Shown here: piece by piece, positions 1 to 64,000 of the stretch
Position numbering within the stretch: the stretch's first letter is position 1
How the letters are laid out: every line of letters begins with the position of its first letter
NCBI GenBank assembly: GCA_964575865.1
Contig: CAZNSZ010000003.1
Location: 27,266-91,265 of the forward strand
From: an uncultured Bacteroides sp.
GTDB lineage: Bacteria; Bacteroidota; Bacteroidia; Bacteroidales; GCA-2748055
Direction: 5' to 3'
DNA length: 64,000 bases
Notes under the pieces: generated by a model
What the model saw: only the letters and a program-made list of their open reading frames with translations
Databases searched by the model: none
What the model was told of the DNA's origin: nothing
Position numbers and translations under genes: made by a program

Positions 1-1202
1 TGTTCAATAGCCCCCGATTCCCTGAGGTCAGACAGCTGGGGTCGCTTGTTCCCTGACCGCATTTCCACGCTCCGGTTCAGCTGAGAGAGGGCAATGACAG
101 GGATATCAAGCTCCTTGGCCACACTTTTCAGGGAGCGGCTGATGTTGCTTACCTCCTGCTCGCGGCTTCCCGCATCCTTCGCCCCGGTCATCAGCTGCAG
201 GTAGTCGATCACCACTGCCTGTATGTCGTACTTCTGCTTCAGGCGCCTGCACTTGGCCCGGAATTCAAAAATGGAGATGGCAGGGGTATCGTCCACGTAG
301 ATGGGGGCCTTCTCCAGGTCCTTGATTTTGTATTCCAGCTGCTCCCATTCATAGTTCTCCAGCCTTCCGGTACGGATCTTGTCCGAAGATAGCTGGGTCT
401 CTCCGATGATCAGCCTGTTTACAAGCTGAATAGAGGACATCTCCAGGGAAAAGAAGGCCACCGGCCTGTTGTGGTCCACGGCCATGTTGCGGGCCATGGA
501 GAGCACAAATGCGGTTTTTCCCATGGAGGGTCTGGCTGCCAGGATGATCAGGTCCGATTTCTGCCAGCCTGAAGTGAGGCGGTCCAGTTTTGTGAATCCG
601 GAGGGTGTACCGCTCAGGCTGTCCTTTCTTTTCCCAGCTTCCTCAATCTGCTCAATGGCTGCTTTCAGGAGGTGGTTGATCTTAATGGTCTCTTTCTTGA
701 TATGCCCCTCGGCAATGTCAAGTAACTCACGTTCCGAGTAGTCCAGCAGGTCATCCACATCGGTACCCTCATCGAATGCCTTTTCCTGAATGGAGGAGGA
801 GACCCTGATCAGTTCCCGCTGGATATATTTCTGTGCCACGATCCTGGCATGGTACTCCAGGTGGGCCGCCGATCCCACACGCGAGGTGAGCTGGGCAATA
901 AAGGAAGCACCACCCACCGCTTCCAGCTTCTCCAGTTTGCGGAGCTCCTCGGTCACGGTCAGCAGGTCGATGGGCTTCTCCTGCTGTGAAAGGGTCTGGG
1001 CCACTTCATAGATCTGCTGGTGGGCCTCCTTGTAAAAGCTTCCGGGCTCCAGGATATCGAGCACCGAAAGGATGGCATCCTTCTCCAGCATGATGGCCCC
1101 CAGCACGGCCTCTTCCAGATCAAGTGCCTGTGGCGGTATTTTTCCGTAATCCAGGGCGATGGCCGGATTCTTTTTTGAAGGGGGAACCTGTTGTTTTGCC
1201 AT
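1..1202 (-). CDS. dnaB: replicative DNA helicase DnaB (3' part runs off the window start)
   Basis: Open minus-strand frame from ATG at 1202 to the window edge. It is absent from the ORF track because it has no stop. My translation starts MAKQQVPPSKKNPAIALDYGKIPPQALDLEEAVLGAIMLEKDAI. Near the edge it reads AKELDIPVIALSQLNRSVE...PQLSDLRESGAIEQ, typical of DnaB N-terminal and RecA-like domains. Confidence 0.85.
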   Translation of the reverse strand, partial: MAKQQVPPSKKNPAIALDYGKIPPQALDLEEAVLGAIMLEKDAILSVLDILEPGSFYKEAHQQIYEVAQTLSQQEKPIDLLTVTEELRKLEKLEAVGGASFIAQLTSRVGSAAHLEYHARIVAQKYIQRELIRVSSSIQEKAFDEGTDVDDLLDYSERELLDIAEGHIKKETIKINHLLKAAIEQIEEAGKRKDSLSGTPSGFTKLDRLTSGWQKSDLIILAARPSMGKTAFVLSMARNMAVDHNRPVAFFSLEMSSIQLVNRLIIGETQLSSDKIRTGRLENYEWEQLEYKIKDLEKAPIYVDDTPAISIFEFRAKCRRLKQKYDIQAVVIDYLQLMTGAKDAGSREQEVSNISRSLKSVAKELDIPVIALSQLNRSVEMRSGNKRPQLSDLRESGAIE

Positions 1203-1303
1203 GGTATAGTGAATGGGGCCATAAAGGTAACCATCCCGCCACAGCGCAGGGGAAATCCCTGTCCCGGATTTTTGCACACCGCTTCAATAGTTATCATTAA
1301 CAA

Positions 1304-2161
1304 ATGTTGAAAAATGGCCTATCTTTGATGGCCATGATCGCCTTTGCACCGGCCAAGATCAATGTGGGGCTCCATGTCCTGGAGCGCAGGGCCGACGGTT
1401 TTCACAACCTGCAGACCGTGATGCTCCGCACCGGCCTGTGCGATATCCTGGAGCTCACCCTTCAGCGGGGATCCCCCGGGGAACTCCGGTTCACCCAGAC
1501 GGGAATCCCGCTGGAAGAGGAGGCCGGGACCAACCTCTGCGTCAGGGCATGGGAAAAGATCTCCGGGCTGACCAGCGTTCCGCCCCTGCACATACACCTC
1601 CACAAGCAGATTCCGGTGGGGGCCGGACTGGGGGGAGGGTCCTCCGATGCCACGCACACCCTGCTGGCGATCAACAGCATGATCGATGATCCATGCTCCC
1701 CTGAAGTGTTGCATTCCCTGGCAGCCTCCATTGGGAGCGACTGTCCTTTTTTTCTCCATGAGGGGGCCATGCTGGCAGAAGGGAGGGGTGAACGCCTGAG
1801 CCCTGTCAGCCTTGAACTGCAGGGATACTGGCTCGCATTGTTCCACCCGGGTATCCATATCGCCACCGCAGAGGCCTACCGGGGGATCATCCCGCACGCA
1901 GAGAGGGAACATCTACCCGATCTGCTGGGTCAGCCCGTGGAAAAATGGAAACACACCGTGGTGAATGACTTCGAATCATCTGTTTTCAGGCGTTTTCCGG
2001 ATTTGGCGGAGATGAAGGCCTCCATTTACAGTTCCGGCGCCCTCTATGCTTCACTGAGCGGAAGCGGATCGGCCATGTACGGGATTTTCCGGGAATCAAC
2101 CGGGTTCACCGGGGAGCTGGCCCGGCGGGTGTTGTGGAAGGGACCGCTGGTAACGGGCTGA
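1304..2161 (+). CDS. ispE: 4-diphosphocytidyl-2-C-methyl-D-erythritol kinase
   Basis: 285-aa ORF. APAKINVGLHVL N-terminus and GHMP-kinase motif PVGAGLGGGSSDAT. Internal ATGs at 1328 and 1334 are alternative starts. Confidence 0.8.
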   Translation: MLKNGLSLMAMIAFAPAKINVGLHVLERRADGFHNLQTVMLRTGLCDILELTLQRGSPGELRFTQTGIPLEEEAGTNLCVRAWEKISGLTSVPPLHIHLHKQIPVGAGLGGGSSDATHTLLAINSMIDDPCSPEVLHSLAASIGSDCPFFLHEGAMLAEGRGERLSPVSLELQGYWLALFHPGIHIATAEAYRGIIPHAEREHLPDLLGQPVEKWKHTVVNDFESSVFRRFPDLAEMKASIYSSGALYASLSGSGSAMYGIFRESTGFTGELARRVLWKGPLVTG

Positions 2162-2536
2162 TCACCTGATCTCCACCAGCAGCTGTGCCTTGGCCACCAG
2201 ATCCCCTTCAGACACGTGGATCCGCTTCACCCGGCCCGGGACAGGTGAGCGCACCTCATTCCTCATTTTCATGGCTTCAAGGATCAGCAGGGGGGTCCCG
2301 TGTTCCACTTCCATCCCCTCCTTTACAAGGATCTTCTGAATGGTCCCGGGAATCACCGAGAGCACCTTCCTGTGATCGGGACGGACCCAGGGAACCCTGT
2401 TCCTGAACTTGCGGGTAAGGTGGGTAAGATAGGAGGCTCCCCCGATGACCAGTTCCTCCATGGGGAGGGCGGGCTTCTGCCCGGCTTTTTCTGCGTTGCC
2501 GCGTCCGGCTTTTTCTTCCGGTTTCTTGTTGCTCAT
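2162..2536 (-). CDS. biotin carboxyl carrier / biotinyl-domain subunit (acyl-CoA carboxylase or methylmalonyl-CoA decarboxylase gamma-like)
   Basis: 124-aa ORF with biotinyl-lysine motif LILEAMKMRNEV. Lies 9 nt downstream of the carboxyltransferase gene on the same strand. Confidence 0.75.
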   Translation of the reverse strand: MSNKKPEEKAGRGNAEKAGQKPALPMEELVIGGASYLTHLTRKFRNRVPWVRPDHRKVLSVIPGTIQKILVKEGMEVEHGTPLLILEAMKMRNEVRSPVPGRVKRIHVSEGDLVAKAQLLVEIR

Positions 2537-2545
2537 CTGTTCAGG

Positions 2546-4090
2546 TTAAAACGGGGGGATTCCATGTTTTTTGGCCGGCATACCCACACTCTTCTGCCCG
2601 GAGACTTCAAGGGCATGGAGCAGGGACCTGCGTGTTTCGGCCGGTTCGATCACCGAGTCGATATAGCCTTTTGCGGCAGCCACGTAGGGATTGGCAAATT
2701 TATCGATGTACTCCTGCACCTTCTGTTTCCTCACCTTGTCCGGATCTTCCGCTGCAGCGATCTCCCTGCGGAAAATAATATTGGCGGCCCCCTCCGGTCC
2801 CATGACCGCCACTTCCGCATCGGGCCAGGCAAATACGAAGTCGGCCCTGAGGTGCCTGGAATTCATGGCGATGTATCCGCCACCGTAAGCCTTCCGAAGG
2901 ATCACGGTCATTTTGGGGACCGTGGCTTCGCTGTAGGCATACAGCACCTTGGCCCCGTGCCGGATCACCCCGGCATGTTCCTGGTCCACCCCCGGAAGGT
3001 AGCCGGGCAGGTCCACGAAAGTGACAATGGGGATGTTGAAGGCATCGCAATACCTGATAAAGCGCGCCGCCTTGTCCGAGGAGTCCACATCAAGGACCCC
3101 GGCCAGCACCATGGGCTGGTTGGCCACGAAACCTACCGTCCTTCCGCCCAGTGTCCCGAAACCGATGACCATGTTGGCAGCCCAGCTCTCCTGGATCTCC
3201 AGAAAATCGGACCCGTCGGTAACCGCACGGATCACGTTGCGGACATCGTACGGCTGTCGCTTCTCAGCGGGGACGATCTTGGATATGTTGTATTTTTTCA
3301 GCGGTTCCTGGACCTTCTTTCGCTCCGGCACATCGGTATTGGACCAGGGAAGGTAACTGAACAGGGTCTTGATCTGTTCGAAACATTCATCTTCGGTTTC
3401 CGAAAAGAAATGCGCATTGCCGGTGATTTCGCTGTGCACCCTTGCACCGCCCAGTTCCTCCATGGTGATGTCCTCACCCAGCACCGTTTTGATCACCTCG
3501 GGACCGGTGATGAACATTTTTGAAATGGAGTCGACCACAAAGACGAAATCGGTCAGGGCGGGAGAATAGACCGCCCCCCCGGCACAGGGCCCCAGGATCA
3601 CCGAGATCTGAGGGATCACACCGGAAGCCAGGGTGTTCCTGAAAAAGATCTCTCCATAACCGGCCAGGGAATTGACCCCTTCCTGGATGCGCGCCCCTCC
3701 CGAATCGTTGATCCCGATCAGCGGCATCCGCATTTTCAGCGAGTGGTCCATGATCTTGGTGATCTTCCGGGCATGCATGAATCCCAGGGATCCTCCGGCA
3801 ACTGTGAAATCCTGTGCAAAAATGCAGACAGGCCTGCCCCCGATGGTTCCCGTTCCCGTGATCACCCCGTCGCCGTGAAGCTTCTTCCGGTCCATGCCGA
3901 AATCCCTGGCTTCATGCTCCACAAACAGGTCATACTCATTGAACGAACCTTCGTCAAGGAGTTTCACGATCCTTTCACGGGCGGTCATCTTGCCCATGGC
4001 AACCTGTTTCTGGATGGCCTGTTCGCCACCCCCCTGAAGGACTTCTTCCCGTCTTTTGATCAGTTCCTGTACCTTTTTTGTAGATGCCAT
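2546..4090 (-). CDS. acyl-CoA carboxyltransferase (methylmalonyl-CoA carboxyltransferase / propionyl-CoA carboxylase beta-like)
   Basis: 514-aa ORF with two carboxyl-transferase halves. Segments GGARIQEGV and KAYGGGYIAM are typical of this family. Confidence 0.8.
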   Translation of the reverse strand: MASTKKVQELIKRREEVLQGGGEQAIQKQVAMGKMTARERIVKLLDEGSFNEYDLFVEHEARDFGMDRKKLHGDGVITGTGTIGGRPVCIFAQDFTVAGGSLGFMHARKITKIMDHSLKMRMPLIGINDSGGARIQEGVNSLAGYGEIFFRNTLASGVIPQISVILGPCAGGAVYSPALTDFVFVVDSISKMFITGPEVIKTVLGEDITMEELGGARVHSEITGNAHFFSETEDECFEQIKTLFSYLPWSNTDVPERKKVQEPLKKYNISKIVPAEKRQPYDVRNVIRAVTDGSDFLEIQESWAANMVIGFGTLGGRTVGFVANQPMVLAGVLDVDSSDKAARFIRYCDAFNIPIVTFVDLPGYLPGVDQEHAGVIRHGAKVLYAYSEATVPKMTVILRKAYGGGYIAMNSRHLRADFVFAWPDAEVAVMGPEGAANIIFRREIAAAEDPDKVRKQKVQEYIDKFANPYVAAAKGYIDSVIEPAETRRSLLHALEVSGQKSVGMPAKKHGIPPF

Positions 4091-4164
4091 GTGGTGTGAT
4101 TTAAAAATCCGGCTACAATCTTACGAAAAACAATGGTGTTTATAAAACTGTTACAGAATATCCC

Positions 4165-5238
4165 CTACCGCGGTGCCATGCGCATGAGCATGACCGCCAC
4201 GGCCAGGAAAAAGATGTTGGGCAGCCACACCGCCAGCATCACCGGCAGCAATCCGCCGATGGCGAACTGTTTGGAAAACTGCTGGAAGAGGATGTATACA
4301 AAACTGATCACCACCCCGATGGCGATCTGAAGACCGATGCCCCCCCTCAGTTTTCTGGATGAAACGGCCACCCCTATCAGCGTCAGCACAAACGTGGAGA
4401 ACGGGAAGGCGATCCTGTTGTGCCGTTCAATCTGGTATGCCGTCACATTGGTCTCTCCCTGCATCAGCTGCTTGTTGATAAATTCATCCAGTTCCTTGAG
4501 GCTCATGGTTTCCACTATATTGAGCCTCATCTGGAAATCATCCGGATGCATGGCCAGTGTGGTATCGATCACCCTCCCCTCCTCCAGGGTCTCGTGGAGC
4601 CCGTCGATGGTCCGGATGTAGTACCTCCTGGCTTCCCATTTGTTGGACGCCGTATCCCAGCGGATCTGATCGGCGAACATTTTTGAGACCAGCTGCCCGT
4701 CCTCGAATTTCTCGATGGTGAACTGGTACCCCACCTTCGACACATTGCTGTAGTTCTGAAGATACACATAGATCCCCGGCTCGATCTGGCGGTGGAAGTT
4801 GGTGGTCTTGAAACTGACCGGTCTTTTTCTCACGTATTGCTCCTCGAAGTCGAGCTTCACCTTGTTGGCACTGGGGATCACCTGGTCGCTGAGGTAAAAG
4901 GAGGCCAGGGCGATCAGGGTGGCCGAGATCATGTAGGGAAGAAGCAGGCGCCTGAAACTCATACCGCTGCTGAGGATGGCGATGATCTCCGTATTGTAGG
5001 CCATCCGCGAGGTAAAATAAATGACTGCGATGAAAGCGAACAGGGAGCTGAAGAGCACCGCAAAATAGGGGATGAAGTTCAGGTAATAATCGAAGAGGAT
5101 GGCGTTGAGGCTGGCCCCGCTCTCCAGGAAGTCGTCGATCTTCTCGGACAGGTCGAAAATCACAGCGATGGAGAGGATCAGGGCAATGGATAACAGAAAG
5201 GAGCTCAGGAATTTCCTGATCACGTACATATCAAGCAT
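4165..5238 (-). CDS. LptF/LptG (YjgP/YjgQ) family LPS export permease
   Basis: N-terminus MLDMYVIRKFL, multiple TM helices and a large periplasmic loop. Start trimmed to ATG 5238 because the longer ORF (to 5349) overlaps the tgt 3' end. Confidence 0.7.
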   Translation of the reverse strand: MLDMYVIRKFLSSFLLSIALILSIAVIFDLSEKIDDFLESGASLNAILFDYYLNFIPYFAVLFSSLFAFIAVIYFTSRMAYNTEIIAILSSGMSFRRLLLPYMISATLIALASFYLSDQVIPSANKVKLDFEEQYVRKRPVSFKTTNFHRQIEPGIYVYLQNYSNVSKVGYQFTIEKFEDGQLVSKMFADQIRWDTASNKWEARRYYIRTIDGLHETLEEGRVIDTTLAMHPDDFQMRLNIVETMSLKELDEFINKQLMQGETNVTAYQIERHNRIAFPFSTFVLTLIGVAVSSRKLRGGIGLQIAIGVVISFVYILFQQFSKQFAIGGLLPVMLAVWLPNIFFLAVAVMLMRMAPR

Positions 5239-5255
5239 TTTCAGCCCGAAGAACC

Positions 5256-6386
5256 TTATAATCTTGTGCTTAAAGCCGGTATGATCCTTTCCTTCCATGC
5301 GCTGAACGTTCCGCTGCTGATTTCGTGTCGTGCCTGTCTGACCAGCCACAGGTAAAAACCCAGGTTGTGGAGCGTGGCTACCTGCGCTCCGAGCATTTCT
5401 CCCGATATGATCAGATGACGCAGGTATGCCTTTGAATATTGTGTGTCCACATAACTATGTGCCTCTTCGTCAATGGGCGTATAATCATTGCTCCATTTCC
5501 TGTTCTTGATATTGATGATGCCCCGGTCGGTAAAGAGCATGCCGTTTCGCCCGTTCCTGGTGGGCATCACGCAATCGAACATATCGATACCCAGTGCGAT
5601 GGATTCCAGAATATTGACCGGGGTCCCCACGCCCATCAGGTAGCGGGGCCGGTCATCCGGGAGGATCCCCCCCACCACCTCCAGCATGGCATACATCTCT
5701 TCGGCCGGTTCTCCCACAGACAGTCCGCCGATGGCATTTCCCGCTGCCCCCTTTTCCGCCACCCTGGTGGCAGATTCCCTCCGCAGGTCGGCATATACGC
5801 TTCCCTGCACGATGGGAAAAAAGTCCTGGTGGTGTCCGTACAGGGGTTCAGTCTCCCGGAACCTCTCCCACCCCCTGTCCAGCCAGTGATGGGTCAGTTC
5901 CATGGAGGACCTGGCATGCTTGTGGTCTGCAGGCCAGGAGGTGCACTCATCGAAGGCCATCATGATATCCGAGCCGATGGTACGCTGGATGTCAACGATG
6001 TTTTCCGGGGTGAACAGGTGTTTCGATCCGTCGATGTGGGACTGGAACCGGGCGCCCTCGGGCCGCAGTTTCCGGTTGGATGCCAGGGAAAACACCTGGT
6101 AACCGCCACTGTCGGTCAGGATCGATCGGTCCCAGTTCATGAACCGGTGCAGCCCTCCTGCCCCTTCCAGGACCTCCGTTCCAGGCCGGAGGTACAGGTG
6201 ATAGGTGTTCCCGAGAATGATCGGGGCATCCAGATCCTTTTCAAGCTCCCGCTGGTGAACCCCCTTCACGGTTCCTGCCGTACCGACCGGCATGAAAACC
6301 GGGGTCCTGATCTCCGAATGTCCGGTCCTCAGAACGCCGGTCCTGGCCTGACTTGACGGGTCCCTGTGTATGATTTCGAAGTCCAT
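5256..6386 (-). CDS. tgt: tRNA-guanine transglycosylase (queuine tRNA-ribosyltransferase)
   Basis: Motifs RTPVFMPVGT, LTDSGGYQV and FDCVMPTRNGRNG. Start set at MDFEIIHRD (6386); the ORF track extends to 6440. Confidence 0.85.
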   Translation of the reverse strand: MDFEIIHRDPSSQARTGVLRTGHSEIRTPVFMPVGTAGTVKGVHQRELEKDLDAPIILGNTYHLYLRPGTEVLEGAGGLHRFMNWDRSILTDSGGYQVFSLASNRKLRPEGARFQSHIDGSKHLFTPENIVDIQRTIGSDIMMAFDECTSWPADHKHARSSMELTHHWLDRGWERFRETEPLYGHHQDFFPIVQGSVYADLRRESATRVAEKGAAGNAIGGLSVGEPAEEMYAMLEVVGGILPDDRPRYLMGVGTPVNILESIALGIDMFDCVMPTRNGRNGMLFTDRGIINIKNRKWSNDYTPIDEEAHSYVDTQYSKAYLRHLIISGEMLGAQVATLHNLGFYLWLVRQARHEISSGTFSAWKERIIPALSTRL

Positions 6387-6468
6387 CAAAAGGAAGAGAA
6401 TCACCAAAGATAAGCAATTGTTGAAAACACACTTTTCCACGTATGCGGTTGCCGCCTAAATTTGAGGA

Positions 6469-7611
6469 ATGAACTGGGATGCACTCATCCGACAGACCGG
6501 TGTGACCGGCTGGATCCTCCTCGGAGTATTCCTCATCTCGCTTTTTTACCAGTGGGGACTCTACCTGTTCCTCTACCTGAAGTTTCCCCGGCACAACCCG
6601 GGGAAAAGCCGCAGGACGAAAAAACCGGTCTCCGTGGTGATCTGCGCCAAAAATGAGGAGGAGAACCTGAGAGCGTTCCTGCCCGGGGTACTGGAGCAGG
6701 ATTACCCTGAATTTGAGGTGGTGGTGGTCAACGACGCTTCCACCGACGGTACGGAGGATCTGCTCGCTGAGATGTCGGCCCGGTATCCCAACCTGCGCAC
6801 CACCCACCTCCCCATGAACGAAAAGTTCTCCCACGGGAAAAAACTGGCACTTACCATTGGTCTGAAAGCGGCCAGGTACGACCACGTGGTCCTGACCGAT
6901 GCCGATTGCTATCCGGTATCTGATCAGTGGCTCCAGCGGATGGCCTCCCGGCTGAGCAGTGAAAAGAAGATCGTACTGGGCTATGGCGGGTATGAACCCC
7001 GGAAGGGCATCCTTAACCTGATCATACGGTACGAAACCGTTTTTACGGCCATGCAGTATTTCTCCCGTGCCATCGCCGGGCGTCCCTACATGGGCGTCGG
7101 CAGGAACCTGGCGTATGAAAAATCCCTCTTTTTCGATCACAGGGGTTTCGCCGGACACTACCACCTGGCTTCCGGTGATGATGACCTGTTCGTCAATCAG
7201 CATGCCGGGCACCACAATACGGCGGTGGTCACTGAAAGGGAGGCCCATACCAGGTCGGTCCCCCACCTGAACCTCAGGGGATGGATCCATCAGAAACAGC
7301 GGCATCTGTCCGCCGGATCACATTACAGAAGGGATACCCGCCTTCGCCTGGGGGTGGAATACCTGACCAGGATCCTGCTCTACACCACCCTGGTGATCCT
7401 GTCGGTCATCTCCCCCTGGAATACCCTCATTCTTGGACTCTTTGGCCTCTGGCTCATCACCCGGCTGGTGGTCCTCAAATTGGTCATGCGCAGTTTGGAC
7501 GAAAAATATTTATTGCTACCTTCGCTGCTGCTTGATCCCGCGCTTCCACTGGTTCTCGGGATCATCTGGTTAAGCGGTGTTTTTGTAACTAAGTATCAGC
7601 CATGGAGGTGA
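6469..7611 (+). CDS. family 2 glycosyltransferase with flanking TM segments
   Basis: VSVVICAKNEEENL...VVVVNDASTDGT...LTDADC motifs (GT-A/GT2). N-terminal and C-terminal hydrophobic helices. Confidence 0.7.
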   Translation: MNWDALIRQTGVTGWILLGVFLISLFYQWGLYLFLYLKFPRHNPGKSRRTKKPVSVVICAKNEEENLRAFLPGVLEQDYPEFEVVVVNDASTDGTEDLLAEMSARYPNLRTTHLPMNEKFSHGKKLALTIGLKAARYDHVVLTDADCYPVSDQWLQRMASRLSSEKKIVLGYGGYEPRKGILNLIIRYETVFTAMQYFSRAIAGRPYMGVGRNLAYEKSLFFDHRGFAGHYHLASGDDDLFVNQHAGHHNTAVVTEREAHTRSVPHLNLRGWIHQKQRHLSAGSHYRRDTRLRLGVEYLTRILLYTTLVILSVISPWNTLILGLFGLWLITRLVVLKLVMRSLDEKYLLLPSLLLDPALPLVLGIIWLSGVFVTKYQPWR

Positions 7612-8207
7612 ATACCAACCTTTCCCTTAAAGCCCAGCAGGACATTGAACTGGTACACCGTGCCCGGAAAGGGGATCAGCTGGCCTACGGGGAACTCCTG
7701 GGAAGGTACCGCGATGCCATCTACTTTATGCTGCTGAAGATGGTCAACAGTCCCATCGATGCGGAAGACCTGACCATTGAAGCATTTGGCAAAGCCTTCA
7801 AGAACATCGATCAATACACCCCCAATTTCGCATTTTCCACCTGGCTGTTCAAGATCGCCACCAACAACTGCATCGATTTCATCAGGAAGAAAAGGGCCAG
7901 CCATGTTTCCCTCGACCAGACGGTGGACGGGGAGGAATCCCTTTCTCCCTCCGCACTGATCCAGTCGGATGGCATGGATCCCGAATCCTACATGATCAAC
8001 AAGCAGAAGATCAAGCATATGCGTAAAGTGGTTTCCCGTCTGAAGCCCAGGTACAGGACGCTTGTGGAACTGCGCTATTTCAAGGAGTATTCCTATGACG
8101 AGATCGCAGCCGAGCTGGATATTCCCATCGGAACGGTGAAAGCTCAGCTTTTCAGGGCCAGGGAGCTGTTGCTGAATATCCTCAACCGCTCCCAGGAGAA
8201 GCCCTGA
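7602..8207 (+). CDS. RNA polymerase sigma factor, sigma-70/ECF family
   Basis: Region 2 (FSTWLFKIATNNCIDFIRKKR) and region 4 HTH (YSYDEIAAELDIPIGTVKAQLFRAR). Overlaps the upstream GT2 gene by 10 nt. Confidence 0.8.
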   Translation: MEVNTNLSLKAQQDIELVHRARKGDQLAYGELLGRYRDAIYFMLLKMVNSPIDAEDLTIEAFGKAFKNIDQYTPNFAFSTWLFKIATNNCIDFIRKKRASHVSLDQTVDGEESLSPSALIQSDGMDPESYMINKQKIKHMRKVVSRLKPRYRTLVELRYFKEYSYDEIAAELDIPIGTVKAQLFRARELLLNILNRSQEKP

Positions 8208-8210
8208 CCG

Positions 8211-8831
8211 ATGCGGTTGATCCTCAAATATTTTCCCGAAACCGATCCAGAGAAGCAGGAACGCTTCAAACACCTTCTAGAACTCCTCCCCCGGCTGAAC
8301 AGGCAGGTGAATGTGATCTCCAGGAGAGACATCGGCGGACTGGAAGAACGGCATGTGCTGCACTCACTCGCCATTGCCAGGCTGTTCTCATTTCCCGCGG
8401 GATCCGAGGTGATCGATGCGGGGACGGGCGGGGGATTCCCGGGTATCCCGCTGGCCATCATGTTCCCCGGCGCGCGATTCACACTGGTCGATTCCATCGG
8501 CAAGAAAATCAGGCTGGTGAGGGAGCTGTCGGCATCGCTGGGACTGCAGAATGTGGAAGCGGTGCAGGCCAGGGTTGAAGCGCTTTCCATAAGGGCCGAT
8601 TGCGTGGTTTCAAGGGCTGTGGCACCTTTTCCGGAACTGCACAGGTGGACGGCACCGCTGATCCGTGCCGGGGGCGATCCGGCCATTCCCGGAGGGCTCA
8701 TCGCCCTGAAAGGAGGGGATCTGTCGGAGGAGCTCCGTCAGTTTCAGGACCGCGTTGAGGTTTTCCCCGTTTCACGCTGGTTTGCCGAACCTTTTTTTTC
8801 TGAAAAAAAGATTGTTTATCTAAAAAAATGA
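8211..8831 (+). CDS. rsmG: 16S rRNA (guanine527-N7)-methyltransferase
   Basis: 206-aa ORF with SAM-binding motif IDAGTGGGFPGIPLAI. GidB-like length and layout. Confidence 0.8.
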   Translation: MRLILKYFPETDPEKQERFKHLLELLPRLNRQVNVISRRDIGGLEERHVLHSLAIARLFSFPAGSEVIDAGTGGGFPGIPLAIMFPGARFTLVDSIGKKIRLVRELSASLGLQNVEAVQARVEALSIRADCVVSRAVAPFPELHRWTAPLIRAGGDPAIPGGLIALKGGDLSEELRQFQDRVEVFPVSRWFAEPFFSEKKIVYLKK

Positions 8832-8832
8832 C

Positions 8833-8840
8833 TACTTTTG
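8833..8840 (+). promoter_or_regulatory. candidate Bacteroidota -7 promoter box (TAnnTTTG) for rpmH
   Basis: TACTTTTG lies 21 nt upstream of the rpmH ATG. Confidence 0.35.
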
Positions 8841-8861
8841 CACGCTCAAAACAGTGTTGTT

Positions 8862-9020
8862 ATGAAGCGTACATTTCAGCCATCCAACAGGAAAAGGAAG
8901 AACAAACACGGATTCAGGGAAAGGATGTCGTCTGCAAGCGGACGCTCCATCTTATCCGGCAGGCGCAAAAAAGGCCGCAAGAAACTGACCGTTTCTGACG
9001 AGAAGAAACACAAGGTATAG
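8862..9020 (+). CDS. rpmH: 50S ribosomal protein L34
   Basis: [22 protein letters not shown] is the conserved L34 N-terminus. Start moved to the internal ATG at 8862. Confidence 0.9.
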
Positions 9021-9046
9021 GCACCCTGGCTGCCAGAACTGATCAT

Positions 9047-9077
9047 AACCGACCGGCTCCCGGTTGGTTATTTTTTT
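9047..9077 (+). terminator. rho-independent terminator after rpmH
   Basis: AACCGACCGG-CTC-CCGGTTGGTT forms a 10-bp stem with one G.U pair, followed by A+T7. Confidence 0.7.
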
Positions 9078-9130
9078 GCCCGCACATTAGCTGATTATTT
9101 GTATTTTCGCACGGAGATCAATCCCCCGTA

Positions 9131-11953
9131 ATGGCGAAACGAGTTCCCAGAACAAGCAGAAGCAAGAGGTCGCAGCAGGCGCCGAAGCCGACGCATTCCC
9201 TCCAGTTCATTTTTCCATGTTCGGGAAGCCCCTCGGTCTCGCCGGAATACCTGCTGGAATTTGCCGATAAGATCAGGCAGGAGTATTCCTCCAGGACCAT
9301 GATCTATTGCCTTCACCACGGAGGGGCCCCGGACTGCCCTGAACACCAGCTGGTGAAGGGCCTCGATGTGAGGCATCCTTCCAACCTTGAACTGCTTGAA
9401 GCGGAAGGGGGGAGCTATTCGGTGATCCTGAATCCGGGGATCCTGGAAAGCCATTTGAATCCCAACGAGTTTTTCCGAAAGGACCTGCCGGATCCCGATG
9501 GGGAAAAGCGGTTCTACCAGATCACATTCAAAGGCAAAATGAGTGAGGGCAATGCGGGGATCATCCTTCCATCGGCTGCTGTGAGGTACATGGTGACCGC
9601 CCTCGGGAACGAGGCATTTCCTGAACCCGGCCTGGCCACCATGGTATTGAATAAGCTGGGGTTCGCTTCGGAAGAATGGGTGATCCACCAGGATATTTCA
9701 GTACGCGCACATTCACTGCGCAGGCCCCCGCTGAAAAAGCGGATCGGGCTGAGCCTCGCCTGGAATACGGTGGTGCCGTTCAGGGAGTGGAAGGATCCCT
9801 CGCTGAAGAACCTGTTTTTTATCCGGGAGCATCCGCTTTTCCGTACCGCGTTCCTGCTGACAGGTGTCCTGATTTTCATCCTGCTCCCGATCCTGAGCCT
9901 GGATGCCGGTCTTTCAGGGGACGATGAGAAGCACTACCAGCATGCCATCAAGGTGTACCGCTATTTTACCGAAGATGATCCCGCGGCCCTGGATGATCCG
10001 AGGCTGAAACTGAATTACTACGGTCAGTCTTTCGATTTCTTCACCTACCTGGTGATCCGCACCTTTCACCTGGAGGAGTCTGCCTATGAAGCGCGGCATG
10101 TGATGGTGGCCCTTACCGGGGCAGCTGCCATCCTGTTCACCGGGTTGCTTGTGAAGCTGTTTGCCGGCTATGCCGGGGGATGGCTCGCGCTGATCCTCAT
10201 GTTCCTCTCCCCCCGTTTCCTCGGACACGCCTTCAACAATCCCATGGATATCCCCTTTGCGCTGGGGAATATCTTCACACTCTATCACATGATCCTCTTC
10301 CTGAAGAAGCTCCCGCGGATCAGCGTCAGGTCGGCTGTCTGGATCGCGGTGGGGATCGGGTGGACCAACGGGATCAGGATCGGAGGGCTCCTGCTGGTTC
10401 CTTACCTGTTCATGTTTTCCGGTCTTTACCTGCTGCTGCACCGCTGGCCCTGGAAATTCTTTTCGGCGGGCTGGTGGCGTTTCGCCATGAAGGGATTGCT
10501 TTCCCTGGTGCTGATCTCTCTCTCCGGGTACCTGCTGAGCCTGCTGACCTGGCCCTATGCGCTGCAGGATATCGTCAACCATCCGATCCAGGCGTTCAAG
10601 GTGATGTCCAATATCCAGGTCTCGATCCGGGTCCTTTACGACGGGCTCATCTACTGGTCCGACCGGCTCCCATGGCATTACATCCCCCAGAATATCTGGA
10701 TCACTGTTCCGGTGGTCGTCCTGCTGGGATGGCTCCTTTCATCCTTCACCTGGATCCTGGAGAAAAGGGAAAGACAGGGGTTCTGGACATTCATGCTCTG
10801 GTTTACCGTCCTGTTTCCCGTTCTATTCATCATCTACCGGGAATCGAATGTCTATGGAGGCTGGCGGCACATGATGTTCGTCTATCCCTCCATGCTGGCC
10901 CTGTCGGCCATGTCAATCACCACCCTGATCAGGAGGGCCGGGAACAGGTGGGTGAGGACAGCCGCCGTGGTCCTGGTCGCTGCAGGGCTGATCCACCCCC
11001 TGCGGCATACCATCGTGAACCATCCCAATACCTACATCTATTTCAATGAGTGGGCCGGGGGCATCAACCATACTTACGGGAAATTCGAAACCGACTACTA
11101 CTCCAACAGCCTCAAACCCGCAAGCGACTATTTCATCAGGAACGTTCTGCCCGAGGCGTCGGGCGGTCCGGGCGACACGGTCCGGGTGGTCAGCAACGCT
11201 GACATCGGTTATTATTTCAGGAACCATACCGACCAGGTGGCCCCGTTTTACAGCCGCTATTACGACCGGGGCAAATACGACTGGGACTATGCCATCCTCT
11301 ATTGCAACTACATCCACCCCTATCAGCTCAACCATGGGTTATGGCCCCCGAAAAACACCATCGCCGAGATCAGGGTCGACGATGTGGTGGTGGCAGCCAT
11401 TGTGGAGCGGCGGAACAGGGACGATTATTACGGCTCCAGTCTGCTGGCCGAGGGGATCAGGGACCAGGACCGGGATAAAATGGCGCAGGCCCTCCACTAC
11501 CTGGAAAGCGCCATCAACTATGACAACCACAACGAGGCGGCCCACCTTGAGCTGGGCAATGCCTACCTGGCATTTACCCGGTTCGGGGAGACCAGGGCCC
11601 TCATGGACCGCCTGCTGGAGTTCTACCCCGATTACGACAAGGCCCTGAACCTGAAAGGATACTCCTATGTGGTGGAGGCAGAGATCAATCAGCAGTGGGA
11701 GCTTCTGGACCAGGCCATTCAGGTGATCAACCTGGCCATCCAGTCCAATTATAAATTCTATTCGGGGTACTACAACCTGGGGCTCTGCTACGGCATGAAG
11801 AACGATAAGGACAATGCCGTATACAACTTCCGGCAGGCCATCCGTTATAATGGCAGGTTCAAGGCAGCATATGAGAGGCTGGCAGAGGTATACGAATATT
11901 TCGGGGACACGGAAATGGCCAACACCGTGCGGGCCCAGTTAAATCGGTTGTAA
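9131..11953 (+). CDS. large membrane protein: unassigned N-terminal domain + GT-C/PMT_2 (ArnT-like) multi-TM core + C-terminal TPR repeats
   Basis: 940-aa ORF. It has ~12 hydrophobic helices between roughly aa 250-640 and TPR-like repeats at the C-terminus (LELGNAYLAF, YNLGLCYGMKNDKDNAVYNFRQAIRYN). The start codon is uncertain. Confidence 0.5.
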   Translation: MAKRVPRTSRSKRSQQAPKPTHSLQFIFPCSGSPSVSPEYLLEFADKIRQEYSSRTMIYCLHHGGAPDCPEHQLVKGLDVRHPSNLELLEAEGGSYSVILNPGILESHLNPNEFFRKDLPDPDGEKRFYQITFKGKMSEGNAGIILPSAAVRYMVTALGNEAFPEPGLATMVLNKLGFASEEWVIHQDISVRAHSLRRPPLKKRIGLSLAWNTVVPFREWKDPSLKNLFFIREHPLFRTAFLLTGVLIFILLPILSLDAGLSGDDEKHYQHAIKVYRYFTEDDPAALDDPRLKLNYYGQSFDFFTYLVIRTFHLEESAYEARHVMVALTGAAAILFTGLLVKLFAGYAGGWLALILMFLSPRFLGHAFNNPMDIPFALGNIFTLYHMILFLKKLPRISVRSAVWIAVGIGWTNGIRIGGLLLVPYLFMFSGLYLLLHRWPWKFFSAGWWRFAMKGLLSLVLISLSGYLLSLLTWPYALQDIVNHPIQAFKVMSNIQVSIRVLYDGLIYWSDRLPWHYIPQNIWITVPVVVLLGWLLSSFTWILEKRERQGFWTFMLWFTVLFPVLFIIYRESNVYGGWRHMMFVYPSMLALSAMSITTLIRRAGNRWVRTAAVVLVAAGLIHPLRHTIVNHPNTYIYFNEWAGGINHTYGKFETDYYSNSLKPASDYFIRNVLPEASGGPGDTVRVVSNADIGYYFRNHTDQVAPFYSRYYDRGKYDWDYAILYCNYIHPYQLNHGLWPPKNTIAEIRVDDVVVAAIVERRNRDDYYGSSLLAEGIRDQDRDKMAQALHYLESAINYDNHNEAAHLELGNAYLAFTRFGETRALMDRLLEFYPDYDKALNLKGYSYVVEAEINQQWELLDQAIQVINLAIQSNYKFYSGYYNLGLCYGMKNDKDNAVYNFRQAIRYNGRFKAAYERLAEVYEYFGDTEMANTVRAQLNRL

Positions 11954-11955
11954 AG

Positions 11956-13398
11956 ATGAAGGTGGCAATTATCGGGGCCGGACCGGCGGGGATGACAGCA
12001 GCGTACCAGATCTCAAAAAAACTTGGGAAGGAGGTCACACAGCTCGATGTGTACGAAAAAAGCGACCGGGTGGGGGGGCTTTCCCGGAGCCTCGACCTGT
12101 GGGATCAGCGGGTGGACCTGGGGCCACACAGGTTTTTCAGCCACGACCCCGGCATCAATGCCCTCTGGCTCGAAGTGGTCGGTGACAAGTACGGGATCGT
12201 GAACCGGCAGACCCGCATCTATTATAAAAAACGTTTTTTCGATTACCCCATCAAGGCCTTCAATGCGCTCAGGGGGCTCGGGATAATTGAAGCGGGGCGG
12301 TGCCTGGTCAGCTACGGCATCGAACGGCTTTTTCCCACCCGGGACACCTCCACCTTCGAGGGATGGGTGACCAGCAGGTTCGGGAGGCGGCTCTATACCA
12401 TCTTCTTTAAAACCTATTCCGAAAAGCTCTGGGGGATCCCGTGTACGGATCTGGATTCCGACTTCGCTGCCCAGCGGATCAAAAAACTCTCGCTGTTCGA
12501 AGCCATCCGGAATGCCCTGATCCAGGGGAAGGGAAACATGCATGCCACCCTGGTGGAACAATTCGCCTATCCGCACGGCGGGACCGGCTCAGTGTATGAA
12601 TCGATGCAGCGAAGCATCGGGTCCCGTGGCGGCAGGGTGCACCTGGACCAGGGCGTGGAACGGGTGATCACCCGGGGCGGGAGGGCGTGTGCCATCCAGC
12701 TGGAATCGGGCGAACAACCTGAATACGATGAGATCATCTCTACCATGCCCATCTCGCAGCTGCTGGAAAGACTGCCCGAGGCACCTCCGGAGATCAGAGA
12801 ACTGGCCGGGAAACTCACATTCCGGAATACGATCCTGGTATACCTGAAGGTGGACCGGAGCGACCTGTTCACGGACCAGTGGCTCTATGTCCATGATCCG
12901 TCTGTGGAAGTGGGCAGGGTAACCAACTTCAGGAACTGGCTTCCTTCTGTTTACGGATCATCGGATGCTTCCATCCTCTGTCTGGAGTACTGGTGCTATT
13001 TTGACGATCCGCTCTGGAAAATGGAACCTGAGCAGCTGATCGGCAAAGCCAGGAATGAGATCGTTCAGACCGGACTGGTGAGGGACGGAGAGGTCAGCCA
13101 GGGGCAGGTAGTCCGTCTCCCCCGGTGCTATCCCGTCTATTTCAGGGGGTACCGGGAGGTCATGAAACCGGTGGAAGCTTACCTGAATACGGTGGGGGGA
13201 TTGCATGCCATCGGCCGGTACGGCGCTTATAAATATAACAACCAGGACCATAGTATTTTAATGGGCATGCGTGTAGCGGAAAATATCCTGGAAGGGAGCC
13301 GGCATGACCTGTGGGCCATCAACACCGATTACGAAACTTACCAGGAATCGTCGGTGATCACCGAAACCGGACTGGTCACCGTGTCCGGTTCAGGGTGA
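11956..13398 (+). CDS. FAD/NAD(P)-dependent oxidoreductase (amine-oxidase/desaturase-like fold)
   Basis: N-terminal dinucleotide motif KVAIIGAGPAGMTAAY...YEKSDRVGG. Starts 2 nt after the upstream gene's stop. Confidence 0.65.
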   Translation: MKVAIIGAGPAGMTAAYQISKKLGKEVTQLDVYEKSDRVGGLSRSLDLWDQRVDLGPHRFFSHDPGINALWLEVVGDKYGIVNRQTRIYYKKRFFDYPIKAFNALRGLGIIEAGRCLVSYGIERLFPTRDTSTFEGWVTSRFGRRLYTIFFKTYSEKLWGIPCTDLDSDFAAQRIKKLSLFEAIRNALIQGKGNMHATLVEQFAYPHGGTGSVYESMQRSIGSRGGRVHLDQGVERVITRGGRACAIQLESGEQPEYDEIISTMPISQLLERLPEAPPEIRELAGKLTFRNTILVYLKVDRSDLFTDQWLYVHDPSVEVGRVTNFRNWLPSVYGSSDASILCLEYWCYFDDPLWKMEPEQLIGKARNEIVQTGLVRDGEVSQGQVVRLPRCYPVYFRGYREVMKPVEAYLNTVGGLHAIGRYGAYKYNNQDHSILMGMRVAENILEGSRHDLWAINTDYETYQESSVITETGLVTVSGSG

Positions 13399-13409
13399 TG
13401 AATGATTTG

Positions 13410-13417
13410 TATATTTG
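13410..13417 (+). promoter_or_regulatory. candidate -7 promoter box (TATATTTG)
   Basis: Matches TAnnTTTG, 15 nt upstream of the ATG at 13433. Confidence 0.35.
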
Positions 13418-13432
13418 CACAAACCTTTGACA

Positions 13433-14266
13433 ATGAATTTCCTGAGGTTCTTAACCACCAAAAAATTCCTGCGCCACCTGGGGATCGCAGCCGGGATCAC
13501 CCTCCTGATACTGACAGGGACCATGCTCTGGCTCAGGATATATACCCACCACGGGCACACCATCACCGTCCCCGACTTATCCGGACTGACCCTGGAGGAG
13601 GTGGAGGACGTCACCGCTGCCCGGGAGCTTCGCTACGAGGTGGTGGATTCGGTCTTCTCCTCGGAGATGCCCAGGGGAACGGTGCTGAAGCAGAATCCAC
13701 GCGCAACCTCGGAAGTCAAAAAGAACCGCAAGATCTTTCTGACCATGAATGCGGTCAATCCGGAAACGGTCACCATGCCCAGGCTGGTGGGACTCTCCAT
13801 CAGGCAGGCGAGGCTGGCCCTTCAGAATGCGGGCCTCGAACTGGGCGACATCGAATACAGGCCGGACTACGCCATCAACAACGTGTTACAACAAATGCAT
13901 CGCGACTCCGTTATTAATGAAGGCACTGAAATCACAAGGGGATCGGTCATTGATCTGGTGCTGGGAATGGGTCTGAGCAACGAGACCACCCGGGTTCCCG
14001 ATTTGGTGGGACTGGGACTGGAAGCAGCCACCGGGGTGATCGCTGACCACTACCTGAATATCGGGGCCATCACCTTTGACGAGAGCATTGAAGACGGTGA
14101 GGACAGTGCCCGGGCATTTATCTGGCGGCAGTATCCTGAATTCGAAGCATTCAGGAGGCTGAACATGGGACTGGAAGTGGACATCTGGCTGACGGTGGAT
14201 TCGACCCTGCTCCCGGTGGCGGATACCCTGCAGGCAGGTGAAGAGACAGAAATCTTGGATGAATAA
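13433..14266 (+). CDS. PASTA domain-containing membrane-anchored protein
   Basis: N-terminal TM helix followed by three repeats, each opening with (V/T)x(V/M)P(D/R)L(S/V)GL as in PASTA domains. Start moved from the alternative start at 13415 to ATG 13433. Confidence 0.7.
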   Translation: MNFLRFLTTKKFLRHLGIAAGITLLILTGTMLWLRIYTHHGHTITVPDLSGLTLEEVEDVTAARELRYEVVDSVFSSEMPRGTVLKQNPRATSEVKKNRKIFLTMNAVNPETVTMPRLVGLSIRQARLALQNAGLELGDIEYRPDYAINNVLQQMHRDSVINEGTEITRGSVIDLVLGMGLSNETTRVPDLVGLGLEAATGVIADHYLNIGAITFDESIEDGEDSARAFIWRQYPEFEAFRRLNMGLEVDIWLTVDSTLLPVADTLQAGEETEILDE

Positions 14267-16127
14267 ATTGACCAGAGCTTTGGCTGCCTGGTGCACGGTG
14301 GCAGGAATGCTGCCGGCGGCACGGGCCCAGGAAGTGATCCTTCCCCTCTATGACAATCCCGCGGCAGCCCGTGCCGTGAAGACATGGGAGGGTGGGAAGA
14401 AAAGTGCCCGCGCGGAAATGCTTTCCCTGCCGCTTTTCGATGATTTCAGCCGGGGCTACGGCATCCCGGACCCAGGTCTCTGGAGCGACGCTTACGCGTT
14501 TGTCAACAACAACTTCGCCATTGAACCGGTCACCAACGGGGTGGCCACTCTGGATGCACTGGATACCGACGGAAGCCTGTATGCCGGGGCGGTGCTCGAT
14601 CCCAACACCTTCGTTGCGGATACCCTCACCTCCCACCCCATCGGGCTTGACTTTCCGGTCTCCGACAGCATTTATCTCAGCTTTCTCTACCAGCCGGCCG
14701 GATTGTGTGATCCCCCCGAGGAACAGGACTCCCTGATGGTCGATTTTTTTGCGCCCGATTCGGCAAGGTGGGTCCCCGTCTGGAGCATCCCGGGAGGGAA
14801 CCTGCATGCCTTCCGCCAGGTGATGATCCCGGTCACCGATACGATTTTCCTGAAGGAGGGATTCCGGTTCCGGTTCCGCAACCGGGCAAGCCTGGCCCGC
14901 AACAGCGACTATCCGGACATGCGCAGCAACGTGGATTACTGGCACCTCGATTACATCAGGCTGGACAGGAACCGCTTCCGGGCCGACACGGTGATGAGGG
15001 ATGTGGCGTTCACCACCCCCCTCAACTCGATCCTGAAGGACCTCACCTCGGTCCCCTGGTCCCATTTTGAGGAGGCGTACAATACCGTGCTGGACCAGTA
15101 CGCCTTCGCCCGTTACCGCAACAACGACACCATCCCCCGCAACATCACCAGGTCGCTCACCATCCTGGAACCTTACTACAACGAGATCCATAATCCGGTG
15201 GAACCCACTGCACAGGACATTCCTGCCCAGCAGGACACCATTGTCAATTTCGGATATTTCTATCCCCTGGAATTCAACCGGGGCGATTCGGCACTGCTCC
15301 GATTCCGTGCAGCCCTCCGGACCGACGAATTCGATCCAAAAGTCAACGACACCGTGGTGCACGACCAGGTCTTCAGCAACTATTATGCCTATGACGACGG
15401 CACCCCTGAAGCGGGGTACGGACTGCGCGGGGGAGGGACCCGGAACGGCATGGTGGCGGTCAGATACCGCGCCTACCAGCAGGACATGCTGGGGGGAGTC
15501 TACATCTATTTCAACCATGTCTATGATTCCCTGAACATGGATTATTATTTCAAGCTGATGGTATGGGATGAGGTGGACGGACGGCCGGGAAACCTGATCT
15601 GGGAAGACGGGAACGATCACACACCCAGGTATTCGGGATCGTATGACGGACTGGTCCGGTACGACTTCTCACAGCCGGTTCCCGTGGACGGGCCCTTTTT
15701 TGTGGGCTGGCTGCAGTACAACCAGTACCTGCTGAACGTGGGACTGGACCGCAACAGCCGTCCCTCCGCCCCGGTGATGTTCTATAATTTCCAGGGCAAT
15801 TGGGAATCCAGTCAGGCTCCCGGGGTCATCATGTTCAGGCCGTTTCTCTACAGCGAGCCCACCGCCGCCGAACATCAGCGGCAGGACCAGGTATCCCTCC
15901 ATATCTATCCCAATCCCGCCACCGACAGGGTCTTTATCGACTGGCCCCGGGGATTCCCCCCCGGTATCGTCACACTGGAACTGTTCGATACAGCCGGCCG
16001 GAGGATCCCCATGAACCTGACACCCGGCGAGAGCCTGGATGTATCGGGCCTCGCTCCAGGCATTTATCACATGAGGATCGCCTCGGGAGCCACAACCTTC
16101 CGCTCCAAACTGGTGATCAACCGCTGA
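14259..16127 (+). CDS. secreted protein of unknown function with T9SS C-terminal sorting domain
   Basis: Signal peptide MNKLTRALAAWCTVAGMLPAARAQ. The C-terminal ~80 aa (LHIYPNPATDRVFID...LELFDTAGRRI...GIYHMRIASG...KLVINR) match the Por/T9SS CTD pattern. Confidence 0.7.
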   Translation: MNKLTRALAAWCTVAGMLPAARAQEVILPLYDNPAAARAVKTWEGGKKSARAEMLSLPLFDDFSRGYGIPDPGLWSDAYAFVNNNFAIEPVTNGVATLDALDTDGSLYAGAVLDPNTFVADTLTSHPIGLDFPVSDSIYLSFLYQPAGLCDPPEEQDSLMVDFFAPDSARWVPVWSIPGGNLHAFRQVMIPVTDTIFLKEGFRFRFRNRASLARNSDYPDMRSNVDYWHLDYIRLDRNRFRADTVMRDVAFTTPLNSILKDLTSVPWSHFEEAYNTVLDQYAFARYRNNDTIPRNITRSLTILEPYYNEIHNPVEPTAQDIPAQQDTIVNFGYFYPLEFNRGDSALLRFRAALRTDEFDPKVNDTVVHDQVFSNYYAYDDGTPEAGYGLRGGGTRNGMVAVRYRAYQQDMLGGVYIYFNHVYDSLNMDYYFKLMVWDEVDGRPGNLIWEDGNDHTPRYSGSYDGLVRYDFSQPVPVDGPFFVGWLQYNQYLLNVGLDRNSRPSAPVMFYNFQGNWESSQAPGVIMFRPFLYSEPTAAEHQRQDQVSLHIYPNPATDRVFIDWPRGFPPGIVTLELFDTAGRRIPMNLTPGESLDVSGLAPGIYHMRIASGATTFRSKLVINR

Positions 16128-16130
16128 ATC

Positions 16131-17156
16131 ATGCACGGGGAACAGGAAGAGAACAATGAACTGTTCGAGCATTACCGGATTCAGGCAGACCCGGGACAAT
16201 CACCGGTAAGGATCGATAAATTTCTTTTCAACAGGCTGGAGGGGGCCTCCAGGACCCGGATACAGGCAGCTGCAGGGGCAGGGAACATCCTGGTGAACGA
16301 GAAGCCGGTGAAACCGAGTTACCGGGTGAAGCCGGAAGATGCCATCTCCATCCTGCTTCCCCATCCCCCGAGGAATTTTGAGCTGGTCCCGGAAGATATC
16401 CCCCTGGAGATCGTGTACGAGGATGAACACCTGCTGGTGGTCAACAAGGAAGCGGGCATGGTGGTCCACCCCGGCGTGGGCAACCCGGCCGGCACCCTGG
16501 TGAATGCCCTGTTACACCACCTGAAGGATCACCCGCTGTTCAGCCCGGATGAAGAACGTCCCGGACTGGTCCACCGGATCGATAAGAACACCTCGGGACT
16601 GCTGGTGGTGGCCAAGACGGAACTTGCACTGAGCAGGCTGGCCCGTCAGTTCTTTCATAAGACCACCCGCAGAACCTACCTGGCGCTGGTGTGGGGATCA
16701 CCCGGACAGGAGGAGGGGACCATCAGGGGCCACATCGGCAGGAATCCGAGGGACAGGAAACTGATGCATGTTTTCCCCGACGGGTCGCAGGGAAAGGAAG
16801 CGGTCACCCACTACCGCGTGGTGGAAAAACTGGGTTATGTGAACCTGGTGGAATGCCGGCTGGAGACAGGCCGTACCCACCAGATCAGGGTACACTTTCA
16901 GTTCATTGCACACCCGGTCTTCAACGATCCTGAGTACGGGGGCAACCGCGTGCTTCGCGGGACCACCTTCTCGAAATACAAACAGTTCGTAACCGGGTGC
17001 TTCAACCTGCTTCCCGGTCAGGCCCTTCACGCGAGCACCCTGGGATTTGTCCATCCCGCCAGCGGGGAGGAGGTCCTTTTCGAGGCCCCGCTTCCGGAAG
17101 GATTCAGTCAGGTGCTGGACCGGTGGAGAACCTACCTGAAGGGGAGAAACGATTAA
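16131..17156 (+). CDS. rluD: RluA-family 23S rRNA pseudouridine synthase (RluD-like)
   Basis: S4-like N-terminus plus catalytic motif HRIDKNTSGLLVVAK and THQIRVH. Confidence 0.8.
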   Translation: MHGEQEENNELFEHYRIQADPGQSPVRIDKFLFNRLEGASRTRIQAAAGAGNILVNEKPVKPSYRVKPEDAISILLPHPPRNFELVPEDIPLEIVYEDEHLLVVNKEAGMVVHPGVGNPAGTLVNALLHHLKDHPLFSPDEERPGLVHRIDKNTSGLLVVAKTELALSRLARQFFHKTTRRTYLALVWGSPGQEEGTIRGHIGRNPRDRKLMHVFPDGSQGKEAVTHYRVVEKLGYVNLVECRLETGRTHQIRVHFQFIAHPVFNDPEYGGNRVLRGTTFSKYKQFVTGCFNLLPGQALHASTLGFVHPASGEEVLFEAPLPEGFSQVLDRWRTYLKGRND

Positions 17157-17293
17157 ACCGGGTCCTGTCCCATCCATGGAACCAGTTCGTGGATATATGG
17201 TCCCGTTCGTCAAAATGGATGCCTCTGCATCAATGTGTTATGTAAATTAGATTGTAAATTTATCTGAGGACATTTCTTGATTGAACCGAGACG

Positions 17294-18271
17294 ATGAACA
17301 TTGCAGTTTTCGCAGGCGGGGATTCCTCTGAGTACGGGATCTCCATGAAAAGCGCCGGACAGGTGAAAAGGTGGCTGGAGGCCGCCGGACATAACTGCTA
17401 TCTGGTGGAAGTAAGGAGGAACCAGTGGACGGTCCTCGACGGGGATCAGCGTATCGCCCTGGATAAGAACGATTTCAGTTTTACAGGCGGGCAGGGACGC
17501 ATTCAGATGGAGTTTGCCTGGAACACCATCCACGGCACTCCGGGAGAAGACGGAAAGCTGCAGGGATGCTTCGACATGTCGGGGATCCCCTACAGTTGTT
17601 CCAACCACCTCTCCTCAGCCCTTACCTTCAACAAATACACCTGCAAAAGTTTCCTCAGGCAGCACCAGATCCTCACACCCGAATCGAGCCTGGTGAGAAA
17701 GAACATGGAGACCGACCTGGAAGAGGTGGCTGAAAAAGTGGGACTGCCCTGCTTTGTCAAACCGAACAGCGGCGGATCCAGCTTCGGAACAACCAAAGTG
17801 GTCCGGTTCGAAAACCTGCAGGCTGCGCTCAACGAAGCACTGAGGGAGGATCAGGAGGCCCTTGTGGAGCGGTATATCAAGGGGACCGAGGTCACCTGCG
17901 GATTGCTCAAAACCAGGAAAGGGTTTACGGTATTTCCCCTCACCGAGATCGTCTCCAGCAACGATTTTTTCGACTACGAAGCCAAGTACACCGAAGGCAA
18001 GGCCCAGGAGATCACACCTGCCAGGATCAAACCGGGACTGGAGACCCTGTGCAAAGAACTGGCCATGCAGGTGTATGAACTGACCAACTCATCAGGGATC
18101 GTCAGGGTCGATTTCATCATCAAGGGGAACCAGGTCTACTTCCTGGAGCTCAATTCCATTCCGGGGATGTCACCTGAAAGCATCATCCCCAAACAGGTGG
18201 CCGTCACGGGCACACCCATGGAAAAAGTGCTGCAGCAGGTCATCGACAATGCCCTCTCTAACCGGACCTAG
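17294..18271 (+). CDS. ddl: D-alanine--D-alanine ligase
   Basis: ATP-grasp layout. Segments HGTPGEDGKLQG, CFVKPNSGGSSFG and FLELNSIPGM. Confidence 0.85.
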   Translation: MNIAVFAGGDSSEYGISMKSAGQVKRWLEAAGHNCYLVEVRRNQWTVLDGDQRIALDKNDFSFTGGQGRIQMEFAWNTIHGTPGEDGKLQGCFDMSGIPYSCSNHLSSALTFNKYTCKSFLRQHQILTPESSLVRKNMETDLEEVAEKVGLPCFVKPNSGGSSFGTTKVVRFENLQAALNEALREDQEALVERYIKGTEVTCGLLKTRKGFTVFPLTEIVSSNDFFDYEAKYTEGKAQEITPARIKPGLETLCKELAMQVYELTNSSGIVRVDFIIKGNQVYFLELNSIPGMSPESIIPKQVAVTGTPMEKVLQQVIDNALSNRT

Positions 18272-18903
18272 TTGCGGTCCAGGAGCACGTCCAGTTTTAC
18301 GACCATTTCATCATCGATGAAGTTATCCTTCATGCTCGCGAAAACGGATTTGGACATGTGGTTCACTTCCCACCGGGTGCGGTCCAGAACGATCTTCCCG
18401 GTGCGCGCCCGGATCACCTGGTCCTCCATGGTAATCTCTGCGGGGAACGTGATCTGGTTGGTGTTGCCGCGGATGGTCAGGTCCCCCGTGACCATATGCA
18501 TGGAGGATTCACCCGGCATCTGTTCCACGCCGGTGATGACAAAAGAGGCCTTGGGGTACTTCTCCACATAAAAGAAATCCTCCGAAAGCAGGTGATTGAC
18601 CAGCCGTTCGCGCATGCCGTCGTTCTGTACATCCTCATTGCGGATGGTGGTCATGTCCAGTTCGAAAGAACCTCCGGTGATCATTTCGCCGTCTGTTGAG
18701 GCATTCCCGCTGACCACCTCGATGGTGCCGTGGTGCATTCCTCCCGGTTTGGTACCCTCCCAGTAGACGGTACTGGCCGAGGTATTGTAGGCGAAGGCCG
18801 GTCCTTTCGCTGCATTGTCTTCTCCGGCAATCTCGTTGGAAGCCCGCAGTGAAGCGGACATCATCATGGCTGCTGCCATCAGGGTCAAGGTTGTGTTTTT
18901 CAT
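18268..18903 (-). CDS. YceI-like periplasmic polyisoprenoid-binding protein
   Basis: Signal peptide plus YceI-like segment MVTGDLTIRGNTNQITFPAE. Confidence 0.65.
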   Translation of the reverse strand: MKNTTLTLMAAAMMMSASLRASNEIAGEDNAAKGPAFAYNTSASTVYWEGTKPGGMHHGTIEVVSGNASTDGEMITGGSFELDMTTIRNEDVQNDGMRERLVNHLLSEDFFYVEKYPKASFVITGVEQMPGESSMHMVTGDLTIRGNTNQITFPAEITMEDQVIRARTGKIVLDRTRWEVNHMSKSVFASMKDNFIDDEMVVKLDVLLDRN

Positions 18904-19027
18904 TGCTATATCGGTTTTTTGTTTAACGTTTTCAACAATGAATTAAACAATATCATATTAAAAATGTTTTGATCCAGACCGGTTTTTTAACATTATTTGC
19001 ATTTTTTGGCTACATTTACCGGCACTT

Positions 19028-19450
19028 ATGCGCCTCGCGAAAAACATCCTGCTGGCGGGACTGGTCCTCTGGCTGAGTTCCTGCCATTACAGCGAAAACG
19101 GGATCTATTTCGCAGAGCCGGTACCCGGCGAACCCCCCGAATTTAACGTATCCGTGAATCTGGACACCCTTGCGGGTCCCGTTGTCAGTGACAGCATGGA
19201 AGTGCGTTACGAGGTGGAGATCGAAAACGGTGAGTTCTACCTGATGGAAGCCTACCTGGCCGACACCTGGATTAACGGCTCCGATTCCGTTCAGTATTCC
19301 TTCTGGCTGCAGCATGACGATGTCCCGTTCCCGGGGCCCGATACCCTGTACCTGTTCTTCTATTACAGCACCAACACCAACAGCCTTGCCGATCTCATCG
19401 GGCTGGAAGCCATTGCGGCGCGCAGGAGTTACGGGATCATTTTCCACTGA
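19028..19450 (+). CDS. hypothetical lipoprotein
   Basis: Lipobox-like LWLSSC signal peptide. No recognisable motif otherwise. Confidence 0.45.
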   Translation: MRLAKNILLAGLVLWLSSCHYSENGIYFAEPVPGEPPEFNVSVNLDTLAGPVVSDSMEVRYEVEIENGEFYLMEAYLADTWINGSDSVQYSFWLQHDDVPFPGPDTLYLFFYYSTNTNSLADLIGLEAIAARRSYGIIFH

Positions 19451-19461
19451 GTGAGGGAACC

Positions 19462-20187
19462 ATGAAAAGAACCGTGATCATCTGGAGCTGTGTTCTTGCC
19501 CTCTGCGGGGGAGCCACAGGATTGAACGCCCAGAACCTGGGGGTCACCGCCACTGTTGGTCTGGGCACCTACCGGATGGATGATATGAAATACCTGCTGG
19601 AATCGATCATGGAGACCTACCCGGTGGAAGCCAGGGTGATCAGTTCATTCCCTGCCTATACCTCCACATCGGCAGGGATGGTGAAGAGGCTCTACCCGCA
19701 TGTGAAGGTTGGCGCCGCATACGGCTTTTCCACATCGGGGAGCAAGGCCGATTATTCGGATTATTCGGGAGCCATCCGGACCACCATTGTGGCGGTTTCA
19801 CACCGCCTGGGGGCACTGGCGGCCTACACCCCGTTGTCCGGGGAAAGGCTCGAACTATCGGTATACGGCAGGATTGATCTGAACATGACCCGCATGGATG
19901 TTTCCTCCTACCTGGTCGCCGCCGGTTACTCCAGCGGTGTGGAGAACAAATACAGGGCCTTCAGTCCGCAGCTCTCCGCATTCGCGGAGCTGCTGTACAA
20001 CCTCGGAAGATTTTCCCTTGGCATTGAAGGCGGGTACCTGGTGGACATCCCCGGTGAACTGAAGGGAAGCGGCGGGGGACCTGACCTGACCGATCCGGCG
20101 GGAGGAAGGGAACTGCTCACCTCGGACTGGACCGGATGGCGGACCGGCATCAAGATGATCCTCTGGCTCGATTTTCCCGAACCCTAA
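19462..20187 (+). CDS. hypothetical outer-membrane beta-barrel-like protein
   Basis: Signal peptide and an alternating hydrophobic pattern. Adjacent to the lipoprotein gene. Confidence 0.4.
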   Translation: MKRTVIIWSCVLALCGGATGLNAQNLGVTATVGLGTYRMDDMKYLLESIMETYPVEARVISSFPAYTSTSAGMVKRLYPHVKVGAAYGFSTSGSKADYSDYSGAIRTTIVAVSHRLGALAAYTPLSGERLELSVYGRIDLNMTRMDVSSYLVAAGYSSGVENKYRAFSPQLSAFAELLYNLGRFSLGIEGGYLVDIPGELKGSGGGPDLTDPAGGRELLTSDWTGWRTGIKMILWLDFPEP

Positions 20188-20960
20188 GGACCGGTGATCT
20201 GGCGCATGAAGCCACTGATCTTCTCCTCCAGAGGCCCCTCTTTCCCCAGGGCTTCGATGAAGGCACTTCCGATGATCGCACCCTGCGCATGCCGGCATGC
20301 TGTTTCAAAAGTGGAGCGGCTGGAAATTCCGAATCCAATGAGTCCCGGCAGGGAGAGGTCCATGTCTGCCAGCCTTCTGAAATAATGTTCCTGCTGTTCG
20401 CTGATCTCCCCCCGGGCCCCGGTGGTGGCTGCATCGGCAACAAGGTACAGGAATCCGCGTGAAAGCGAGGCGATTTTTCTGATCCGCTCTGCGGAGGTAT
20501 GGGGGGTGATCAGCAGGATGTGGTGGATTCCCCGCTCTTCGAATGATGTGCGGTAGTATGTTTCATATTCTTCCGGCGGCAGGTCGGGAATGATCACGCC
20601 GTCGATCCCGGCACCCATGCACCGCTTCAGGAACCGGTCCATCCCCATCCTGTGGATGGGATTGAAATATCCCATCAAAACCAGGGGGATGCGGATCTCC
20701 GGCCGGGCTTTTTCCAGCTGGTCGAACAACAGGTTCAGGTTCATCCCGTTGCGAAGGGCCGCCTGGCTGCTGTTCTGGATGACCGGCCCGTCGGCCATGG
20801 GATCCGAAAACGGGATCCCCACCTCCACCATATGGGCTCCGGATCCCTGCAGGGCCCTCAGCATTGGCAGCGTATCATTCAATCCGGGATACCCGGCGGT
20901 GATGTAAACCGAAAGGATGCCTGACTTTTTCTCCTGAAATAAGCGGTCTATTCTGTTCAT
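20184..20960 (-). CDS. trpA: tryptophan synthase alpha chain
   Basis: VEVGIPFSDPMADGPVIQ motif. Last gene of the trp operon. Confidence 0.9.
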   Translation of the reverse strand: MNRIDRLFQEKKSGILSVYITAGYPGLNDTLPMLRALQGSGAHMVEVGIPFSDPMADGPVIQNSSQAALRNGMNLNLLFDQLEKARPEIRIPLVLMGYFNPIHRMGMDRFLKRCMGAGIDGVIIPDLPPEEYETYYRTSFEERGIHHILLITPHTSAERIRKIASLSRGFLYLVADAATTGARGEISEQQEHYFRRLADMDLSLPGLIGFGISSRSTFETACRHAQGAIIGSAFIEALGKEGPLEEKISGFMRQITGP

Positions 20961-20970
20961 GGCATATCAT

Positions 20971-22161
20971 TCATAATCCAAGACTCCTGATGTAGGTCTC
21001 CATGTCCTTGTCCCCCCTCCCTGAAAGGTTGACCACCACGGTATCCTGCTCACCCGGCTGCAGCTTGTCCAGAACAGCCAGCGCATGTGCCGTTTCCAGG
21101 GCCGGGATGATCCCTTCCAGCCGGGTACAGCGCAGTGCCGCCTGCAGGGCCTCCTCGTCGGTGGCGGCCAGGACCGTTGCCCTGCCGGATTGTGCCAGCC
21201 AGGCATGCAGCGGTCCAACCCCGGGATAATCCAGCCCGGCGGAGACGCTGTAGGGTTCGATGATCTGTCCGTCGTCGTCCTGCATCAGCAGGGTCCTGCT
21301 CCCATGGATGATCCCCACCGAGCCCAGCAGTGAGGTGGCCGCGGTCTGTCCGCTCCCGATACCGAGCCCGGCCGCCTCGGCCGAGATCAGCCGGACCCGT
21401 TCATCATCCAGGTAATGGTAATAGGCACCTGCCGCGTTGCTGCCCCCTCCCACACAGGCCACCAGGTAATCGGGATGGTCCCGTCCGGTCTTTTCCTTCA
21501 GCTGCACCTTCAATTCCTCGGAAATCACGGACTGAAAGCGGGTCACCATATCGGGATAGGGATGGGGGCCCACCACCGATCCGATGATGTAATGGGTATC
21601 GACGGGGTTTCGGATCCAGTCCCGGATCGCTTCATTGGTGGCGTCCTTCAGTGTCCGGTTCCCGCTGTAGACCGGGACCACCGTGGCTCCCAGCATCTTC
21701 ATCTTCTTTACATTGGGGGACTGCCGTTCCACATCCAGGGCCCCCATATAGACGATGCACTCCACTCCTGTCATGGCACAGACCGTGGCGGTGGCGACAC
21801 CGTGCTGACCGGCGCCTGTTTCTGCAATGATCCTGCTTTTGCCAAGCTGCCTGGCCAGGAGGATCTGACCGATGGTGTTGTTGATCTTGTGGGCCCCGGT
21901 ATGGTTCAGGTCCTCCCGTTTCAGGAAGATCCGGGTCCGGTAGTGAGCCGACAGCCTCTCCGCCTCATAAAGCGGGGTGGGGCGGCCGGCGTAATCCCGA
22001 AGCAGCTGCCTGAACCTCTCTCGGAACGTTTCCGATCCGATGATCTCCAGGTAGCGCTCCTCCAGCTCCCGGATATTGGGAACCAGCATCTCGGGCACAT
22101 AGGCACCCCCGAATTCCCCGTAGAATCCTTTCCGGTCCGCATGGTATCTCATTTCGCTCAC
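20971..22161 (-). CDS. trpB: tryptophan synthase beta chain
   Basis: PLP-lysine motif [11 protein letters not shown], plus GGGSNA. Confidence 0.95.
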
Positions 22162-22165
22162 TTTT

Positions 22166-22930
22166 TCAGTTCAACGGTTTTCTGATTGCATCAATAAATG
22201 GTTTCAGCAGCTTAACATCCTTGATCCCCGGCGACAACTCGAACCGGCTGTTCAGGTCCACTCCGGACAAGGCAGGGTGCCCCAGCTGCCTTACCCGCTC
22301 CGCATCCTCCGGTCCGATCCCCCCTCCCAGCAGAAAGGGCAGGCTGATGTCCATCTGCCCGAGAAGGTTCCAGTCAAATGGGATTCCGCTGCCTCCCGAA
22401 CCGCTGCTCCCGCTGTCAAACAGCAGGTAATGGACCACCCCCACAAAATCCGAAGGAAGGTTGGTTCCGCCGGAGCGGATTCGGGCTGCTCCTGTGTCCC
22501 GCAGGAAGGCCTCCCCCTTCCCCCCGGCATGGATGGCTTTGATCAGCGGGATCCCCGCATCGGTGAGTTCCCGGCAATAGGCGGGAGATTCGGATCCATG
22601 CAGCTGCACCAGGTCAAGCGGACACGATTCGAACAGCTTCCGGACCCGGGTGACCGGTTCATCCACGAATACCCCCACCCTGGCGGAACCCGCCCCGGGG
22701 ATCCGGAAGAGGGCCGGATCGGGGGCCTCCCCCACATACCTGGGCGATCCGGGAACGAAGATATACCCTATGAAATCGGGATCAAGGGCGCATACCTCCT
22801 CCACATTCCCGGGCTGCATAAGCCCGCAGATCTTCACCTTCAGGGGCCTGCCCGGATTTCCGGACGGCCATGTGGCTTCAGGAACTTCCATTGATCCCGT
22901 CTTGTCTTGTTTCTTCCCTTTTCCTTTCAT
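22166..22930 (-). CDS. trpF: phosphoribosylanthranilate isomerase (with ~30-aa Lys-rich N-terminal extension if the ATG at 22930 is used)
   Basis: KVKICGL core. The ATG at 22930 overlaps the trpC stop in an ATGA arrangement. Confidence 0.8.
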
Positions 22931-23733
22931 TCACCGTGGCTTTCTGTTCCGGACCGCAGGTCCCGGATGAACTCCCCGCAGGCCAGTCCGGGATCATCCT
23001 GTTTCATGAACCTTTCTCCCATCAGGAAGAGCGAATAACCGGCCCGGTGAAGCCGGCGGACCTCCTCAACGGTGCCCAGGCCGCTCTCAGAGACCGCCAC
23101 CACATCCTCCGGAAGCTGCCTGATCAGCTCCATGCCCAGTTCCGTATCCACCTTGAAGGTTTTTAGGTCCCGGTTATTGACCCCTACCAGGGAAATGGAT
23201 CCGTGGTATTTGTCCAGGTCATCCAGCTCGTGTACCTCAAAGAGAACCTGTAATCCGAGGGAACGCGCCTCCAGGGAAAGCTCTTCCACCTGGCGCTTTT
23301 CCAGCATGGCCGCTATCAGCAGGACCATGTCCGCCCCGTAGGCACGCGATTCGTGAAGCTGGTAGGGATCCATGATGAAATCCTTCCGGAGCAGCACCAG
23401 CCCCTCCTCGGCCTCCCTGACCATGCGCAGGTCCCGGAAGGAGCCCCCGAAGAAATCGCGGTCCGTCAGGATACTCATGGCAGCCGCCCCCGCTCTCCGG
23501 TAGCCGGACGCCACCCGGACCGGATCGGCATCGGGGTGGATCCATCCCCGGGATGGGGACTTCCGTTTGAATTCGGCGATGATCCCCGGTCCCGCTGCAA
23601 GAGCGGCGGTATCCACTCCATTGGTCTCCCTCCCGTAATGGGGAAAGGTGCGGAGGTCGGACAGCGGCCGCCTTTTTTTCCGTTTCAGGATCTCCATCCG
23701 TTTATGCTCGGTAATGGCCTGCAGGATATTCAT
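22927..23733 (-). CDS. trpC: indole-3-glycerol-phosphate synthase
   Basis: IIAEFKRKSPS and VSESGL motifs. The start is either ATG 23733 (MNILQAI) or 23751. Confidence 0.85.
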   Translation of the reverse strand: MNILQAITEHKRMEILKRKKRRPLSDLRTFPHYGRETNGVDTAALAAGPGIIAEFKRKSPSRGWIHPDADPVRVASGYRRAGAAAMSILTDRDFFGGSFRDLRMVREAEEGLVLLRKDFIMDPYQLHESRAYGADMVLLIAAMLEKRQVEELSLEARSLGLQVLFEVHELDDLDKYHGSISLVGVNNRDLKTFKVDTELGMELIRQLPEDVVAVSESGLGTVEEVRRLHRAGYSLFLMGERFMKQDDPGLACGEFIRDLRSGTESHGE

Positions 23734-23740
23734 GGGTTGA

Positions 23741-24727
23741 TTATTGTACAAGGTTCTTAAATGTCTTCAGGGCTGCCCCCGATCTCAGGGAACGGGTCGC
23801 CCGTTCCAGGCAGTTGTCAAGTCCCTTTCCCTCATCCATGCAGAGAAGGGCCAGTGCCGCGTTGGCGATCACCACATTTTCCTGGGCTTCGGTCCCCCGT
23901 CCTTCCAGGATATCCAGGAACACCCCGGCTGCTTCCTCCACGCTGTCCCCCCCGCGGATCCGGGATGGATCGATCCTTTCCATGCCCAGGTCTGCGGGAA
24001 CCAGGCTTTTTTCGGATCGCCGGGTAAGGGCCCGGAACGGGCCTGTCAGTGAGATCTCGTCATAACCATCCAGGGCGTGGATGATGCAGAAATTCTTTCC
24101 CGATCCCTGGTAGAGGTAGTGGTAGATCCGGGCCACATCCAGGCTGTAAACACCCACCAGCTGATTGGGAGGGAACGCTGGATTGACCATGGGACCCAGC
24201 ATGTTGAAAAAGGTCTTGATGCGGAGGCTGCGCCTTACGGGTGCCACATTTTTCATGGCGGGATTGAAGAGCGGCGCATGGAGAAAACAGATGTTGTAAC
24301 GGTCCGTTTCCCGCTTCAGCCGGTCCGGATCGCTGGTGAAGCGGTAGCCGTAATACTCCAGTACATTGGAGGAGCCGCAGGCGGAAGAGACACTGTAGTT
24401 CCCGTGCTTGGCCACCTTCTCCCCCGCCCCTGCCACCACGAACGCGGCCAGGGTCGAGATGTTGAAGGTATTCTTCTCATCTCCGCCTGTACCACAGACA
24501 TCGATGGTATTGAATCCCGACAGGTCCACCGGGCTGCACAGCTCCAGCAGTGCATCCCTGAATCCCGCAAGCTCGTCCACCGTGATGCTGCGCATGAGGT
24601 ACACCGTTATGAAAGCCGCCATTTCGGCATCGTTGTATTTCCCCCCGGCCATGTTCCGGAGCACCGTTTTGGCCTCCTCCTTTCCGAGGGTCTTCTGATC
24701 GAACAGGTATTGCAGGATCTCTTTCAT
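23741..24727 (-). CDS. trpD: anthranilate phosphoribosyltransferase
   Basis: DVCGTGGDEKNTFNISTLAAFVVA motif. Confidence 0.9.
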   Translation of the reverse strand: MKEILQYLFDQKTLGKEEAKTVLRNMAGGKYNDAEMAAFITVYLMRSITVDELAGFRDALLELCSPVDLSGFNTIDVCGTGGDEKNTFNISTLAAFVVAGAGEKVAKHGNYSVSSACGSSNVLEYYGYRFTSDPDRLKRETDRYNICFLHAPLFNPAMKNVAPVRRSLRIKTFFNMLGPMVNPAFPPNQLVGVYSLDVARIYHYLYQGSGKNFCIIHALDGYDEISLTGPFRALTRRSEKSLVPADLGMERIDPSRIRGGDSVEEAAGVFLDILEGRGTEAQENVVIANAALALLCMDEGKGLDNCLERATRSLRSGAALKTFKNLVQ

Positions 24728-24739
24728 CGTTGTTGTTGC

Positions 24740-25333
24740 TTATGGTGACGCCGGACGTGAGGGATGCCTCAGCCAGTTCAGGATCATTCTTCCCCCGTAT
24801 TCGGTGAGCACTGACTCGGGATGGAACTGGACCCCGCGTACGTCATGTGTTCTGTGCCTGATGGCCATGATGGTTCCCTCGTCATTCTCAACGGTAATTT
24901 CCAGTTCCCCCGGCAGGCTTTCGCGGTCAGCCACCCAGGAGTGGTAACGGCCTGCCTCAAATTCCGCCGGGACCCCTTCCAGCAGGTAGTCCCCCGGGAC
25001 CACCTGCTTCATCTTCCCCACCACACCGTGGTATACCCTGGCCAGGTTGGTCAGGGTTCCACCGTACGCTTCGGCGATGGCCTGGTGACCCAGGCAGACG
25101 CCAAGGATGCTCTTTTCGGGACCGTACCGCCGGATCAGGTCAAGGGTAATGCCCGCTTCCACGGGTATCCCGGGACCCGGACTGATCACGATCTTCCCGA
25201 AGTCAGCCACTTCATCCAGGCTGATCCGGTCATTGCGCCTGACCACCACCTCCGTTCCCTCCACCCTTTCCATGTACTGGACAAGGTTGTAGGTAAAGGA
25301 GTCATAATTATCCACCACCAGTATTTTCATCAC
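24740..25333 (-). CDS. trpG: anthranilate synthase component II (glutamine amidotransferase)
   Basis: ILGVCLGHQAI and GVQFHPES class-I GATase motifs. Confidence 0.9.
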   Translation of the reverse strand: MMKILVVDNYDSFTYNLVQYMERVEGTEVVVRRNDRISLDEVADFGKIVISPGPGIPVEAGITLDLIRRYGPEKSILGVCLGHQAIAEAYGGTLTNLARVYHGVVGKMKQVVPGDYLLEGVPAEFEAGRYHSWVADRESLPGELEITVENDEGTIMAIRHRTHDVRGVQFHPESVLTEYGGRMILNWLRHPSRPASP

Positions 25334-25336
25334 ATT

Positions 25337-26758
25337 CTATTTCAGGTCAGACATTTTTCTGGCCATTTCAATGGCCGATTTCAGGGCTGCAAGCTTGTTG
25401 TTCACTTCCTGGAGTTCCCCCTCCTCGGTGGATTCGGAAACCACCCCCGCACCGGCCTGGTAATAGAGCCTGTGGTCCCGGGAGAGGAACGAGCGGATCA
25501 TGATGGCATGGTTGATGTCCCCGTTGAAGCGGATGAATCCGATGGTCCCGCCATAGTAGCCGCGCCGTTTGCCCTCGTACTGGTCAATCAGTTCCATGGC
25601 CCGGTACTTGGGTGCCCCTGAAAGGGTACCGGCCGGAAACGATTCCGCCATGATGCGGATGGTATTGGCCGTGTCGGGCAGGATCCCCGATACCCTGGAG
25701 ACCATGTGGATCACATGGGAATAGAACTGTATCTCCCTGTACTCCTCTACGGTTACCCTGGAGGTGGTCCGGCTCAGGTCGTTCCGGGCCAGGTCCACCA
25801 GCATCACATGCTCTGCATTCTCCTTTTCATCCCTTGACAGCTTCCTGGCCAGTTCCTGATCCTCCATATCATTCCCTGTCCTCCTGAAAGTCCCTGCGAT
25901 GGGATTGATGTACGCCTTTCCCCCCTTCACCTCGATCTGCGCTTCCGGAGAGGATCCGAAGATCCTGTAGTCGCCGTAATCGAAATAGAAGAGGTAGGGC
26001 GAAGGATTGATGGAACGGAGCGCACGGTAAACATTGAACTCATCTCCGGTGAAGGCCTGGGAGAACTGCCTGGAAAGGACGATCTGGAACACATCCCCCC
26101 TGTGGCAGTGCGCTTTTCCCCGGGTCACCATTTGCCGGTAATCGTCATCCGTCAGGTTTGAAGTTTCGTCCCCCTCGGTATCGAATCCATAGGTGGCAAT
26201 GTTCCGGTTATGCAGCAGTGCCGCCACATGCCCGATCTCGCTCTCCCCTCCGTTGACCAGGTGTTCGAAGAGCACCAGTTCATTGGTCAGGTGGTTGATC
26301 GCCAGCACGAATCTGAAAAAATCGTAACGGATCTCCGGGATCCGCTCACCCGGTGGCTGATCGGAGCTGAACCTGATCTGTTCGAAGTATTCCACTGCGT
26401 CGTAGGTACAGTATCCGAAAATCCCGTCCACCATCATCTCCGCTCCCCCTTGCTCCATCTCGAAACTGGACAGGAACTGGTTCAACAGGTCCACCACCGT
26501 CTGCTCCCCGTCCACCACGGTTACCTGCGGGGAGTGACCGGGCAGGTCTGTGGTGGCCCTCCCCTGTTCCACCCTGAAACCGGCGATGGGATCCAGGCAG
26601 ATGAATGAAAATGAATTCTCCTTGCTGTGATAGTCAGAACTTTCCAGCAAGAGTGCATTGGGATAGATATCCCTGACTTTTAAATAGATACTTACCGGCG
26701 TGATGATATCTGCCAGTATTTTGCGCCTTTCTACCCTGACCGGTACCCGTTTCATCAT
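25337..26758 (-). CDS. trpE: anthranilate synthase component I
   Basis: Chorismate-binding C-terminus with FPAGTLSGAPKYRAMELI and GAGVVSES. Confidence 0.9.
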   Translation of the reverse strand: MMKRVPVRVERRKILADIITPVSIYLKVRDIYPNALLLESSDYHSKENSFSFICLDPIAGFRVEQGRATTDLPGHSPQVTVVDGEQTVVDLLNQFLSSFEMEQGGAEMMVDGIFGYCTYDAVEYFEQIRFSSDQPPGERIPEIRYDFFRFVLAINHLTNELVLFEHLVNGGESEIGHVAALLHNRNIATYGFDTEGDETSNLTDDDYRQMVTRGKAHCHRGDVFQIVLSRQFSQAFTGDEFNVYRALRSINPSPYLFYFDYGDYRIFGSSPEAQIEVKGGKAYINPIAGTFRRTGNDMEDQELARKLSRDEKENAEHVMLVDLARNDLSRTTSRVTVEEYREIQFYSHVIHMVSRVSGILPDTANTIRIMAESFPAGTLSGAPKYRAMELIDQYEGKRRGYYGGTIGFIRFNGDINHAIMIRSFLSRDHRLYYQAGAGVVSESTEEGELQEVNNKLAALKSAIEMARKMSDLK

Positions 26759-26814
26759 TTGTTGTTATCCATGTGATTAATTCGTATCATATATCCCTGA
26801 TCCGCAGGGTGCAC

Positions 26815-26845
26815 AAAAAAAAAGGCTTCCGCCGAAGTGGAAGCC
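26815..26845 (-). terminator. intrinsic terminator of the trp leader (attenuator)
   Basis: Minus strand reads GGCUUCC-AC-UUCG-GC-GGAAGCC (26845 to 24) followed by U9 (26823 to 15). It ends 56 nt before the trpE ATG. An A4 run precedes the stem. Confidence 0.75.
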
Positions 26846-26875
26846 TTTTGTATCGTTGTGCACAACGGGCTGGCC

Positions 26876-26935
26876 CTATGCTCCGGCATTTCGGAAACAG
26901 GAGTGCCACCACCAGTTTGTGCGGATCAAGGTCAT
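26876..26935 (-). CDS. trp operon leader peptide (19 aa, MTLIRTNWWWHSCFRNAGA)
   Basis: Hand translation of the minus strand: ATG ACC TTG ATC CGC ACA AAC TGG TGG TGG CAC TCC TGT TTC CGA AAT GCC GGA GCA TAG. The three consecutive Trp codons are at 26906-26914. Confidence 0.7.
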   Translation of the reverse strand: MTLIRTNWWWHSCFRNAGA

Positions 26936-27021
26936 TTGAGGTTCTGATTTGCCTGTCAAATTAAAGGAAAGATTTTAAATCTTCCAAATTTCATTACTTT
27001 CAACCTGCAAAGTGATGCATC

Positions 27022-27783
27022 ATGGCCGTGAAAATCCTGAGAAACTTCCTGGTCTTCTTCTCCGTCTGGCTGGCAGTCATGCTGATCTACACACTAACAC
27101 ACGGGGTCAATGACCTGGAGTACCTGTGGAAGTTTTCGCTCCTTCCCGGGGCATTCCTGGGCGTGATTGCTGTCCTGGCCACTGCGCTCCAGCAAATGTT
27201 TGCCGTAAAGAAAGGCATCAACTGGGTGTTTCTGGGCTTTGCGGTGGCACTGGACCAGGGGATCAAGATCTATCTCTTCTCCATCGACTGGCAATCCCTC
27301 TCCATCCCGCTGATCGAACCGGTTTTTTACATCGAGCCCGCCCAGAACACCCTGGGCTCTTACCTCTGGGTGCTCCTGGGGCTGAAGAAAGGATCGCACC
27401 TGGTCAATATCATCCTGTTCAGCCTGATCGGGGTGGTGTTCGTCGAAGTGTGGAGGTTCTATGTGAGCCGCAAGAGGAACAGCTTCTGGATCAACGGCTT
27501 CATTCACCTGTTCCTGGCGGGGCTGGGTGCCAATCTGATCGATAATGCCGTCTGGGGTGGATCCCTGGATTATGTGACCATCAAACCCTTTTACACCTTC
27601 GACCTGAAAGACCTCTACATCACCCTGTGCGAGCTGTTCCTGCTGACGGAGCTGGTGGACAACAGGCTGCTGAAAAGGTTCCTGAACATGCCCCGGGAAG
27701 ACAGCAGGAAACTGAACCGGGATTTCATTGACTTCGTCCGGCGCGACTTCGGGGTCGGTAAAAAGGATCCGGAGGATCAGTGA
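27022..27783 (+). CDS. signal peptidase II (LspA)-family membrane protein
   Basis: ALDQGIKIYL, NTLGSY, GANLIDN and FDLKDL segments parallel the LspA DQxxK, NxGxxF, GNxxDR and FNxAD regions. The C-terminal tail is charged. Confidence 0.5.
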   Translation: MAVKILRNFLVFFSVWLAVMLIYTLTHGVNDLEYLWKFSLLPGAFLGVIAVLATALQQMFAVKKGINWVFLGFAVALDQGIKIYLFSIDWQSLSIPLIEPVFYIEPAQNTLGSYLWVLLGLKKGSHLVNIILFSLIGVVFVEVWRFYVSRKRNSFWINGFIHLFLAGLGANLIDNAVWGGSLDYVTIKPFYTFDLKDLYITLCELFLLTELVDNRLLKRFLNMPREDSRKLNRDFIDFVRRDFGVGKKDPEDQ

Positions 27784-28298
27784 AGGATCAGGGCGGACAT
27801 CAGCCTGTGACACCGCTGCATGTCTGCCACCATGGAGGAGGCGGAGATGGTTCCCCCGGAAACCCCGTCGATATCCTTGCCCAGGTGAAGCGGACCTCCC
27901 CGGTATCCATGAAACTGGCTCAGCCACCGGGGATGGGCGATGGCCCCTCCGTGGTCGGACCGGTACCGTGTGACCACCACACCCTCCACCACCAGCGAGT
28001 CATTGTACAATATGGCATAATCGAACGCATCGAACCTGCCCGGGGCACGGGTTGACAGCAGGTAGCCCGTTCTCCCTGAACTTCCGGTCATTCTGAACAC
28101 ACAGTCTCCGGGATGCAGAATTCCGGCAAGGGCTTCCTGTTGATCCAGAAGGGGAACCGGCTGCAGGATCACTTGTTCTCCGAATCGTTTCTCAGCCTCT
28201 CGGATCTCTTTTCGTCCGGGCACGCACTCCGGCTGGCCCAGCAGCCATATGGCCTGTGATGCCAGCAGCAGGACAGTCATTTGAAATCTCCTTTTCAT
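27777..28298 (-). CDS. FMN-binding domain protein (secreted)
   Basis: Signal peptide MKRRFQMTVLLLASQAIWLLG. The C-terminal IDGVSGGTISASS resembles the FMN_bind motif (D-x-V/I-S-G-A/G-T). Start trimmed to 28298. Confidence 0.6.
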   Translation of the reverse strand: MKRRFQMTVLLLASQAIWLLGQPECVPGRKEIREAEKRFGEQVILQPVPLLDQQEALAGILHPGDCVFRMTGSSGRTGYLLSTRAPGRFDAFDYAILYNDSLVVEGVVVTRYRSDHGGAIAHPRWLSQFHGYRGGPLHLGKDIDGVSGGTISASSMVADMQRCHRLMSALILH

Positions 28299-28308
28299 GA
28301 TACCCCGG

Positions 28309-29499
28309 TCAGAACCATACCCCCACGCCTGCATTGAACTGGCCCCGGTAGGATCCTTCGGCCTTGTTTCCGAACAGCTGCATGTCCACCTTGAGCACTG
28401 CCCCCGGAGTCACTTTCCACCCGATGCCCATGGTGATGTCGGTCCTGTTCAGGGCAGGGTCCTGCAGGACACCCTCCTCCACGGAAGCATGGGTATTGTA
28501 TTGTTCGAACCTGACGAACGGGATAAGCTCCGTCTCTGTCCAGTCCGCTCTGTGGAACACGTCACAGGCCACTTCGGCATACCACCCCCCCATGGTACTC
28601 CCCAGGTCACTCCCTGTAAAGGCATTGTAGGTGCCCGCACCTGAAACCCAGCCGTAATTGGCCTGTCCCCTCAGCCGCCATCCTCCCGTTGTATAGCGGA
28701 TATCTGCCCCCAGCATGGTCAGGCCCACCCTGCTCGAATCGGCCCGTGCCAGGGCCACCCGGTCCGCTTTCCCCGCACCATCGTATAGGATCGACTGCGT
28801 TTTTCCCGCGTATGCCGATACGCCAAGCTGTAATCCTGCAATACCGAAATAATTGACCCGGAAGGCTGCATTGGGTGCGCTCATGAACGATTCAGCCCCT
28901 TTCTGCCTGCCGCTCCTGAACCCGTTTGGCCCGCTGAGCCTGGCGGTCCCGTCATAGCCGTTGAATCCGTTCACCACATAAGCCTGGTACGAGATGGCCG
29001 CCGAAGGGAAGGTCCCCGTAAATCCGGCCCCGATCTCCCTCCAGGTGGTGGGCACGATGATTTTGTCCAGGTTGGGCCTTTCCACCCCGTTGAAAGTGGG
29101 GGGCTCATGGTATTCATTGATGATCCCCATGGGGATCAGGACCAGTCCCCCGCGAAACTTCAGCCAGGGAAGGATCTCCACCTGCAGGAATGCCTGCTCC
29201 ACATAGACCTCCTCCACATGCTCCAGTTCCACTTCAGAGATGAACTGAACCCTGTCGCCGAACTTATAGCCAAGCATCAGCACCAGCCTGTGCACATCAA
29301 GGGTCCCGTTGCTGTAAGCTCCCTGCATCAGCGGCTGGTTGTAATCGATCTGTGCATATCCCCCCAGCGTCAGGCGCTGCTCCTGCTGCATCATCCTTCC
29401 GGCTGTGTTCACTTCTTCCTGTGCAAGGACCTTTCCTTTCACCATGAGCAGCACCATCGCTGCGGCCATGCCACTCCATACCAAACGCGTTTTCACCAT
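28309..29499 (-). CDS. outer-membrane porin-like beta-barrel protein
   Basis: Signal peptide, amphipathic beta-strand periodicity, and a terminal aromatic residue (GVGVWF). Confidence 0.55.
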   Translation of the reverse strand: MVKTRLVWSGMAAAMVLLMVKGKVLAQEEVNTAGRMMQQEQRLTLGGYAQIDYNQPLMQGAYSNGTLDVHRLVLMLGYKFGDRVQFISEVELEHVEEVYVEQAFLQVEILPWLKFRGGLVLIPMGIINEYHEPPTFNGVERPNLDKIIVPTTWREIGAGFTGTFPSAAISYQAYVVNGFNGYDGTARLSGPNGFRSGRQKGAESFMSAPNAAFRVNYFGIAGLQLGVSAYAGKTQSILYDGAGKADRVALARADSSRVGLTMLGADIRYTTGGWRLRGQANYGWVSGAGTYNAFTGSDLGSTMGGWYAEVACDVFHRADWTETELIPFVRFEQYNTHASVEEGVLQDPALNRTDITMGIGWKVTPGAVLKVDMQLFGNKAEGSYRGQFNAGVGVWF

Positions 29500-29692
29500 C
29501 ACTTTTTTTGGGGATAAAACTAGGTGAAATGCGGAAACGCCTGCAGGAAAGACGAGGTATAGCAGAATTATTCTAAATAAGCAATCGGGATAGGTGACAG
29601 GGTACCAGGGGATTCACCCGATCAGGTCCGGATCTATTTAGACAAAAATACCCACTTTTAGGGATGTCGCCGGAGGACATTCACACTGCGGG

Positions 29693-30190
29693 TCAGGGGG
29701 CCGCAGGTGGCGGGACCGGATATTTGGCAAAAATGCTGGCTGCGACCAGGGGCAGCTCACCGGCCCGTTTCTCCGAATCATAGACCAGCTCATCCACTGC
29801 AGTTGAGTGCCAGACATGACGCTGGGTCTGGTTGTCGTACATATCGACCGTTACCGCCCTTTCCATATACACGTGCCGGTTGGAATACCAGTAATACCGG
29901 TCCATGGCCTGCCGGTGGTAAACCGTGACCCTCACGGAGACATCGCCGCCATTCTCCACGAACGCCAGTCCCCTGCTCTCCAGCTCCCTGGCCATGGCCA
30001 CCCGGATCCTTTCCAGTTCCATGCCGGGAATGGTCTTCTTGTTTCCTTCGGTGAAATCCAAAAAGCTGTATGTCCGGTACTGGTCAAACCGCCCTTCAGG
30101 ATCCCTGTCGCTGTAAACGCGCATGGATGAGCCGCATCCGTTCAGTGCCAGAAGGGCGGCCAGACCAAGCATAAAAGTGAACTGTTTCAT
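29693..30190 (-). CDS. DUF4136-like lipoprotein
   Basis: Lipobox LALNGC. Start set at MKQFTFMLG. Confidence 0.5.
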   Translation of the reverse strand: MKQFTFMLGLAALLALNGCGSSMRVYSDRDPEGRFDQYRTYSFLDFTEGNKKTIPGMELERIRVAMARELESRGLAFVENGGDVSVRVTVYHRQAMDRYYWYSNRHVYMERAVTVDMYDNQTQRHVWHSTAVDELVYDSEKRAGELPLVAASIFAKYPVPPPAAP

Positions 30191-30284
30191 GGGTTTTCTG
30201 ATTTTTCGCAGAGGGTTAGATCCCCCTTGCGAAAAACGCAAAATCCATGCCAGGAACAGCAGCCTGTTCGCCGGCCCCGTGGCA

Positions 30285-31226
30285 TCAGATGGTGAATGGA
30301 GTTCCGGTCAGTTCCTCTGAGATTTCCCAGAGCCGGCGGGCATCCTCATCGCTCATTCGCTTCGGGTTTGGCCGGTCCGGTGCGGGCCATCCCCTCATGC
30401 CGAACATGCCGCCCGGACCGAAGTAGGCTCCCTGTTCCACACCTGGGGCGGTGGCCGCATACAATACCGGGAGGGCTCCCATGGAGGCCGGCTGTGCCAC
30501 CAGGCTGTTGGCCAGGTTAAAAAGCCGGGCCTTCAGGGCTGATCCCTCCATAAGGGCCCCTTTGGCCTGTAATTCTGTTCCTGCATATCCCGGGTGGGCA
30601 GCAGCGGCGGTCACCGGCATTCCCGCCCCGGTGATCCTCAGGGACAGTTCCCTGGTGAACAGCAGGTTGGCCAGCTTGCTCATGCCGTACGCCCCCCACT
30701 TGCTGTAGGACTTTTCCCAGTGGATATCCCCGAACCTGATCCTGCCGAAATGGTGGGCAGCACTGCTCACATTGATGATCCGCGATCCGTCCGTACCCTT
30801 CAACAGCGGCCACAACCGCGCTGTAAGGGCAAAATGGCCCAGGTGGTTCACCCCGAACTGCATCTCGAATCCCTGCCTGGTCCGGTTCAGGGGAATGGCC
30901 ATCAAACCTGCGTTGTTGATCAGCAGGTCGATCCGGGTTTCTCCGCTCATGGCGTCTGCAAAGGCTTCCACCGAACCGAGGTCGGCCAGGTCGAGGTGAC
31001 GAACCTCCGCATCGGCTCCGGGCGCCTCTTTCAGGAGGGCGGTCCGCGCACGTTCCCCTTTGTCCGTATTCCGGCATGCCATGAGGACCCTGGCCCCTTT
31101 CTTAGCCAGCTCCATCGAGATGTGGTATCCCAGTCCGCTGTTGGCGCCGGTCACCACCACCGTCCTTCCCTGCTGTGAGGGAATATCAGAAGTGTTCCAC
31201 TGATTTGCTCTTCCCATCTGATCCAA
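30285..31226 (-). CDS. short-chain dehydrogenase/reductase (SDR)
   Basis: TGANSGLGY cofactor motif and YGMSKLAN (YxxxK) active site. Confidence 0.8.
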   Translation of the reverse strand: MDQMGRANQWNTSDIPSQQGRTVVVTGANSGLGYHISMELAKKGARVLMACRNTDKGERARTALLKEAPGADAEVRHLDLADLGSVEAFADAMSGETRIDLLINNAGLMAIPLNRTRQGFEMQFGVNHLGHFALTARLWPLLKGTDGSRIINVSSAAHHFGRIRFGDIHWEKSYSKWGAYGMSKLANLLFTRELSLRITGAGMPVTAAAAHPGYAGTELQAKGALMEGSALKARLFNLANSLVAQPASMGALPVLYAATAPGVEQGAYFGPGGMFGMRGWPAPDRPNPKRMSDEDARRLWEISEELTGTPFTI

Positions 31227-31318
31227 ATGTTAAAAGTGATACAACAAGATAGGGTAAACCGATGTTCATGCATCCTTATGGTAAAGACCAAATAATTTTC
31301 ACCAAAAACCGAAGAGGG

Positions 31319-32611
31319 ATGAAAACACAACACACAAAAAGAGGGTTCTGGCTGATGGCACTGGCCATGGTCCTTTCCATGGGGGTACGCGCACAGTCAG
31401 CTGCCGAGGACCTTGTATTCGATACACTCAATTACAGGGCTTTCTCGGGACAGGTCATTGACGCAGACAACAACCGCACACTTCCTTTTGCCACCGTTGA
31501 GGCCGTCGGAAGCAATGCGGCCACGGTGACAAACATCGACGGGGAATTCATCATCAAGCTTCCCATTGAAACCAGCGTATCCTCACTGAAAATCTCCTAT
31601 ATCGGGTACAGCAACAAAATCGTCGCACTGGGTGAATTCAGGGAAGGACGCACACTGACCGTCCTGCTGGAACCAAGTTCGATCCGGCTGCAGGAAATCA
31701 CCATCCGGCCCGAAGATGCCCTGAACCTGATCATGGACGCCCTTTCATACATCAAGGACAATTACAGTGAGGAGCCCATGATGATGAGGGGATTTTACCG
31801 GGAAACCATCGAACGGGGAAGGAATTACGTTTCCATTTCTGAAGCGGTGGTGGACATATTCAAGGGCAGCTATACCAATGTGTTCCAGACCGACCAGGTC
31901 AAGCTCTTCAAAGGCAGGAAAAGTGCGGATGTGGAGCGGATGGATACCGTGCTCTTCAAGCTGCAGGGAGGGCCCAATACCGCGGTGCTGCTCGATGTGG
32001 TGAAAAATCCCTATATCCTGCTGTCCGAGCAGTACAACGATATCTACGAATTCAGGCTCACCGATGTGGTCACCATCGATGAAAGGCTCCACTACGTGGT
32101 CTCCTTCCAGCAGAAGTCCCATGTGGATGATCCCTACTACCTGGGCAAGCTCTACGTGGACATGGAGAAACTGGCCATCACCGAAGCCGAATTCGAGCTT
32201 AACACGGAAAATGAAGAAGAGGCTGCCCGGCTGTTTATTCAGCGCAAGCCCATGAGCATGAGCATCATTCCCGAAAGGGCCGTATACCGGGCCAAGTACA
32301 CCATCGACGAAAACCGCTGGTATTTCACCTACGCCCGGGCTGAAGTGAGGTTCAAGGTGGACTGGAATAAGAAACTGTTCAATACCACATTCACCACCAT
32401 GTCAGAACTGGCCATAACCGACCGGACCTATGAAGGCATTGAAAAATTTGCTGCCAAGGACCGCTTCCGGCCCACGGATGTGATGGATGAGAAGGTCTAT
32501 ATCTTCTTCGATGAGGACTTCTGGGAAGGGTACAATGTGATCGAACCCGACCAGTCCATTGAGAGTGCCATCCGGCGGCTGAACAGGCAATACCTGCGAC
32601 GCAACGGGTGA
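31319..32611 (+). CDS. CarboxypepD_reg-like domain protein (paralog of 34255..35820, without STN domain)
   Basis: Signal peptide, then GQVIDADNNRTLPFATVEAVGSNAATVTNIDGEFIIKLP (carboxypeptidase-regulatory-like fold). The rest of the protein is collinear with the 34255 gene. Confidence 0.6.
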   Translation: MKTQHTKRGFWLMALAMVLSMGVRAQSAAEDLVFDTLNYRAFSGQVIDADNNRTLPFATVEAVGSNAATVTNIDGEFIIKLPIETSVSSLKISYIGYSNKIVALGEFREGRTLTVLLEPSSIRLQEITIRPEDALNLIMDALSYIKDNYSEEPMMMRGFYRETIERGRNYVSISEAVVDIFKGSYTNVFQTDQVKLFKGRKSADVERMDTVLFKLQGGPNTAVLLDVVKNPYILLSEQYNDIYEFRLTDVVTIDERLHYVVSFQQKSHVDDPYYLGKLYVDMEKLAITEAEFELNTENEEEAARLFIQRKPMSMSIIPERAVYRAKYTIDENRWYFTYARAEVRFKVDWNKKLFNTTFTTMSELAITDRTYEGIEKFAAKDRFRPTDVMDEKVYIFFDEDFWEGYNVIEPDQSIESAIRRLNRQYLRRNG

Positions 32612-32718
32612 ACCGGCGGAACCATCTTTGAGCAGCAACAGGGCGCTGTCTGGCTGAATTGTGTAACTTTACTGTCCCGGTACGAATCATTGCCAGACAG
32701 CGCTTCCTAAATCCGAAC

Positions 32719-33267
32719 ATGGTCCTGAAAGATCAACAGCAGCTCAGAAAGATACGCAGGGGTGACATCGCCTCATTTGAAATGCTTTTTCACCGGTACC
32801 ACCCGGGTATGTGCCGTTATGCCGAAAGCCTGGTGCGCCACCCCGGGGTGGCCGAAGAACTGGTACAGGATGTGTTCTACAACCTCTGGAAAAACCGGGA
32901 GACCCTCAGGATCAATAAAAGCTGGCAGGGATACCTGTACCGGTCGGTTTACAACAACGCCATGATGTACCTTCGAAAAGCACACCGGGAAAGGCCAATG
33001 GATGAGCAGCTTGGCAGGCTGGCGGAGGTTCCGGGACCTGATCCCTCGGATCAGATGGAATTTGACGAGGTTACCGACATGGTATGGAAAACCCTGGAAG
33101 AACTGCCGGAAAGGACCCGTGAAATATTCAGGCTGAACCGCCAGGAGGGAATGAAATACCGTGAGATCGCCGTCACGCTTTCCATTTCGGTGAAAACTGT
33201 GGAGGCGCACATGGGCAAAGCCCTCAGGGCCCTGAGAACAACATTGCAGAAATATGAACAAGAATAG
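32719..33267 (+). CDS. ECF sigma factor (FecI-like)
   Basis: Region 2 ELVQDVFYNLWKNRE and region 4 MKYREIAVTLSISVKTVEAHMGKA. Start moved to ATG 32719. Confidence 0.8.
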   Translation: MVLKDQQQLRKIRRGDIASFEMLFHRYHPGMCRYAESLVRHPGVAEELVQDVFYNLWKNRETLRINKSWQGYLYRSVYNNAMMYLRKAHRERPMDEQLGRLAEVPGPDPSDQMEFDEVTDMVWKTLEELPERTREIFRLNRQEGMKYREIAVTLSISVKTVEAHMGKALRALRTTLQKYEQE

Positions 33268-34246
33268 AGATATGGCGCTGGCCCGGTATCTGGCCGGTGA
33301 AATGAGTACCAGGGAGGAACTGGCTTTCAGGAAAAAACTGGAAGCCGATCCCGGTCAGAAAAAAGCACTGAATATGATGGAAAAGACCTGGAGCCGGTTC
33401 GACAGCGGCGAATCCTTCGAACCGGGGGATTCGTCGAAAGCCTGGGAGAAGCTGCACCAAAGGCTGAAAGACGATGGTCTGCTGGACCATCCCCCCTTCG
33501 AGGAGCGATCCGCCTGGCGGCCCTACGCCCTTCGGATCGCCGCAGTGATCGTCCTGATCCTGGCAGTGGGCATCCCCGCTGTCTATTTCGGGCTCCTGCA
33601 TGACCCCAGGGGGAACACTGAACAGCGCCACACTGCACAGCAGGGGATCAACGCAGTGGATCTGCCCGACGGCAGCAGGGTATTCCTGAACCAGGGAGCT
33701 TCCCTGACCTATCCCGCACGTTTCGACCGGGAGCGGAGTGTGAGGCTCAGCGGCGAAGCGTTTTTCGAAGTCATGTCCGATCCCCAGAATCCCTTCACCG
33801 TGCATTCTGGAAAAGTCAGGGTCACGGTCCTGGGAACCGCTTTCAACATCAAACCGTCGGCACAGGATGAAGAGATGGAGGTTTATGTGGAATCCGGAAG
33901 GGTGCGGATGTCCCTGGAGGAGTCCGGCCGTTCTATTACCCTCGGTCCGGGCCAGCTGGGAGCCTCCAGCCGGCAGGAACTGACGTCGGGCTCCCTAAAG
34001 GATCCCAATTATCTTTCCTGGAAGACAAAAGAGTTTAAATTTGTGGAAGCAGATTTGCTGGAAGTCCTCCGCGAACTGGCAGATTCGTACCATGTGCGGA
34101 TCCATACCGGGGACCTGGCACCGAACCAGATGAAGATCACCACTTCATACAGTGAACAGTCCATCGACGCCATACTGGAGACCATCGGTGCTGCCTTCGG
34201 GGTCACCGTAACCCACGGGGAGGACGGCTACCATCTGTCCAATTGA
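33254..34246 (+). CDS. FecR-family anti-sigma factor
   Basis: N-terminal anti-sigma segment, one TM helix (AAVIVLILAVGIPAVYF), a FecR-like periplasmic domain, and a C-terminal segment of the type that pairs with STN domains. Overlaps the sigma gene by 14 nt. Confidence 0.8.
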   Translation: MNKNRDMALARYLAGEMSTREELAFRKKLEADPGQKKALNMMEKTWSRFDSGESFEPGDSSKAWEKLHQRLKDDGLLDHPPFEERSAWRPYALRIAAVIVLILAVGIPAVYFGLLHDPRGNTEQRHTAQQGINAVDLPDGSRVFLNQGASLTYPARFDRERSVRLSGEAFFEVMSDPQNPFTVHSGKVRVTVLGTAFNIKPSAQDEEMEVYVESGRVRMSLEESGRSITLGPGQLGASSRQELTSGSLKDPNYLSWKTKEFKFVEADLLEVLRELADSYHVRIHTGDLAPNQMKITTSYSEQSIDAILETIGAAFGVTVTHGEDGYHLSN

Positions 34247-34254
34247 GAACGCAT

Positions 34255-35820
34255 ATGGATGAAACAATCAGGAGGTACTGGCACAGAACAATCCGTCTGG
34301 CCGTATCCCTTTTTGTCCTCATCCAGGGGTATCCCGCGCTGCTGCGTGCCCAGGACAGCATCCCCCCGGCGGAGGTCAGCGTGGTGCTGGAAGAGGGAAC
34401 CCTCAACGAAGTGCTGGACAGGATCACGCTGCAGACCGGTTACCGGTTCACCTACGATGCGGATCTGGTAGACGGTGCCAGACGGATCTCATTCAGGGCG
34501 GAAAACCTGCCCCTCCGGCAGACCCTCGATTCCCTGCTGCAGGATCCGGGGCTTGCCTACCGGCTCATCGACAGGAACATTGTGCTTTACCGGAAGAATC
34601 AGGCTCCGCCGGCTCCCCTGCTGGAGGAGATCGACCGTTCGATCCTGCAGGGAAAGGTCATTGACCGGAGGACCGGGGATCCCCTGGCCTATGCGACCAT
34701 CGCGCTTTATGGCACCAGCCTGGGATCGATCACCAACCAGGAAGGCGAGTTTTCCTTTAAAATACCCCGTTCCCAGTCCGATCCCATCCTGGTTGCCTCC
34801 TACATGGGTTACCACAGGGAGATCGTTCCGGTGGTCTTTCCCGCCGGGGAGAAACTTGTGATATCCCTGGAAAGGGAAACCATTCCCCTGCAGGAGGTCA
34901 TCATCCGGTTTTCAGATCCCGGCCTGCTTCTGAGTGAGGCCATGCAAAGGATCCCCGGGAATTACCTGACCGAGCATGCCACCATGAGTGCCTTTTACCG
35001 GGAGTCTGTGCGCAGGAGCCAGCATGTGCTGGTCTACTCGGAAGCAGTGCTGGATGTGGCCAAAGCCCCTTACGATTCGGAACTTCAGACGGATGCGGTC
35101 AGGATCGAGAAGGGAAGAAAAATTACTGATGTGACGTCACAGGATACGGTGATGGTGAAGCTTCGTTCCGGTATCAGCACGTCACTGAACCTGGATGTGA
35201 TCAAAAACCGTCCCGATTTCCTCCTCCCCGACTTCGCCGAACGGTACGAACTGGAATTTTCAGACCTGGTGGTCCACGGGGACAGGCTGGTGTATGTGAT
35301 CAGTTTTAAACAGCGAAGCGGGATCCAGGAGCCCTTGTTCCAGGGACAGCTCTTCCTGGATCAGGAAAACCTGGCCCTGCTGGCTGCCGATTTTGAATTC
35401 AACCCCGCGCTGATCCACAAAGCCCCGGGACTGTTCCTGGTGAGCCGGTCACCCGCCATCCGGATCAGGCCCCTTCAGGCCAGATACCACGTTGAATACA
35501 GGCAGCATGAGGGGAAATACCATGTGAGCCAGGTGAGGGCGGAACTGGAGATCCGGGTCAGGAAAAGGAGGAGATGGATCGGCGACAGGTACGCCATTTC
35601 CATCGAGATGGCCATTACGGACATTCTCCCGGGACAACGGCTCCGCATCGATCCTTCCGAAAGGGTCAGGCCAGGTGTGGTGCTGTCCGACGAGCGATTT
35701 GAATTCGACCCGCTCTACTGGGGCATCTACAACACCATCGAGCCCGAATCCTCGCTGATGGAATCCATCGAAAAACTTGAAGAAAGCCGAAACGCCTTAC
35801 CCCCAAACAACAACCCATGA
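34255..35820 (+). CDS. STN + CarboxypepD_reg-like domain protein lacking a TonB-dependent plug/barrel
   Basis: After the signal peptide, VVLEEGTLNEVLDRITLQTGYRFTYDADL...NLPLRQTLDSLLQDPGLAYRLIDRNIVLY has the STN/secretin-TonB N-terminal pattern. This is followed by GKVIDRRTGDPLAYATIALYGTSLGSITNQEGEFSFKIP. At 521 aa total it is too short for a TBDT barrel. Confidence 0.6.
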   Translation: MDETIRRYWHRTIRLAVSLFVLIQGYPALLRAQDSIPPAEVSVVLEEGTLNEVLDRITLQTGYRFTYDADLVDGARRISFRAENLPLRQTLDSLLQDPGLAYRLIDRNIVLYRKNQAPPAPLLEEIDRSILQGKVIDRRTGDPLAYATIALYGTSLGSITNQEGEFSFKIPRSQSDPILVASYMGYHREIVPVVFPAGEKLVISLERETIPLQEVIIRFSDPGLLLSEAMQRIPGNYLTEHATMSAFYRESVRRSQHVLVYSEAVLDVAKAPYDSELQTDAVRIEKGRKITDVTSQDTVMVKLRSGISTSLNLDVIKNRPDFLLPDFAERYELEFSDLVVHGDRLVYVISFKQRSGIQEPLFQGQLFLDQENLALLAADFEFNPALIHKAPGLFLVSRSPAIRIRPLQARYHVEYRQHEGKYHVSQVRAELEIRVRKRRRWIGDRYAISIEMAITDILPGQRLRIDPSERVRPGVVLSDERFEFDPLYWGIYNTIEPESSLMESIEKLEESRNALPPNNNP

Positions 35821-36173
35821 AATCAGTCATCAGATTGTTTGTTATCCTGATCACCATCACGGTGATCGTGGTTGCGTGGATCACCCACCGGCTGCAGGAT
35901 CCCACCGTTCAGGCCCTCATCGCCATCCTGGTCGCACTGAGCCTGGCGGTGTTCTTTATGATGAATATGCTGGAGCAAAGGGAAGAGCGGAAACGGAGGC
36001 AGGAACGGGAATCCCAGGTCCGGCCCAGACCCGGCCCCGGTTCCTCCAAACGAAAACCCTCCGATGTCTCATACGCCATGAAGGAGAAAAAGTCGGGACT
36101 TTCGTGGGGAGGCGGGAACATCAAGGGCAGCGAGGCCACCCGTGGAACCAAAAGAAAATTCCTGGGCAGGTAG
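35817..36173 (+). CDS. small membrane protein, unknown function
   Basis: Two predicted TM helices followed by a basic tail. Its ATG overlaps the upstream stop (ATGA). Confidence 0.4.
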   Translation: MKSVIRLFVILITITVIVVAWITHRLQDPTVQALIAILVALSLAVFFMMNMLEQREERKRRQERESQVRPRPGPGSSKRKPSDVSYAMKEKKSGLSWGGGNIKGSEATRGTKRKFLGR

Positions 36174-36234
36174 GAGGCATGTGTCCGCTACCAGTTGAAT
36201 TTTCCCCGCCGTTGATGTATATTCGGACTTATCA

Positions 36235-36657
36235 ATGAAGCTCAACATGGAGATCCCCGGGAACGTGCTCGATGAAATGGTGCAGCGCAAGCTGGAGGGG
36301 GAAAGCTACAGCCAGATCCGGAAAGAGCTCTCTGATTCCGGTCTCCGGGGCGATGAGCTTCGGAGCGCTATGAGGAAGATCGATGAAAAGGTCCTGGAGG
36401 AGGAACTGAACAGGAAAGCAGGGGACAGGACCAAACAATGGTACCGGGCAGGCATGTTCCTGGCACTGGTGGGGTTGCTCCTCACCCTGGGTGCCAGCCG
36501 GGGGATCATCCTGAACAACATCCCCCGGTGGATCCTGTATACCCCTTTCTTCGGAGGGATCGCCCTGATGCTCTACAGCCGCTTCGCCGGCAAAAGAAGT
36601 GATTCCGGCCGGAATGAAGGTCCGGGGCCCATCCGCCGTAAAAGACCCTTCAAATAG
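36235..36657 (+). CDS. membrane protein, unknown function
   Basis: Soluble charged N-terminal half followed by two TM helices. Confidence 0.4.
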   Translation: MKLNMEIPGNVLDEMVQRKLEGESYSQIRKELSDSGLRGDELRSAMRKIDEKVLEEELNRKAGDRTKQWYRAGMFLALVGLLLTLGASRGIILNNIPRWILYTPFFGGIALMLYSRFAGKRSDSGRNEGPGPIRRKRPFK

Positions 36658-36710
36658 TCCTGGCCTCTGGGTATTTGCCGCAATCTTCCTACCTTCGTAA
36701 AAAATTTGGA

Positions 36711-37358
36711 ATGGTCGAGGAGATTGTGAGGAAACGGTTCCCGTTCTTTGAGTCGGGACTCAGGTCCGCCATCAGTGAGAACGGGATATTCAGGGAATTC
36801 GGGCAGGATCAGGAGCTGATCCGGGAGGATCAGTACATCCGCTCCTTCCCCATTGTGATTTCCGGCCTGATCAAAGTATGCCGCACGGACGATGCCGGAA
36901 ACGAGCTGCTGCTCTACTACCTGAGACCCGGAGAGGTGTGCACGGTCTCCCTGATCTGCTGCATGGACCGGACAAGGAGCCGGGTAAAGGCCATTACCGA
37001 GACGGAAACCGCAGTGATCCTGATCCCGGTGGAATTGCTGGACAGCTGGATCGGCGAGTTCCAGACATGGAAGGAATATGTGATGCGGTCCATGCAGATG
37101 CGTTTTGATGAGCTGCTGAATACCATCGACGGGATCGCTTTCATGAAGATGGACGAACGGCTGGAGAAGTTTTTCCTGGACCGGTATCAGAGCTCCGGGT
37201 CCACCGTATTCGAAGGATCGCACCAGGAGGTGGCCCTCGCCATGAACAGCTCCAGGGAAGTTATTTCCAGGCTGTTAAAGCAAATGGAAAAGCGGGGGAT
37301 GATCACCCTGTCCCGCGGACGCATCGACTATTCCGCCATATGTGACAAAAGTTACTGA
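36711..37358 (+). CDS. Crp/Fnr-family transcriptional regulator
   Basis: cNMP-binding-like beta-roll region plus C-terminal HTH (SHQEVALAMNSSREVISRLLKQMEK). Start moved to ATG 36711. Confidence 0.75.
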   Translation: MVEEIVRKRFPFFESGLRSAISENGIFREFGQDQELIREDQYIRSFPIVISGLIKVCRTDDAGNELLLYYLRPGEVCTVSLICCMDRTRSRVKAITETETAVILIPVELLDSWIGEFQTWKEYVMRSMQMRFDELLNTIDGIAFMKMDERLEKFFLDRYQSSGSTVFEGSHQEVALAMNSSREVISRLLKQMEKRGMITLSRGRIDYSAICDKSY

Positions 37359-37379
37359 ACCACATGAGCCCCTTTTTAT

Positions 37380-37387
37380 ATTTTTGT
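37380..37387 (+). promoter_or_regulatory. candidate -7 promoter box (TATTTTTG)
   Basis: Matches TAnnTTTG, 23 nt upstream of the ATG at 37411. Confidence 0.3.
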
Positions 37388-37410
37388 GCGGAAATATTTA
37401 GAAACGCACC

Positions 37411-37992
37411 ATGAAAACAAATGCAATCCATTCATACGGAGAACTTGAAGCCGGCATGAAACCCCTCGAGCGGGCGTTTCTCCTGCTTTATAAGGGCGGA
37501 GCAGAGCAGAGTGACTGCGCGCTCAGAAGGATCTCCGGGCTCAACGAGGGTGAAGAATCAATGCTGTTCACCGCTGATGTGAACCGGGTCAGGGACATCC
37601 ATGAACGGTTGAACGTGAACACAGCGCCCAGCCTGGTTGTATTTCAGAAAGGCAGGGTGGTGAACATCTACAAAGGATGCCAGACCGAAGCCGCCTATGA
37701 ATCGATCATCAGCGGCCGCGAAATGGGAAGCATCAGGCAGGAAGAGGGAAAAAAGGCAAAGAACGTCACCGTGTACACCACACCCACCTGTTCGTGGTGC
37801 ACCACCCTCAAGACTTACCTCGACTCGCACCAGGTGCGGTACAGGGAGATCAATGTGGCCTCCGACAGTGCTGCCGCGGAAGCAATGGTCCGCAGGAGCG
37901 GCCAGCAGGGCGTCCCGCAGACGGAGATCAACGGACAGATGATTGTGGGCTTCGATAAAGCCAGGATCAATCAGCTGCTTGAAATAGAATGA
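37411..37992 (+). CDS. thioredoxin-like domain fused to glutaredoxin-like domain
   Basis: The C-terminal ~80 aa (VTVYTTPTCSWCTTLKTYLD...GVPQTEINGQMIVGFD) are glutaredoxin/YruB-like with a CxxC motif. The N-terminal half is thioredoxin-fold-like and has no CxxC. Confidence 0.65.
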   Translation: MKTNAIHSYGELEAGMKPLERAFLLLYKGGAEQSDCALRRISGLNEGEESMLFTADVNRVRDIHERLNVNTAPSLVVFQKGRVVNIYKGCQTEAAYESIISGREMGSIRQEEGKKAKNVTVYTTPTCSWCTTLKTYLDSHQVRYREINVASDSAAAEAMVRRSGQQGVPQTEINGQMIVGFDKARINQLLEIE

Positions 37993-38028
37993 GTTCGACT
38001 CAGTTTGCAAACCTAAAAACCAAATGAA

Positions 38029-38310
38029 ATGAAAGAGTTACAGCCAATCAATCAACACGTGCTTCTGGAAATGGGAGCCAAGGAAGAGAAGACCGCTTCG
38101 GGTATCATTATACCCGATACCGTCAAGGAGAAACCACAGTATGCCAAAGTCGTCGCTATGAGCGGGATCGAGGATCCCGAGATTGAGGTGGGAGATGTGG
38201 TGTTCTACAAGAATTTTTCAGGCACAGAACTGGAATTCGATGGCAAAGAGTACCTGATGATCCCCTATGCGGACATTCTCGGACGAATTGTTGAAACAGA
38301 CAAAATCTGA
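38029..38310 (+). CDS. groES: co-chaperonin GroES (stand-alone copy)
   Basis: 93 aa. Segments EEKTASGIIIPDTVKEKPQYAKVVA and GDVVFYKNFSGTELEFDGKEYLMI match the GroES mobile loop and core. Confidence 0.8.
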   Translation: MKELQPINQHVLLEMGAKEEKTASGIIIPDTVKEKPQYAKVVAMSGIEDPEIEVGDVVFYKNFSGTELEFDGKEYLMIPYADILGRIVETDKI

Positions 38311-38371
38311 TGTTTGTTGCCTGACCGGCTGTAGGCGATTTCAACATTATCAAAATCTTTAGGTTTCTGCC

Positions 38372-38412
38372 AGGAGGGCTGTTACTCGACATGACAGCCC
38401 TCCTATTTTTTT
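38372..38412 (+). terminator. rho-independent terminator after groES
   Basis: AGGAGGGCTGT (38372-82) pairs perfectly with ACAGCCCTCCT (38394-404) around an 11-nt loop, followed by A+T7. Confidence 0.75.
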
Positions 38413-38449
38413 ACTACTTTTGGGCCTTTATCAACCAATCTGAACGACC

Positions 38450-40555
38450 GTGAAAAATACCTTGTCCCTCATGGCAACAGCGATGATCCTTTTATCCGGT
38501 TGCACGACGAAGAACGAAACTGACATGAACCCATTTTTAGCTCCCTACGAGACCCCGTTCGGGGTACCACCCTTTAATGAGATCCGGAACGAACATTTCA
38601 TCCCTGCCTTCAAGGAAGGGATCAGCCAGCAGAAAGCGGAGATCGATGCCATCGTGGCCAATCCCGAAGCCCCCTCGTTCGAAAACACCATTGCCGCATT
38701 TGACCTGAGCGGTGAGGTGCTCAGAAAGGTGGGAGGGGTTTTTTACCGGCTCAGGTCGGCAGAGACCAGTGATGAGATCGACTCCATCGCCGGGGTACTG
38801 GTACCGGTCACTTCGGCCCACCAGAGCGACATGCTGCTGAACCAGGCACTCTTCGAAAGGGTGAAAACGGTCTATGACAACCGGTCCGCCCTTCAATTGA
38901 ACCAGGAACAGCTGAGTGTGGTGGAGGAGATCTATAAAATGTTCGAGCGGGGCGGGGCCAACCTGGACGATGCGGGAAAGGCCAGGATCCGTGAGATTGA
39001 CGAGCGGCTCTCCATGCTCACACTGCAGTTCGGGAACAACCTGCTGGCCGAGACCAATGGTTACGAACTGGTCATCGAAGACGAGGCCGACCTGGCCGGG
39101 CTGCCCGCCTCCGTCCGGTCTGCTGCCGCTGAGGCCGCCGAAAGGGCAGGATATCCGGGCAAATGGCTTTTCACTTTGCAGAAGCCAAGCTGGATCCCGT
39201 TCCTCCAGTACGCCGAGAACCGCGAGCTGAGGGAGGAGCTCTACAGGGCCATGTTCATGCGGAGCAACCGGGGCAATGAATATGACAACAAAGCGATCAT
39301 CGGGGAGATCATGGATCTTCGCATTGAGCGGGCCAACCTGCTCGGATATGAAACACATGCCGACTTTATGCTGGCTGAACGCATGGCCAAAAAACCGGAA
39401 AATGTGTATGACCTGCTGATGCAGATCTGGGAGCCCGCGCTCCAAAAAGCAAAGGAGGAGGCTGAAATGATGCAGGCCATGATCGCAGGCGAAGGCGGGG
39501 GATTCAAGCTGGAGTCGTGGGACTGGTGGTACTACGCCGAAAAGATACGGAAATCCGCTTATGACCTCGACGAAGAGGAGCTCAGATCCTATTTCAGCCT
39601 CGAAACAGTTAAGACCGGCCTTTTCGACGTGGTCAATCAACTCTACGGGCTCACCTTCGAGATCAGGGAGGACCTGCCGGCCTACCATGAGGAGGTGGTG
39701 GCTTACGAGGTGAAGGAGCGTGACGGATCCCACCTGGGCATCCTCTATATGGACTTTCACCCCAGGCCCGGGAAACGCGGGGGCGCGTGGAGTACAAGCA
39801 TCCGGCAGGCACACACGGCAGACGGGGAGAGGATCACCCCGGTACACCTGATCGTCATGAACTTCACCAGGCCCACCGGCGGAAGACCGGCCCTTCTCAG
39901 TTTTGATGAGGTACTCACCTTTTTCCATGAGTTCGGGCACGCCCTGCATTCCATGCTGACCAGGTGCGACTACCTGACCACCTCAGGGAGCTCGGTAGCC
40001 AGGGATTTCGTTGAGTTACCCTCTCAGATCATGGAGAACTGGGCGGCTCATCCCGATGTCCTGAAAACCTATGCCGTTCACTTCGAAACCGGAGAGGCGA
40101 TCCCGGAAGAGCTGCTGAAGAAGATGGAAGCCGCCGGTAAATTCAACCAGGGCTTTACCACCGTTGAATATGTGGCTGCATCGATCCTGGATATGGATTA
40201 TCATACCCTCCGCGATGCGGGGAATCTGGATGTGAACCGCTTTGAGGAAACCAGCATGAACCGGATCGGGCTGATCGATGCCATTATTCCCAGGTATAAA
40301 TCCACCTATTTCCAGCACATCTTCTCAGGCGGATACTCTGCGGGGTATTACAGCTACATATGGGCAGAGGTGCTGGACAAGGATGCATTTAATGCATTCC
40401 TCGAAACCAGCCTGTTCGATCAGACGGTGGCCACCTCTTTCCGGGAAAATATCCTGGAGAAGGGCGGTTCCGACGACGAAATGACCATGTACATCCGTTT
40501 CAGGGGAACAGAACCGACCATTGAGCCCCTGCTCAAAGGAAGGGGATTGCTCTGA
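38450..40555 (+). CDS. dcp: M3-family peptidyl-dipeptidase (Dcp-like), lipoprotein signal
   Basis: Zinc site FHEFGHALH. Size of 701 aa fits the family. N-terminal signal ILLSGC. GTG start at 38450. Confidence 0.8.
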   Translation: MKNTLSLMATAMILLSGCTTKNETDMNPFLAPYETPFGVPPFNEIRNEHFIPAFKEGISQQKAEIDAIVANPEAPSFENTIAAFDLSGEVLRKVGGVFYRLRSAETSDEIDSIAGVLVPVTSAHQSDMLLNQALFERVKTVYDNRSALQLNQEQLSVVEEIYKMFERGGANLDDAGKARIREIDERLSMLTLQFGNNLLAETNGYELVIEDEADLAGLPASVRSAAAEAAERAGYPGKWLFTLQKPSWIPFLQYAENRELREELYRAMFMRSNRGNEYDNKAIIGEIMDLRIERANLLGYETHADFMLAERMAKKPENVYDLLMQIWEPALQKAKEEAEMMQAMIAGEGGGFKLESWDWWYYAEKIRKSAYDLDEEELRSYFSLETVKTGLFDVVNQLYGLTFEIREDLPAYHEEVVAYEVKERDGSHLGILYMDFHPRPGKRGGAWSTSIRQAHTADGERITPVHLIVMNFTRPTGGRPALLSFDEVLTFFHEFGHALHSMLTRCDYLTTSGSSVARDFVELPSQIMENWAAHPDVLKTYAVHFETGEAIPEELLKKMEAAGKFNQGFTTVEYVAASILDMDYHTLRDAGNLDVNRFEETSMNRIGLIDAIIPRYKSTYFQHIFSGGYSAGYYSYIWAEVLDKDAFNAFLETSLFDQTVATSFRENILEKGGSDDEMTMYIRFRGTEPTIEPLLKGRGLL

Positions 40556-40577
40556 TCAACACTTCAAGGGGAGGGGA

Positions 40578-42029
40578 TCAGACCCCCCTTCCCTTGAATA
40601 CGGTGATGGCGGTATAGAAAAGGATCTTGAAGTCGACGAAAAGCGACATGTTCTCGATATAAAGGATATCGTACCTCAGCCGCTTGATCATCTCCTCTAC
40701 ATTCTCCGCATAGCCGTATTTGACCTGGCCCCAGGAGGTAATCCCGGGTTTGACCTTGTGGAGGTGCACGTAGTGGGGTGCCTGCTGGGTGATCTTCCTG
40801 ATGAAATATTCCCTTTCGGGACGCGGTCCCACCAGCGACATTTCCCCCTTGAGGACATTGATGAAATTGGGGATCTCATCCAGGCGGTGCTTCCGCATGA
40901 ACTGCCCGAACCGGGTCACCCTGGGATCATGTTTGGAAGAGAGTTCAGGGCCATTTTCCTCTGCGTTGTGGTACATGGAGCGGAACTTGTAGATCCTGAA
41001 GTGCCTTCCGAACCGCCCCACCCTGTCCTGGCTGTAGAGCACCGGACCGGGTGAGGAAAGTTTGACTCCGATGATCAGAAAGATGTTCAGGGGCAGCAAT
41101 ACGACGAGGGATACCGCAGCCAGCACCAGATCAAGTATTTGCTTGACATTCTGCTGCCATGCGGGCATCAGCTCGTGGTTTACCTCCAGGAGCGGTGTCC
41201 CGAAAATGGTGGAGCTCTTTACCTTCCCGGTCAGGATGTCCGTCATGCTGGGAATGGCGCTCACACGGATATCCAGGAAGGAGAGCCTGTTGACGATATC
41301 CTCAATTTTGCCATGCTCGGAAGGTTCCAGGGCAATGATCACCTCCTCCACACCCTGCTCCCTCAGGATGGCCTCCATCTGCTCCTGTCCACCCAGGTGG
41401 GGCAGGTAGTCCTGCAGCTGGTAGTGCACTTTCTCATGGATGTTGATGAACCCGAGAATCTCATGACCGCTCGATTTTTTCTGATCCCTGATATCCAGGT
41501 AGACATCCACTGCATTTTCGTTGCTGCCGATCATCACGGTCCTGAACCCGATCCTGCGCTGGTGGACCTGCCGGACAGTCCTTCCGGTGAGGATCATCCT
41601 GGGCACCAGGGTCAGGAAAAAATGGAGGATGAAAAGGGTGAAAAAGAGCTGGTAATAGTTGGTGTAGTCAACGATGGTGTCATCCAGGATCAACAGGAAG
41701 AATATGGTGGTCACCCCCAGCAGGGCAGTGATGAAGGTCCGGGTGAAGTCATCCAGCCGCGAGCGCCGGAAGAGGTTGTTGTAAAATCCCGTGAAATAAT
41801 AGAACACGATCCATGCGAATGGAAGCCCGATGGCCCCTGCCCAGAAGCGTGAGCCCAGGGTAATGGGAATATCGATCCCGAATACCTGGGGTTCAATCTC
41901 TACTTTTCGGAAAATATAAAAGAGGATCCAGGCCGCGGATGCAGCAAGAAAATCGAACAATATGTAGAGAAATCGCTGGTACCTGTGGTTCTTCATCAAT
42001 GGGTCGACCTCTGTTTGATATAACTGCAA
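40578..42029 (-). CDS. polyprenyl-phosphate sugar phosphotransferase (WcaJ/WbaP-like initiating transferase)
   Basis: N-terminal TM bundle plus C-terminal bacterial sugar transferase domain (SLVGPRPEREYF, KPGITSWGQV). Confidence 0.8.
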   Translation of the reverse strand: MQLYQTEVDPLMKNHRYQRFLYILFDFLAASAAWILFYIFRKVEIEPQVFGIDIPITLGSRFWAGAIGLPFAWIVFYYFTGFYNNLFRRSRLDDFTRTFITALLGVTTIFFLLILDDTIVDYTNYYQLFFTLFILHFFLTLVPRMILTGRTVRQVHQRRIGFRTVMIGSNENAVDVYLDIRDQKKSSGHEILGFINIHEKVHYQLQDYLPHLGGQEQMEAILREQGVEEVIIALEPSEHGKIEDIVNRLSFLDIRVSAIPSMTDILTGKVKSSTIFGTPLLEVNHELMPAWQQNVKQILDLVLAAVSLVVLLPLNIFLIIGVKLSSPGPVLYSQDRVGRFGRHFRIYKFRSMYHNAEENGPELSSKHDPRVTRFGQFMRKHRLDEIPNFINVLKGEMSLVGPRPEREYFIRKITQQAPHYVHLHKVKPGITSWGQVKYGYAENVEEMIKRLRYDILYIENMSLFVDFKILFYTAITVFKGRGV

Positions 42030-42091
42030 TTGTATCCCTTTAATTGCATCCGGGGCTCAAAATTTGAGGAATTATGTTCAAGAATATGGTT

Positions 42092-42099
42092 TATATTTG
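42092..42099 (+). promoter_or_regulatory. candidate -7 promoter box (TATATTTG) for pcm
   Basis: Matches TAnnTTTG, 16 nt upstream of the in-frame GTG at 42115. Confidence 0.3.
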
Positions 42100-42114
42100 G
42101 ACTTTGAATCGCAA

Positions 42115-42759
42115 GTGGTGGACAGTTTCAGACATAAAGGACTGAGGAAGAAATTGATAGATTCCATCCGTTCCAAAGGCATCTCGGATGAATCGGTCCT
42201 GGAGGCCATGGACAGGGTACCCAGGCATCTTTTTATGGACAGCAGCTTCATCAATTTCTCATACACCGACAAGGCGTTCCCCATTGCAGCCGGTCAGACC
42301 ATCTCCCAACCCTATACCGTGGCCTTTCAGACGGAACTGCTGGAGGTCAGGCGGCACCAGAAAGTCCTGGAGGTGGGTACCGGCTCGGGGTATCAGACCG
42401 CCGTGCTGCTGGAGCTGGGGGCCCGGGTATACACCATTGAGCGTCAGCACCAGCTTTTTCTGGAGGCGCAGAAAACACTGGGGCCTTTGAATTACAAACC
42501 GATCTATTTCTACGGGGACGGCTACGAAGGACTGCCCGCATACGCGCCTTTCGAAAGGATCCTGATCACGGCCGCTGCCCCGGAAATCCCCCGGATACTG
42601 CTGGATCAGCTGAGCATCGGGGGGATCCTTGTGGTGCCCGAGGGGGACCGTTCGGGACAGCGGATGGTCAGGGTGATCCGGAAATCCGAATCGGATTTCG
42701 AAAGAAGCGAACACGGCTATTTCTCATTCGTCCCCCTGCTCCGGGGAAAAAACAAGTGA
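42115..42759 (+). CDS. pcm: protein-L-isoaspartate O-methyltransferase
   Basis: TISQPYTVA and VLEVGTGSGYQTAVL motifs. The ORF track starts at TTG 42064; I prefer GTG 42115 or 42118 (VDSFRHKGLRKKL), downstream of the -7 box. Confidence 0.8.
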   Translation: MVDSFRHKGLRKKLIDSIRSKGISDESVLEAMDRVPRHLFMDSSFINFSYTDKAFPIAAGQTISQPYTVAFQTELLEVRRHQKVLEVGTGSGYQTAVLLELGARVYTIERQHQLFLEAQKTLGPLNYKPIYFYGDGYEGLPAYAPFERILITAAAPEIPRILLDQLSIGGILVVPEGDRSGQRMVRVIRKSESDFERSEHGYFSFVPLLRGKNK

Positions 42760-42760
42760 C

Positions 42761-43408
42761 ATGCTCCATATAGACACCCTTGTTTACAATGCGTTTCAGG
42801 TCAATACCTACCTTGTCCGTGATGGGGAGGGCCATTGCCTTGTGATCGATCCGGCCTTCCAGCCGGGTGAAGAGACCGAATCATTCGACCGGCTGATCGC
42901 AGAGAGCAACCTGACCCTGACCGGCCAGGTCAATACACACTGCCATGTGGATCACCTGCTCGGGGTACTGCACATTGAAAACAGGTTTGGATTCGGGCTG
43001 AGGGCTCATGATGCCGAAAACCGCAACCTGAGGCAGGCCCCGCTCATGGGGGAGGTATTCGGACTGAAACTGGAATCCCCGAACAGGATCAGCCGGGTGA
43101 TCAGCCACCAGGACCGGATCTCCCTGGGCGGGCATACCCTCACGGCCCTTCATGTGCCCGGCCATTCCCCGGGAAGCATGGCCTTTTATTCTCCCGACGG
43201 GGGATTCGTGGTCACTGGCGACGCCCTTTTCCAGGGAAGCATCGGAAGGACAGACCTGCCGGGCGGGAATTACGATCAGCTCATTGCATCGATCCGTGAA
43301 CAATTGCTCACCCTGCCGCCGGATACGGTGGTATATCCGGGCCACGGTCCTGCATCCACCATCGGGGAGGAACTGGCGGAAAATCCCTTTCTGAAGATCA
43401 CTGAATAA
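42761..43408 (+). CDS. MBL-fold metallo-hydrolase (glyoxalase II-like)
   Basis: THCHVDH metal motif and downstream HVPGHSPG. Confidence 0.75.
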   Translation: MLHIDTLVYNAFQVNTYLVRDGEGHCLVIDPAFQPGEETESFDRLIAESNLTLTGQVNTHCHVDHLLGVLHIENRFGFGLRAHDAENRNLRQAPLMGEVFGLKLESPNRISRVISHQDRISLGGHTLTALHVPGHSPGSMAFYSPDGGFVVTGDALFQGSIGRTDLPGGNYDQLIASIREQLLTLPPDTVVYPGHGPASTIGEELAENPFLKITE

Positions 43409-43478
43409 CATCTTTTGGGCACCCGTTTTTCACGGGCCGATTCCTTATCTTTGGGCTTCCATTGAAACATGTTTTCGT

Positions 43479-46352
43479 ATGAAGTCCGAACCGTTTAGCA
43501 GCCGACACCTGGGACCCCGTGATGAGGAGGTCAGGGAGATGCTGAAAGTGATTGGAGTACCTTCCGTAGAGAAGCTCGTGGAGCGAACCATTCCCGCATC
43601 CATATACCAGGATACCCCCCTCCGGCTTCCGGAAGGAGTGGAGGAACATGCCTACCTTGAACAGCTGAGGGAAACAGCATCGAAGAACAGCCTTTTTAAA
43701 ACATACATCGGTCTCGGATACTACAACACCCACCTGCCTCCGGTCATCCAGCGCAATATCCTGGAGAATCCCAACTGGTATACCTCGTACACCCCTTACC
43801 AGGCTGAGATCTCACAGGGAAGACTGGAAGCACTGCTGAACTTTCAGACCATGGTGATGGAACTCACCGGGATGGAAATTGCCAATGCATCCCTTCTCGA
43901 TGAAGCCACCGCTGCCGCAGAGGCAATGATCATGCTCTTCAATGCGCGGTCGAGGTCTGCCATCAATGAGGGCCGTGTCCGATTCCTGGTGGACGAGAAC
44001 ATTTTTCCGCAGACGAAAAGCGTCCTGGAAACCAGGGCAGCACCGCTTGGGATTGATCTGGTACAGGTCTCCGCCGGGGAAGAAGCCCTGGATCCGCTGA
44101 TGTTCGGGTGTCTGCTCCAGTATCCCGGCGGGGATGGTCAGCTGAAGGACCACGGGCCGTTTACGGCAAAGGCCCGGGAGATGGGCGTTTCCGTGGCCGT
44201 GGCTGCGGACCTGATGAGCCTGGTGCTGGTCACTCCCCCCGGCGAATGGGGTGCCGATGTGGTGGTGGGAAGTTCTCAGCGTTTCGGGATCCCCATGTTC
44301 TACGGCGGACCCCATGCAGCATTCTTTGCCACCCGTGAAACGTACAAACGGTTCATTCCGGGAAGGATCATCGGGGTCTCCATCGATATGTACGAGAAGC
44401 CGGCCCTCCGGATGGCCCTGCAAACCAGGGAACAGCATATCAAGAGGGAGAGGGCCACCTCCAACATCTGTACGGCCCAGGCACTGCTGGCAAGCATGGC
44501 AGGGATGTACGGGGTATACCATGGTCCCGGGGGACTGAAACGGATCGCCACCAACATCCATTCAGGGACCTGCTACCTGGCCTCCCAGTTGAAAGAACTG
44601 GGCTACCGGATCGTACACGAAAGCTTCTTTGATACTCTGCGCATAGCTCTTCCGGAAGGCCTCGATTCGGAGGCCCTGAGGTCCATTGCAGAGGAGAAGG
44701 AGATCAATCTCTATTACCCGGATGAGGGCCATGTGCAGCTGTCCACGGACGAATCGGCCACTGTGGAAAGACTCAATGCAATCCTTGAGGTCTTCTCCAT
44801 AGCGGTACAGAAAGGGATCCACTTCCGGGAGCAGGTGGACCCTGTTACAGGATTCGATCCCTCACTGGCAAGGAAAACCTCCTTCATGAACCAGAAGGTT
44901 TTCCACCAGTACAGGTCCGAAACTGAACTGATGCGCTACATCCGTAAACTGGAGAAAAGGGATATTTCGCTGACGCAATCGATGATATCCCTCGGTTCAT
45001 GTACCATGAAACTGAATGCGGCGGCACAGCTCTTTCCGGTCTCCTGGCCGGAATTCGCCTCCGTTCATCCCTTCGTACCCATCACCCAGACGGAGGGCTA
45101 CCACCAGCTTATTCATGAGCTGGAGCATGCACTGAAAGAGATCACCGGCTTTGATACCATCTCGTTCCAGCCCAACTCAGGTGCTTCGGGCGAGTATACC
45201 GGCCTGATGGTGATCCAGGCCTACCATGCGGACCACGGAGACCTGCAGCGGAAAGTGGTCCTGATCCCGGCGTCGGCCCATGGCACCAATCCGGCCAGTG
45301 CGGTAATGGCCGGCCTGGATGTGAAGGTGGTCCGGTGCGACGAACGGGGAAACATCGATACGGATCACCTCAGACAGCTGGCCGGCGAAGCGGGAGATAC
45401 GCTCTCCTCGATCATGATCACCTACCCCTCCACCCATGGTGTGTTTGAAGAGAATATCCGGGAGATCATTGATGTGGTGCATGCCCACGGCGGACAGGTC
45501 TACATGGACGGGGCCAACATGAATGCACAGGTGGGGCTCACCAGTCCGGCCCATATTGGGGCGGATGTCTGTCACCTGAACCTCCATAAAACCTTTGCCA
45601 TACCCCATGGAGGCGGAGGACCCGGCGTGGGGCCCATCGGGGTGGCCAATCACCTGGTGGAATACCTCCCCACCCATCCGCTGGTGGAAACCGGAGGGAT
45701 CAGGGGCATCGGCAGCGTCTCAGCCGCCCCCTACGGCAGCGCGGGTATCCTGGCGATTTCACATGCCTATATCCGGCTTCTGGGCGGAAAGGGACTGACC
45801 GAAGCGACCCGCATGGCGATCCTGAATGCCAACTACGTGGCCGCCTCCCTGAAGGATCACTACGACATCCTTTACACCGGAAAGAACGGGACCGTGGCAC
45901 ATGAAATGATCCTCGATTGCAGGAAATTCAAAACCCTGGCAGATATCACTGAAGCCGATATCGCCAAACGCCTGATGGATTATGGCTTCCATGCCCCCAC
46001 CCTCTCGTTCCCGGTACATGGGACGCTGATGATGGAACCCACCGAGAGCGAATCGAAAGCGGAGCTGGACCGGTTCATCGAGGCCATGATCGATATCCAC
46101 CGGGATATCATGGAGATCGCAGAAGGGAAAGTGAAGGCAGGTGAAAGTGTGCTGCGTTACGCCCCCCATACGGCCGGGGTGCTGATGGGGGATGAATGGG
46201 ACAGGCCCTATTCCAGGAAAAAGGCTGCCTTCCCGCTCCCCTGGGTGGAAGAGAACAAATTCTGGCCCTACGTGAGCCGCATCAATGACGGGTACGGTGA
46301 CCGCAACCTGGTCTGTTCCTGTGAACCGATCGAAGCATACGGAGAACACTGA
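43479..46352 (+). CDS. gcvP: glycine dehydrogenase (decarboxylating), single-chain P protein
   Basis: 957 aa. Segments NWYTSYTPYQAEISQGRLEALLNFQ and LHKTFAIPHGGGGPG (PLP lysine region). Confidence 0.95.
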   Translation: MKSEPFSSRHLGPRDEEVREMLKVIGVPSVEKLVERTIPASIYQDTPLRLPEGVEEHAYLEQLRETASKNSLFKTYIGLGYYNTHLPPVIQRNILENPNWYTSYTPYQAEISQGRLEALLNFQTMVMELTGMEIANASLLDEATAAAEAMIMLFNARSRSAINEGRVRFLVDENIFPQTKSVLETRAAPLGIDLVQVSAGEEALDPLMFGCLLQYPGGDGQLKDHGPFTAKAREMGVSVAVAADLMSLVLVTPPGEWGADVVVGSSQRFGIPMFYGGPHAAFFATRETYKRFIPGRIIGVSIDMYEKPALRMALQTREQHIKRERATSNICTAQALLASMAGMYGVYHGPGGLKRIATNIHSGTCYLASQLKELGYRIVHESFFDTLRIALPEGLDSEALRSIAEEKEINLYYPDEGHVQLSTDESATVERLNAILEVFSIAVQKGIHFREQVDPVTGFDPSLARKTSFMNQKVFHQYRSETELMRYIRKLEKRDISLTQSMISLGSCTMKLNAAAQLFPVSWPEFASVHPFVPITQTEGYHQLIHELEHALKEITGFDTISFQPNSGASGEYTGLMVIQAYHADHGDLQRKVVLIPASAHGTNPASAVMAGLDVKVVRCDERGNIDTDHLRQLAGEAGDTLSSIMITYPSTHGVFEENIREIIDVVHAHGGQVYMDGANMNAQVGLTSPAHIGADVCHLNLHKTFAIPHGGGGPGVGPIGVANHLVEYLPTHPLVETGGIRGIGSVSAAPYGSAGILAISHAYIRLLGGKGLTEATRMAILNANYVAASLKDHYDILYTGKNGTVAHEMILDCRKFKTLADITEADIAKRLMDYGFHAPTLSFPVHGTLMMEPTESESKAELDRFIEAMIDIHRDIMEIAEGKVKAGESVLRYAPHTAGVLMGDEWDRPYSRKKAAFPLPWVEENKFWPYVSRINDGYGDRNLVCSCEPIEAYGEH

Positions 46353-46435
46353 TCCGTGCGGATTCACCGGCCCGTAGAGTTGTTAATAAGTCCCCTGTTA
46401 TTGGGAATTTGAAGCCCCGTTCGTACCTTGCGGTC

Positions 46436-47398
46436 ATGATGCACCAGGGATACAGGGTATTCTTCTTTTTTATCGCGGCGCTCCTTTTTGTTACACCTGC
46501 GCAAGTCCTCCCTCAGGGACCTGAAACCGGTGACCCGGGAACCGTCTCTGACTCCATCCTGGAACAACAGCGGGATTCGATGCTTTTCAACCTGAACCTG
46601 AGGTATCTGAACGGCGTCAACGAGCACCGTTCCCCGTTCGAACTGATCCCCATCATCGAAGAGATCCTTGAACTCGATCCCGGCTTGTACCACCAGTGGT
46701 TCAACCTGGGTATGGAGTACATCAAGATCAAAGAGTATTACCTGGCCGCCGATGCGCTGAACAAGGGTCTGGAACGCTATCCGGCGGAACAGATGGCTAC
46801 CCTGGAACAGATCTACATCAGCCTCAGTTTCTGCTATCACAAGACAGAGAGGCATCAGAAGGAGCATGAGATCCTCGATATGCTTTCGGAATACCACCCC
46901 CACGGGCCCGCCATCCTCGGCCGTTACCTGATCTGTGCCCATTACCGCATGCGGTTCACCGAGGAGGAGGCATACAGGGACCAGCTGGTTTCGGTTCTCC
47001 GGGATAAACGGGTGAATGAATCGGATATCGCTTATTACCTGGGCAGGCTCTACCTGAATGAGGATTATCTGGAAGCAGAAAAATACTTCTCCATTGCCTA
47101 TCATTATGATCCGGAGAATGTGGAAAAGATGGGGTCATTGGCCTGGGTACTGATCATGAACGCGCTGCGGATCGATGAAGGCATGGCCCTTATGAAAAAA
47201 GCGATCGAAGCGGATCCGGACAATGCCATCTACATCCACCAGATGGGATACGGGTATTACATCAAGGGAAAATATGAGGTTGCCCTGGAAAACCTTTACG
47301 CCGCGAGGGACCTTTACCAGGAATACAGTTTCGAACTGGACAACCACATCCGCCTGGTGGAAGAAGCCATTGCGCTCCTGGAAGACCAGTCCATCTGA
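46436..47398 (+). CDS. TPR-repeat protein (secreted)
   Basis: Signal-like N-terminus and several TPR-like 34-aa repeats (WFNLGMEYIKIKEYYLAADALNKGLE, etc.). Confidence 0.55.
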   Translation: MMHQGYRVFFFFIAALLFVTPAQVLPQGPETGDPGTVSDSILEQQRDSMLFNLNLRYLNGVNEHRSPFELIPIIEEILELDPGLYHQWFNLGMEYIKIKEYYLAADALNKGLERYPAEQMATLEQIYISLSFCYHKTERHQKEHEILDMLSEYHPHGPAILGRYLICAHYRMRFTEEEAYRDQLVSVLRDKRVNESDIAYYLGRLYLNEDYLEAEKYFSIAYHYDPENVEKMGSLAWVLIMNALRIDEGMALMKKAIEADPDNAIYIHQMGYGYYIKGKYEVALENLYAARDLYQEYSFELDNHIRLVEEAIALLEDQSI

Positions 47399-47414
47399 TC
47401 CCCCGAAAGCCCCT

Positions 47415-47828
47415 TCAGACAAGTGCCCTGATCACCCCCTTCAGATCACTTTCCCGGCTGAAGATCTGGTAAACCGTACATTCCCTGCAATTCTCGTTGC
47501 GGCATACCCTCCCTTTCTCAGAAGCTTCCCAGCAGGGAAAGGAGGAAGCCATATAGGCATTGCAGCCTGCCCGGTCCTCCACACTGCACGGACGAAGGGC
47601 CCAGCAGGGCACAATGGCCATCAGCGCCCTGATCCCGGCAAAATTCAGCCCCTTTTCATGGATCATGGTATGGATCTGCTTTAACCGCGCAATATCCTGG
47701 TCTGAAAAGAGGTGGCGTTTCGACTCGCGTTTGAAGGGGATCAGAAGGCCCCTGTCGATATACTGCCGGATGGAATGCGCCGGGATCCCCGATAACTGTG
47801 CGGTAACACCGAGGGTATAGACCGGCAT
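47415..47828 (-). CDS. MerR-family regulator with Cys-rich C-terminal domain
   Basis: MPVYTLGVTAQLSGIPAHSIRQYIDRGLL is a MerR HTH. The C-terminal 50 aa contain 7 Cys (CWALRPC...C...C...C..C..C). The ORF track start at 47876 would add 16 aa. Confidence 0.7.
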   Translation of the reverse strand: MPVYTLGVTAQLSGIPAHSIRQYIDRGLLIPFKRESKRHLFSDQDIARLKQIHTMIHEKGLNFAGIRALMAIVPCWALRPCSVEDRAGCNAYMASSFPCWEASEKGRVCRNENCRECTVYQIFSRESDLKGVIRALV

Positions 47829-47880
47829 CTGTTTTTCCCTGGCCGATTCCTGAGGATGCTGGATTTCTGTAATCATGATT

Positions 47881-47905
47881 CTTATTTAATAACAGTCTAA
47901 ATAAG
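47881..47905. promoter_or_regulatory. perfect 8-bp inverted repeat CTTATTTA-N9-TAAATAAG (candidate operator)
   Basis: Read directly from the sequence. It lies in the AT-rich divergent intergenic region between the MerR gene and the cytochrome operon. Confidence 0.35.
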
Positions 47906-48005
47906 CTGTGAATTAGGCAATTAATATAATGAAACGAATTGATAACCCAATATTATTCTGTATTATTATTCACATCTTATATGTATTATTCAATACAGTT
48001 TATAT

Positions 48006-48461
48006 ATGCCACCACAACTAAAACGCCTGATTCCCATCTTCATTGTATTCGTCGGTCTGTTCCTGCTGGTGCGCCATTTTCTGATACCTGAATCATTCGG
48101 CCAGTATGGCCACTACCGTGGAGATGCCCTCAATGAAATAGCGGCCCAGGAAAAAAGGGTCGCCAGCAAAGCGATGTGTGTGGAGTGTCACTGGGACGTG
48201 CAGGAAGTGATCGAAAATGACGTACACGCGGCGCTTTCCTGCATCATCTGTCATGGTGAGGGGCTGGCCCACACAGAAGAACCCTCGGCCGATAATATTG
48301 AGAAGCTCACCGAACGGGCACTCTGCCTGAAATGCCATCAGCTGAATCCCGCACGTCCGGCCGAGGTGGTCTTCCAGGTCGACCCGGTCACCCACAATCC
48401 TGAATTCGAGAATTGTTCCGATTGTCATCACCCGCATCAAGTATGGGAGGGACTCCAATGA
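48006..48461 (+). CDS. membrane-anchored tetraheme cytochrome c
   Basis: N-terminal TM helix and four CxxCH motifs (CVECH, CIICH, CLKCH, CSDCH). Confidence 0.8.
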   Translation: MPPQLKRLIPIFIVFVGLFLLVRHFLIPESFGQYGHYRGDALNEIAAQEKRVASKAMCVECHWDVQEVIENDVHAALSCIICHGEGLAHTEEPSADNIEKLTERALCLKCHQLNPARPAEVVFQVDPVTHNPEFENCSDCHHPHQVWEGLQ

Positions 48462-49210
48462 AATCATCCAGGCGAAAATTCATGAAGGCCTCTTCGGCCG
48501 CTGCCGGTGCCATCCTGCTGACCTCGGCCATAAAACCGTTCCAAATGCTGCTCATGGCCTCTGATCCTCCCCCGGAGGAGGGCCCCTGGTGGGGGGTCGG
48601 GATCGATATCACACAGTGCATCGGGTGCGGAATGTGCGCGAAGGGCTGCAAGATGGAAAACGACGTCCCTGACGAGCCCTTTTATTTCAGGACCTGGGTG
48701 GAACAGTATACCATTCTCCACGACGGGGAGGTGCTGATCCAGTCCCCCAACGGAAGCATCGACGGTTTCACCCAGCCGGTCCCCGAAGAGGAGATCTTCA
48801 AGACCTTTTTCGTCCCCAAAATGTGCAACCACTGCGCCAAATCCCCCTGTACCCAGGTGTGCCCGGTGGGAGCCACCTTTGAAAGTCCTGACGGGGTGGC
48901 GCTGGTGGATGAAAAGTATTGCATCGGTTGCGCCTATTGCGTCCAGGCATGTCCTTACGGCTGCCGGTACATCCATCCTGAAAAGAAAGTGGCCGATAAA
49001 TGTACCCTCTGTTACCACCGGCTCAAGGAGGGTACCGATCCGGTCTGCATGGAAATCTGTCCCACCGGGGCCAGGTTATATGGTGACCTGCGTGACAGGG
49101 AAAGCAAGCTTGTGAAATTCTTGCGCGAACACGACTACCAGGTCCTGAAGCCGCACCTCAATACGGGATCTAAATTATTCTATAACGCGCTCACCGCAGA
49201 AATCAGCTGA
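48458..49210 (+). CDS. Tat-exported 4x[4Fe-4S] ferredoxin subunit (NrfC/PsrB/DsrO-like)
   Basis: Twin-arginine signal SRRKFMK. Four Cys clusters: CIGCGMCAKGC, CNHCAKSPCTQVCP, CIGCAYCVQACP and CTLC...CMEICP. The ATG overlaps the cytochrome stop (ATGA). Confidence 0.8.
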   Translation: MKSSRRKFMKASSAAAGAILLTSAIKPFQMLLMASDPPPEEGPWWGVGIDITQCIGCGMCAKGCKMENDVPDEPFYFRTWVEQYTILHDGEVLIQSPNGSIDGFTQPVPEEEIFKTFFVPKMCNHCAKSPCTQVCPVGATFESPDGVALVDEKYCIGCAYCVQACPYGCRYIHPEKKVADKCTLCYHRLKEGTDPVCMEICPTGARLYGDLRDRESKLVKFLREHDYQVLKPHLNTGSKLFYNALTAEIS

Positions 49211-49211
49211 T

Positions 49212-50411
49212 ATGGACCACACGCAACACCTCTATGACATGCTCTCCCAGGTGGAAGGATACATCTACCCCAACGAGATTGCCCTCCAGTGGGGGATCCT
49301 GGTGGTCCTTTATCCTTACATCACCGGGCTGGTAGCCGGGGCCTTCATCCTGGCCTCACTTGAACGCGTGTTCAAGGTCAAAGTTCTCCGTCCCACCTAT
49401 CAACTGGCACTGCTCACCGCACTCGCCTTCCTGATATGCGCCCCGCTGCCCCTGGTCTCCCATCTGGGACAGCCGGGCCGCGCCTACGAGATCATGATCA
49501 CCCCCCATGCCAAATCGGCCATGGCCATCTTCGGATTCGTCTACCTCTGGTACCTGATGGTGGTCCTGTTGCTGGAGATCTGGTTCGATTACCGGGCCGA
49601 TTTTGTTCGCTGGTCGAAGGAAAAAACCGGGTTCATGAAGCATGTCTACCGGGTGCTGAGCCTCGGGGTCAGCGACCTCTCGCCAAGGACAATCAGCTGG
49701 GACGAACGGCTGGGCTACATCATCACCATCATAGGGATCCCGTCCGCCTTCCTCCTGCACGGGTATGTGGGATTCATTTTCGGGTCCATCAAAGCCAACC
49801 CCTGGTGGTCCACCGTGCTGATGCCTGTGATCTTCCTCTTCTCTGCCATGGTCTCCGGCATCGCCCTGGTGATGGTCCTCTACATGGCGGTTTCTGCGAT
49901 CCGCAAAGTGAAAATCGACATGGCCTGCCTCGATATGGTGGGCAGGTATCTCTTTTACATGCTGATCCTCGACTTCGCCCTCGAATCCCTTGACCAGGTG
50001 CACCGGATCTACGAAGCAGAGGAATCGTTCGATATCCTCCACGTCCTGGTGAACGGCAGGCTGAACTACACCCTGTTCGGATTCCAGATCGGCCTCGGGA
50101 CCCTGGTACCGCTGATTGCCCTGGGGATCCTTCAGGTAACCAAAATGGAAGAACGCATCCGGAAAACCATCTACCTGGCTTCCGGCATCCTGGTGCTGAT
50201 GGGGATCTTTTTCATGCGCTGGAATGTGGTAATCGGCGGCCAGCTCTTTTCCAAAGGCTTCCACGGATTCACCGATTTCAAACTTTCCCTTGCCGGTTCC
50301 GAGGGCCTTTTCATGGCCATCATGTGGATGGCCCTGCCCTTCGGCATCCTGGCATTCCTGCTCTGGCTGATGCCTCCATGGAAAAAACAGGAAGCCCTCT
50401 CTGAACCCTAA
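49212..50411 (+). CDS. NrfD/PsrC-family integral membrane quinone-interacting subunit
   Basis: 399 aa with ~10 TM helices. It starts 1 nt after the NrfC-like stop, and its size and position are typical of NrfD-like subunits. Confidence 0.65.
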   Translation: MDHTQHLYDMLSQVEGYIYPNEIALQWGILVVLYPYITGLVAGAFILASLERVFKVKVLRPTYQLALLTALAFLICAPLPLVSHLGQPGRAYEIMITPHAKSAMAIFGFVYLWYLMVVLLLEIWFDYRADFVRWSKEKTGFMKHVYRVLSLGVSDLSPRTISWDERLGYIITIIGIPSAFLLHGYVGFIFGSIKANPWWSTVLMPVIFLFSAMVSGIALVMVLYMAVSAIRKVKIDMACLDMVGRYLFYMLILDFALESLDQVHRIYEAEESFDILHVLVNGRLNYTLFGFQIGLGTLVPLIALGILQVTKMEERIRKTIYLASGILVLMGIFFMRWNVVIGGQLFSKGFHGFTDFKLSLAGSEGLFMAIMWMALPFGILAFLLWLMPPWKKQEALSEP

Positions 50412-50424
50412 AAAACACTCCCGG

Positions 50425-52107
50425 ATGAAAGCACCACCCGAACATCTTGACCACCGGCTGGAGGAACTCCGGCAGCGGATAGAGGAGCTGGAGCAACGGG
50501 TCGGGCAACTGGAAGCCGGCTCCCCGGTCAGTGAACCCTCCTTCACCGTCAGGATCGCTGCTGATCCAGAAGAGGATGACCGGCAGCTGAAAAAGAGCAG
50601 TGCAGAGCCCGTCGAATCGGTGGAATCCCGGATAGGCGAGTACGGCATGGCCTGGCTGGGCAACTTTGTGCTGCTTTTCGGGATCCTTTTCCTCACACAG
50701 TTCCTCCGGATCAGGGAGCAGGAGCTGCTGTCCCTTGTCCTGGGACTCGTTTCAGTTGCTGCCGTTTACCTTGCAGGGTACCTGACCCGGCCCTCCTTTC
50801 CCTACCTGTCGGGATTGTTCGGATACAATGGCCACATCCTGCTCTTCATGATTGCCATGCAGGTCTATCTCCTTCCCGGGAACCGGCTGACCGGCAATGC
50901 GTTGATCGGAGAAGGCATTGTGCTTGCAGTGATCGGCGTCATGTTTTACCTCACCCTGAAAAGGGAGTCCCAGGTGCTCGCCATCATCACCTGGATCATG
51001 GCCACGGTGGCAGCCATTGCCAGTAACCAGACCCACCTGATGCTCCCGCTGATGGTGGCAGTGGCATGGAGTGCCCTCTTTGTGACCTACCGGTACAACT
51101 GGGGGGCCGCTCTGATCACTTCCGTTATACTGGTCTATTTTACCTTCCTGATCTGGATCCTGGGAGATCCCTTTGTGACCCATCAGACCGGCGTCATCAC
51201 CTCCCACCAGTTCAGTTTCCTGTACCTTTTTGCATGTGCGATGGCGTACACCTTCCTGACCGTGCTCCCCCGGTCGGAACGTTTCAAAGAGGGGACGATC
51301 AATGCTGCCATACTCCTGAACGGAATGGGCTTTTCCACCATCCTGACCATTTCGGTACTGGCCTTCTTTCCCGATGACTATTTCCTTCTGTTCGGTGTGA
51401 TCGCAGCATGCTGCATGGGATTCGCCGTCTGGTTGCAGTCCCGTGGTGTATGGAAAAGGATTTCCGCCCTGTACGCCATATACGGCTTCATCGCACTGAG
51501 TATATGCGTGGCGGGGGCATTCGGATTCCCCAGGGCATTTCTGGCGCTGGCACTGCAGAGCCTGCTGGTAGTATCGGTTGCCCTCTGGTTCCGCTCACGG
51601 TTCATGGTGGTCATGAACACCCTCCTGGTGCTCGGATTGCTGATCACCTACCTTGCCCTGCCTGAAAATGAACACCCGGTCAATTTCAGCTTCGCCCTGG
51701 TGGCACTGGTGACTGCAAGGGTGTTGAACTGGAAAAAGAAAAGGCTGGAGATCCGGACCGAACTGATCCGGAACACCTATCTCATCACCGGGGCTTCCGT
51801 ATGGCTGTACAGCCTGCACGAAGTCATCCCGGCCCATTTCATTTCACTCTCCTGGGTGTTGTCGGCAGTGGTATTTTTCCTGCTCAGCCTTCTGCTGCAT
51901 AACATCAAGTACCGCTGGCTGGCCATCGGGACCATGATCGTTACCGTATTCTATGTGTTCATCGTGGACCTGAAGAGCATCAGCCTGGGATACCGGGTTG
52001 TGGCATTGCTGCTGATCGCTGTCATCTCCCTCAGCATCTCCATATTCTATTCCAGGAAGCTTAAAAATGATCCTGACGGAAAGGGGAAGCCGGATCCGGC
52101 CCCTTAG
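50425..52107 (+). CDS. polytopic membrane protein with N-terminal coiled coil (DUF2339-like)
   Basis: LEELRQRIEELEQRVGQLE followed by 12 or more hydrophobic helices. Lies 13 nt after the NrfD-like gene. Confidence 0.45.
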   Translation: MKAPPEHLDHRLEELRQRIEELEQRVGQLEAGSPVSEPSFTVRIAADPEEDDRQLKKSSAEPVESVESRIGEYGMAWLGNFVLLFGILFLTQFLRIREQELLSLVLGLVSVAAVYLAGYLTRPSFPYLSGLFGYNGHILLFMIAMQVYLLPGNRLTGNALIGEGIVLAVIGVMFYLTLKRESQVLAIITWIMATVAAIASNQTHLMLPLMVAVAWSALFVTYRYNWGAALITSVILVYFTFLIWILGDPFVTHQTGVITSHQFSFLYLFACAMAYTFLTVLPRSERFKEGTINAAILLNGMGFSTILTISVLAFFPDDYFLLFGVIAACCMGFAVWLQSRGVWKRISALYAIYGFIALSICVAGAFGFPRAFLALALQSLLVVSVALWFRSRFMVVMNTLLVLGLLITYLALPENEHPVNFSFALVALVTARVLNWKKKRLEIRTELIRNTYLITGASVWLYSLHEVIPAHFISLSWVLSAVVFFLLSLLLHNIKYRWLAIGTMIVTVFYVFIVDLKSISLGYRVVALLLIAVISLSISIFYSRKLKNDPDGKGKPDPAP

Positions 52108-52114
52108 GTCCTGA

Positions 52115-52528
52115 TCAGCTCCCTGTGGTTTCCTCCTCAGGCATGGGCTCCACTGCAGCCCTGGATTCCTTCGCCGGTTTCGGCGAATCCGCATTCCTGG
52201 GGGAGAGAAACAGGAAATTGTCACAGACGATCTCCGTACTGAAATGGCGGTTCCCTTCCGGGTCCTCCCAGGAGTTGGTGGAAATTTTCCCTTCCACATA
52301 AAGGGCATCCCCTTTTTTCACATGCTGTTTCACGATCTCGGCAGGCCGGTTCCAGACCACAATCCGGTGCCATTCGGTCCGACGCACCTCCTCCCCTTCC
52401 TTATCCTTCCAGACCTCGTTGGTGGCCAGCGGGAAGTTGGCCACAAAAGCCTGGCCGTCCCGTTCGGACACGCGGGGGGCCTCACCCACGTTCCCTACGA
52501 GCGTTACTCTGTTTACACCATATTTCAT
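52115..52528 (-). CDS. ssb: single-stranded DNA-binding protein
   Basis: OB-fold N-terminus MKYGVNRVTLVGNVG...TEWHRIVVWN. The C-terminus ends PEEETTGS, without a canonical D-D-(I/L)-P-F tip. Confidence 0.85.
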   Translation of the reverse strand: MKYGVNRVTLVGNVGEAPRVSERDGQAFVANFPLATNEVWKDKEGEEVRRTEWHRIVVWNRPAEIVKQHVKKGDALYVEGKISTNSWEDPEGNRHFSTEIVCDNFLFLSPRNADSPKPAKESRAAVEPMPEEETTGS

Positions 52529-52580
52529 AATGCTAAAGATTTGGTTACAGAAGTTAATGTGGCGAGGAGTGGGGATATCG
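52493..52580 (-). repeat. ssb 5'-region repeat, copy A (functional copy, contiguous with ssb)
   Basis: The first 12 ssb codons plus ~52 nt upstream. Aligns by eye with 53231-53322 and 53929-54021. Confidence 0.85.
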
Positions 52581-52621
52581 TTGATGGAGCAGTGAGAAAT
52601 GAGATCGCGCTTAAATCACGT

Positions 52622-52921
52622 TCATAAATCATCTTTCTTTTTCGGGTCAGATCTGTTATCAAAGAGATCGAGTAATATGATTTGATCACCTTCGATCATG
52701 TAAAATATACTGACGTGTTTAGTAATAGAAAAGCCCCTGATATTCTTCTCAGGGTATTGCATGGCACCTATTTCAGGGAATTCAGTCAAAATCTCCAGAA
52801 AATCATAAAGCTTTCTCATAAAAGCCATTACAACACTTTCTCCCCACTTTGTTTCTAGATAAATGATTATTTGATCAAGCTTAATATCCGCTCTGGTGGT
52901 CCAGCGTATCTCTAAAGCCAT
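52622..52921 (-). CDS. RelE/ParE-family type II toxin
   Basis: 99 aa. It overlaps the upstream small gene by 10 nt. Sequence style (IRWTTRADIKLDQIIIYL...GDQIILLDLFDNRSDP) fits Bacteroidota ParE-like plasmid-stabilisation toxins. Confidence 0.65.
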   Translation of the reverse strand: MALEIRWTTRADIKLDQIIIYLETKWGESVVMAFMRKLYDFLEILTEFPEIGAMQYPEKNIRGFSITKHVSIFYMIEGDQIILLDLFDNRSDPKKKDDL

Positions 52922-53154
52922 TTCTTATGCTTCGCCTTTTGCTTTTCGTGGTCGACCAAGTTTTCTTTGTATTTTGACTCAGATTCTGAAATTAATAATT
53001 CTTTCCTCTGCTCATCCGAGAGTTGATTCCATAAATCACCTTCATTCTGGTCTTTGGATTTCGAAAGTAAATCATAGAGTTTAATTAATAGTTGATCATT
53101 TTCAATCTCATCAATGAGTTGATGGAGGTTAGTTCGTATATCTGACTGTTTCAT
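52912..53154 (-). CDS. putative antitoxin (partner of 52622..52921)
   Basis: 80-aa acidic helical protein directly upstream of, and overlapping, the toxin. A TATCTTTG -7 box lies 14 nt upstream. Confidence 0.55.
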   Translation of the reverse strand: MKQSDIRTNLHQLIDEIENDQLLIKLYDLLSKSKDQNEGDLWNQLSDEQRKELLISESESKYKENLVDHEKQKAKHKKWL

Positions 53155-53168
53155 TTTAGACTTTTATT

Positions 53169-53176
53169 CAAAGATA
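53169..53176 (-). promoter_or_regulatory. candidate -7 promoter box (TATCTTTG) of TA cassette 1
   Basis: Plus strand CAAAGATA is the minus strand TATCTTTG. It lies 14 nt upstream of the antitoxin ATG at 53154. Confidence 0.35.
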
Positions 53177-53266
53177 CTAAAACCTATAGTGCATTTCCTC
53201 AGAACCAGAACTAGTACAAATAAACTGCACCCCTACGAGCGTTACACGATTAACTCCGTATTTCAT
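53177..53266 (-). pseudogene. ssb 5' stub (12 ssb codons, then unrelated sequence and stop)
   Basis: ATG AAA TAC GGA GTT AAT CGT GTA ACG CTC GTA GGG encodes MKYGVNRVTLVG, then diverges (VQFICTSSGSEEMHYRF*). Confidence 0.7.
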
Positions 53267-53322
53267 ATTGCTTAAGATTTGGTTACGGGGGTTGATGTGA
53301 TGAGGGGCGGGGAGATCGGTCA
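53213..53322 (-). repeat. ssb 5'-region repeat, copy B
   Basis: 110 nt collinear with copy C (53912-54021), including the extra shared AGTACAAATAAACT. The right ~90 nt align with copy A. Confidence 0.85.
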
Positions 53323-53323
53323 A

Positions 53324-53581
53324 CTATCTGTAGATGTCTTTCCTGTGACCTATTTTTATAACCAGGACAACCAGTTTATCATCCTCAATGGAATATACAA
53401 TCCTGTATCTGCCTTGCCGTATGCGATATTTTTCATCTGCAGTAAGTTTCTCACAACCCGGAGGTCTTGGATTTGATGAAAGGCTTCGGATCTTGCCAAT
53501 TATCCTGGATAGATCTCGTTTTGGGATCTTCTGAAGTTCCTTTACGGCAGTGGGTTTAATGTAGATTTTATATTTTCCCAC
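53324..53581 (-). CDS. RelE/ParE-family type II toxin
   Basis: 85 aa. KYRIRQGRYRIVYSIEDDKLVVLVIKIGHRKDIY is a classic RelE/ParE C-terminal pattern. Confidence 0.8.
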   Translation of the reverse strand: MGKYKIYIKPTAVKELQKIPKRDLSRIIGKIRSLSSNPRPPGCEKLTADEKYRIRQGRYRIVYSIEDDKLVVLVIKIGHRKDIYR

Positions 53582-53801
53582 TAGACCTTAATTCTTTCAG
53601 CACATATTCAAAATCCAGGTTGGGTTCATTGAGACGGCTTTCAAAAGCTTCAAGGTCTTCAAAGTCCTCAGCGAGGGAATTTCGAATAGCCTCATTTACC
53701 AGGTCCGATATCGATCTTGATGCCTGTGCAGCCTTGATCTTAAGGGCTCTATGAATCCTTGGATCCAGGTAAACAGTAGCTCGTTTTAAATCAGTTTTCA
53801 T
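53568..53801 (-). CDS. ribbon-helix-helix-type antitoxin
   Basis: 77 aa. The RATVYLDPRIHRALKIKAAQASRSISDLVNEAI strand-helix-helix pattern is present. Overlaps the toxin start by 14 nt. Confidence 0.7.
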   Translation of the reverse strand: MKTDLKRATVYLDPRIHRALKIKAAQASRSISDLVNEAIRNSLAEDFEDLEAFESRLNEPNLDFEYVLKELRSSGKI

Positions 53802-53806
53802 AGATA

Positions 53807-53814
53807 CAAATATA
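53807..53814 (-). promoter_or_regulatory. candidate -7 promoter box (TATATTTG) of TA cassette 2
   Basis: Plus strand CAAATATA is the minus strand TATATTTG. It lies 5 nt upstream of the antitoxin ATG, which implies a near-leaderless mRNA. Confidence 0.3.
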
Positions 53815-53911
53815 CAGAAAAATGTTAAAACGTTATGCTGCTATGTTCGTTATAACATTGTTCTATTTCACTGATAGACTGCCAACTTGGTTAATAGCCT
53901 CAAGAATAATA

Positions 53912-54021
53912 AGTACAAATAAACTACTCCCCAACAAGCGTTACACGATGTACTCCGTATTTCATAATGATTAAGATTTGGTTACAGGGGTTAATGTGAT
54001 GAGGGATGAGGAGATCGGTCA
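53912..54021 (-). repeat. ssb 5'-region repeat, copy C
   Basis: See copy B. Contains the stub ATG AAA TAC GGA GTA CAT CGT GTA ACG CTT GTT GGG GAG TAG. Confidence 0.85.
53924..53965 (-). pseudogene. ssb 5' stub (MKYGVHRVTLVGE*)
   Basis: Hand translation of the minus strand: 12 ssb-like codons followed by a stop. Confidence 0.7.
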
Positions 54022-54122
54022 GCAAGCCCTGTGGATTTACTTGATCATTGACTTAAGTTCATATACTCAATATTTTAGACAATTCAATTACATTTTGAAC
54101 GACCAATCACTTTTAAGTAAAA

Positions 54123-55430
54123 ATGAAACGACCACTAAGCTTCTCGGGACTAATTCTGTGTATAATTCTTTTTAGCTGTACAACCGAATATATATATGTT
54201 AAAACATTGCCAAGGCCTGATTGCAGTGGAGAAACCAGTATAGAGAAGGAGTTCTACAAGAACACCAAGAAATTACTAGTGATACCTGATGCCCCTTCTG
54301 ATCCCATTGAATTCAACAAGGTCCTAAGCTTCTATAAAGCCCAATATCCCGATTCTCTGGTAAAAACAGAATCTGAGCTTGTTCAGGATGATTTTTCAAA
54401 AGGATTAGACATTTATGGTAATATCAATGACTTCGAAAACTGGGAGGTTTTCAATCTGCCCATCAAGCAACTGGCCTTTGGATTCAAGTTTTCAAATCGG
54501 AAGTATACAAATGATGCTGATGCAATGTATTACATCTCAAAGAACAGGAGGATTTTCACTGGCAATTCTATCAAGATCATCAGAGAAATAGAGAACACCG
54601 CGGCAGGATTCTATAAATATATCATATTCCGGAACGGCCTATTATCAGAATATGGCTTTCCGGATGATAGCAGAATTGATATTGATCAATTAAGGGTATC
54701 CAACTTCAATCAATCATCATCAAAGTTCTTTAATCTTTTTGTAGATAAGAATTTCCCCAGGGATACAAGAATCGATGATTCTGTAGTAACAGACATCTGC
54801 GAACGAATGAAAATACCCTATCCTGACTTTACAATTAATGCTTTCCTGCATGACGATGCGAATTCAACGAGATTGTTTACCAACTTCTTCTATATGACCG
54901 GATGCGATACATTGGAAAAGGATCTCATGATCAACACGGTGGCCTTTAATGGGATCCATACAAATGGGTTGGATCTGGAAATGATAAAACATGAAACCTC
55001 TCATATGTTATGGAATACCAGTGTCGGATCACCCGGAGAGCAATCATTCTTAAATGAGGGAATTCAGGAGTATTATCAACAATTGCTTGATTCATCACGA
55101 ATACATCGGAACATTGAAGTATTAACCCGATTTCCTGACTATGACATAATTAACCTGATTATAAGAGGCAATTTTCAGGATTTCTGGGGTGGTCCTGCCG
55201 AGAATTACTGGCCTATCGCATATAATATATCGGGCTTATTCGTTAAGTATCTGATTGATAACTGGGGCCTTGAAAATTTTAAAAAGTTTTATCCGATAGC
55301 TGACAGGGAAAAAGCATACTGGCAGATATACAAAAGGACGCCAATGGAACTGAAAAATGAATTTTACAGCTGGATGCGAAGCAGGATATGCAGGAGGCAG
55401 CTTCCGTGGCTCAACGGACTTTCTTTTTGA
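54123..55430 (+). CDS. lipoprotein with gluzincin (M1-like) HExxH...E metallopeptidase motif
   Basis: Lipobox ILFSC. HETSHMLWNTSVGSPGEQSFLNEGIQEYY parallels the M1 HExxH-X18-E / WLNEGFA arrangement. The region is AT-rich. Confidence 0.5.
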   Translation: MKRPLSFSGLILCIILFSCTTEYIYVKTLPRPDCSGETSIEKEFYKNTKKLLVIPDAPSDPIEFNKVLSFYKAQYPDSLVKTESELVQDDFSKGLDIYGNINDFENWEVFNLPIKQLAFGFKFSNRKYTNDADAMYYISKNRRIFTGNSIKIIREIENTAAGFYKYIIFRNGLLSEYGFPDDSRIDIDQLRVSNFNQSSSKFFNLFVDKNFPRDTRIDDSVVTDICERMKIPYPDFTINAFLHDDANSTRLFTNFFYMTGCDTLEKDLMINTVAFNGIHTNGLDLEMIKHETSHMLWNTSVGSPGEQSFLNEGIQEYYQQLLDSSRIHRNIEVLTRFPDYDIINLIIRGNFQDFWGGPAENYWPIAYNISGLFVKYLIDNWGLENFKKFYPIADREKAYWQIYKRTPMELKNEFYSWMRSRICRRQLPWLNGLSF

Positions 55431-56433
55431 GTGTCTCACTGGGTAATTCTCCAAACCGGTCAAAGTAGTATTTCCCAAAGCGGTTCACATCGAAGATACC
55501 CACACCGATCGCCACATGCTTAACGGAGGTCTGTTGAGGCCCATCCTTCAGGATCTGATTGGCCTTCAACAACTTTCGTTCTTTAAGGAATTGCATCGGA
55601 GTGTAGTTACGGTGCTTTTTAAAGGCTTTCTGCAGATTCCGAGGAGTGGTAAACACCCTGTCGGCTACCTCCTGAATGGTGGAAATATCCGCACAGTGGC
55701 TTTCCATAATCTCCTCCGCTTTGAACACCAGCCTCTTATCCGGCGACTCGTTCAGCAGACTTTTTTTCTGTAACAGGTCCCCCATCAGATCGGCGGCCAT
55801 CAGCAGGCTGATTTCCCTGATGTTCATCTTTGCCACCAGCGATTCCCTCAGGCTGGAGAAGGTCTTCACAACATGGATGGTCGACCCGATGTAGTAGAAG
55901 AGCGCCTTGACTTTCTCATCCAGAAAATTGATCTTCTGAAAGTACCCGGATAATTCCCGGACACCGTATTTCATGTCCAGCATGTTGATCAGGTCCTGGT
56001 GATTGATAATGACCATATAATTGTTCACCTCTGCCGAAGAATTGTAGTACAGCACTTCATCAACCGCGGTCAATACGTTCCCGGTTTCCCGTGCTTTGTT
56101 CTTCACTCGTTGATGAACTGCCTGGGTGTCGAAATGCCCGAAGCGCGGCATTGAGATCACACAGTCTTTCATGCTGGTCCCATGGATGGATTCGATGTTA
56201 TAGCCTTTGAAGTTCCCGATAAAGAAATCCTCTATTACAATTCCTTCGCCGATGGAAGAGAGGTCCTTGTCAAATGGTTTGCAGTCGAACGTACTCCCTT
56301 TGAAGATGGACTCAAATGCTCTGTTCAGGTCTTCAACAGACGAAATACAATCGGTAATATATTTTCCCTTCATGCCGGCTACGGGTTCATCGTAAGGATG
56401 GGATTTGCCCTTCCGTAAGTCCTGGTTATACAT
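55411..56433 (-). CDS. AraC-family transcriptional regulator
   Basis: C-terminal double HTH (ISTIQEVADRVFTTPRNLQKAFKKHRNYTPMQFLKERKL...VKHVAIGVGIFDVNRFGKYYFDRFGELPS). Confidence 0.8.
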   Translation of the reverse strand: MYNQDLRKGKSHPYDEPVAGMKGKYITDCISSVEDLNRAFESIFKGSTFDCKPFDKDLSSIGEGIVIEDFFIGNFKGYNIESIHGTSMKDCVISMPRFGHFDTQAVHQRVKNKARETGNVLTAVDEVLYYNSSAEVNNYMVIINHQDLINMLDMKYGVRELSGYFQKINFLDEKVKALFYYIGSTIHVVKTFSSLRESLVAKMNIREISLLMAADLMGDLLQKKSLLNESPDKRLVFKAEEIMESHCADISTIQEVADRVFTTPRNLQKAFKKHRNYTPMQFLKERKLLKANQILKDGPQQTSVKHVAIGVGIFDVNRFGKYYFDRFGELPSETLKKKVR

Positions 56434-56571
56434 GTTTCAATTGGGAACTGCAGCAGTCATATGAAAAAAACGAATTTCAATATACATAAACCGAATTTAA
56501 ACATGTATCAGCAGATCCCAATGATCAAAATCCATCCTTCATCTGTTTATGGTATTTGAAAAACAAAAAAA

Positions 56572-58281
56572 ATGAAGATGAAGTTCATGAGCCTGTTAAC
56601 AGGGATGGTTTTCCTGGCGATAGCCATCTCCGGTTGCACATCGTCAATGGACGGAAAAGGAGGCGGTGACAATAGACCGAATATCCTGCTCATTGTTGCC
56701 GATGATCTGGGATACAGCGATATCGCCTCTTTCGGGGGCAACATCCATACACCGGTCCTGAGCGGACTGGCGCAGGAAGGGATCTCCTTTTCAAATTTCC
56801 ATGTCCAGCCCACCTGTTCCCCCACCCGGGCATCGTTGCTGACGGGAAACGACAACCATGTGGCGGGCCTGGGGATCATGTCTGAAATGGATTATCCTGA
56901 ACTGAGTGCATTTAACCTGCCTGGCTACCAGGGTTACCTGAGCCAGCAGGTGGTCACCATTCCTGAAGTACTGCGTGAAAACGGATACCACACCTATATG
57001 GTCGGCAAATGGCATCTGGGTGAAGGGCCTGGCAAAGACCCATTTGACAGGGGCTTTGAAGAGACTTTTATCCTCGGAACCGGCGGAGGCAGTCACTGGG
57101 ATGACCAGAGGGCGTTGTCACCCCTGCAGCATATGGATTACACCCGGAACGGCTTACCGGTTGGACTGCCGGAAGATTTTTATTCATCCAGGAATTATAC
57201 CGATTCTCTGATCGCCTTTATCGACAAACATAAAGGCGATCAGAAGCCGTTCTTCTCCTATTTATCCTATACCGCTGTTCACGACCCGCTGCATGCGCCC
57301 GGGGAATATATCGACAAATACAGGGGAAAGTTCGACATGGGATGGGATTCCCTGTGGGTGGAGCGGCTGGAGAACCTTAAATCCCTGGGACTCATTTCAA
57401 AGGATGTATACCGGTTTTCAAAGAACCCTGCCATCCCCGCCTGGGATTCTCTGCCCGGGGACCATCAGAAAGAGCTTTCTAGAAATATGGAAGTCTACGC
57501 GGGTATGCTTGAATACCTGGATATGAGTGTGGGGCGTGTTTTCGAGTACCTGAAAAAAGAAGGGATGTACGATAACACCCTGATCATCTTTATGTCCGAT
57601 AATGGTGCAAACGGCGCCACGGCATCCCTCTATCCCGGAAACGAAGATGGCGCCTATATCAGCACCTTTGATAATTCGCTCGGGAACCGGGGACTGAAAA
57701 ACTCTTACATCGAAACGGGAGCCGGCTGGGCACAGGCATCCTCCTCCCCCTTCCGGTATTTTAAAAGCTTTGCCAGTGAAGGGGGCATCCGGGTTCCCCT
57801 GATCATTAAAATGCCGGGGCAGGCAGTTCATGCCGGTCAGTGGAATCATGGGTTTGTTCATGTTACCGATCTCATGCCGACGGTGCTGGAACTGGCTGAG
57901 ACTCCCTATCCCGACCAGTACAGGGGACGACGCATTCACCCTGCAACAGGCAAATCCATTATCCCGGTTCTTGTGGGAGATTCGGTCACTGTTCACTCGG
58001 GCGACGGATTTGGATGGGAGCTCTTTGAAATGAAAGCCTACATCAAAGGAAATTGGAAACTCCTTCGCTTGCCCGAGCCTATGGGAAGCGGGAACTGGGA
58101 GTTATACGATCTTGAAAATGACCCGGCCGAGGCCACGGACCTATCGGCTCAATTCCCGGAGATAAAAAGGCAGTTGATCGAAGAATGGAACCAGTACGCC
58201 AGTCAAAATGAGGTCCACGATCACAAGGGACACTTTGACGAATTGTACCGGCTCAATTACATGCCCGAAGAAAACGATTGA
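56572..58281 (+). CDS. arylsulfatase (formylglycine-dependent, S1 family)
   Basis: Signal/lipobox AISGC. Motifs NILLIVADDLGYSD and the sulfatase signature CSPTRASLLTG (CxPxR). Confidence 0.85.
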   Translation: MKMKFMSLLTGMVFLAIAISGCTSSMDGKGGGDNRPNILLIVADDLGYSDIASFGGNIHTPVLSGLAQEGISFSNFHVQPTCSPTRASLLTGNDNHVAGLGIMSEMDYPELSAFNLPGYQGYLSQQVVTIPEVLRENGYHTYMVGKWHLGEGPGKDPFDRGFEETFILGTGGGSHWDDQRALSPLQHMDYTRNGLPVGLPEDFYSSRNYTDSLIAFIDKHKGDQKPFFSYLSYTAVHDPLHAPGEYIDKYRGKFDMGWDSLWVERLENLKSLGLISKDVYRFSKNPAIPAWDSLPGDHQKELSRNMEVYAGMLEYLDMSVGRVFEYLKKEGMYDNTLIIFMSDNGANGATASLYPGNEDGAYISTFDNSLGNRGLKNSYIETGAGWAQASSSPFRYFKSFASEGGIRVPLIIKMPGQAVHAGQWNHGFVHVTDLMPTVLELAETPYPDQYRGRRIHPATGKSIIPVLVGDSVTVHSGDGFGWELFEMKAYIKGNWKLLRLPEPMGSGNWELYDLENDPAEATDLSAQFPEIKRQLIEEWNQYASQNEVHDHKGHFDELYRLNYMPEEND

Positions 58282-58442
58282 TTCCGGTCAGGAATTGCTG
58301 AGCCAATTGAATCCATTTTCAGATGTCCCGTAGCCAACGATCAGTTGTGATTTCATTAACGCTTTCTTATAAAACTATTTACGCCAGGGGATGTTTATGT
58401 GTTATTGGTTTTTAACGCTCACAACCGCAAAATCTATAACCG

Positions 58443-58811
58443 ATGGGACTTTCAGCAGGAATTATGATCATCATCATCAGTATCGCTCACATTATCTATG
58501 GTGAGAAGAAACAAATTCCAGAACTTAAAAAAATTACAAGTGATTCCGTAATGATCGGATCATTAAGAATCATGATTTATCAGGGTGGAATCTTGCTGTT
58601 TGCCGTAGGAATCATTCAGGTTTTGGTTTCGGCTTCCCTCATTCAGTTGCCCGGAATTTCAGCTCATATTCCTGCGGGAATAATCCTGATTAACTTTTTC
58701 ACCAGTTTGATAATAGCAGGTTTTCTGCACAGAGAGATCTTTAAAATCACCCTTCCTCAATTTGTTATCTTCGCTATCATTATCGTTTTGCAACTCCTAT
58801 CCCTGAAATGA
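58443..58811 (+). CDS. small 4-TM membrane protein, unknown function
   Basis: 122 aa, almost entirely hydrophobic helices. Confidence 0.4.
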   Translation: MGLSAGIMIIIISIAHIIYGEKKQIPELKKITSDSVMIGSLRIMIYQGGILLFAVGIIQVLVSASLIQLPGISAHIPAGIILINFFTSLIIAGFLHREIFKITLPQFVIFAIIIVLQLLSLK

Positions 58812-58988
58812 GCTTATAAATTGCCGTTTTGGCTGCGATTGCAGTCCTTGCAATAATTGGCCAGGAATGAAGGAAAAAAGGCTTGTTTGCATCACATTTT
58901 AGACAGTTTTATTAACTTTTATGCTTTGGCATCCGGGGAGCTGTGTTTTATTATCAGATCGCCAGCCGGTTAATCATATTCATTCAAC

Positions 58989-61520
58989 ATGAAAAGACAA
59001 ACATTTTTCGCAATTATCGTACTGCTGTCGGCGGCATGCAATGATGGTTCGAGTCAGGACCTGAAGCTCAATGAACTTGAATATTTCGAGATGCAGGGCG
59101 TCAATATCCTGGTGTACAGCAACCTTTTCACCGGAGGTTTCAACGACGAGAAGACCGCCGGTATAGAATTGATCCACCATGGGGTAAGGACCGCTCAGGG
59201 CGGTGCGGTGAGACTCTCCAGTACTCCGGAACAATGGGATCTCGTTCCTGCAATACCCACCCGGACGGTGGACCAAGCTTCACAAACCATTGCCTCCGAG
59301 TTGAGGTATGAAGCGTACGATTTTAATTCGCGGGTGGTTGTTACCGCAAAGGGAAAAGGTGTCGAAATATCTGTTTACCTTGACAAACCTGTACCTGATG
59401 CCCTCGAGGGGAATGCCGGATTTAATCTTGAGTTTCTGCCCTCGCAATACTGGGGGAAGACCTACCTGATGGACGGGCGCCCCAACCGGTTTCCCCGCTA
59501 TGTGGCCGGGAACACCATAACGAGGCCCAACAGTGAAAAACCGGAGCAGTACAAGGGGTATGTGACTTCCGATGACCGGGGGACCGGCAGGTTTATCGAT
59601 CCGCTTCCCCTTGAAACAGGCCGCACCATCCTTCTTGCTCCCGAGGAACCGGAACGGCTGGTAAAAATTACCTCCCAGGATGCCGATCTGATGCTTTACG
59701 ACGGCCGTGTACTGGCACAAAACGGCTGGTATGTGGTGCGCAGTCTGCTTCCGGCAGGAAAGACAGGCAGGGTGTTGACCTGGACAGTTGAACCAAATGC
59801 CATTGATGGCTGGATCAGAGAGCCCAATATCGGCTTCTCCCAGGTGGGCTACCTCCCTTCACAGCAAAAAATCTCTGTAATTGAACTGGACAAGAAAGAT
59901 ACCCCCCTTTCAAAGGCTTCGGTAGTTCAGATTGGCAGCGACGGAAAAGCAACGGAAGTTTTCAGTGGCAATATCACACCGTGGGGTGACTATTATAAAT
60001 ACCACTATGTGAAGTTTGATTTTTCTTCAGTCACTTCACCCGGAATATATTTTATCCAGTATGGCGACTTCAAAACCAATAACTTCATCATAGATAACAA
60101 TGTGTACGACTGGATCACCGACGCCACCAGTGATATATGGATCCCGATCCATATGAATCACATGTTTGTGAACGAGGCTTACCGGGTGTGGCACGGCGAA
60201 CCTTTTAAGGAAGGGTACCTCCAGGCTCCGCCGAACACCGATCACTTCGACCTTCATGGCCAGGGTCCGACAACCGATACCGAGTATGAGGCGCTGGAAA
60301 CGATCCCCGGTTTAAACATCGGCGGGTTTTTTGATGCCGGAGATTTTGATATCGAGACAGGATCGAACATTTTCGTGGTGGAGAACCTGGTCCAGACATG
60401 GGAATACTTCAAACCCCTGCGCGATCAGACCTATGTCAATGAGGATCAACGTTATGTGGATCTTCACCGTCCCGATGGGACACCGGATATACTGCAGTAT
60501 ATCGAACATGGAACAATGAACCTGGTGGCTCAGGCAGAGATCATCGGCCATATGGCCCAAACGCTCTCCAACGCTGTGCTCGACAATTACCATCACCTGG
60601 GTGATGCAGCCTCGATTACGGACGGGCTTCCATACAATCCGGACCTCGGTCCCTACGAAGTTGCACCGGACGGCCGTTCGAGCGGGGTGAAGGATGATAT
60701 GTGGGCTTTCACCACCCGCAATCCCGGCCTCGACCTCAGGGCAGCAGCGATGTTTGCCTCTGCAAGCCGGGTGCTGAAAGGATATAACGACGATCTGGCG
60801 GATCGGGCATTGCACCAATCGAAAAGACTGCTGCAGGAGGCCACGGAATTACTTGCCGATCAGCCGCAGGATCGCCCCGGCAGGTGGGGACGATCGGCAG
60901 ATGTATCCACCAACCTTCAACTTTACATTACAACCGGGGAACTGCAGTATGCCGATAAATTTAAGGAACTTCTATGGCCGGCGCTGGAGCGCAATCTAAG
61001 TTACGTTATTCTGACTGCGCTACATGCCATACCACACATGGATGCTTCCTATAAAGAGAAACTCCGGCCTTATGTATTTAATTACAAAGAATATATCCAA
61101 GAGCTCGAAAAGGATAATCCCTATGGAGTCCCCATCGGTCTTGGCAACTGGGCCGGAGGCGGAAGTATTGTAAGCTTTGGAACCACCATTTGCTTTGCAA
61201 ACTCCTACTTTCCAGATATCATCGATGCCCGCCACGCGTTCAAAACAACCAGCTGGCTGTTCGGATGCCATCCTTACCACAATTATTCCCTGGTTGCCAC
61301 AGTGGGCGCTGCACGCCCAAAAGAGGTCTTCTATGGCAACAACAGGGCGGATTTCTCATTTATTCCGGGCAATGTGGCTCCGGGAATCCTTTTCCGGAAA
61401 CCCGATCACTTTGAAAACTACGACGACTGGCCATTCCTCTGGGGTCAGAACGAAGGTACGATCGGTGGAAATACCAGTTATCTGATCTTTGGGTCTGCCT
61501 TTAAGGAGCTGATAAAATAA
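58989..61520 (+). CDS. glycoside hydrolase family 9-like protein with N-terminal Ig-like (CelD_N-type) region
   Basis: Lipoprotein-like signal LLSAAC. FDFSSVTSPGIYFIQ is the Ig-like domain pattern. NIGGFFDAGDFDIE matches the GH9 DAGD catalytic motif. The C-terminal QNEGTIGGNTSY resembles the GH9 catalytic Glu region. Confidence 0.55.
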   Translation: MKRQTFFAIIVLLSAACNDGSSQDLKLNELEYFEMQGVNILVYSNLFTGGFNDEKTAGIELIHHGVRTAQGGAVRLSSTPEQWDLVPAIPTRTVDQASQTIASELRYEAYDFNSRVVVTAKGKGVEISVYLDKPVPDALEGNAGFNLEFLPSQYWGKTYLMDGRPNRFPRYVAGNTITRPNSEKPEQYKGYVTSDDRGTGRFIDPLPLETGRTILLAPEEPERLVKITSQDADLMLYDGRVLAQNGWYVVRSLLPAGKTGRVLTWTVEPNAIDGWIREPNIGFSQVGYLPSQQKISVIELDKKDTPLSKASVVQIGSDGKATEVFSGNITPWGDYYKYHYVKFDFSSVTSPGIYFIQYGDFKTNNFIIDNNVYDWITDATSDIWIPIHMNHMFVNEAYRVWHGEPFKEGYLQAPPNTDHFDLHGQGPTTDTEYEALETIPGLNIGGFFDAGDFDIETGSNIFVVENLVQTWEYFKPLRDQTYVNEDQRYVDLHRPDGTPDILQYIEHGTMNLVAQAEIIGHMAQTLSNAVLDNYHHLGDAASITDGLPYNPDLGPYEVAPDGRSSGVKDDMWAFTTRNPGLDLRAAAMFASASRVLKGYNDDLADRALHQSKRLLQEATELLADQPQDRPGRWGRSADVSTNLQLYITTGELQYADKFKELLWPALERNLSYVILTALHAIPHMDASYKEKLRPYVFNYKEYIQELEKDNPYGVPIGLGNWAGGGSIVSFGTTICFANSYFPDIIDARHAFKTTSWLFGCHPYHNYSLVATVGAARPKEVFYGNNRADFSFIPGNVAPGILFRKPDHFENYDDWPFLWGQNEGTIGGNTSYLIFGSAFKELIK

Positions 61521-61563
61521 GCGGCAGTTGCAGAGTCGTTCTGACAGTGTCAGTTCACAGGAA

Positions 61564-61612
61564 TTATCTATTTTTACTGTATTCCATAATTTTGTTTTAC
61601 AAGGCAGATCGA
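61564..61612 (-). repeat. probable degenerate fourth copy of the ssb 5'-region repeat
   Basis: TACTGTATTCCATAAT aligns with copy C TACTCCGTATTTCATAAT (15 of 16 nt, allowing a 2-nt gap). TTTGTTTTACAAGG aligns with TTTGGTTACAGG. The minus strand gives ATG GAA TAC AGT AAA AAT AGA TAA (MEYSKNR*, compare MKYGVNR). Confidence 0.35.
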
Positions 61613-62002
61613 CACAGTAGTGGCAAAATTCGGGGCATACCAGATCATTCCTGATGAACGGCTTGTATTGGAGATTCATTCAGGGAGCAGTGGCAGACTG
61701 GCTCAATAAAAGGAACATAGACAAGGCCTATCTCACTGGAAAATTCAGCCAATTGAAAAGCAAACCTGGTAACTTTTATATTCCGTCTGAAGTTGTGTAA
61801 TGCCGGCATCAAATAATTCCTGCAAAATGGATCAAACGCTCCACCCGGAACAGAAAAACCGTCAAAACGATGTGAAAACGACCCTATCCCAGTTGTGGAT
61901 CGTGGTGATGTTGAACATGGTTTTTGCAGATATCTACTCCATTATGGTCATCCTCGTCACCGGCCAGGCTCCGGAAGATGCCCGTTAGAAAGGAGAAAGA
62001 AA

Positions 62003-63043
62003 ATGAGAGCCATTATCTACGATCAATTCAGGGGCCCGTTGCAAATCCGGAACGTTCCCGATCCCGTTCCCGAACCCCATGGCGTGGTGGTCAGGGTGAA
62101 GGCCACCGGGCTGTGCCGAAGCGACTGGCATGGATGGATGGGACATGACCCGGACATAACCCTGCCCCATGTGCCCGGGCATGAACTGGCCGGAGTGATC
62201 GAATCTGTCGGGAAGGAGGTCCGGAAATTCAGACCCGGAGAAAGGGTGACTGTCCCGTTCGTATGCGGGTGTGGCGCCTGTGTTCAGTGCCTCTCTGGGA
62301 ACCACCAGGTATGCGATCACCAGTCACAGCCTGGATTCACCCACTGGGGCTCCTTTGCAGAATACGTGAGGCTGGATCATGCCGACACCAACCTGGTTCC
62401 GCTTCCTGATGAGATGGAAGATGCCACAGCCGCCTCGCTGGGCTGCCGGTTCATTACCTCCTTCAGGGCGATCGTGGATCAGGCCGGGGTGTGTGGCGGA
62501 CAGTCTGTGGTGGTGCATGGTTGCGGCGGGGTCGGACTCTCCGCCGTGATGATCGCAGCTGCGCTGGGAGCCAGGGTGGTTGCGGTGGATATCCGGGATG
62601 AAAACCTTTCCCTGGCAAGGGAAGTGGGAGCATCTGAAACGATCAATGCCACCGGTGATGACCACATCATCGACCGGGTCAAAACACTTACCGGGGGCGG
62701 GGCCCATGTATCCATCGATGCACTTGGAAGCCAGGAGACCTGCTTCAACTCCATCGCCGGTTTGAGGAAGCGTGGGAAGCACATACAGGTGGGGCTGATG
62801 ACCGGCGACCATCAGCATCCAAAGGTCCCCATGGACAAAGTGATCGCCAATGAGCTGGAAATCATCGGAAGTCATGGGATGCAGGCATTCAGGTACCCGG
62901 AGATGCTCGAGATGATCCTGAGCCGGAAAATGGATCCTGCCCTGCTCATTCAAAAAACCATCTCGCTCGAAGAGGCGGTCCGGGCCCTTCCGCTCATGGA
63001 CCAGTTTGAGCATACGGGCATGCTGGTGATCAATTCATTCTAA
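62003..63043 (+). CDS. zinc-dependent alcohol dehydrogenase family oxidoreductase
   Basis: GLCRSDWH and [12 protein letters not shown] zinc site, structural zinc CGCGACVQC, and [10 protein letters not shown] Rossmann motif. An AGGAGA RBS-like sequence precedes ATG 62003. Confidence 0.85.
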
Positions 63044-63077
63044 TTGAAAAACAGAGAACCATACCCACAGACCGAAC

Positions 63078-64000
63078 ATGCGCTATAAAAGCATCCTGTT
63101 GCTCCCAGCCATTTCCCTGGCATTGTATCTCCCGCTTTTCTCGCAAACACCGGAATTCGAAAATCCGATCGCGGAACAGCGGGCCGATCCCTGGGTGCAC
63201 AGGTCCGGGGACGGGACCTATTACCTGGTGGCCACTGTTCCCGAATACGACCGCATCGTGATCAGGAGGGCGGGCAGCATCAACGGATTGAAAAATGCAA
63301 CGGAAAAAACCATATGGGTAAAACACGAAACCGGGGTGATGGGACATCACATCTGGGCTCCCGAACTGCACCGGATTAACGGAACCTGGTACATCTATTT
63401 TGCCGCAGGCGAGGCAGAAAACATCTGGAACATCCGAATGTGGGTACTTTCCAATCCGTCAGAGGATCCCATGGAGGGGTCCTGGAAGGAGGAAGGAAGG
63501 ATCGAAACCGCCATTGAATCCTTTTCCCTGGATGCCACCACCTTCGAGCACATGGGGAGAAGGTATCTGATCTGGGCACAGAATGTATCGGGAGGTGAAC
63601 ACGGGACCGCGCTGGTGATCTCGGAGATGAAAGATCCCATCACGCTGACCGGACCGGAGGTGGTGATCTCCGAACCTGACTTCAGCTGGGAGAAGATGAA
63701 ATATCAGGTTAACGAAGGACCTGCGGTGATTAAAAGGGACGGAAGGATTTTCGTGACCTATTCGGCCAGCGCCACCAACCACCACTATTGTATGGGGCTG
63801 CTGTGGACCGATGAAGACGCCGACCTGCTGCACGCATCCAGCTGGAACAAATCCCCGGGACCTGTTTTTTACACCAACGTTGAGTTGATGCGATACGGAC
63901 CTGGTCACAATTCCTTCACCACTGCGGAGGATGGAGAGACGGTGGTCATGATGTATCATGCCAGGGATTACAGGGATATTCAAGGGCACGAACTGTCTGA
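63078..64000 (+). CDS. glycoside hydrolase family 43 protein (3' end beyond window)
   Basis: Open frame with no stop, so it is absent from the ORF track. My translation reads MRYKSILLLPAISLALYLPLFSQ...NPIAEQRADPWVHRSGDGTYYLVATVP...HHIWAPELHRINGTWYIYFAAG...NEGPAVIKRDGRIFVTYSAS, which fits GH43 five-bladed propeller motifs. Confidence 0.75.
   Translation, partial: MRYKSILLLPAISLALYLPLFSQTPEFENPIAEQRADPWVHRSGDGTYYLVATVPEYDRIVIRRAGSINGLKNATEKTIWVKHETGVMGHHIWAPELHRINGTWYIYFAAGEAENIWNIRMWVLSNPSEDPMEGSWKEEGRIETAIESFSLDATTFEHMGRRYLIWAQNVSGGEHGTALVISEMKDPITLTGPEVVISEPDFSWEKMKYQVNEGPAVIKRDGRIFVTYSASATNHHYCMGLLWTDEDADLLHASSWNKSPGPVFYTNVELMRYGPGHNSFTTAEDGETVVMMYHARDYRDIQGHELS

Follow-up and report, generated by a model that had tools for sequence, protein, structure and literature searches.

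A divergent Bacteroid-trp-type leader as a probable ribosome-mediated attenuator of the trpEGDCFBA operon in an uncultured Bacteroides sp.

The window analysed here, a 64,000-nt stretch of DNA from an uncultured Bacteroides sp., carries seven ORFs on its minus strand (20184..26758) that NCBIfam identified as trpE (26758-25337), trpG (25333-24740), trpD (24727-23741), trpC (23751-22927), trpF (22930-22166), trpB (22161-20971) and trpA (20960-20184). This is the trpEGDCFBA gene order proposed in an earlier sequence-only reading of the same DNA, which had also placed a tryptophan attenuator in front of trpE. Upstream of trpE and on the same strand are a short leader ORF, whose stop codon lies 118 nt from the trpE ATG, and an intrinsic terminator located between the two. 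The gene upstream of the leader is on the plus strand, starts at 27022 and is divergent from it.

The leader ORF (26876..26935, minus strand) is trpL-like. It encodes MTLIRTNWWWHSCFRNAGA in 19 codons followed by TAG, with the ATG at 26935-26933 and the stop codon at 26878-26876, and reads ATG ACC TTG ATC CGC ACA AAC TGG TGG TGG CAC TCC TGT TTC CGA AAT GCC GGA GCA TAG. The Trp codon triplet UGG UGG UGG (TGGTGGTGG; 26906..26914, minus strand), the presumed sensing site, is invariant in the genus alignment A1. When the minus strand was re-read, the ORF, the three TGG codons and all other coordinates of the sequence-only reading proved correct. A longer ORF starting with TTG (MTGKSEPQM...) was rejected because its start falls within the -7 box of the candidate promoter. 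No Shine-Dalgarno sequence is evident by eye ahead of the leader ATG, and to our knowledge Bacteroidota do not rely on Shine-Dalgarno-led initiation.

The nonamer TGGTGGTGG occurs 7 times in the 64,000-nt window against 0.87 expected, mostly within genes, and for this reason proves nothing by itself. As judged from sequence comparison, the signal is the conserved in-frame context of the nonamer and not the nonamer itself. A TrpE search yielded 80 Bacteroidota loci, 79 of them usable, from many Bacteroidales metagenome-assembled genomes (MAGs) and from Tenacibaculum, Draconibacterium and Geofilum; the nearest relatives by this search are Bacteroidales/Bacteroidota MAGs. At ~70 of the 79 usable loci, trpE is preceded by a short ORF that contains WWW, in most cases as NWWW, and then by a hairpin and a T-run, so that both the leader ORF and the terminator, which the earlier reading expected to recur in relatives, were found there. 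To score the reading frame, we counted an ATG located 3-14 codons upstream in the UGG frame, with no stop between and a stop <=20 codons downstream. An ATG...UGG-UGG-UGG...stop frame is present in 69 of 70 distinct Bacteroidota trpE leaders, the sole exception having a GTG start, and in frames 1 and 2 the count is 0 of 70. This result represents a coding signature that goes beyond a conserved RNA motif. The aligned trpE upstream regions of relatives therefore keep the Trp-codon run, and keep it in frame 0. Among the 39 genus sequences the start is ATG in 38 and GTG in one. The N-terminal codons of the Bacteroidota leaders vary freely while the frame stays open, and the peptide outside WWW is unconserved across the phylum.

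A candidate promoter lies ahead of the leader. The Bacteroidota promoter consensus is TTTG / TAnnTTTG, and a candidate -7 element, TTAATTTG (26957..26964, minus strand), matches TAnnTTTG at 7 of 8 positions, with a candidate -33 element, TTTG (26985..26988, minus strand), 20 nt upstream of this -7-like box. TTTGA(C/T) is located 22-27 nt ahead of the leader ATG in 39/39 genus sequences. From these elements we predict a transcription start near 26950, a 5' UTR of ~15 nt and an attenuated RNA of ~130 nt. In searches of sequencing runs, the leader sequence was found only in metagenome DNA runs; three metatranscriptomes returned nothing, and one oligo-dT sediment RNA run contained fragments of relatives only. 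The candidate promoter is part of a block of ~50 nt at 26955-27005 (of the GAAAGTAATGAAATTTGGATTAATAGAAATCTTTCCTTTAATTTGAC type) that is near-invariant in 38 congeners, in which TrpE is only ~80% identical. This seems more than a promoter alone needs. The block is situated between the leader and a conserved divergent membrane-protein gene (27022-27783, with a weak lspA-like match) and could contain a second promoter or an operator.

The intrinsic terminator, AAAAGGCUUCCAC-UUCG-GCGGAAGCCUUUU followed by U9 (26815..26849, minus strand), was detected by a terminator scan and has a fold energy of -16.4 kcal/mol. It reads AAAAGGCTTCC-ACTTCGGC-GGAAGCC-TTTTTTTTT from 26849 to 26815, with 26849-26837 paired to 26832-26820. 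Its parts are those described from the sequence alone: a GGCUUCC (26845-26839) / GGAAGCC (26830-26824) stem with a C(UUCG)G apex located exactly 30 nt past the leader stop, an AAAA run (26849-26846) before the stem, and T9 at 26823-26815, ending 56 nt before the trpE ATG at 26758. In the genus alignment, 98.5% of terminator cells are paired and three pairs have changes on both sides. No other gene can own this terminator, since the upstream neighbour is divergent.

The leader RNA ahead of the terminator forms a 1:2 structure (26922-26860, minus strand; -28.2 kcal/mol) that consists of (i) P1, in which GCACAA (26917..26922), just before the Trp codons, pairs with UUGUGC (26860..26865) in the MFE fold, (ii) P2, in which the Trp codons (26914-26905) pair with GCCAGCCCG (26874-26866) in the unmasked fold, and (iii) hairpin A (26875..26901; -10.1 kcal/mol alone), the inner part, in which CCUGUUUCCG pairs with CGGAGCAUAGG. 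The arms of hairpin A are 26901-26892 (5') and 26885-26875 (3'), the latter holding the stop codon. The 3' strand of P1 can alternatively form a local palindrome, GUUGUGCACAAC (26867-26854). In the genus alignment, 98.5% of P1 cells are paired, with changes on both sides at two of five pairs, and 89% of hairpin A cells are paired, with no both-side changes; covariation within the genus is thus seen in P1 and in the terminator. For the off-state structure as a whole, 94.8% of cells in the 39 genus sequences are paired, compared with <=56% when the partners are slid. The leader fold reaches -73.3 kcal/mol against -50.3 kcal/mol for shuffled sequences (z = -5.6), and a cross-lineage swap test of region 1 against region 2 gave p <= 6.5e-4. 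In a different fold, RNAalifold prefers to pair the Trp codons (CUGGU, UGG) with the invariant CCGG and CCG (A1 columns 24-33 / 45-56; in the window, 26915-26906 with 26894-26883), and CCGGAG would then have three possible partners: the Trp codons, the hairpin A 5' arm and the terminator apex.

Octamer UUGUGCAC was noted earlier on both sides of the terminator and put forward as a source of alternative pairings. Both copies are present (26865-26858 and 26816-26809), and the UUGUGC of the upstream copy is the 3' strand of the conserved closing helix P1 with GCACAA. The downstream copy is unconserved in relatives, and the antiterminator that emerged from our analysis is built instead from UGCCGGAG and CUUCGGCG.

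In this antiterminator, region 2 (UGCCGGAG; 26881..26888, minus strand) is the 5' strand. It ends 3 nt ahead of the leader stop codon and includes CCGGAG, which is invariant in the genus. The 3' strand is the terminator apex (CUUCGGCG; 26830..26837, minus strand), a placement supported by the swap test described below. The best duplex of the two has an energy of -12.5 kcal/mol. Region 2 has two mutually exclusive partners, the terminator apex and the hairpin A 5' arm. When a stalled ribosome was masked on the second or third Trp codon and the transcript was ended before the 3' arm, region 2 (CCGGAG, 26886-26881) paired with CUUCGG in the 5' arm and apex of the terminator (26837-26832), at -16.2 kcal/mol. 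With a mask ending at 26902, representing a stall on the first Trp codon, hairpin A persisted and the pairing was only partial. An antiterminator can thus be drawn, and of the mutually exclusive 1:2, 2:3 and 3:4 helices that the earlier reading had proposed to look for, the folds support counterparts in the 1:2, region 2:apex and terminator pairings.

In full-length MFE folds with the ribosome mask, the antiterminator never appeared and the terminator was always preferred. We did not count this result against the model since E. coli trpL, a validated attenuator, behaves identically. The E. coli trpL control sequence had 100% identity in the best-listed records and >=99% identity in 5,023 of 5,423 matching records. 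With the same procedure its MFE fold was always the terminator, and its shortened fold was the known 2:3 helix at -15.6 kcal/mol, an energy nearly identical to that of the window antiterminator. In thermodynamic terms the window terminator matches or exceeds the antiterminator in stability; the switch must therefore be kinetic, as in E. coli. Compared with shuffled sequences, the duplex of region 2 with the whole terminator 5' arm is weak (z = -0.57 for the window, mean z = -1.2), and the E. coli trpL duplex gave z = -1.4.

Within the genus there is no covariation in the antiterminator, as both strands are invariant, and within-genus counts are for that reason uninformative. Across lineages, the sequences of region 2 and apex differ while their complementarity is retained. 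Region 2 and apex are CCGGAG and CUUCGG in this genus, CGGAG and CUCCG in L030, (A)CCGUGAG and CUCACGG(U) in L115 and L116b, CGUGAA and UUCACG in L112, AUCGUGA and UCACGAU in L051, GUGAGA and UCUCAU in Tenacibaculum, and GAGUUGAGC and GUUCAACUC in L063. In a swap test, the region 2 of each lineage was paired with its own apex or, by permutation, with the apexes of other lineages. Over 23 lineages the cognate pairs summed to -275.4 kcal/mol against -200.7 +/- 12.0 kcal/mol for permuted pairs, the cognate value being reached by 0 of 50,000 permutations (p < 2e-5), and with 11 thinned lineages p was 1e-4. Control swaps gave p = 0.78-0.92 for region 2 against the base of the terminator 5' arm, p = 0.40-0.63 for region 2 against the base of the 3' arm and p = 0.07-0.17 for region 1 against the apex. 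Covariation between lineages, as a comparative line of evidence, supports the 1:2 and the region 2:apex pairings. A lower-stem pairing, GGGCC:GGCUU, lacked cross-lineage support and was dropped from the model. With generally known ribosome footprint sizes, a ribosome at the stop codon would have region 2 inside its footprint in the majority of the 23 lineage representatives; leaders with longer ORFs are the exceptions.

The leader is constrained at the RNA level as well. Near-invariant blocks in the 39 genus sequences (UUUCCG, CCGGAG..UAGG, UUGUGC and CUUCGG) include third codon positions. Two leaders, L026 and L033, have lost 1 nt, which puts the ORF into another frame and places the stop a few nt farther downstream; their peptides end in ...PEHR and ...PEYR, respectively. 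The RNA motif CCGGAGnnUAGG is unchanged in both. Since it is kept despite the shifted frame, this block is constrained as RNA and not as peptide.

There are four other ways to account for these observations. The same attenuator could work through a different antiterminator pairing, for which the candidates are the pyrimidine-rich stretch or UUGUGC, both from the interval between stop codon and terminator, with the terminator base or 3' arm, and GGGCC/AGCC with GGCUU in the lower 5' arm. Masked folds of the window do also draw GGG/AGCC with GGCUUCC, and p was 0.045 when a first swap test set region 2 against the loop together with the 3' arm. However, specificity across lineages is found only at the apex (p = 0.40-0.92 for the arm bases), and we regard a different working pairing as quite unlikely. 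The RNA-level constraint could also be the mark of a structured RNA that senses tryptophan or a protein directly, in the manner of a riboswitch or a TRAP-type element, with the short ORF left untranslated: conservation of RNA is extensive, third codon positions are fixed and CCGGAGnnUAGG survives in the two frame-shifted sequences. Such a sensor would not explain why the ATG...WWW...stop frame occurs in 69/70 leaders and never in the other frames, or why the N-terminal codons vary freely with the frame still open. The leaders also have no conserved complex fold beyond the alternative hairpins and no Rfam riboswitch match, and direct sensing is in our view highly improbable.

The leader peptide could also control trpE by another route, through Rho-dependent polarity, translational coupling or a trans-acting peptide or small RNA, in which case the terminator would not be the switch. 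This possibility gains from Sinorhizobium, where a trp leader peptide and attenuator RNA are reported to act in trans (PMC7298713, PMC6614838), and a released RNA of ~130 nt could have targets here too. We nevertheless consider it very improbable, given that a canonical terminator with U9 lies between leader and trpE in nearly every lineage, that the stop codon at 118 nt from the trpE start is too far away for coupling, and that nothing of the peptide but WWW is conserved across the phylum. Finally, a chance short ORF could lie beside an ordinary hairpin. The seven copies of TGGTGGTGG in the window would fit such an accident, but across dozens of species the ORF and its frame, the helices and the position before trpE are all conserved, which makes it scarcely credible.

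We conclude that the element very probably controls the trpEGDCFBA operon through ribosome-mediated (leader-peptide) attenuation of transcription. The E. coli trpL-type logic ascribed to it by the sequence-only reading is supported, in that the ORF, the terminator and an exclusive antiterminator are all present and conserved in many Bacteroidota lineages. What the sequences show is the ORF with its conserved frame, the helices and the covariation between lineages; that the promoter is used, that the ORF is translated, where ribosomes sit on it and how it responds to tryptophan are inferred in the working model. Transcription would start probably near 26950, and a ribosome would translate the 19-codon leader while RNA polymerase proceeds. 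When tryptophan is plentiful, the ribosome would reach the stop codon (26878-26876) and cover region 2 (UGCCGGAG, 26888-26881). The terminator (26849-26820) with its U9 tract would then form, and transcription would end near 26815-26820, giving the RNA of ~130 nt. Under a shortage of charged tRNA-Trp, the ribosome would stall on UGG UGG UGG (26914-26906) and cover region 1, made up of GCACAA and the Trp codons together with the hairpin A 5' arm. The freed region 2 would capture the emerging apex (CUUCGGCG, 26837-26830), which would block nucleation of the terminator and allow read-through into trpE. With no ribosome on the leader, regions 1 and 2 would pair (-28 kcal/mol) and the terminator would form.

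The window leader shares with E. coli trpL tandem Trp codons in a leader ORF, alternative 1:2, 2:3 and 3:4 helices and a stop codon placed so that a terminating ribosome would mask region 2. Unlike E. coli trpL, which has two Trp codons, it has three, and it carries an extra closing helix, P1, around them. Its region 3 is the terminator apex, whereas region 3 in E. coli lies mostly upstream of the terminator hairpin. There is no sequence homology between the two leaders, and the E. coli leader is further set apart by the lack of a Shine-Dalgarno sequence recognisable by eye before the window ATG. The Rfam model of the E. coli element (Trp_leader, RF00513) scored the window leader at 13.4 bits (E = 2.9; gathering score 41), so we treat the E. 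coli element as an analogue and not as a relative. S. meliloti trpL (rnTrpL / peTrpL; PMC6614838, PMC7298713) likewise depends on ribosomes for trp attenuation ahead of trpE(G); it releases a short RNA and is reported to have functions in trans. Nothing suggests such functions for the window leader, because its peptide outside WWW is unconserved across the phylum.

A class of trp leaders in Bacteroidota has been described computationally. Weinberg et al. (2010, Genome Biol 11:R31, PMC2864571, Additional file 1) reported Bacteroid-trp (RF01692), a loosely conserved hairpin with at least two conserved UGG codons and an apparent role in control of trpB and trpE in Bacteroidetes, for which none had been reported earlier (PMC2864571). 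The consensus of the RF01692 model runs from AUG through UGGUGGUGG inside a hairpin to AAAAAAGGCUUGUC. The window leader has the same architecture: it lies upstream of trpE in a member of the Bacteroidota (118 nt from stop to ATG), its short ORF has consecutive UGG codons (three, in frame) within a hairpin (26922-26860), and after this UGG hairpin come an A-rich stretch and the terminator 5' arm with GGCUU..., AAAAGGCUUCC. Unlike the Bacteroid-trp model, the window genus has invariant blocks of its own, UUUCCG, CCGGAG and CUUCGG. The 2010 description names no antiterminator; for the window leader, one is proposed and tested here.

RF01692 gave no match to the window copy at E <= 10, whether 1.6 kb, 176 nt or the whole genome was searched, and scored same-genus orthologues at 24-33 bits against a gathering score of 49. 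Other Rfam searches of the leader returned just sub-threshold terminator-like matches, Phe_leader and ctRNA_p42d. We built a model, R1, from the genus alignment. R1 scored the window leader at 126 bits and found one strong match before trpE in 22 of 25 genus genomes, and RF01692 was above threshold in none. The window's own genome contains only one trp leader. In four other families of the order, R1 gave matches of 53.8, 39, 38.6 and 34 bits (G034, G031, G036 and G028, respectively; the E-values are rough), and RF01692 matched these same loci at 36-47.5 bits. As the two models meet at the same loci, the window variant is linked to the Bacteroid-trp family. Extra R1 matches in the genomes of relatives (L127-L129) were discarded as plain terminators without a WWW ORF. 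The attenuator belongs, as a divergent and unannotated copy, to a class known from computational work, and its mechanism is ordinary. The earlier remark that experimental descriptions are scarce in Bacteroidota seems justified: within a limited search, we found no experimental work on Bacteroidota trp attenuation in the literature.

A repeat search revealed a further feature of the window copy. The spacer after the terminator (26787..26817, minus strand; 31 nt) repeats the first 24 nt of the leader (26939-26916), its AUG included, in inverted orientation. The duplex of spacer and leader has an energy of -24.4 kcal/mol against -10.9 kcal/mol for shuffles (z = -4.7). Pairing between leader and spacer is not a feature of the family, with a mean z of ~0 over all 68 leaders tested; the inverted spacer is unique to the window genome, and in most congeners the spacer measures just 20-25 nt. 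In read-through transcripts, a helix of ~24 bp (-24 kcal/mol) could enclose the whole attenuator as a functional clamp, a hypothetical role that we find unlikely. If it did so, translation of the leader might be shut down from then on, the leader might be cut off at a processing site specific for double strands, or the 5' end of the trp mRNA might gain stability after the read-through decision. It is just as possible that the inverted spacer arose recently and neutrally, through template switching that duplicated sequence around the terminator palindrome.

Additional candidate leaders were observed outside the window. In the same genome, a candidate His attenuator (L131; C42:7650-7528, minus strand) consists of an ORF encoding MREYGRHSVHHHHHNGG, a terminator hairpin and a T-run, and lies ~10 nt before hisG, which is followed by hisD and a probable hisC. 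A candidate branched-chain (Ile/Leu/Val) attenuator, also in the same genome (L132; C8:42101-42232, plus strand), has an ORF encoding MLKNILHNILVVVVLVVVPGAA and a terminator and precedes ilvD and a probable acetolactate synthase gene. Neither gave an Rfam match at E <= 1. Their presence alongside the trp leader also favours the attenuator reading of the latter. At locus L130 (G028:C37:1600-3700), from another family of the order, trpE is preceded by a tandem pair of WWW leaders, MNTNRLNNYWWWQFTYSFYREEGKLS and MNNSNLHIWWWHNSGIKP, each with its own terminator and both matched by RF01692 and R1.

The mechanistic import of the window leader is small, as it would work like a textbook trp attenuator. 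What the analysis supplies is a concrete antiterminator, region 2 with the terminator apex, which was missing from the 2010 description. It also reveals that the Rfam Bacteroid-trp model misses a whole Bacteroidales genus. Taken together, the putative trp, His and Ile/Leu/Val leaders indicate, at the level of sequence, that ribosome-coupled attenuation would be routine in a phylum that initiates translation without Shine-Dalgarno sequences.

Follow-up and report, generated by a model that had tools for sequence, protein, structure and literature searches.

Signalling through FecR-type anti-sigma factors from the cell surface is understood almost wholly via TonB-dependent barrels. In the window (the whole stretch of DNA analysed, 64,000 nt of a contig from an uncultured Bacteroides sp.), an ECF sigma factor gene and a fecR gene are followed by a gene whose product carries the front end of such a barrel protein and lacks the barrel. 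This arrangement raises the question of what kind of protein sits next to FecR here, and how it might convey a signal to it. A preliminary description of the locus had proposed cell-surface signalling with a non-barrel sensor of unknown function, encoded beside a paralog; the analysis below revises this picture in part.

Four genes form the core of the locus, all of them on the forward strand, as are all other features given here. Gene A (31319..32611) encodes 430 aa counted from an ATG that is kept in relatives. It is followed by a gene for a Bacteroidetes-type ECF sigma factor (32719..33267; 182 aa; TIGR02985, E = 3.6e-49; Sigma70_r2 and r4_2), the start codon of which was chosen by match to 182-aa orthologs. 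Overlapping the sigma gene by 14 nt is the gene for a FecR-type anti-sigma factor (33254..34246; 330 aa; PF04773, E = 1.7e-14; PF16344, E = 1.4e-6), comprising a cytoplasmic N-terminal region, a single transmembrane segment read from the sequence at ~aa 87–113 and, according to Pfam, a FecR domain (126–218) and a FecR_C domain (261–320). Gene B (34255..35820; 521 aa), encoding the barrel-less STN protein, begins right behind it as first described, with an ATG 9 nt past the FecR stop; an alternative TTG start at 34243 would give 525 aa. An ECF sigma factor and a FecR/FecR_C anti-sigma factor adjoining an STN partner are what defines FecI/FecR-type systems, and the locus shares the sigma family (TIGR02985), the FecR plus FecR_C domains and the order sigma–FecR–STN protein with their Bacteroidota form.

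B carries a Sec/SPase-I signal peptide and an STN domain, which had been proposed from the letters and was recovered by profile search (PF07660, aa 63–114, 34441..34596; E = 4.5e-11; score 42.8 bits, cut-off 28.4). The AlphaFold model of this region, a beta-alpha-beta fold spanning ~aa 40–113, has pLDDT values of 91–96, and its Foldseek matches include the signalling domains of FecA, FpvA and FoxA as well as secretin N0 domains. The CarboxypepD_reg-like domain of the preliminary description likewise proved to be present, as CarbopepD_reg_2 (PF13715, aa 131–217, 34645..34905; E = 4.8e-15), and this SusC-type N-terminal extension (NTE) matches, in a profile search, the NTE of the solved SusC/RagA structures 9hfj, 6ytc, 8aa4, 5t3r and 6sli. 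At aa 212–218 (34888..34908), where SusC has its TonB box, lies the strand LQEVIIR, which aligns both with LEEVVVIGYG, from a SusC that this genome encodes on contig C122, and with VDEVVV, from Bt1763 (PMC7782687), and which by alignment and position appears TonB-box-like. Within this strand, L212, E214, I217 and R218 are 99%, 90%, 91% and 100% conserved, respectively, across the A and B families.

The contig C122 SusC belongs to a canonical sigma–FecR–SusC–SusD cluster and contains STN (64–101), CarbopepD_reg_2 (113–194) and Plug (201–306; Plug E = 8.3e-20). Because its domain order matches, the N-terminal layout of B can be equated with that of a SusC transducer, the two proteins sharing it up to the TonB box. 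Beyond this point, Pfam searches gave no match to Plug (PF07715) in B or A at E ≤ 0.1 and none to TonB_dep_Rec in B, while a TIGR04056 match in B spans model positions 3–83 of 981 only. After the NTE, the AlphaFold model has ~10 strands, and B is 521 aa long versus ~1000 aa for STN-bearing SusC. Compared with the Bacteroidota FecI/FecR/SusC form, of which the genome thus holds a canonical example and with which the front end (signal peptide–STN–NTE–TonB-box-like strand) is identical, the locus lacks a plug, a 22-strand barrel, SusD and a transporter in cis, and has instead a domain predicted to be LolA-like, as well as an STN-less paralog as first gene of the operon.

The shared N-terminal layout is the one feature that could suggest a decayed TonB-dependent transducer gene, i.e. 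a truncated pseudogene. We regard this as vanishingly improbable: the length and architecture of B are kept in hundreds of clusters (334 protein clusters of ~517 aa) down to 30% identity, the paralog A with the same C-terminal domain is intact, and no plug or barrel remnants lie downstream. The C-terminal domain is carried by 1099 representatives at 50% identity, which fall into two length classes of ~510 aa and ~430 aa. Cluster conservation, the two length classes and gene order refute the pseudogene reading, which the preliminary description had itself raised as an objection.

Gene order was surveyed in 80 related loci. A fecR gene lies directly upstream of B in 73 of the 74 testable loci, also where B identity is only 30–35%, and the order A–sigma–FecR–B is found in 67 of 68; because it is so strict, gene order supports the wiring of B to the sigma/FecR pair. 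The A-to-sigma gap measures 5–20 nt in distant clades, and such spacing in distant lineages indicates a single operon, of which A is the first gene and more than a neighbour. The flanks consist of housekeeping genes, and the loci share no conserved transporter gene in cis. Uncultured Bacteroidales keep this operon, which is spread through many families of anaerobes in the order, including Rikenellaceae, Lentimicrobiaceae, Prolixibacteraceae, Salinivirgaceae and many unnamed lineages.

What replaces the barrel is the C-terminal domain of B (aa 222–521, 34918..35817). Ten diverse domains of this kind gave no Pfam match even at E ≤ 10, a PDB profile search returned no sequence match in that region, and none of the LolA, RseB and DUF1329 sequence families matches it. 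AlphaFold models had pLDDT 82 and 89 (89, with pTM 0.86, for the domain of B); the predicted fold opens with an N-terminal helix, continues with ~10 long antiparallel strands and includes short lid helices, and the domain ends in a conserved FDPxFWGxYNxIEPE tail. The best Foldseek matches (4z48, 6in9, 2v42, 9tp6 and 3buu) have probability 1.0 and E-values of 4e-7 to 8e-6, with TM-scores of 0.2–0.37 and rmsd of 11–18 Å, so that global superposition is poor. All matches at probability 1.0 are soluble lipid-binding open barrels: DUF1329, MucB/RseB, LolA3, NE2245, MTP and lipovitellin. A LolA/RseB-like fold is therefore predicted for a domain that had been described as one of unknown function.

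The ~10 long amphipathic antiparallel strands of the model could also be read as a closed 10–12-strand barrel formed by the C-terminal ~240 aa, in which case B and A would be outer-membrane proteins and B a plug-less, TonB-pulled mini-transducer sensing at the surface. OpdO, the NalP translocator and OmpG are among the lower-ranked Foldseek matches, and an NTE with a TonB-box-like strand is known elsewhere only from outer-membrane transporters (PMC7782687). However, these outer-membrane barrel matches have E ≥ 1e-3 and probabilities of 0.1–0.66, versus 1.0 for the soluble LolA superfamily, and a helix at the N-terminus and lid helices between the strands are typical LolA traits. The C-terminal aromatic beta-signal is missing: the proteins end in K, E, N, R, Q or D, never in an aromatic residue, and these charged or polar ends follow a helical tail of ~80 aa. 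In one genome, moreover, a fusion protein carries the domain N-terminal to a Beta-lactamase-family domain. Taken together, we find an outer-membrane location decidedly improbable. A lipobox-like motif occurs in just 2 of 146 members, and B most likely stays periplasmic. Of the cell-surface signalling first proposed, the barrel-less sensor wired to sigma/FecR by gene order is retained, whereas its site is more likely the periplasm than the cell surface.

Gene A encodes a signal peptide (VRA/QS), a CarbopepD_reg_2/NTE domain (aa 43–128), a TonB-box-like LQEITIR strand and, at the C-terminus, a domain again predicted to be LolA-like. That the upstream paralog lacks the STN segment agrees with Pfam, which finds CarbopepD_reg_2 but no STN in A. 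The collinearity noticed by eye, including the quoted motif pairs, which are present as stated, also holds under formal alignment (BLASTP, 34% identity over 398 aa, E = 8e-74, 2 gaps); the alignment covers the NTE and the entire C-terminal region, which in B amounts to the last ~300 aa. A is likely the effector of the operon.

A two-block ECF-type promoter candidate (31249..31279) sits ~40 nt 5' of the A start codon and consists of ATAGGGTA (31249–31256), a 13-nt spacer and GCATCCTTAT (31270–31279). The motif ATAGGGTA-N13-GCATC precedes A in almost every related locus, down to ~30% protein identity, and a genome-wide pattern scan yielded 18 matches in 11 of 21 related genomes versus 0 for the reversed control; it is presumably the promoter targeted by the operon's sigma factor. 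Three of the 18 matches precede orthologous PD40 lipoprotein genes. Copies of the motif recur elsewhere in same-genus genomes, one of them here preceding a PD40 beta-propeller lipoprotein gene, and Beta-lactamase-family lipoprotein genes also stand behind it; the regulon beyond the operon differs from genome to genome.

These motif-linked genes, together with an S9 peptidase gene found immediately 3' of B in close relatives, encode hydrolases or propellers and lend some weight to a different reading, in which the C-terminal domain, rather than carrying lipid, acts enzymatically or binds polar ligands (for example peptides or cell-wall fragments) and the operon, induced by its substrate, serves catabolism or repair in the manner of a polysaccharide utilisation locus. 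The fusion to a Beta-lactamase-family domain is in line with this, as are R249/E250 (FYRE) and E263 (SEAV), charged residues of the first two strands that do not vary; they would be unusual in a protein that carries acyl chains only and could indicate an enzyme or polar-ligand site. Nevertheless, the hydrolase associations are patchy among genomes and none of the significant structural matches has an enzyme fold, and we judge this reading clearly unlikely.

The reading that we favour, with modest confidence, is that A–sigma–FecR–B is a self-contained, probably autoregulated ECF operon, in which B acts as a periplasmic barrel-less transducer reporting a hydrophobic ligand to FecR. An exported protein with a transporter-type front end points to an undescribed signal input to the FecR relay. 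B would be exported and remain in the periplasm, where its STN domain may dock on the C-terminal periplasmic domain of FecR, by analogy with the STN of FecA/SusC-type transducers. The LolA/RseB-like open beta-barrel domain, standing in place of the plug and 22-strand barrel, would have as its ligand an envelope component of hydrophobic or amphipathic character (a lipid, the acyl chain of a lipoprotein, an intermediate of LPS or a lipopeptide). Once bound, the ligand would alter the STN–FecR contact, possibly with TonB assisting via the TonB-box-like strand. Degradation of FecR would follow and release the sigma factor to act on the ATAGGGTA-N13-GCATC promoter, driving its own operon, with A as first product, and a few unlinked genes bearing the same motif. 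The scheme builds on observed domain content, paralogy, strict gene order and a conserved motif with further genomic copies; we infer the STN–FecR binding, the periplasmic site, the nature of the ligand, the involvement of TonB and the role of the motif as promoter for this sigma factor.

In the absence of signal, TonB-dependent transducers use the STN contact to shield the anti-sigma factor (PMC11637429), and B could, on that precedent, be an RseB-like guard protecting FecR from proteolysis by constitutive STN binding, with sensing left to A, FecR or an unlinked receptor and with a LolA-like domain that serves a housekeeping role shared with A. Since A-type proteins are found alone, without sigma/FecR, in many Bacteroidota, the domain would have a function independent of signalling; A is also better conserved than B among the same contigs (~70% versus ~60% identity). 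The STN-bearing form, however, is found only beside sigma–FecR, as expected for a dedicated signalling derivative (compare SusC with STN-SusC). RseB itself acts both as guard and as ligand sensor, so that this reading overlaps with the favoured one; a guard role without sensing seems to us unlikely.

The closest precedent of B is Pseudomonas VreA, to our knowledge the only barrel-less receptor described, and one for which we know of no signal. VreA, of the Pseudomonas aeruginosa PUMA3 system (VreA–VreI–VreR), is an STN-type receptor that is mostly soluble and periplasmic (PMC2729926). It shares with B an STN domain without a beta-barrel and a position beside genes for an ECF sigma factor and a FecR-type regulator. 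Unlike B, it is a ~23 kDa protein with a TolA/TonB-like C-terminal domain and neither NTE nor LolA-like domain; its system belongs to another phylum, has vreA first in gene order and no STN-less paralog, and is related in sequence through STN only. For the other half of B, the parallel is RseB/MucB with RseA/MucA (sigma-E/AlgU), where a LolA-superfamily protein in the periplasm binds the periplasmic part of an anti-sigma factor and controls the latter's proteolysis in response to lipid/LPS-type ligands, as we propose for B. RseB and MucB (PDB 6in9, 3m4w) are among the top Foldseek matches of the C-terminal domain, at TM-scores of 0.2–0.25 and with no sequence similarity. In contrast to B, RseB binds RseA directly, without STN, NTE or TonB box, and the anti-sigma factor here is of FecR rather than RseA type.

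A remote relationship links the domain to DUF5686 (PF18939) of Bacteroidota, in which an N-terminal CarbopepD_reg_2 precedes a region homologous to the first ~170 residues of the C-terminal domain (hhalign probability 96%, E = 2.9e-9, a score to which the NTE contributes part); 6 of the 81 representatives of the family give some match to the DUF5686 model. DUF5686 proteins, whose function is not known to us, differ from B in being ~800–900 aa long, with a long extra C-terminal part, no STN and no sigma/FecR link.

In this locus, the STN–NTE front end of a transducer, with its TonB-box-like strand, has thus been moved onto a quite different, probably lipid-binding domain and fixed as a four-gene operon. 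If the favoured reading is right, B is a candidate for sensing lipids or the envelope in a phylum with poorly known envelope-stress signalling and a test case for the role of the SusC NTE and TonB box without a barrel, and the operon supplies a compact set of sigma factor, anti-sigma factor, sensor and promoter with a well-defined motif that could be rebuilt as an orthogonal switch. Experiments are feasible, since a related sigma–FecR–B-like module occurs in cultured Marinilabiliales. A bolder generalisation, which we offer as a doubtful but not idle speculation, is that STN, NTE and TonB-box modules also occur outside outer-membrane barrels and equip soluble periplasmic LolA-like proteins such that TonB pulls on a barrel-less protein, turning ligand binding into FecR cleavage through B and powering lipid or lipoprotein extraction or delivery through A. 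The system would then use TonB energy for lipid handling and envelope surveillance in the periplasm and correspond, in Bacteroidales, to RseB/sigma-E; some lineages might add a small-RNA arm.

Two small membrane proteins downstream had been thought to be co-transcribed with B. The ATGA overlap at 35817–35820 is real, but neither gene belongs to the conserved module: the 118-aa ORF (35817..36173) that overlaps the B stop is not kept in relatives and probably lies outside the A–sigma–FecR–B system, while the 140-aa membrane protein (36235..36657; weak DUF2207_C match) is retained 3' of B in the closest clade only, usually just before a Crp-family regulator gene. Two short contigs of one metatranscriptome match the locus at 100% identity, both within gene A only. 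Finally, the A–sigma intergenic region of this clade alone contains a conserved hairpin (32640..32706; arms 32640–32654 and 32692–32706), the loop of which holds a conserved TTGTGTAACTTTAC element and behind which relatives have a U-rich tail; RNAalifold predicted 12 pairs across 15 loci, 4 of them with compensatory changes, and the hairpin may serve as a terminator/attenuator or represent a promoter-flanking repeat.

The + strand of the window carries four consecutive genes between positions 31319 and 35820: gene A (31319–32611; 430 aa); an ECF sigma factor gene (32719–33267; 182 aa; Sigma70_r2/r4_2; TIGR02985, E = 3.6e−49); a FecR-type anti-sigma factor gene (33254–34246; FecR and FecR_C domains) that overlaps the sigma gene by 14 nt; and gene B (34255–35820; 521 aa), the ATG of which lies 9 nt past the FecR stop, as stated in the preliminary description. 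Pfam placed the signalling domain STN (PF07660) at aa 63–114 of B (E = 4.5e−11, exceeding the curated cut-off), followed at aa 131–217 by CarbopepD_reg_2, the N-terminal extension (NTE) of SusC type. The sole Pfam domain of A was CarbopepD_reg_2 (aa 43–128), which bears out the claim that the upstream paralog lacks STN. No Plug or TonB_dep_Rec match was found in A or B with Pfam and NCBIfam models, and the match to the SusC/RagA model TIGR04056 was confined to the first ~80 positions of the model; the gene after FecR is indeed an STN-bearing, barrel-less one. The paralogy proposed for the C-terminal parts of A and B is real and spans the NTE and the entire C-terminal region, since BLASTP aligned the two proteins over 398 residues with two gaps (34% identity, E = 8e−74). 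Both carry signal peptides of the SPase-I type (A …VRA/QS, B …LRA/QD), with a lipobox-like motif in only 2 of 146 relatives.

The SusC-like N-terminal layout attributed to B was seen again elsewhere in the genome, on contig C122, where a canonical sigma–FecR–SusC–SusD cluster encodes a SusC transducer with STN at 64–101, CarbopepD_reg_2 at 113–194 and Plug at 201–306; the front end of B is the same as far as the expected plug start. A further example of SusC front-end parts without a barrel is provided by proteins of ~220 aa that consist only of a signal peptide, CarbopepD_reg/NTE and a TonB-dependent-receptor Plug, encoded in two sister genomes (L153/L154, genomes G405/G406) and on two other contigs of the window's genome (C56:3998–4636 and C138:6–644; loci L157, L158).

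Hundreds of full-length relatives of B (~517 aa) have identical Pfam content, all of them from uncultured Bacteroidales/Bacteroidota and annotated solely as ‘carboxypeptidase-like regulatory domain-containing protein’; the A family is larger and better conserved. With the C-terminal 297 residues as query, an exhaustive HMMER search yielded 1099 representatives at 50% identity (635 at E ≤ 1e−10), which fall into two length classes, with the domain starting at around residue 225 (B type, ~510 aa) or around residue 135 (A type, ~430 aa). The NTE was present in all 81 diverse representatives and a Pfam-detectable STN in 28 of them. The family is large, and it is mostly confined to uncultured anaerobic Bacteroidales.

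To place the genes in context, 80 loci were retrieved from species-representative genomes and their ORFs classified. A B-type gene was found in 76 of the 80, FecR lay directly upstream of B in 73 of 74 testable loci, and the full A–sigma–FecR–B order was kept in 67 of 68, holding even where B is at 30–35% identity, in MAGs labelled Rikenellaceae, Lentimicrobiaceae, Prolixibacteraceae and Salinivirgaceae. This gene order, together with the conserved full-length family, excludes B as a pseudogene or truncated TonB-dependent transducer. In distant loci, only ~5–20 nt separate the stop codon of A from the start of sigma, and the four genes therefore form one operon with A first. Beyond these genes, conservation in distant clades went no further than housekeeping synteny and an OmpA-family gene in convergent orientation; the neighbours of the module there are either the OmpA-family gene or housekeeping genes (Dxs, RRF, radical SAM). 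No partner in cis is therefore conserved, and the 80-locus comparison revealed no transporter, SusD or other partner encoded next to it. Two small membrane proteins had been described as apparently co-transcribed with B: the ATGA overlap of the first, a 118-aa ORF, with the B stop was confirmed, but both lie outside the module, the 118-aa ORF being missing in relatives and the gene for the 140-aa protein being kept in the nearest clade only. In close relatives, the place of the 118-aa ORF directly after B is taken by a gene of the S9 prolyl-oligopeptidase family with a beta-propeller (L011:9591–11480, L013:9692–11681).

Across a 401-genome sample of the phylum, the domain was present in 18 genomes, in many of which A-type genes stand alone, without sigma or FecR; a B-type gene occurred in two genomes, both times immediately after sigma–FecR. 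A type is thus related to B type as ordinary SusC is to STN-bearing SusC.

The HMM check proposed for B matched both STN and CarboxypepD_reg and left the C-terminal domain without a Pfam family. Ten diverse C-terminal domains gave no Pfam family at E ≤ 10, DUF5686 matching only the DUF5686 control, and a profile search of PDB sequences returned NTE and weak STN matches alone, with none for this domain. Using hhalign, the family profile aligned with the N-terminal portion of one DUF5686 protein from the same genome (probability 96%, E = 2.9e−9) over the NTE plus ~170 residues of the new domain; DUF5686 is therefore a distant relative. AlphaFold2, run with a 146-sequence alignment, modelled full-length B with a pLDDT of 82 and the domain alone with a pLDDT of 89 and pTM of 0.86. 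The domain is predicted to begin with a helix, after which come three long strands, a set of three short helices and another seven long antiparallel strands; a less confident tail of ~60 residues, bearing an invariant FDPxFWGxYNxIEPE motif, follows. The top-ranked Foldseek matches in the PDB (all with probability 1.0, E from 4e−7 to 8e−6) were a DUF1329 protein (4z48), MucB with MucA (6in9), RseB (2v42, 3m4w, 2p4b), LolA3 of Porphyromonas gingivalis (9tp6), the LolA-superfamily protein NE2245 (3buu) and the lipid-binding barrels of MTP, lipovitellin and ApoB, with LprG, LppX and LolA next in the ranking. These proteins are soluble open beta-barrels carrying lipids; superposition was poor (TM-scores 0.2–0.37, rmsd 11–18 Å), and the resemblance is one of topology only. 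Judging from these models, the C-terminal domain is probably LolA-like.

A mini-barrel embedded in the outer membrane, in place of a periplasmic protein, is decidedly unlikely: outer-membrane barrels appeared only at lower Foldseek rank (probability 0.1–0.66), the C-termini of family members are never aromatic, the domain carries a helical tail, and in one Bacteroidota fusion it precedes a Beta-lactamase-family domain. An enzyme or a polar-ligand module is suggested by invariant R/E/E residues and by repeated associations with S9, S12-type and PD40 proteins; such a role for the domain seems quite unlikely to us, and we retain the LolA-like reading. The fusion is a 773-aa protein (L027:1138–3459, genome G159) composed of CarbopepD_reg_2, the LolA-like domain and a Beta-lactamase-family (serine hydrolase) domain (E = 1e−63). 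Another family representative, P0274 (901 aa), has an STN-like N-terminus, NTE and LolA-like domain followed by a second LolA-like domain, a tandem duplication.

The residues that directly follow the NTE are …IPLQEVIIRFSDP in B and …IRLQEITIRPEDA in A; at the same position the C122 SusC reads …KLEEVVVIGYG, and in B. thetaiotaomicron Bt1763 the TonB box established by experiment, VDEVVV, likewise comes right after the NTE (PMC7782687). Conservation across the A and B families reaches 99% for L212, 90% for E214, 91% for I217 and 100% for R218, and the AlphaFold2 model of B has a pLDDT of 64 at this strand, in line with a flexible linker. Going by sequence resemblance, A and B retain a TonB-box-like strand, a putative TonB contact.

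Every observed element of the preliminary description was thus confirmed, and its interpretation, a signalling pathway with a non-barrel sensor, is supported and extended; for the mechanism itself, we infer the following as the most likely course. B would be exported and stay in the periplasm, where its STN would bind and stabilise the C-terminal domain of FecR. STN–FecR binding has precedents in FecA/FecR and PupB/PupR (PMC7186176), and STN contact stabilises a FecR-type anti-sigma factor (PMC11637429). The LolA-like domain of B would take up a hydrophobic envelope molecule, and ligand binding, possibly plus TonB acting on the LQEVIIR strand, would change the STN–FecR contact; FecR would next be degraded, and sigma would then transcribe the operon, A first, and a few other genes. 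By analogy, the proposal joins two known principles, the STN–FecR relay and a LolA-like guard and sensor sitting on the anti-sigma factor, the arrangement known from RseB/RseA and MucB/MucA. That B serves only as a guard and the signal is picked up elsewhere we consider unlikely, and we favour a B that itself binds the ligand. Among described barrel-less STN receptors, the nearest precedent is VreA of Pseudomonas aeruginosa, a periplasmic protein with a TolA/TonB-like second domain and no known signal (PMC2729926). Our literature search found no published description of the STN–NTE–LolA-like architecture beside sigma–FecR. What appears to be new is FecR-type signalling with a barrel-less, probably lipid-binding transducer, the signalling type itself being known.

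A two-block motif was found upstream of A in nearly every locus. It reads ATAGGGTA, 13 nt, GCATC(Y)T in the window's genus and ATAGGGTA, 14–15 nt, GGTCWTA in distant clades; in the window it occupies 31249–31279, ~40 nt before the A ATG. Because this non-coding conservation persists at ~30% protein identity and the two-block geometry is fixed, the motif looks like an autoregulated ECF promoter, and we regard it as a candidate promoter of this operon's sigma. Scanning with a 15-base pattern gave 18 matches in 11 of 21 related genomes (all 11 of the same genus), with a chance expectation of ~0.2 in total and no match of the reversed control pattern in the same 21 genomes. Eleven of the matches lie upstream of A orthologs. 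Three precede orthologous genes for PD40 beta-propeller lipoproteins, two in sister genomes (L148, L149) and one in the window's genome, where contig C43 carries a second exact motif copy, AATAGGGTAAATAACCGTTAATGCATCCTAT (C43:7144–7169; L136/L151/L156), 32 nt upstream of a gene for a 352-aa PD40 lipoprotein, itself followed by a gene for a 726-aa DUF5916 outer-membrane protein. Two more are upstream of the gene for a 225-aa NTE+Plug protein without a barrel in sister genomes G405 and G406, whereas both copies of this gene in the window's genome lack the motif. The remaining two comprise one upstream of a Beta-lactamase-family lipoprotein gene in a sister genome (L141) and one without a clear downstream ORF. 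This distribution suggests that the regulon beyond the operon is small and variable, with A as its constant output. No motif copy was present upstream of the S9 peptidase gene that follows B in close relatives.

Two distant operon-bearing genomes have a second copy of their clade motif, TAGGGTA-N14-GGTCTTA (G422 C1:2557897, locus L166; G423 C10:456651, locus L167), followed by a unit of ~80–100 nt with no convincing ORF that ends in a GC-rich terminator hairpin and a T-run. These units could be sigma-dependent small RNAs, and are reminiscent of the sigma-E-dependent sRNAs of enterobacteria.

A spacer of ~100 nt with a hairpin separates A from sigma in the window's clade only, compared with 5–20 nt in distant clades. 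The hairpin spans 32640–32706 in the window, with arms 32640–32654 and 32692–32706 forming 12–15 bp; RNAalifold on 15 related loci gave 12 pairs, 4 of them with compensatory changes, and a U-rich tail follows. Its loop of ~40–57 nt contains a conserved element (GAATTGTGTAACTTTACC, TTGTGTAACTTTAC). In this clade the hairpin might act as an attenuator or terminator and so uncouple A from sigma–FecR–B, and its loop could in addition contain a promoter.

Cultured Marinilabiliales, such as Carboxylicivirga linearis, C. sediminis, Marinilabilia rubra and Geofilum rubicundum, encode a related B-like protein of ~490 aa, the N-terminal ~100 residues of which Pfam does not recognise as STN. A sigma–FecR–B-like–Omp85–DUF4494 locus, without A, was found in C. 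linearis (GCA_018271995.1, L168) and in a genome of the window's order (L040, G243), with a B-like protein of 486–494 aa and an Omp85-superfamily barrel of 386–417 aa. A split machine made of a LolA-like protein and Omp85 is unsupported, as BLASTP detected no similarity between DUF5686 and the Omp85 protein beside the Marinilabiliales B-like gene. Cultured Marinilabiliales with the B-like module offer a route to genetics. The window's own organism is present in metagenomes from ponds, sediment and aquaculture, and one metatranscriptome yielded two short contigs at 100% identity, within gene A only.

Follow-up and report, generated by a model that had tools for sequence, protein, structure and literature searches.

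A Cbc4-like redox module in an optional five-gene unit of a sediment Bacteroidota genus, with a divergent cysteine-rich MerR-type regulator

Introduction

Cbc4 of Geobacter (CbcSTU, GSU0068-0070) is a three-subunit complex, of which CbcS is a membrane-anchored cytochrome of 160 aa with an anchor (residues 1-29), a linker (residues 30-58) and four bis-His haems, CbcT contains four [4Fe-4S] clusters and CbcU is an integral membrane protein (bioRxiv 10.1101/2025.04.14.648717; PMC13591261). In vitro, PpcA accepts electrons from reduced CbcS, a cbcS knockout displayed no defect in Fe(III) or Mn(IV) reduction, and the role of Cbc4 is stated to be unknown (bioRxiv 10.1101/2025.04.14.648717; PMC13591261). 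An FeS/NrfD pair, SirCD, is cited in PMC11434368 as being able to replace CymA in Shewanella.

Here we analyse a locus in a 64,000-nucleotide stretch of an uncultured Bacteroidota genome (the window, to which all positions refer), in which a cytochrome, an FeS protein and an NrfD-like protein are encoded without a catalytic partner. The trio is a Bacteroidota copy of the little-understood Cbc4, a family that has already been named and of which CbcS has been studied in vitro. What is new are the limits of a five-gene unit, its association with multihaem clusters in the genus, CbcU-NHL fusions and a regulator with seven invariant cysteine residues.

Results

The four open reading frames proposed in the sequence-only reading are present where it had placed them. 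Direct reading of the sequence likewise bore out the ATGA overlap between the cytochrome and FeS genes (48458-48461) and the 1-nt gap between the FeS and NrfD-like genes (TGA t ATG, 49208-49214). The right-hand limit of 50411, however, was too short, as it omitted a fourth co-oriented gene (50425..52107, + strand) that starts 13 nt past the NrfD-like stop and recurs in 31 of the 67 related loci. In all eight examined congeners without the module, gcvP (with or without a TPR gene) is followed directly by ssb, indicating that the regulator, the three core genes and the DUF2339-like gene form one presence/absence unit of ~4.7 kb. The block 47415-52107 is thus an optional five-gene unit of a sediment Bacteroidota genus, with boundaries provided by the module-negative congeners; its sequence is present in DNA metagenome runs only. 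No catalytic subunit adjoins the trio in the window or lies nearby across the 67 related loci, and all-against-all ORF clustering of these loci returned only the three core genes as recurring wherever the contig allows. Gene anatomy, cofactor motifs and the lack of a conserved catalytic neighbour are direct observations.

The first gene of the operon (48006..48461, + strand) encodes a CbcS-like tetrahaem cytochrome c of 151 aa, which, as previously read, is membrane-anchored: a single N-terminal hydrophobic helix (~residues 9-27) is followed by a linker of ~28 aa and a cytochrome domain of ~95 aa with four CxxCH motifs. H74, H130 and H144, which are invariant, and H89, present in most sequences, are candidate distal haem ligands. 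The anchor is followed by a motif, P28-x2-F31-G32, that does not vary among the Bacteroidota and Geobacterales sequences, and identity to Geobacterales CbcS-type proteins is 30-35%. When one of the latter was used as query against the whole genome of the window, the sole match was the window cytochrome gene. The AlphaFold2 models obtained were of low confidence, and a fold search with that of the cytochrome gave no match at E < 0.1.

The second gene (48458..49210, + strand) encodes a CbcT-like periplasmic ferredoxin of 250 aa (Pfam Fer4_11, 84 bits). Its proposed Tat export and four clusters are reflected in the N-terminus MKSSRRKFMK, of which R5, R6 and F8 are invariant in orthologues, and in 16 invariant cysteine residues forming four [4Fe-4S] motifs, while the match to the TAT_signal model is weak (17.6 bits, under the 22.7 cut-off). 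The window protein and Geobacterales CbcT (43-44% identity) carry, between cluster motifs I and II, an insertion that E. coli NrfC lacks. The closest solved structure is PsrB (2vpw_B, 4.9e-44).

The third gene (49212..50411, + strand) encodes a CbcU-like membrane protein of 399 aa with ~8 hydrophobic helices and no cofactor motifs. Pfam NrfD (120 bits versus a cut-off of 25.8) agrees with its earlier description as an NrfD/PsrC-like polytopic subunit, which presumably provides the menaquinol site. No solved structure matched at E <= 10 with either the sequence or the family profile as query. A search of 1.84 billion representative proteins gave 228 clusters (50% identity) at E <= 1e-30, two of which are fusions of CbcU with an NHL beta-propeller, one lying within a cytochrome-FeS-CbcU operon. 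The only homologues of this fused propeller in the genome of the window are the two NHL genes of an 11-haem cluster.

Taken together, the NrfD tree, reciprocal best hits and sequence signatures identify the trio as an orthologue of Geobacter Cbc4 (CbcS/CbcT/CbcU). In the tree, Geobacterales CbcU (100/100) has as its sister group a clade from Bacteroidota, Chlorobiota, WOR-1 and Verrucomicrobia (96/96). The two together (92/99) are separated by a long branch from other NrfD types, including E. coli NrfD, HybB and DmsC and the same genome's ActC and ActF. The window and Geobacterales trios are reciprocal best hits in both directions, with 39-42% identity for the NrfD-like subunit. These comparisons were made with close Geobacterales relatives of G. 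sulfurreducens rather than with its own sequences; one of their cytochromes, with 160 aa and Tyr63 just ahead of the first CxxCH, matches the preprint's description of CbcS. The sequence-only reading of a stand-alone cytochrome/FeS/NrfD core without a catalytic partner is retained, and the trio fails the curated NrfCD, DsrOP, QrcC, TtrBC and ArrB models. Mere resemblance to known cores, on the other hand, understates the relationship, since the trio falls inside a named family, which partly refutes that reading. Cbc4 itself, however, is poorly characterised, and no catalytic partner of it is known.

The fourth gene product (560 aa) contains an N-terminal heptad/coiled-coil region, an acidic linker and roughly at least 14 transmembrane helices, and is probably a divergent DUF2339-family protein. 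It scored 5.5 bits with PF10101 (DUF2339) and a relative scored 21.7 bits, compared to a cut-off of 33.6, while profile-profile comparison gave a probability of 41% (E 2.7e-4, 264 columns), making for a weak assignment of the window protein as such. Two Geobacterales loci encode a true DUF2339 protein (PF10101, 55.7 bits) beside cbcU, with the same N-terminal coiled coil.

The divergent gene (47415..47876, - strand) encodes a regulator of 153 aa with a MerR-superfamily winged helix-turn-helix (~residues 18-87; MerR_1, 54 bits) and a 60-aa Cys-rich tail, in agreement with the first description. Seven cysteine residues between residues 91 and 133 (C91, C97, C105, C115, C125, C130 and C133) are 100% conserved among 121 sequences, with C-x5-C-x7-C-x9-C-x9-C-x4-C-x2-C spacing and two P-C-W motifs. 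The helix-turn-helix is nearest to the GlnR/TnrA/HspR type, with NCBIfam HspR scoring 53 versus a cut-off of 105, and the CueR, ZntR and MerD models scored far under their cut-offs. PDB matches were to GlnR/TnrA only and covered profile positions 11-86 only. For the tail, modelled by AlphaFold2 with pLDDT below 50, neither a Pfam family nor a PDB match past the helix-turn-helix was found, and the protein belongs to none of the SoxR, CueR or ZntR families, so that its Cys pattern matches no known sensor family among those searched.

The AT-rich divergent control region (47877..48005) contains two conserved dyads. The first, CTTATTTA-N9-TAAATAAG (47881-47905), adjoins the regulator start, and the second, a 16-bp palindrome, TGTATTATTCAATACA (47982-47997), ends 8 nt ahead of the cytochrome start codon (ATG); a half-copy of it, TGTATTATT, is found further upstream at 47959-47967. 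Both dyads are kept in the intergenic regions of seven related loci and the first in two more; we infer that they may serve as operators.

The module is patchily distributed, occurring in 18 of 49 species of the genus and, across the phylum, in 9 of the 401 genomes sampled. Among the 49 species, with shared ancestry ignored, a 19-haem/cytochrome b fusion is present in 17/18 module-positive versus 16/31 module-negative species (p = 0.0035) and the 11-haem/NHL cluster in 16/18 versus 10/31 (p = 0.00024). NrfA, by comparison, is found in 7/18 versus 17/31 (p = 0.38). Within the genus, the module thus accompanies large multihaem-cytochrome clusters and not NrfA, as a statistical association; the tests covered the multihaem clusters and NrfA. 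On the gcvP tree, with only six well-supported independent contrasts and hence underpowered, the 11-haem cluster went the same way in 4.6 on average and the opposite way in 0.2 (median p = 0.125). Beyond the genus, 9/40 module-positive versus 5/392 module-negative genomes encode an 11-haem homologue (p = 3e-7, ancestry again ignored). The remaining 31 of these 40 carriers, including cultured Flavobacteriaceae such as Yeosuana and one Gaetbulibacter, lack it, which rules out the 11-haem cluster as an obligatory partner. The companion clusters encode lipoprotein multihaem cytochromes and a beta-barrel DUF5777 protein. One of them also encodes a rhodanese protein.

Discussion

We favour, with a probability of roughly 70%, a quinol-oxidising respiratory branch-point unit of the Cbc4 type, with multihaem clusters as likely clients and the accessory genes acting as proposed below. 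The NrfD-like subunit would oxidise menaquinol close to the periplasmic side of the membrane, and the electrons would travel through the four [4Fe-4S] clusters of the Tat-exported protein and the chain of four bis-His haems in the tethered cytochrome to soluble or multihaem periplasmic cytochromes. With no active site inside the complex and hand-over to periplasmic cytochromes, the module would form a branch point at the level of the quinol dehydrogenase, much as CymA, SirCD, CbcL or ImcH do, and its likeliest clients in this genome would be the large multihaem-cytochrome clusters. The DUF2339-like membrane protein is a probable accessory subunit or assembly/anchoring partner, and the Cys7 regulator would probably act on the conserved dyads to switch the operon upon a metal, Fe-S or redox signal.

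Electron direction is not fixed by sequence alone, and the module could work in reverse, as a QrcABCD-like cytochrome c:menaquinone reductase. The quinone pool would then be supplied with electrons by periplasmic donors (hydrogen, formate, reduced extracellular/periplasmic cytochromes or Fe(II)). NrfD/NrfC dimers run either way in different complexes (PMC8076601), the CbcS redox window of -302 to +19 mV overlaps those of its partners, and CbcS-PpcA electron exchange is incomplete, redistributing between both (PMC13591261). We nevertheless consider reversal unlikely, given that neither a periplasmic hydrogenase nor a formate dehydrogenase is a recurrent neighbour of the module in related loci, that Cbc complexes are modelled as quinol oxidases in the Geobacter literature (bioRxiv 10.1101/2025.04.14.648717; PMC13591261) and that the companion clusters have the appearance of conduits for outward electron flow.

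A role as the dedicated quinol dehydrogenase of one unlinked periplasmic terminal reductase, as NrfBCD for NrfA or MccCD/SirCD for sulfite reductase, appears quite improbable. The architecture is indeed nearest to Nrf(B)CD and SirCD, a paralogous copy in one Geobacterales locus is followed directly by a dihaem cytochrome gene and narG, and NrfA is encoded in the genome of the window (632 bits versus a cut-off of 595). However, this NrfA is adjoined by its own NrfH (contig C166) and NrfA shows no co-occurrence with the module, the 67 neighbourhoods contain no recurrent reductase gene, and the NrfC and NrfD models were missed widely (147/378 and 46/348, score/curated cut-off).

A stripped-down alternative complex III (ACIII), feeding haem-copper oxidases as an aerobic/microaerobic quinol:cytochrome c reductase, would account for presence in aerobic marine Flavobacteriaceae. 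Cultured aerobic/facultative carriers (Lutibacter, Gaetbulibacter and Yeosuana) possess the NrfD-like protein at 70-72% identity, and the Gaetbulibacter and Yeosuana copies adjoin additional FeS/NrfD/monohaem-cytochrome modules with NrfD subunits that fall with ActC/ActF in the tree. This is highly improbable for the window module, since a complete ActABCDEF operon is already present in its genome (contig C6), CbcU lies far from ActC/ActF in the tree, and the 9/401 occurrence differs from that of ACIII, reported in 76% of Bacteroidetes species (PMC8076601). A DsrJOP-like module for sulfite or sulfur redox chemistry, with an anchored triheme/tetrahaem cytochrome, has next to no chance and is largely refuted, because, despite the equal DsrJ/DsrO/DsrP layout, 169 bits on the DsrO model (near its 200-bit cut-off) and the rhodanese protein of one companion cluster, the curated DsrO and DsrP models failed (DsrP 35 versus 350), dsrMK adjoins the module in no locus examined and the best reciprocal relatives are Geobacterales CbcSTU.

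Returning to the Cbc4-type reading, the window trio has the three subunits of Cbc4, encoded in identical order: a membrane-anchored, bis-His-ligated tetrahaem cytochrome of ~150-170 aa, a Tat-exported protein with four [4Fe-4S] clusters and an NrfD-like subunit in the membrane. The PxxFG motif that follows the anchor and the insertion of the FeS protein are also common to both, and neither has a catalytic subunit. Some Geobacterales operons likewise continue with a DUF2339 protein that has a coiled coil at its N-terminus, from which the fourth window gene differs in being far more diverged from Pfam DUF2339. The window operon differs further in belonging to another phylum (30-44% identity), in its divergent Cys7 regulator, absent from the Geobacterales loci examined, and in coming as an optional indel unit.

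As in Shewanella SirCD, Wolinella MccCD and E. coli NrfBCD, an FeS/NrfD dimer would join the quinol pool to periplasmic c-type cytochromes. Those systems are encoded with their own reductase (SirA, MccA or NrfA), unlike the window trio; NrfB is a soluble pentahaem protein, whereas the window cytochrome is a membrane-anchored tetrahaem one, and E. coli NrfD lies outside the CbcU clade. The DsrJOP half of DsrMKJOP, QrcABCD and ACIII share the periplasm-facing core of anchored multihaem cytochrome, four-cluster FeS protein and NrfD-like protein, but the window trio comes without DsrMK, the molybdopterin-like QrcB/ActB1 or any of the extra subunits of ACIII. Its proteins miss the DsrO, DsrP and QrcC models, and a genuine ACIII is encoded elsewhere in the genome.

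The regulator resembles SoxR, CueR/ZntR/MerR and GlnR/TnrA/HspR in its N-terminal winged helix-turn-helix, and MerR-superfamily regulators in general in its divergent transcription from the operon it would control and its intergenic dyads. Compared to the Cys sensors of this superfamily, its tail starts at residue 91, right after the helix-turn-helix match ends (~residue 87), and differs from the CX2CXCX5C motif of SoxR. MliR of Bizionia, a MerR-like iron regulator of Bacteroidota, contains zero cysteines (PMC9478572), in contrast to the seven of the window regulator.

Organisation of the unit between gcvP and ssb

The genes under study form a five-gene unit located between gcvP (43479-46352) followed by a TPR gene (46409-47398) on the left and ssb (52115-52528, minus strand) on the right. 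A regulator of 153 aa (47415-47876, minus strand), with a Pfam MerR_1 helix-turn-helix (54 bits), is separated from four co-oriented genes by a 129-bp AT-rich spacer that forms the control region. The first of the four (48006-48461) encodes a 151-aa cytochrome with a single N-terminal hydrophobic helix (residues 9-27) and four CxxCH motifs, in which His-74, His-130 and His-144 are invariant and His-89 is found in most sequences; conservation of these candidate distal ligands suggests bis-His ligation. The second (48458-49210) encodes a FeS protein with the N-terminus MKSSRRKFMK and 16 Cys residues arranged in four cluster motifs. All 16 Cys are invariant among orthologues, as are R5, R6 and F8 of the twin-arginine signal (SRRKFMK), as expected of a periplasmic subunit with four [4Fe-4S] clusters. 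The third product is a membrane subunit of the NrfD family (49212-50411; Pfam, 120 bits) with approximately eight hydrophobic helices and no cofactor motifs, and the fourth gene (50425-52107) encodes a 560-aa protein with an N-terminal heptad segment and many transmembrane helices. The junctions read from the sequence are an ATGA overlap, a 1-nt gap and a 13-nt gap ahead of the fourth gene. The sequence-only reading had described the regulator and the trio correctly but ended one gene short, missing 50425-52107. A scan for sigma-70-type promoters, of a type uninformative for Bacteroidota promoters, gave 4 sites, no excess over the shuffled mean of 3.1, and a search for RNA data on the sequence returned DNA metagenomes only.

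Structure searches were performed with the cytochrome and the membrane subunit. Neither the NrfD-like sequence nor a 14-sequence profile matched any solved structure, PsrC included, at E ≤ 10, and therefore no structural template can be named. An AlphaFold2 model of the cytochrome built from a 12-sequence alignment reached a mean pLDDT of 68; Foldseek with this low-confidence model retrieved nothing at E < 0.1, with NrfH at E 0.7 and a TM-score of 0.34. The nearest solved FeS subunit to the FeS protein is PsrB.

Relationship of the trio to CbcSTU of Geobacter

In Geobacter sulfurreducens, CbcS of the Cbc4 complex (CbcS/CbcT/CbcU, GSU0068-0070) is a membrane-anchored tetrahaem cytochrome of 160 aa, consisting of an anchor (residues 1-29), a linker and four bis-His haems in an NrfH/CymA-like core, while CbcT is a four-[4Fe-4S] protein and CbcU an integral membrane subunit (bioRxiv 10.1101/2025.04.14.648717). 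Geobacterales genomes were reached via PpcA and then searched with the NrfD-like protein of the window; as no PCA genome was found with PpcA, the comparison is with close Geobacterales relatives and not with G. sulfurreducens PCA itself. The best matches lie in operons encoding an anchored tetrahaem cytochrome of 160-168 aa, a Tat FeS protein and an NrfD-like protein, which share 30-35%, 43-44% and 39-42% identity, respectively, with their counterparts in the window. One of these cytochromes is exactly 160 aa long with Tyr-63 immediately before the first haem motif, matching the CbcS preprint, and on this basis the Geobacterales loci were taken to be Cbc4.

The sequence-only reading had proposed phylogenetic placement of the NrfD-like protein as a check. 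In the maximum-likelihood tree (from which rows L170 and L179, wrong-frame ORFs, are to be disregarded), the window protein and its orthologues from Bacteroidota, Chlorobiota, WOR-1 and Verrucomicrobia form one clade (96/96), sister to Geobacterales CbcU (100/100), and the joint clade (92/99) sits on a long branch apart from E. coli NrfD, HybB, DmsC, other Geobacterales paralogues and the genome's own ActC and ActF. Reciprocal best hits hold between the window and Geobacterales proteins: across the whole 4.7-Mb assembly the Geobacterales cytochrome and membrane protein match only the window genes, and the Geobacterales FeS protein has the window gene as its best hit by far. Cytochromes of both phyla share a P-x2-F-G motif past the anchor, three invariant candidate distal His residues and a fourth in most sequences, and the anchor-linker-cytochrome layout of the window protein fits the published description of CbcS. 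The window FeS protein and Geobacterales CbcT have in common an insertion between cluster motifs I and II that E. coli NrfC lacks. By phylogeny, reciprocity and common sequence motifs, the trio is assigned as a Cbc4-type module. The CbcU-like subfamily comprises 228 clusters (50% identity) at E ≤ 1e-30 among 1.84 billion representative proteins, and the module is found at 55-86% identity in sediment Bacteroidota, Chlorobiota, WOR-1, Verrucomicrobia and cultured marine Flavobacteriaceae (Lutibacter, Gaetbulibacter and Yeosuana). Carriers in culture include Yeosuana aromativorans JCM 12862, Gaetbulibacter aquiaggeris KEM-8, Gaetbulibacter sp. M235 and Lutibacter isolates.

A DUF2339-like fourth gene and a seven-cysteine regulator

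Two Geobacterales loci carry a DUF2339 protein next to the module, following cbcU in L167 and facing it in L169. These proteins (618-624 aa) have an N-terminal coiled coil, as in the window protein, and match Pfam DUF2339 (PF10101) with 55.7 bits. The fourth-gene proteins of Bacteroidota are far more diverged than these neighbours, scoring 21.7 bits in locus L016 and 5.5 bits in the window against a cut-off of 33.6, and profile-profile alignment with hhalign gave a probability of 41% (E 2.7e-4). Homology of the fourth gene to DUF2339 is likely on these profile scores; its position after cbcU recurs in two phyla and it lies inside the indel unit described below.

The Cys-rich tail of the regulator has the spacing C-x5-C-x7-C-x9-C-x9-C-x4-C-x2-C with two PCW motifs, and all seven Cys are invariant in 121 homologues. 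Its DNA-binding part is nearest to GlnR/TnrA among solved structures, while its AlphaFold2 model has pLDDT < 50 throughout the tail. The suggestion that this protein could be a metal or Fe-S sensor was followed up by comparison with characterised sensors, and no curated sensor family was matched. HspR was nearest (53 versus 105 bits), followed by MerD (26 versus 104), CueR (21 versus 147) and ZntR (19 versus 168); SoxR, CueR, ZntR, MerR/MerD and HspR, for which effector cysteines are expected at the end of the dimerisation helix (CX2CXCX5C in SoxR), were rejected on these missed cut-offs and on the Cys spacing. The isolated tail had no PDB match and only a chance-level hit in Pfam. MliR of Bizionia, with no effector domain and no cysteines, was likewise discarded as the regulator's family. 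Two dyads in the spacer (47881-47905 and 47982-47997) are conserved across loci and are putative binding sites. Three more distant homologues of the regulator were looked up for their neighbours: one adjoins a paralogous cytochrome/FeS/NrfD module, another is flanked by two modules of this kind and the third is beside a dihaem cytochrome c. The Cys7 regulator family therefore seems to be tied to c-type cytochrome genes. It extends beyond the Cbc4-type unit, since in a member with 63% identity (L189:4897-6441) the gene transcribed divergently encodes a dihaem cytochrome c of 300 aa instead of an NrfCD module.

An optional unit gained or lost within the genus

The module was detected in 9 of 401 sampled genomes of the phylum, in none of 33 further genomes that sampled the order at one per family and in 18 of 49 species of the window's genus. 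In all eight module-negative congeners whose DNA 3' of gcvP was examined, gcvP is followed directly by ssb, with the TPR gene between them in one. This junction marks the five genes, from the regulator through the trio to the DUF2339-like gene, as one block of approximately 4.7 kb that is gained or lost as a whole. When mapped on a gcvP tree of 41 congeners, presence and absence of the unit call for at least 11 changes. The NrfD-like gene contains one or more in-frame stops in several congeners (G446, G418, G431, G442 and G423), which may reflect either pseudogenisation of the optional unit or long-read assembly error; neighbouring genes also have in-frame stops in some of the same long-read assemblies.

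The TPR gene (46409-47398) is itself variable, being found in the window, in loci L002 and L064 and in the module-negative locus L214 and missing from most other congeners; in those, gcvP directly adjoins the regulator or ssb. In L187 the gcvP-ssb site is occupied by a paralogous module instead of the window's type, adjoining the same regulator family.

Multihaem clusters as candidate clients

Multihaem cytochromes are numerous in the window's genome and reach 20 CxxCH motifs (C16:34000-50000, C2:1-12000, C20:4000-14000 and C32:34676-37327; L204, L205, L206 and L201, respectively). One cluster combines a 19-haem protein, fused to an FdnI-like cytochrome b, with a DUF5777 beta-barrel protein, a rhodanese protein, lipoprotein cytochromes and a Crp-type regulator; in another, 11-, 8-, 5- and 4-haem cytochromes are interleaved with NHL beta-propellers. 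The genome also encodes a CydA-like domain fused to an 8-haem domain, 13- and 20-haem proteins, several NapC/NrfH-like proteins, a complete alternative complex III (ACIII) and NrfHA. The gene content of these clusters hints at a conduit that carries electrons outward in a Bacteroidota genome.

Within the genus, the 19-haem fusion is present in 17 of 18 module-positive versus 16 of 31 module-negative species (p = 0.0035) and the 11-haem cluster in 16 of 18 versus 10 of 31 (p = 0.00024), compared to 7 of 18 versus 17 of 31 for NrfA (p = 0.38). A phylogeny-aware test offered only six well-supported independent contrasts and was underpowered: the 11-haem cluster went with the module in 4.6 of the six on average, and against it in 0.2 (median p = 0.125), a consistent direction. 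Outside the genus, an 11-haem homologue is strongly enriched, occurring in 9 of 40 module-positive versus 5 of 392 module-negative genomes; since most of these carriers lack it, the 11-haem protein often accompanies the module without being obligatory for it.

Gene fusions give an independent hint at these clients. Two representative clusters contain a CbcU-like domain with a C-terminal NHL propeller, one of them inside a cytochrome-FeS-CbcU operon, and in the window's genome the fused propeller has no homologues other than the two NHL genes that belong to the 11-haem cluster. Among the CbcU-like fusions P0249 (L255:6001-8373), P0338 and P0243, two are to NHL and one to a FAD-linked oxidase domain, the last of which might be a gene-call or assembly artefact.

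Proposed mechanism and alternatives

In the most likely mechanism, menaquinol would be oxidised at the NrfD-like subunit and electrons would pass through the four FeS clusters and the four haems to periplasmic cytochromes, so that the complex would act as an additional quinol-dehydrogenase branch feeding the multihaem network. Direction of flow, acceptor and energy coupling are inferred here, as is what the fourth gene and the regulator do. It is possible that the complex runs in reverse, in the Qrc-like direction; published transfer data from Geobacter cover only in-vitro CbcS-to-PpcA transfer (bioRxiv 10.1101/2025.04.14.648717; PMC13591261).

It is also possible that the complex serves a dedicated reductase encoded elsewhere and unlinked. 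The sequence-only reading had reported no adjacent catalytic subunit, and this was borne out in a protein-guided scan of one genome per species, which yielded 67 loci spanning Bacteroidales, Flavobacteriaceae (Lutibacter, Gaetbulibacter and Yeosuana), Chlorobiota, WOR-1 and Verrucomicrobia. The trio occurs in constant gene order in every locus with sufficient contig reach, and all-against-all ORF clustering of the 67 loci found no gene common to all beyond the trio. The fourth gene was present in 31 loci and the regulator in 12, and the remaining neighbours are lineage-specific (response regulators, housekeeping genes and further cytochromes). As for NrfA, the gene is on another contig with its own nrfH alongside, and the module does not co-occur with it.

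A mini-ACIII is a further possible reading, and the layout had been likened to the ACIII core; the genome's own ActC and ActF fall into a clade separate from the NrfD-like protein (in a tree without QrcD), and a molybdopterin-like QrcB/ActB1 gene is absent in and near the operon. The Nrf, Dsr, Qrc/ACIII and Ttr/Psr readings of the module itself were rejected on gene content and on curated family models, every one of which the window proteins miss: NrfBCD (NrfC 147 versus 377.6 bits and NrfD 46 versus 347.6 for the equivalog models, with a tetrahaem anchored cytochrome versus the soluble pentahaem NrfB), DsrMKJOP (DsrO 169 versus 200 and DsrP 35 versus 350, with dsrMK-like genes in 0 of 67 loci), QrcABCD/ACIII (QrcC 82 versus 400, with a tetrahaem cytochrome versus the penta- or hexahaem one of those complexes), and the Ttr/Psr/Arr molybdoenzymes (TtrB 198 versus 416, TtrC 21 versus 314 and ArrB 128 versus 450, with no adjacent molybdopterin gene).

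Related modules

Several further modules were noted during the survey. In Gaetbulibacter (L026:7250-13105), Yeosuana (L034:7250-13161) and L019:23-4496, a different module of four genes, present once or as two tandem copies, lies beside the trio and encodes a Tat FeS protein of 327 aa, an NrfD-like protein of 445 aa grouping with ActC/ActF, a protein of 300 aa that has a C-terminal helix and matches no Pfam family, and a monohaem cytochrome c of 132 aa; this looks like another uncharacterised quinol:cytochrome c module. A paralogous module (cytochrome 199-213 aa, FeS protein 308 aa, NrfD-like protein 405-430 aa) occurs beside the Cbc4-type one in Bacteroidota (L191:5236-7954 and L187:3153-5871) and Geobacter argillaceus (L169:2958-5866). 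A second Cbc4-like copy in a Geobacterales genome (G001, contig C69; L166:4058-11108) is directly 5' of a dihaem cytochrome c gene and narG. The window's own genome has an orphan Tat FeS and NrfD-like pair, the latter grouping with HybB (C73:9688-12639; L203), after which come a 244-aa membrane protein and a sensor kinase/response regulator pair, with no hydrogenase or cytochrome gene alongside.

Discussion

Taken jointly, the observations could be read as follows, to which as a whole we assign a probability of only about 0.15. The five genes would be a self-contained, repeatedly gained and lost respiratory add-on, in which the Cys7 regulator would represent a new class of Fe-S or metal redox sensor on a GlnR/TnrA-like DNA-binding domain and the DUF2339-like protein a true fourth subunit of Cbc4-type complexes. 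The complex would dock onto NHL-propeller/multihaem assemblies, as hinted by the CbcU-NHL fusions, and so serve sediment Bacteroidota as the inner-membrane entry to an extracellular electron-transfer route like that of Geobacter.

If this reading is true, DUF2339, a large family, would gain its first role. The block gives two starting points for further work: its DUF2339-type protein is of a kind repeatedly linked to a respiratory complex, and its regulator comes from a seven-cysteine family associated with c-type cytochrome genes. The natural presence/absence polymorphism in one genus provides a ready comparative design for Cbc4-type function, and non-Geobacter carriers would be tractable hosts that have less redundancy among their quinol dehydrogenases and where a knockout might at last produce a visible phenotype.

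Cbc4-type complexes are one of several predicted quinol-to-periplasm gateways in metal-respiring bacteria. According to a 2026 review, Cbc3, Cbc4 and Cbc6 are still without a known physiological role, and Fe(III) and Mn(IV) reduction is normal in a cbcS mutant (PMC13591261). The biochemical principle is the one expected from NrfCD-type modules, and the finding is therefore useful rather than very surprising to a specialist: the Cbc4 type is a known but poorly understood kind of complex, of which the copy in the window is a new member.
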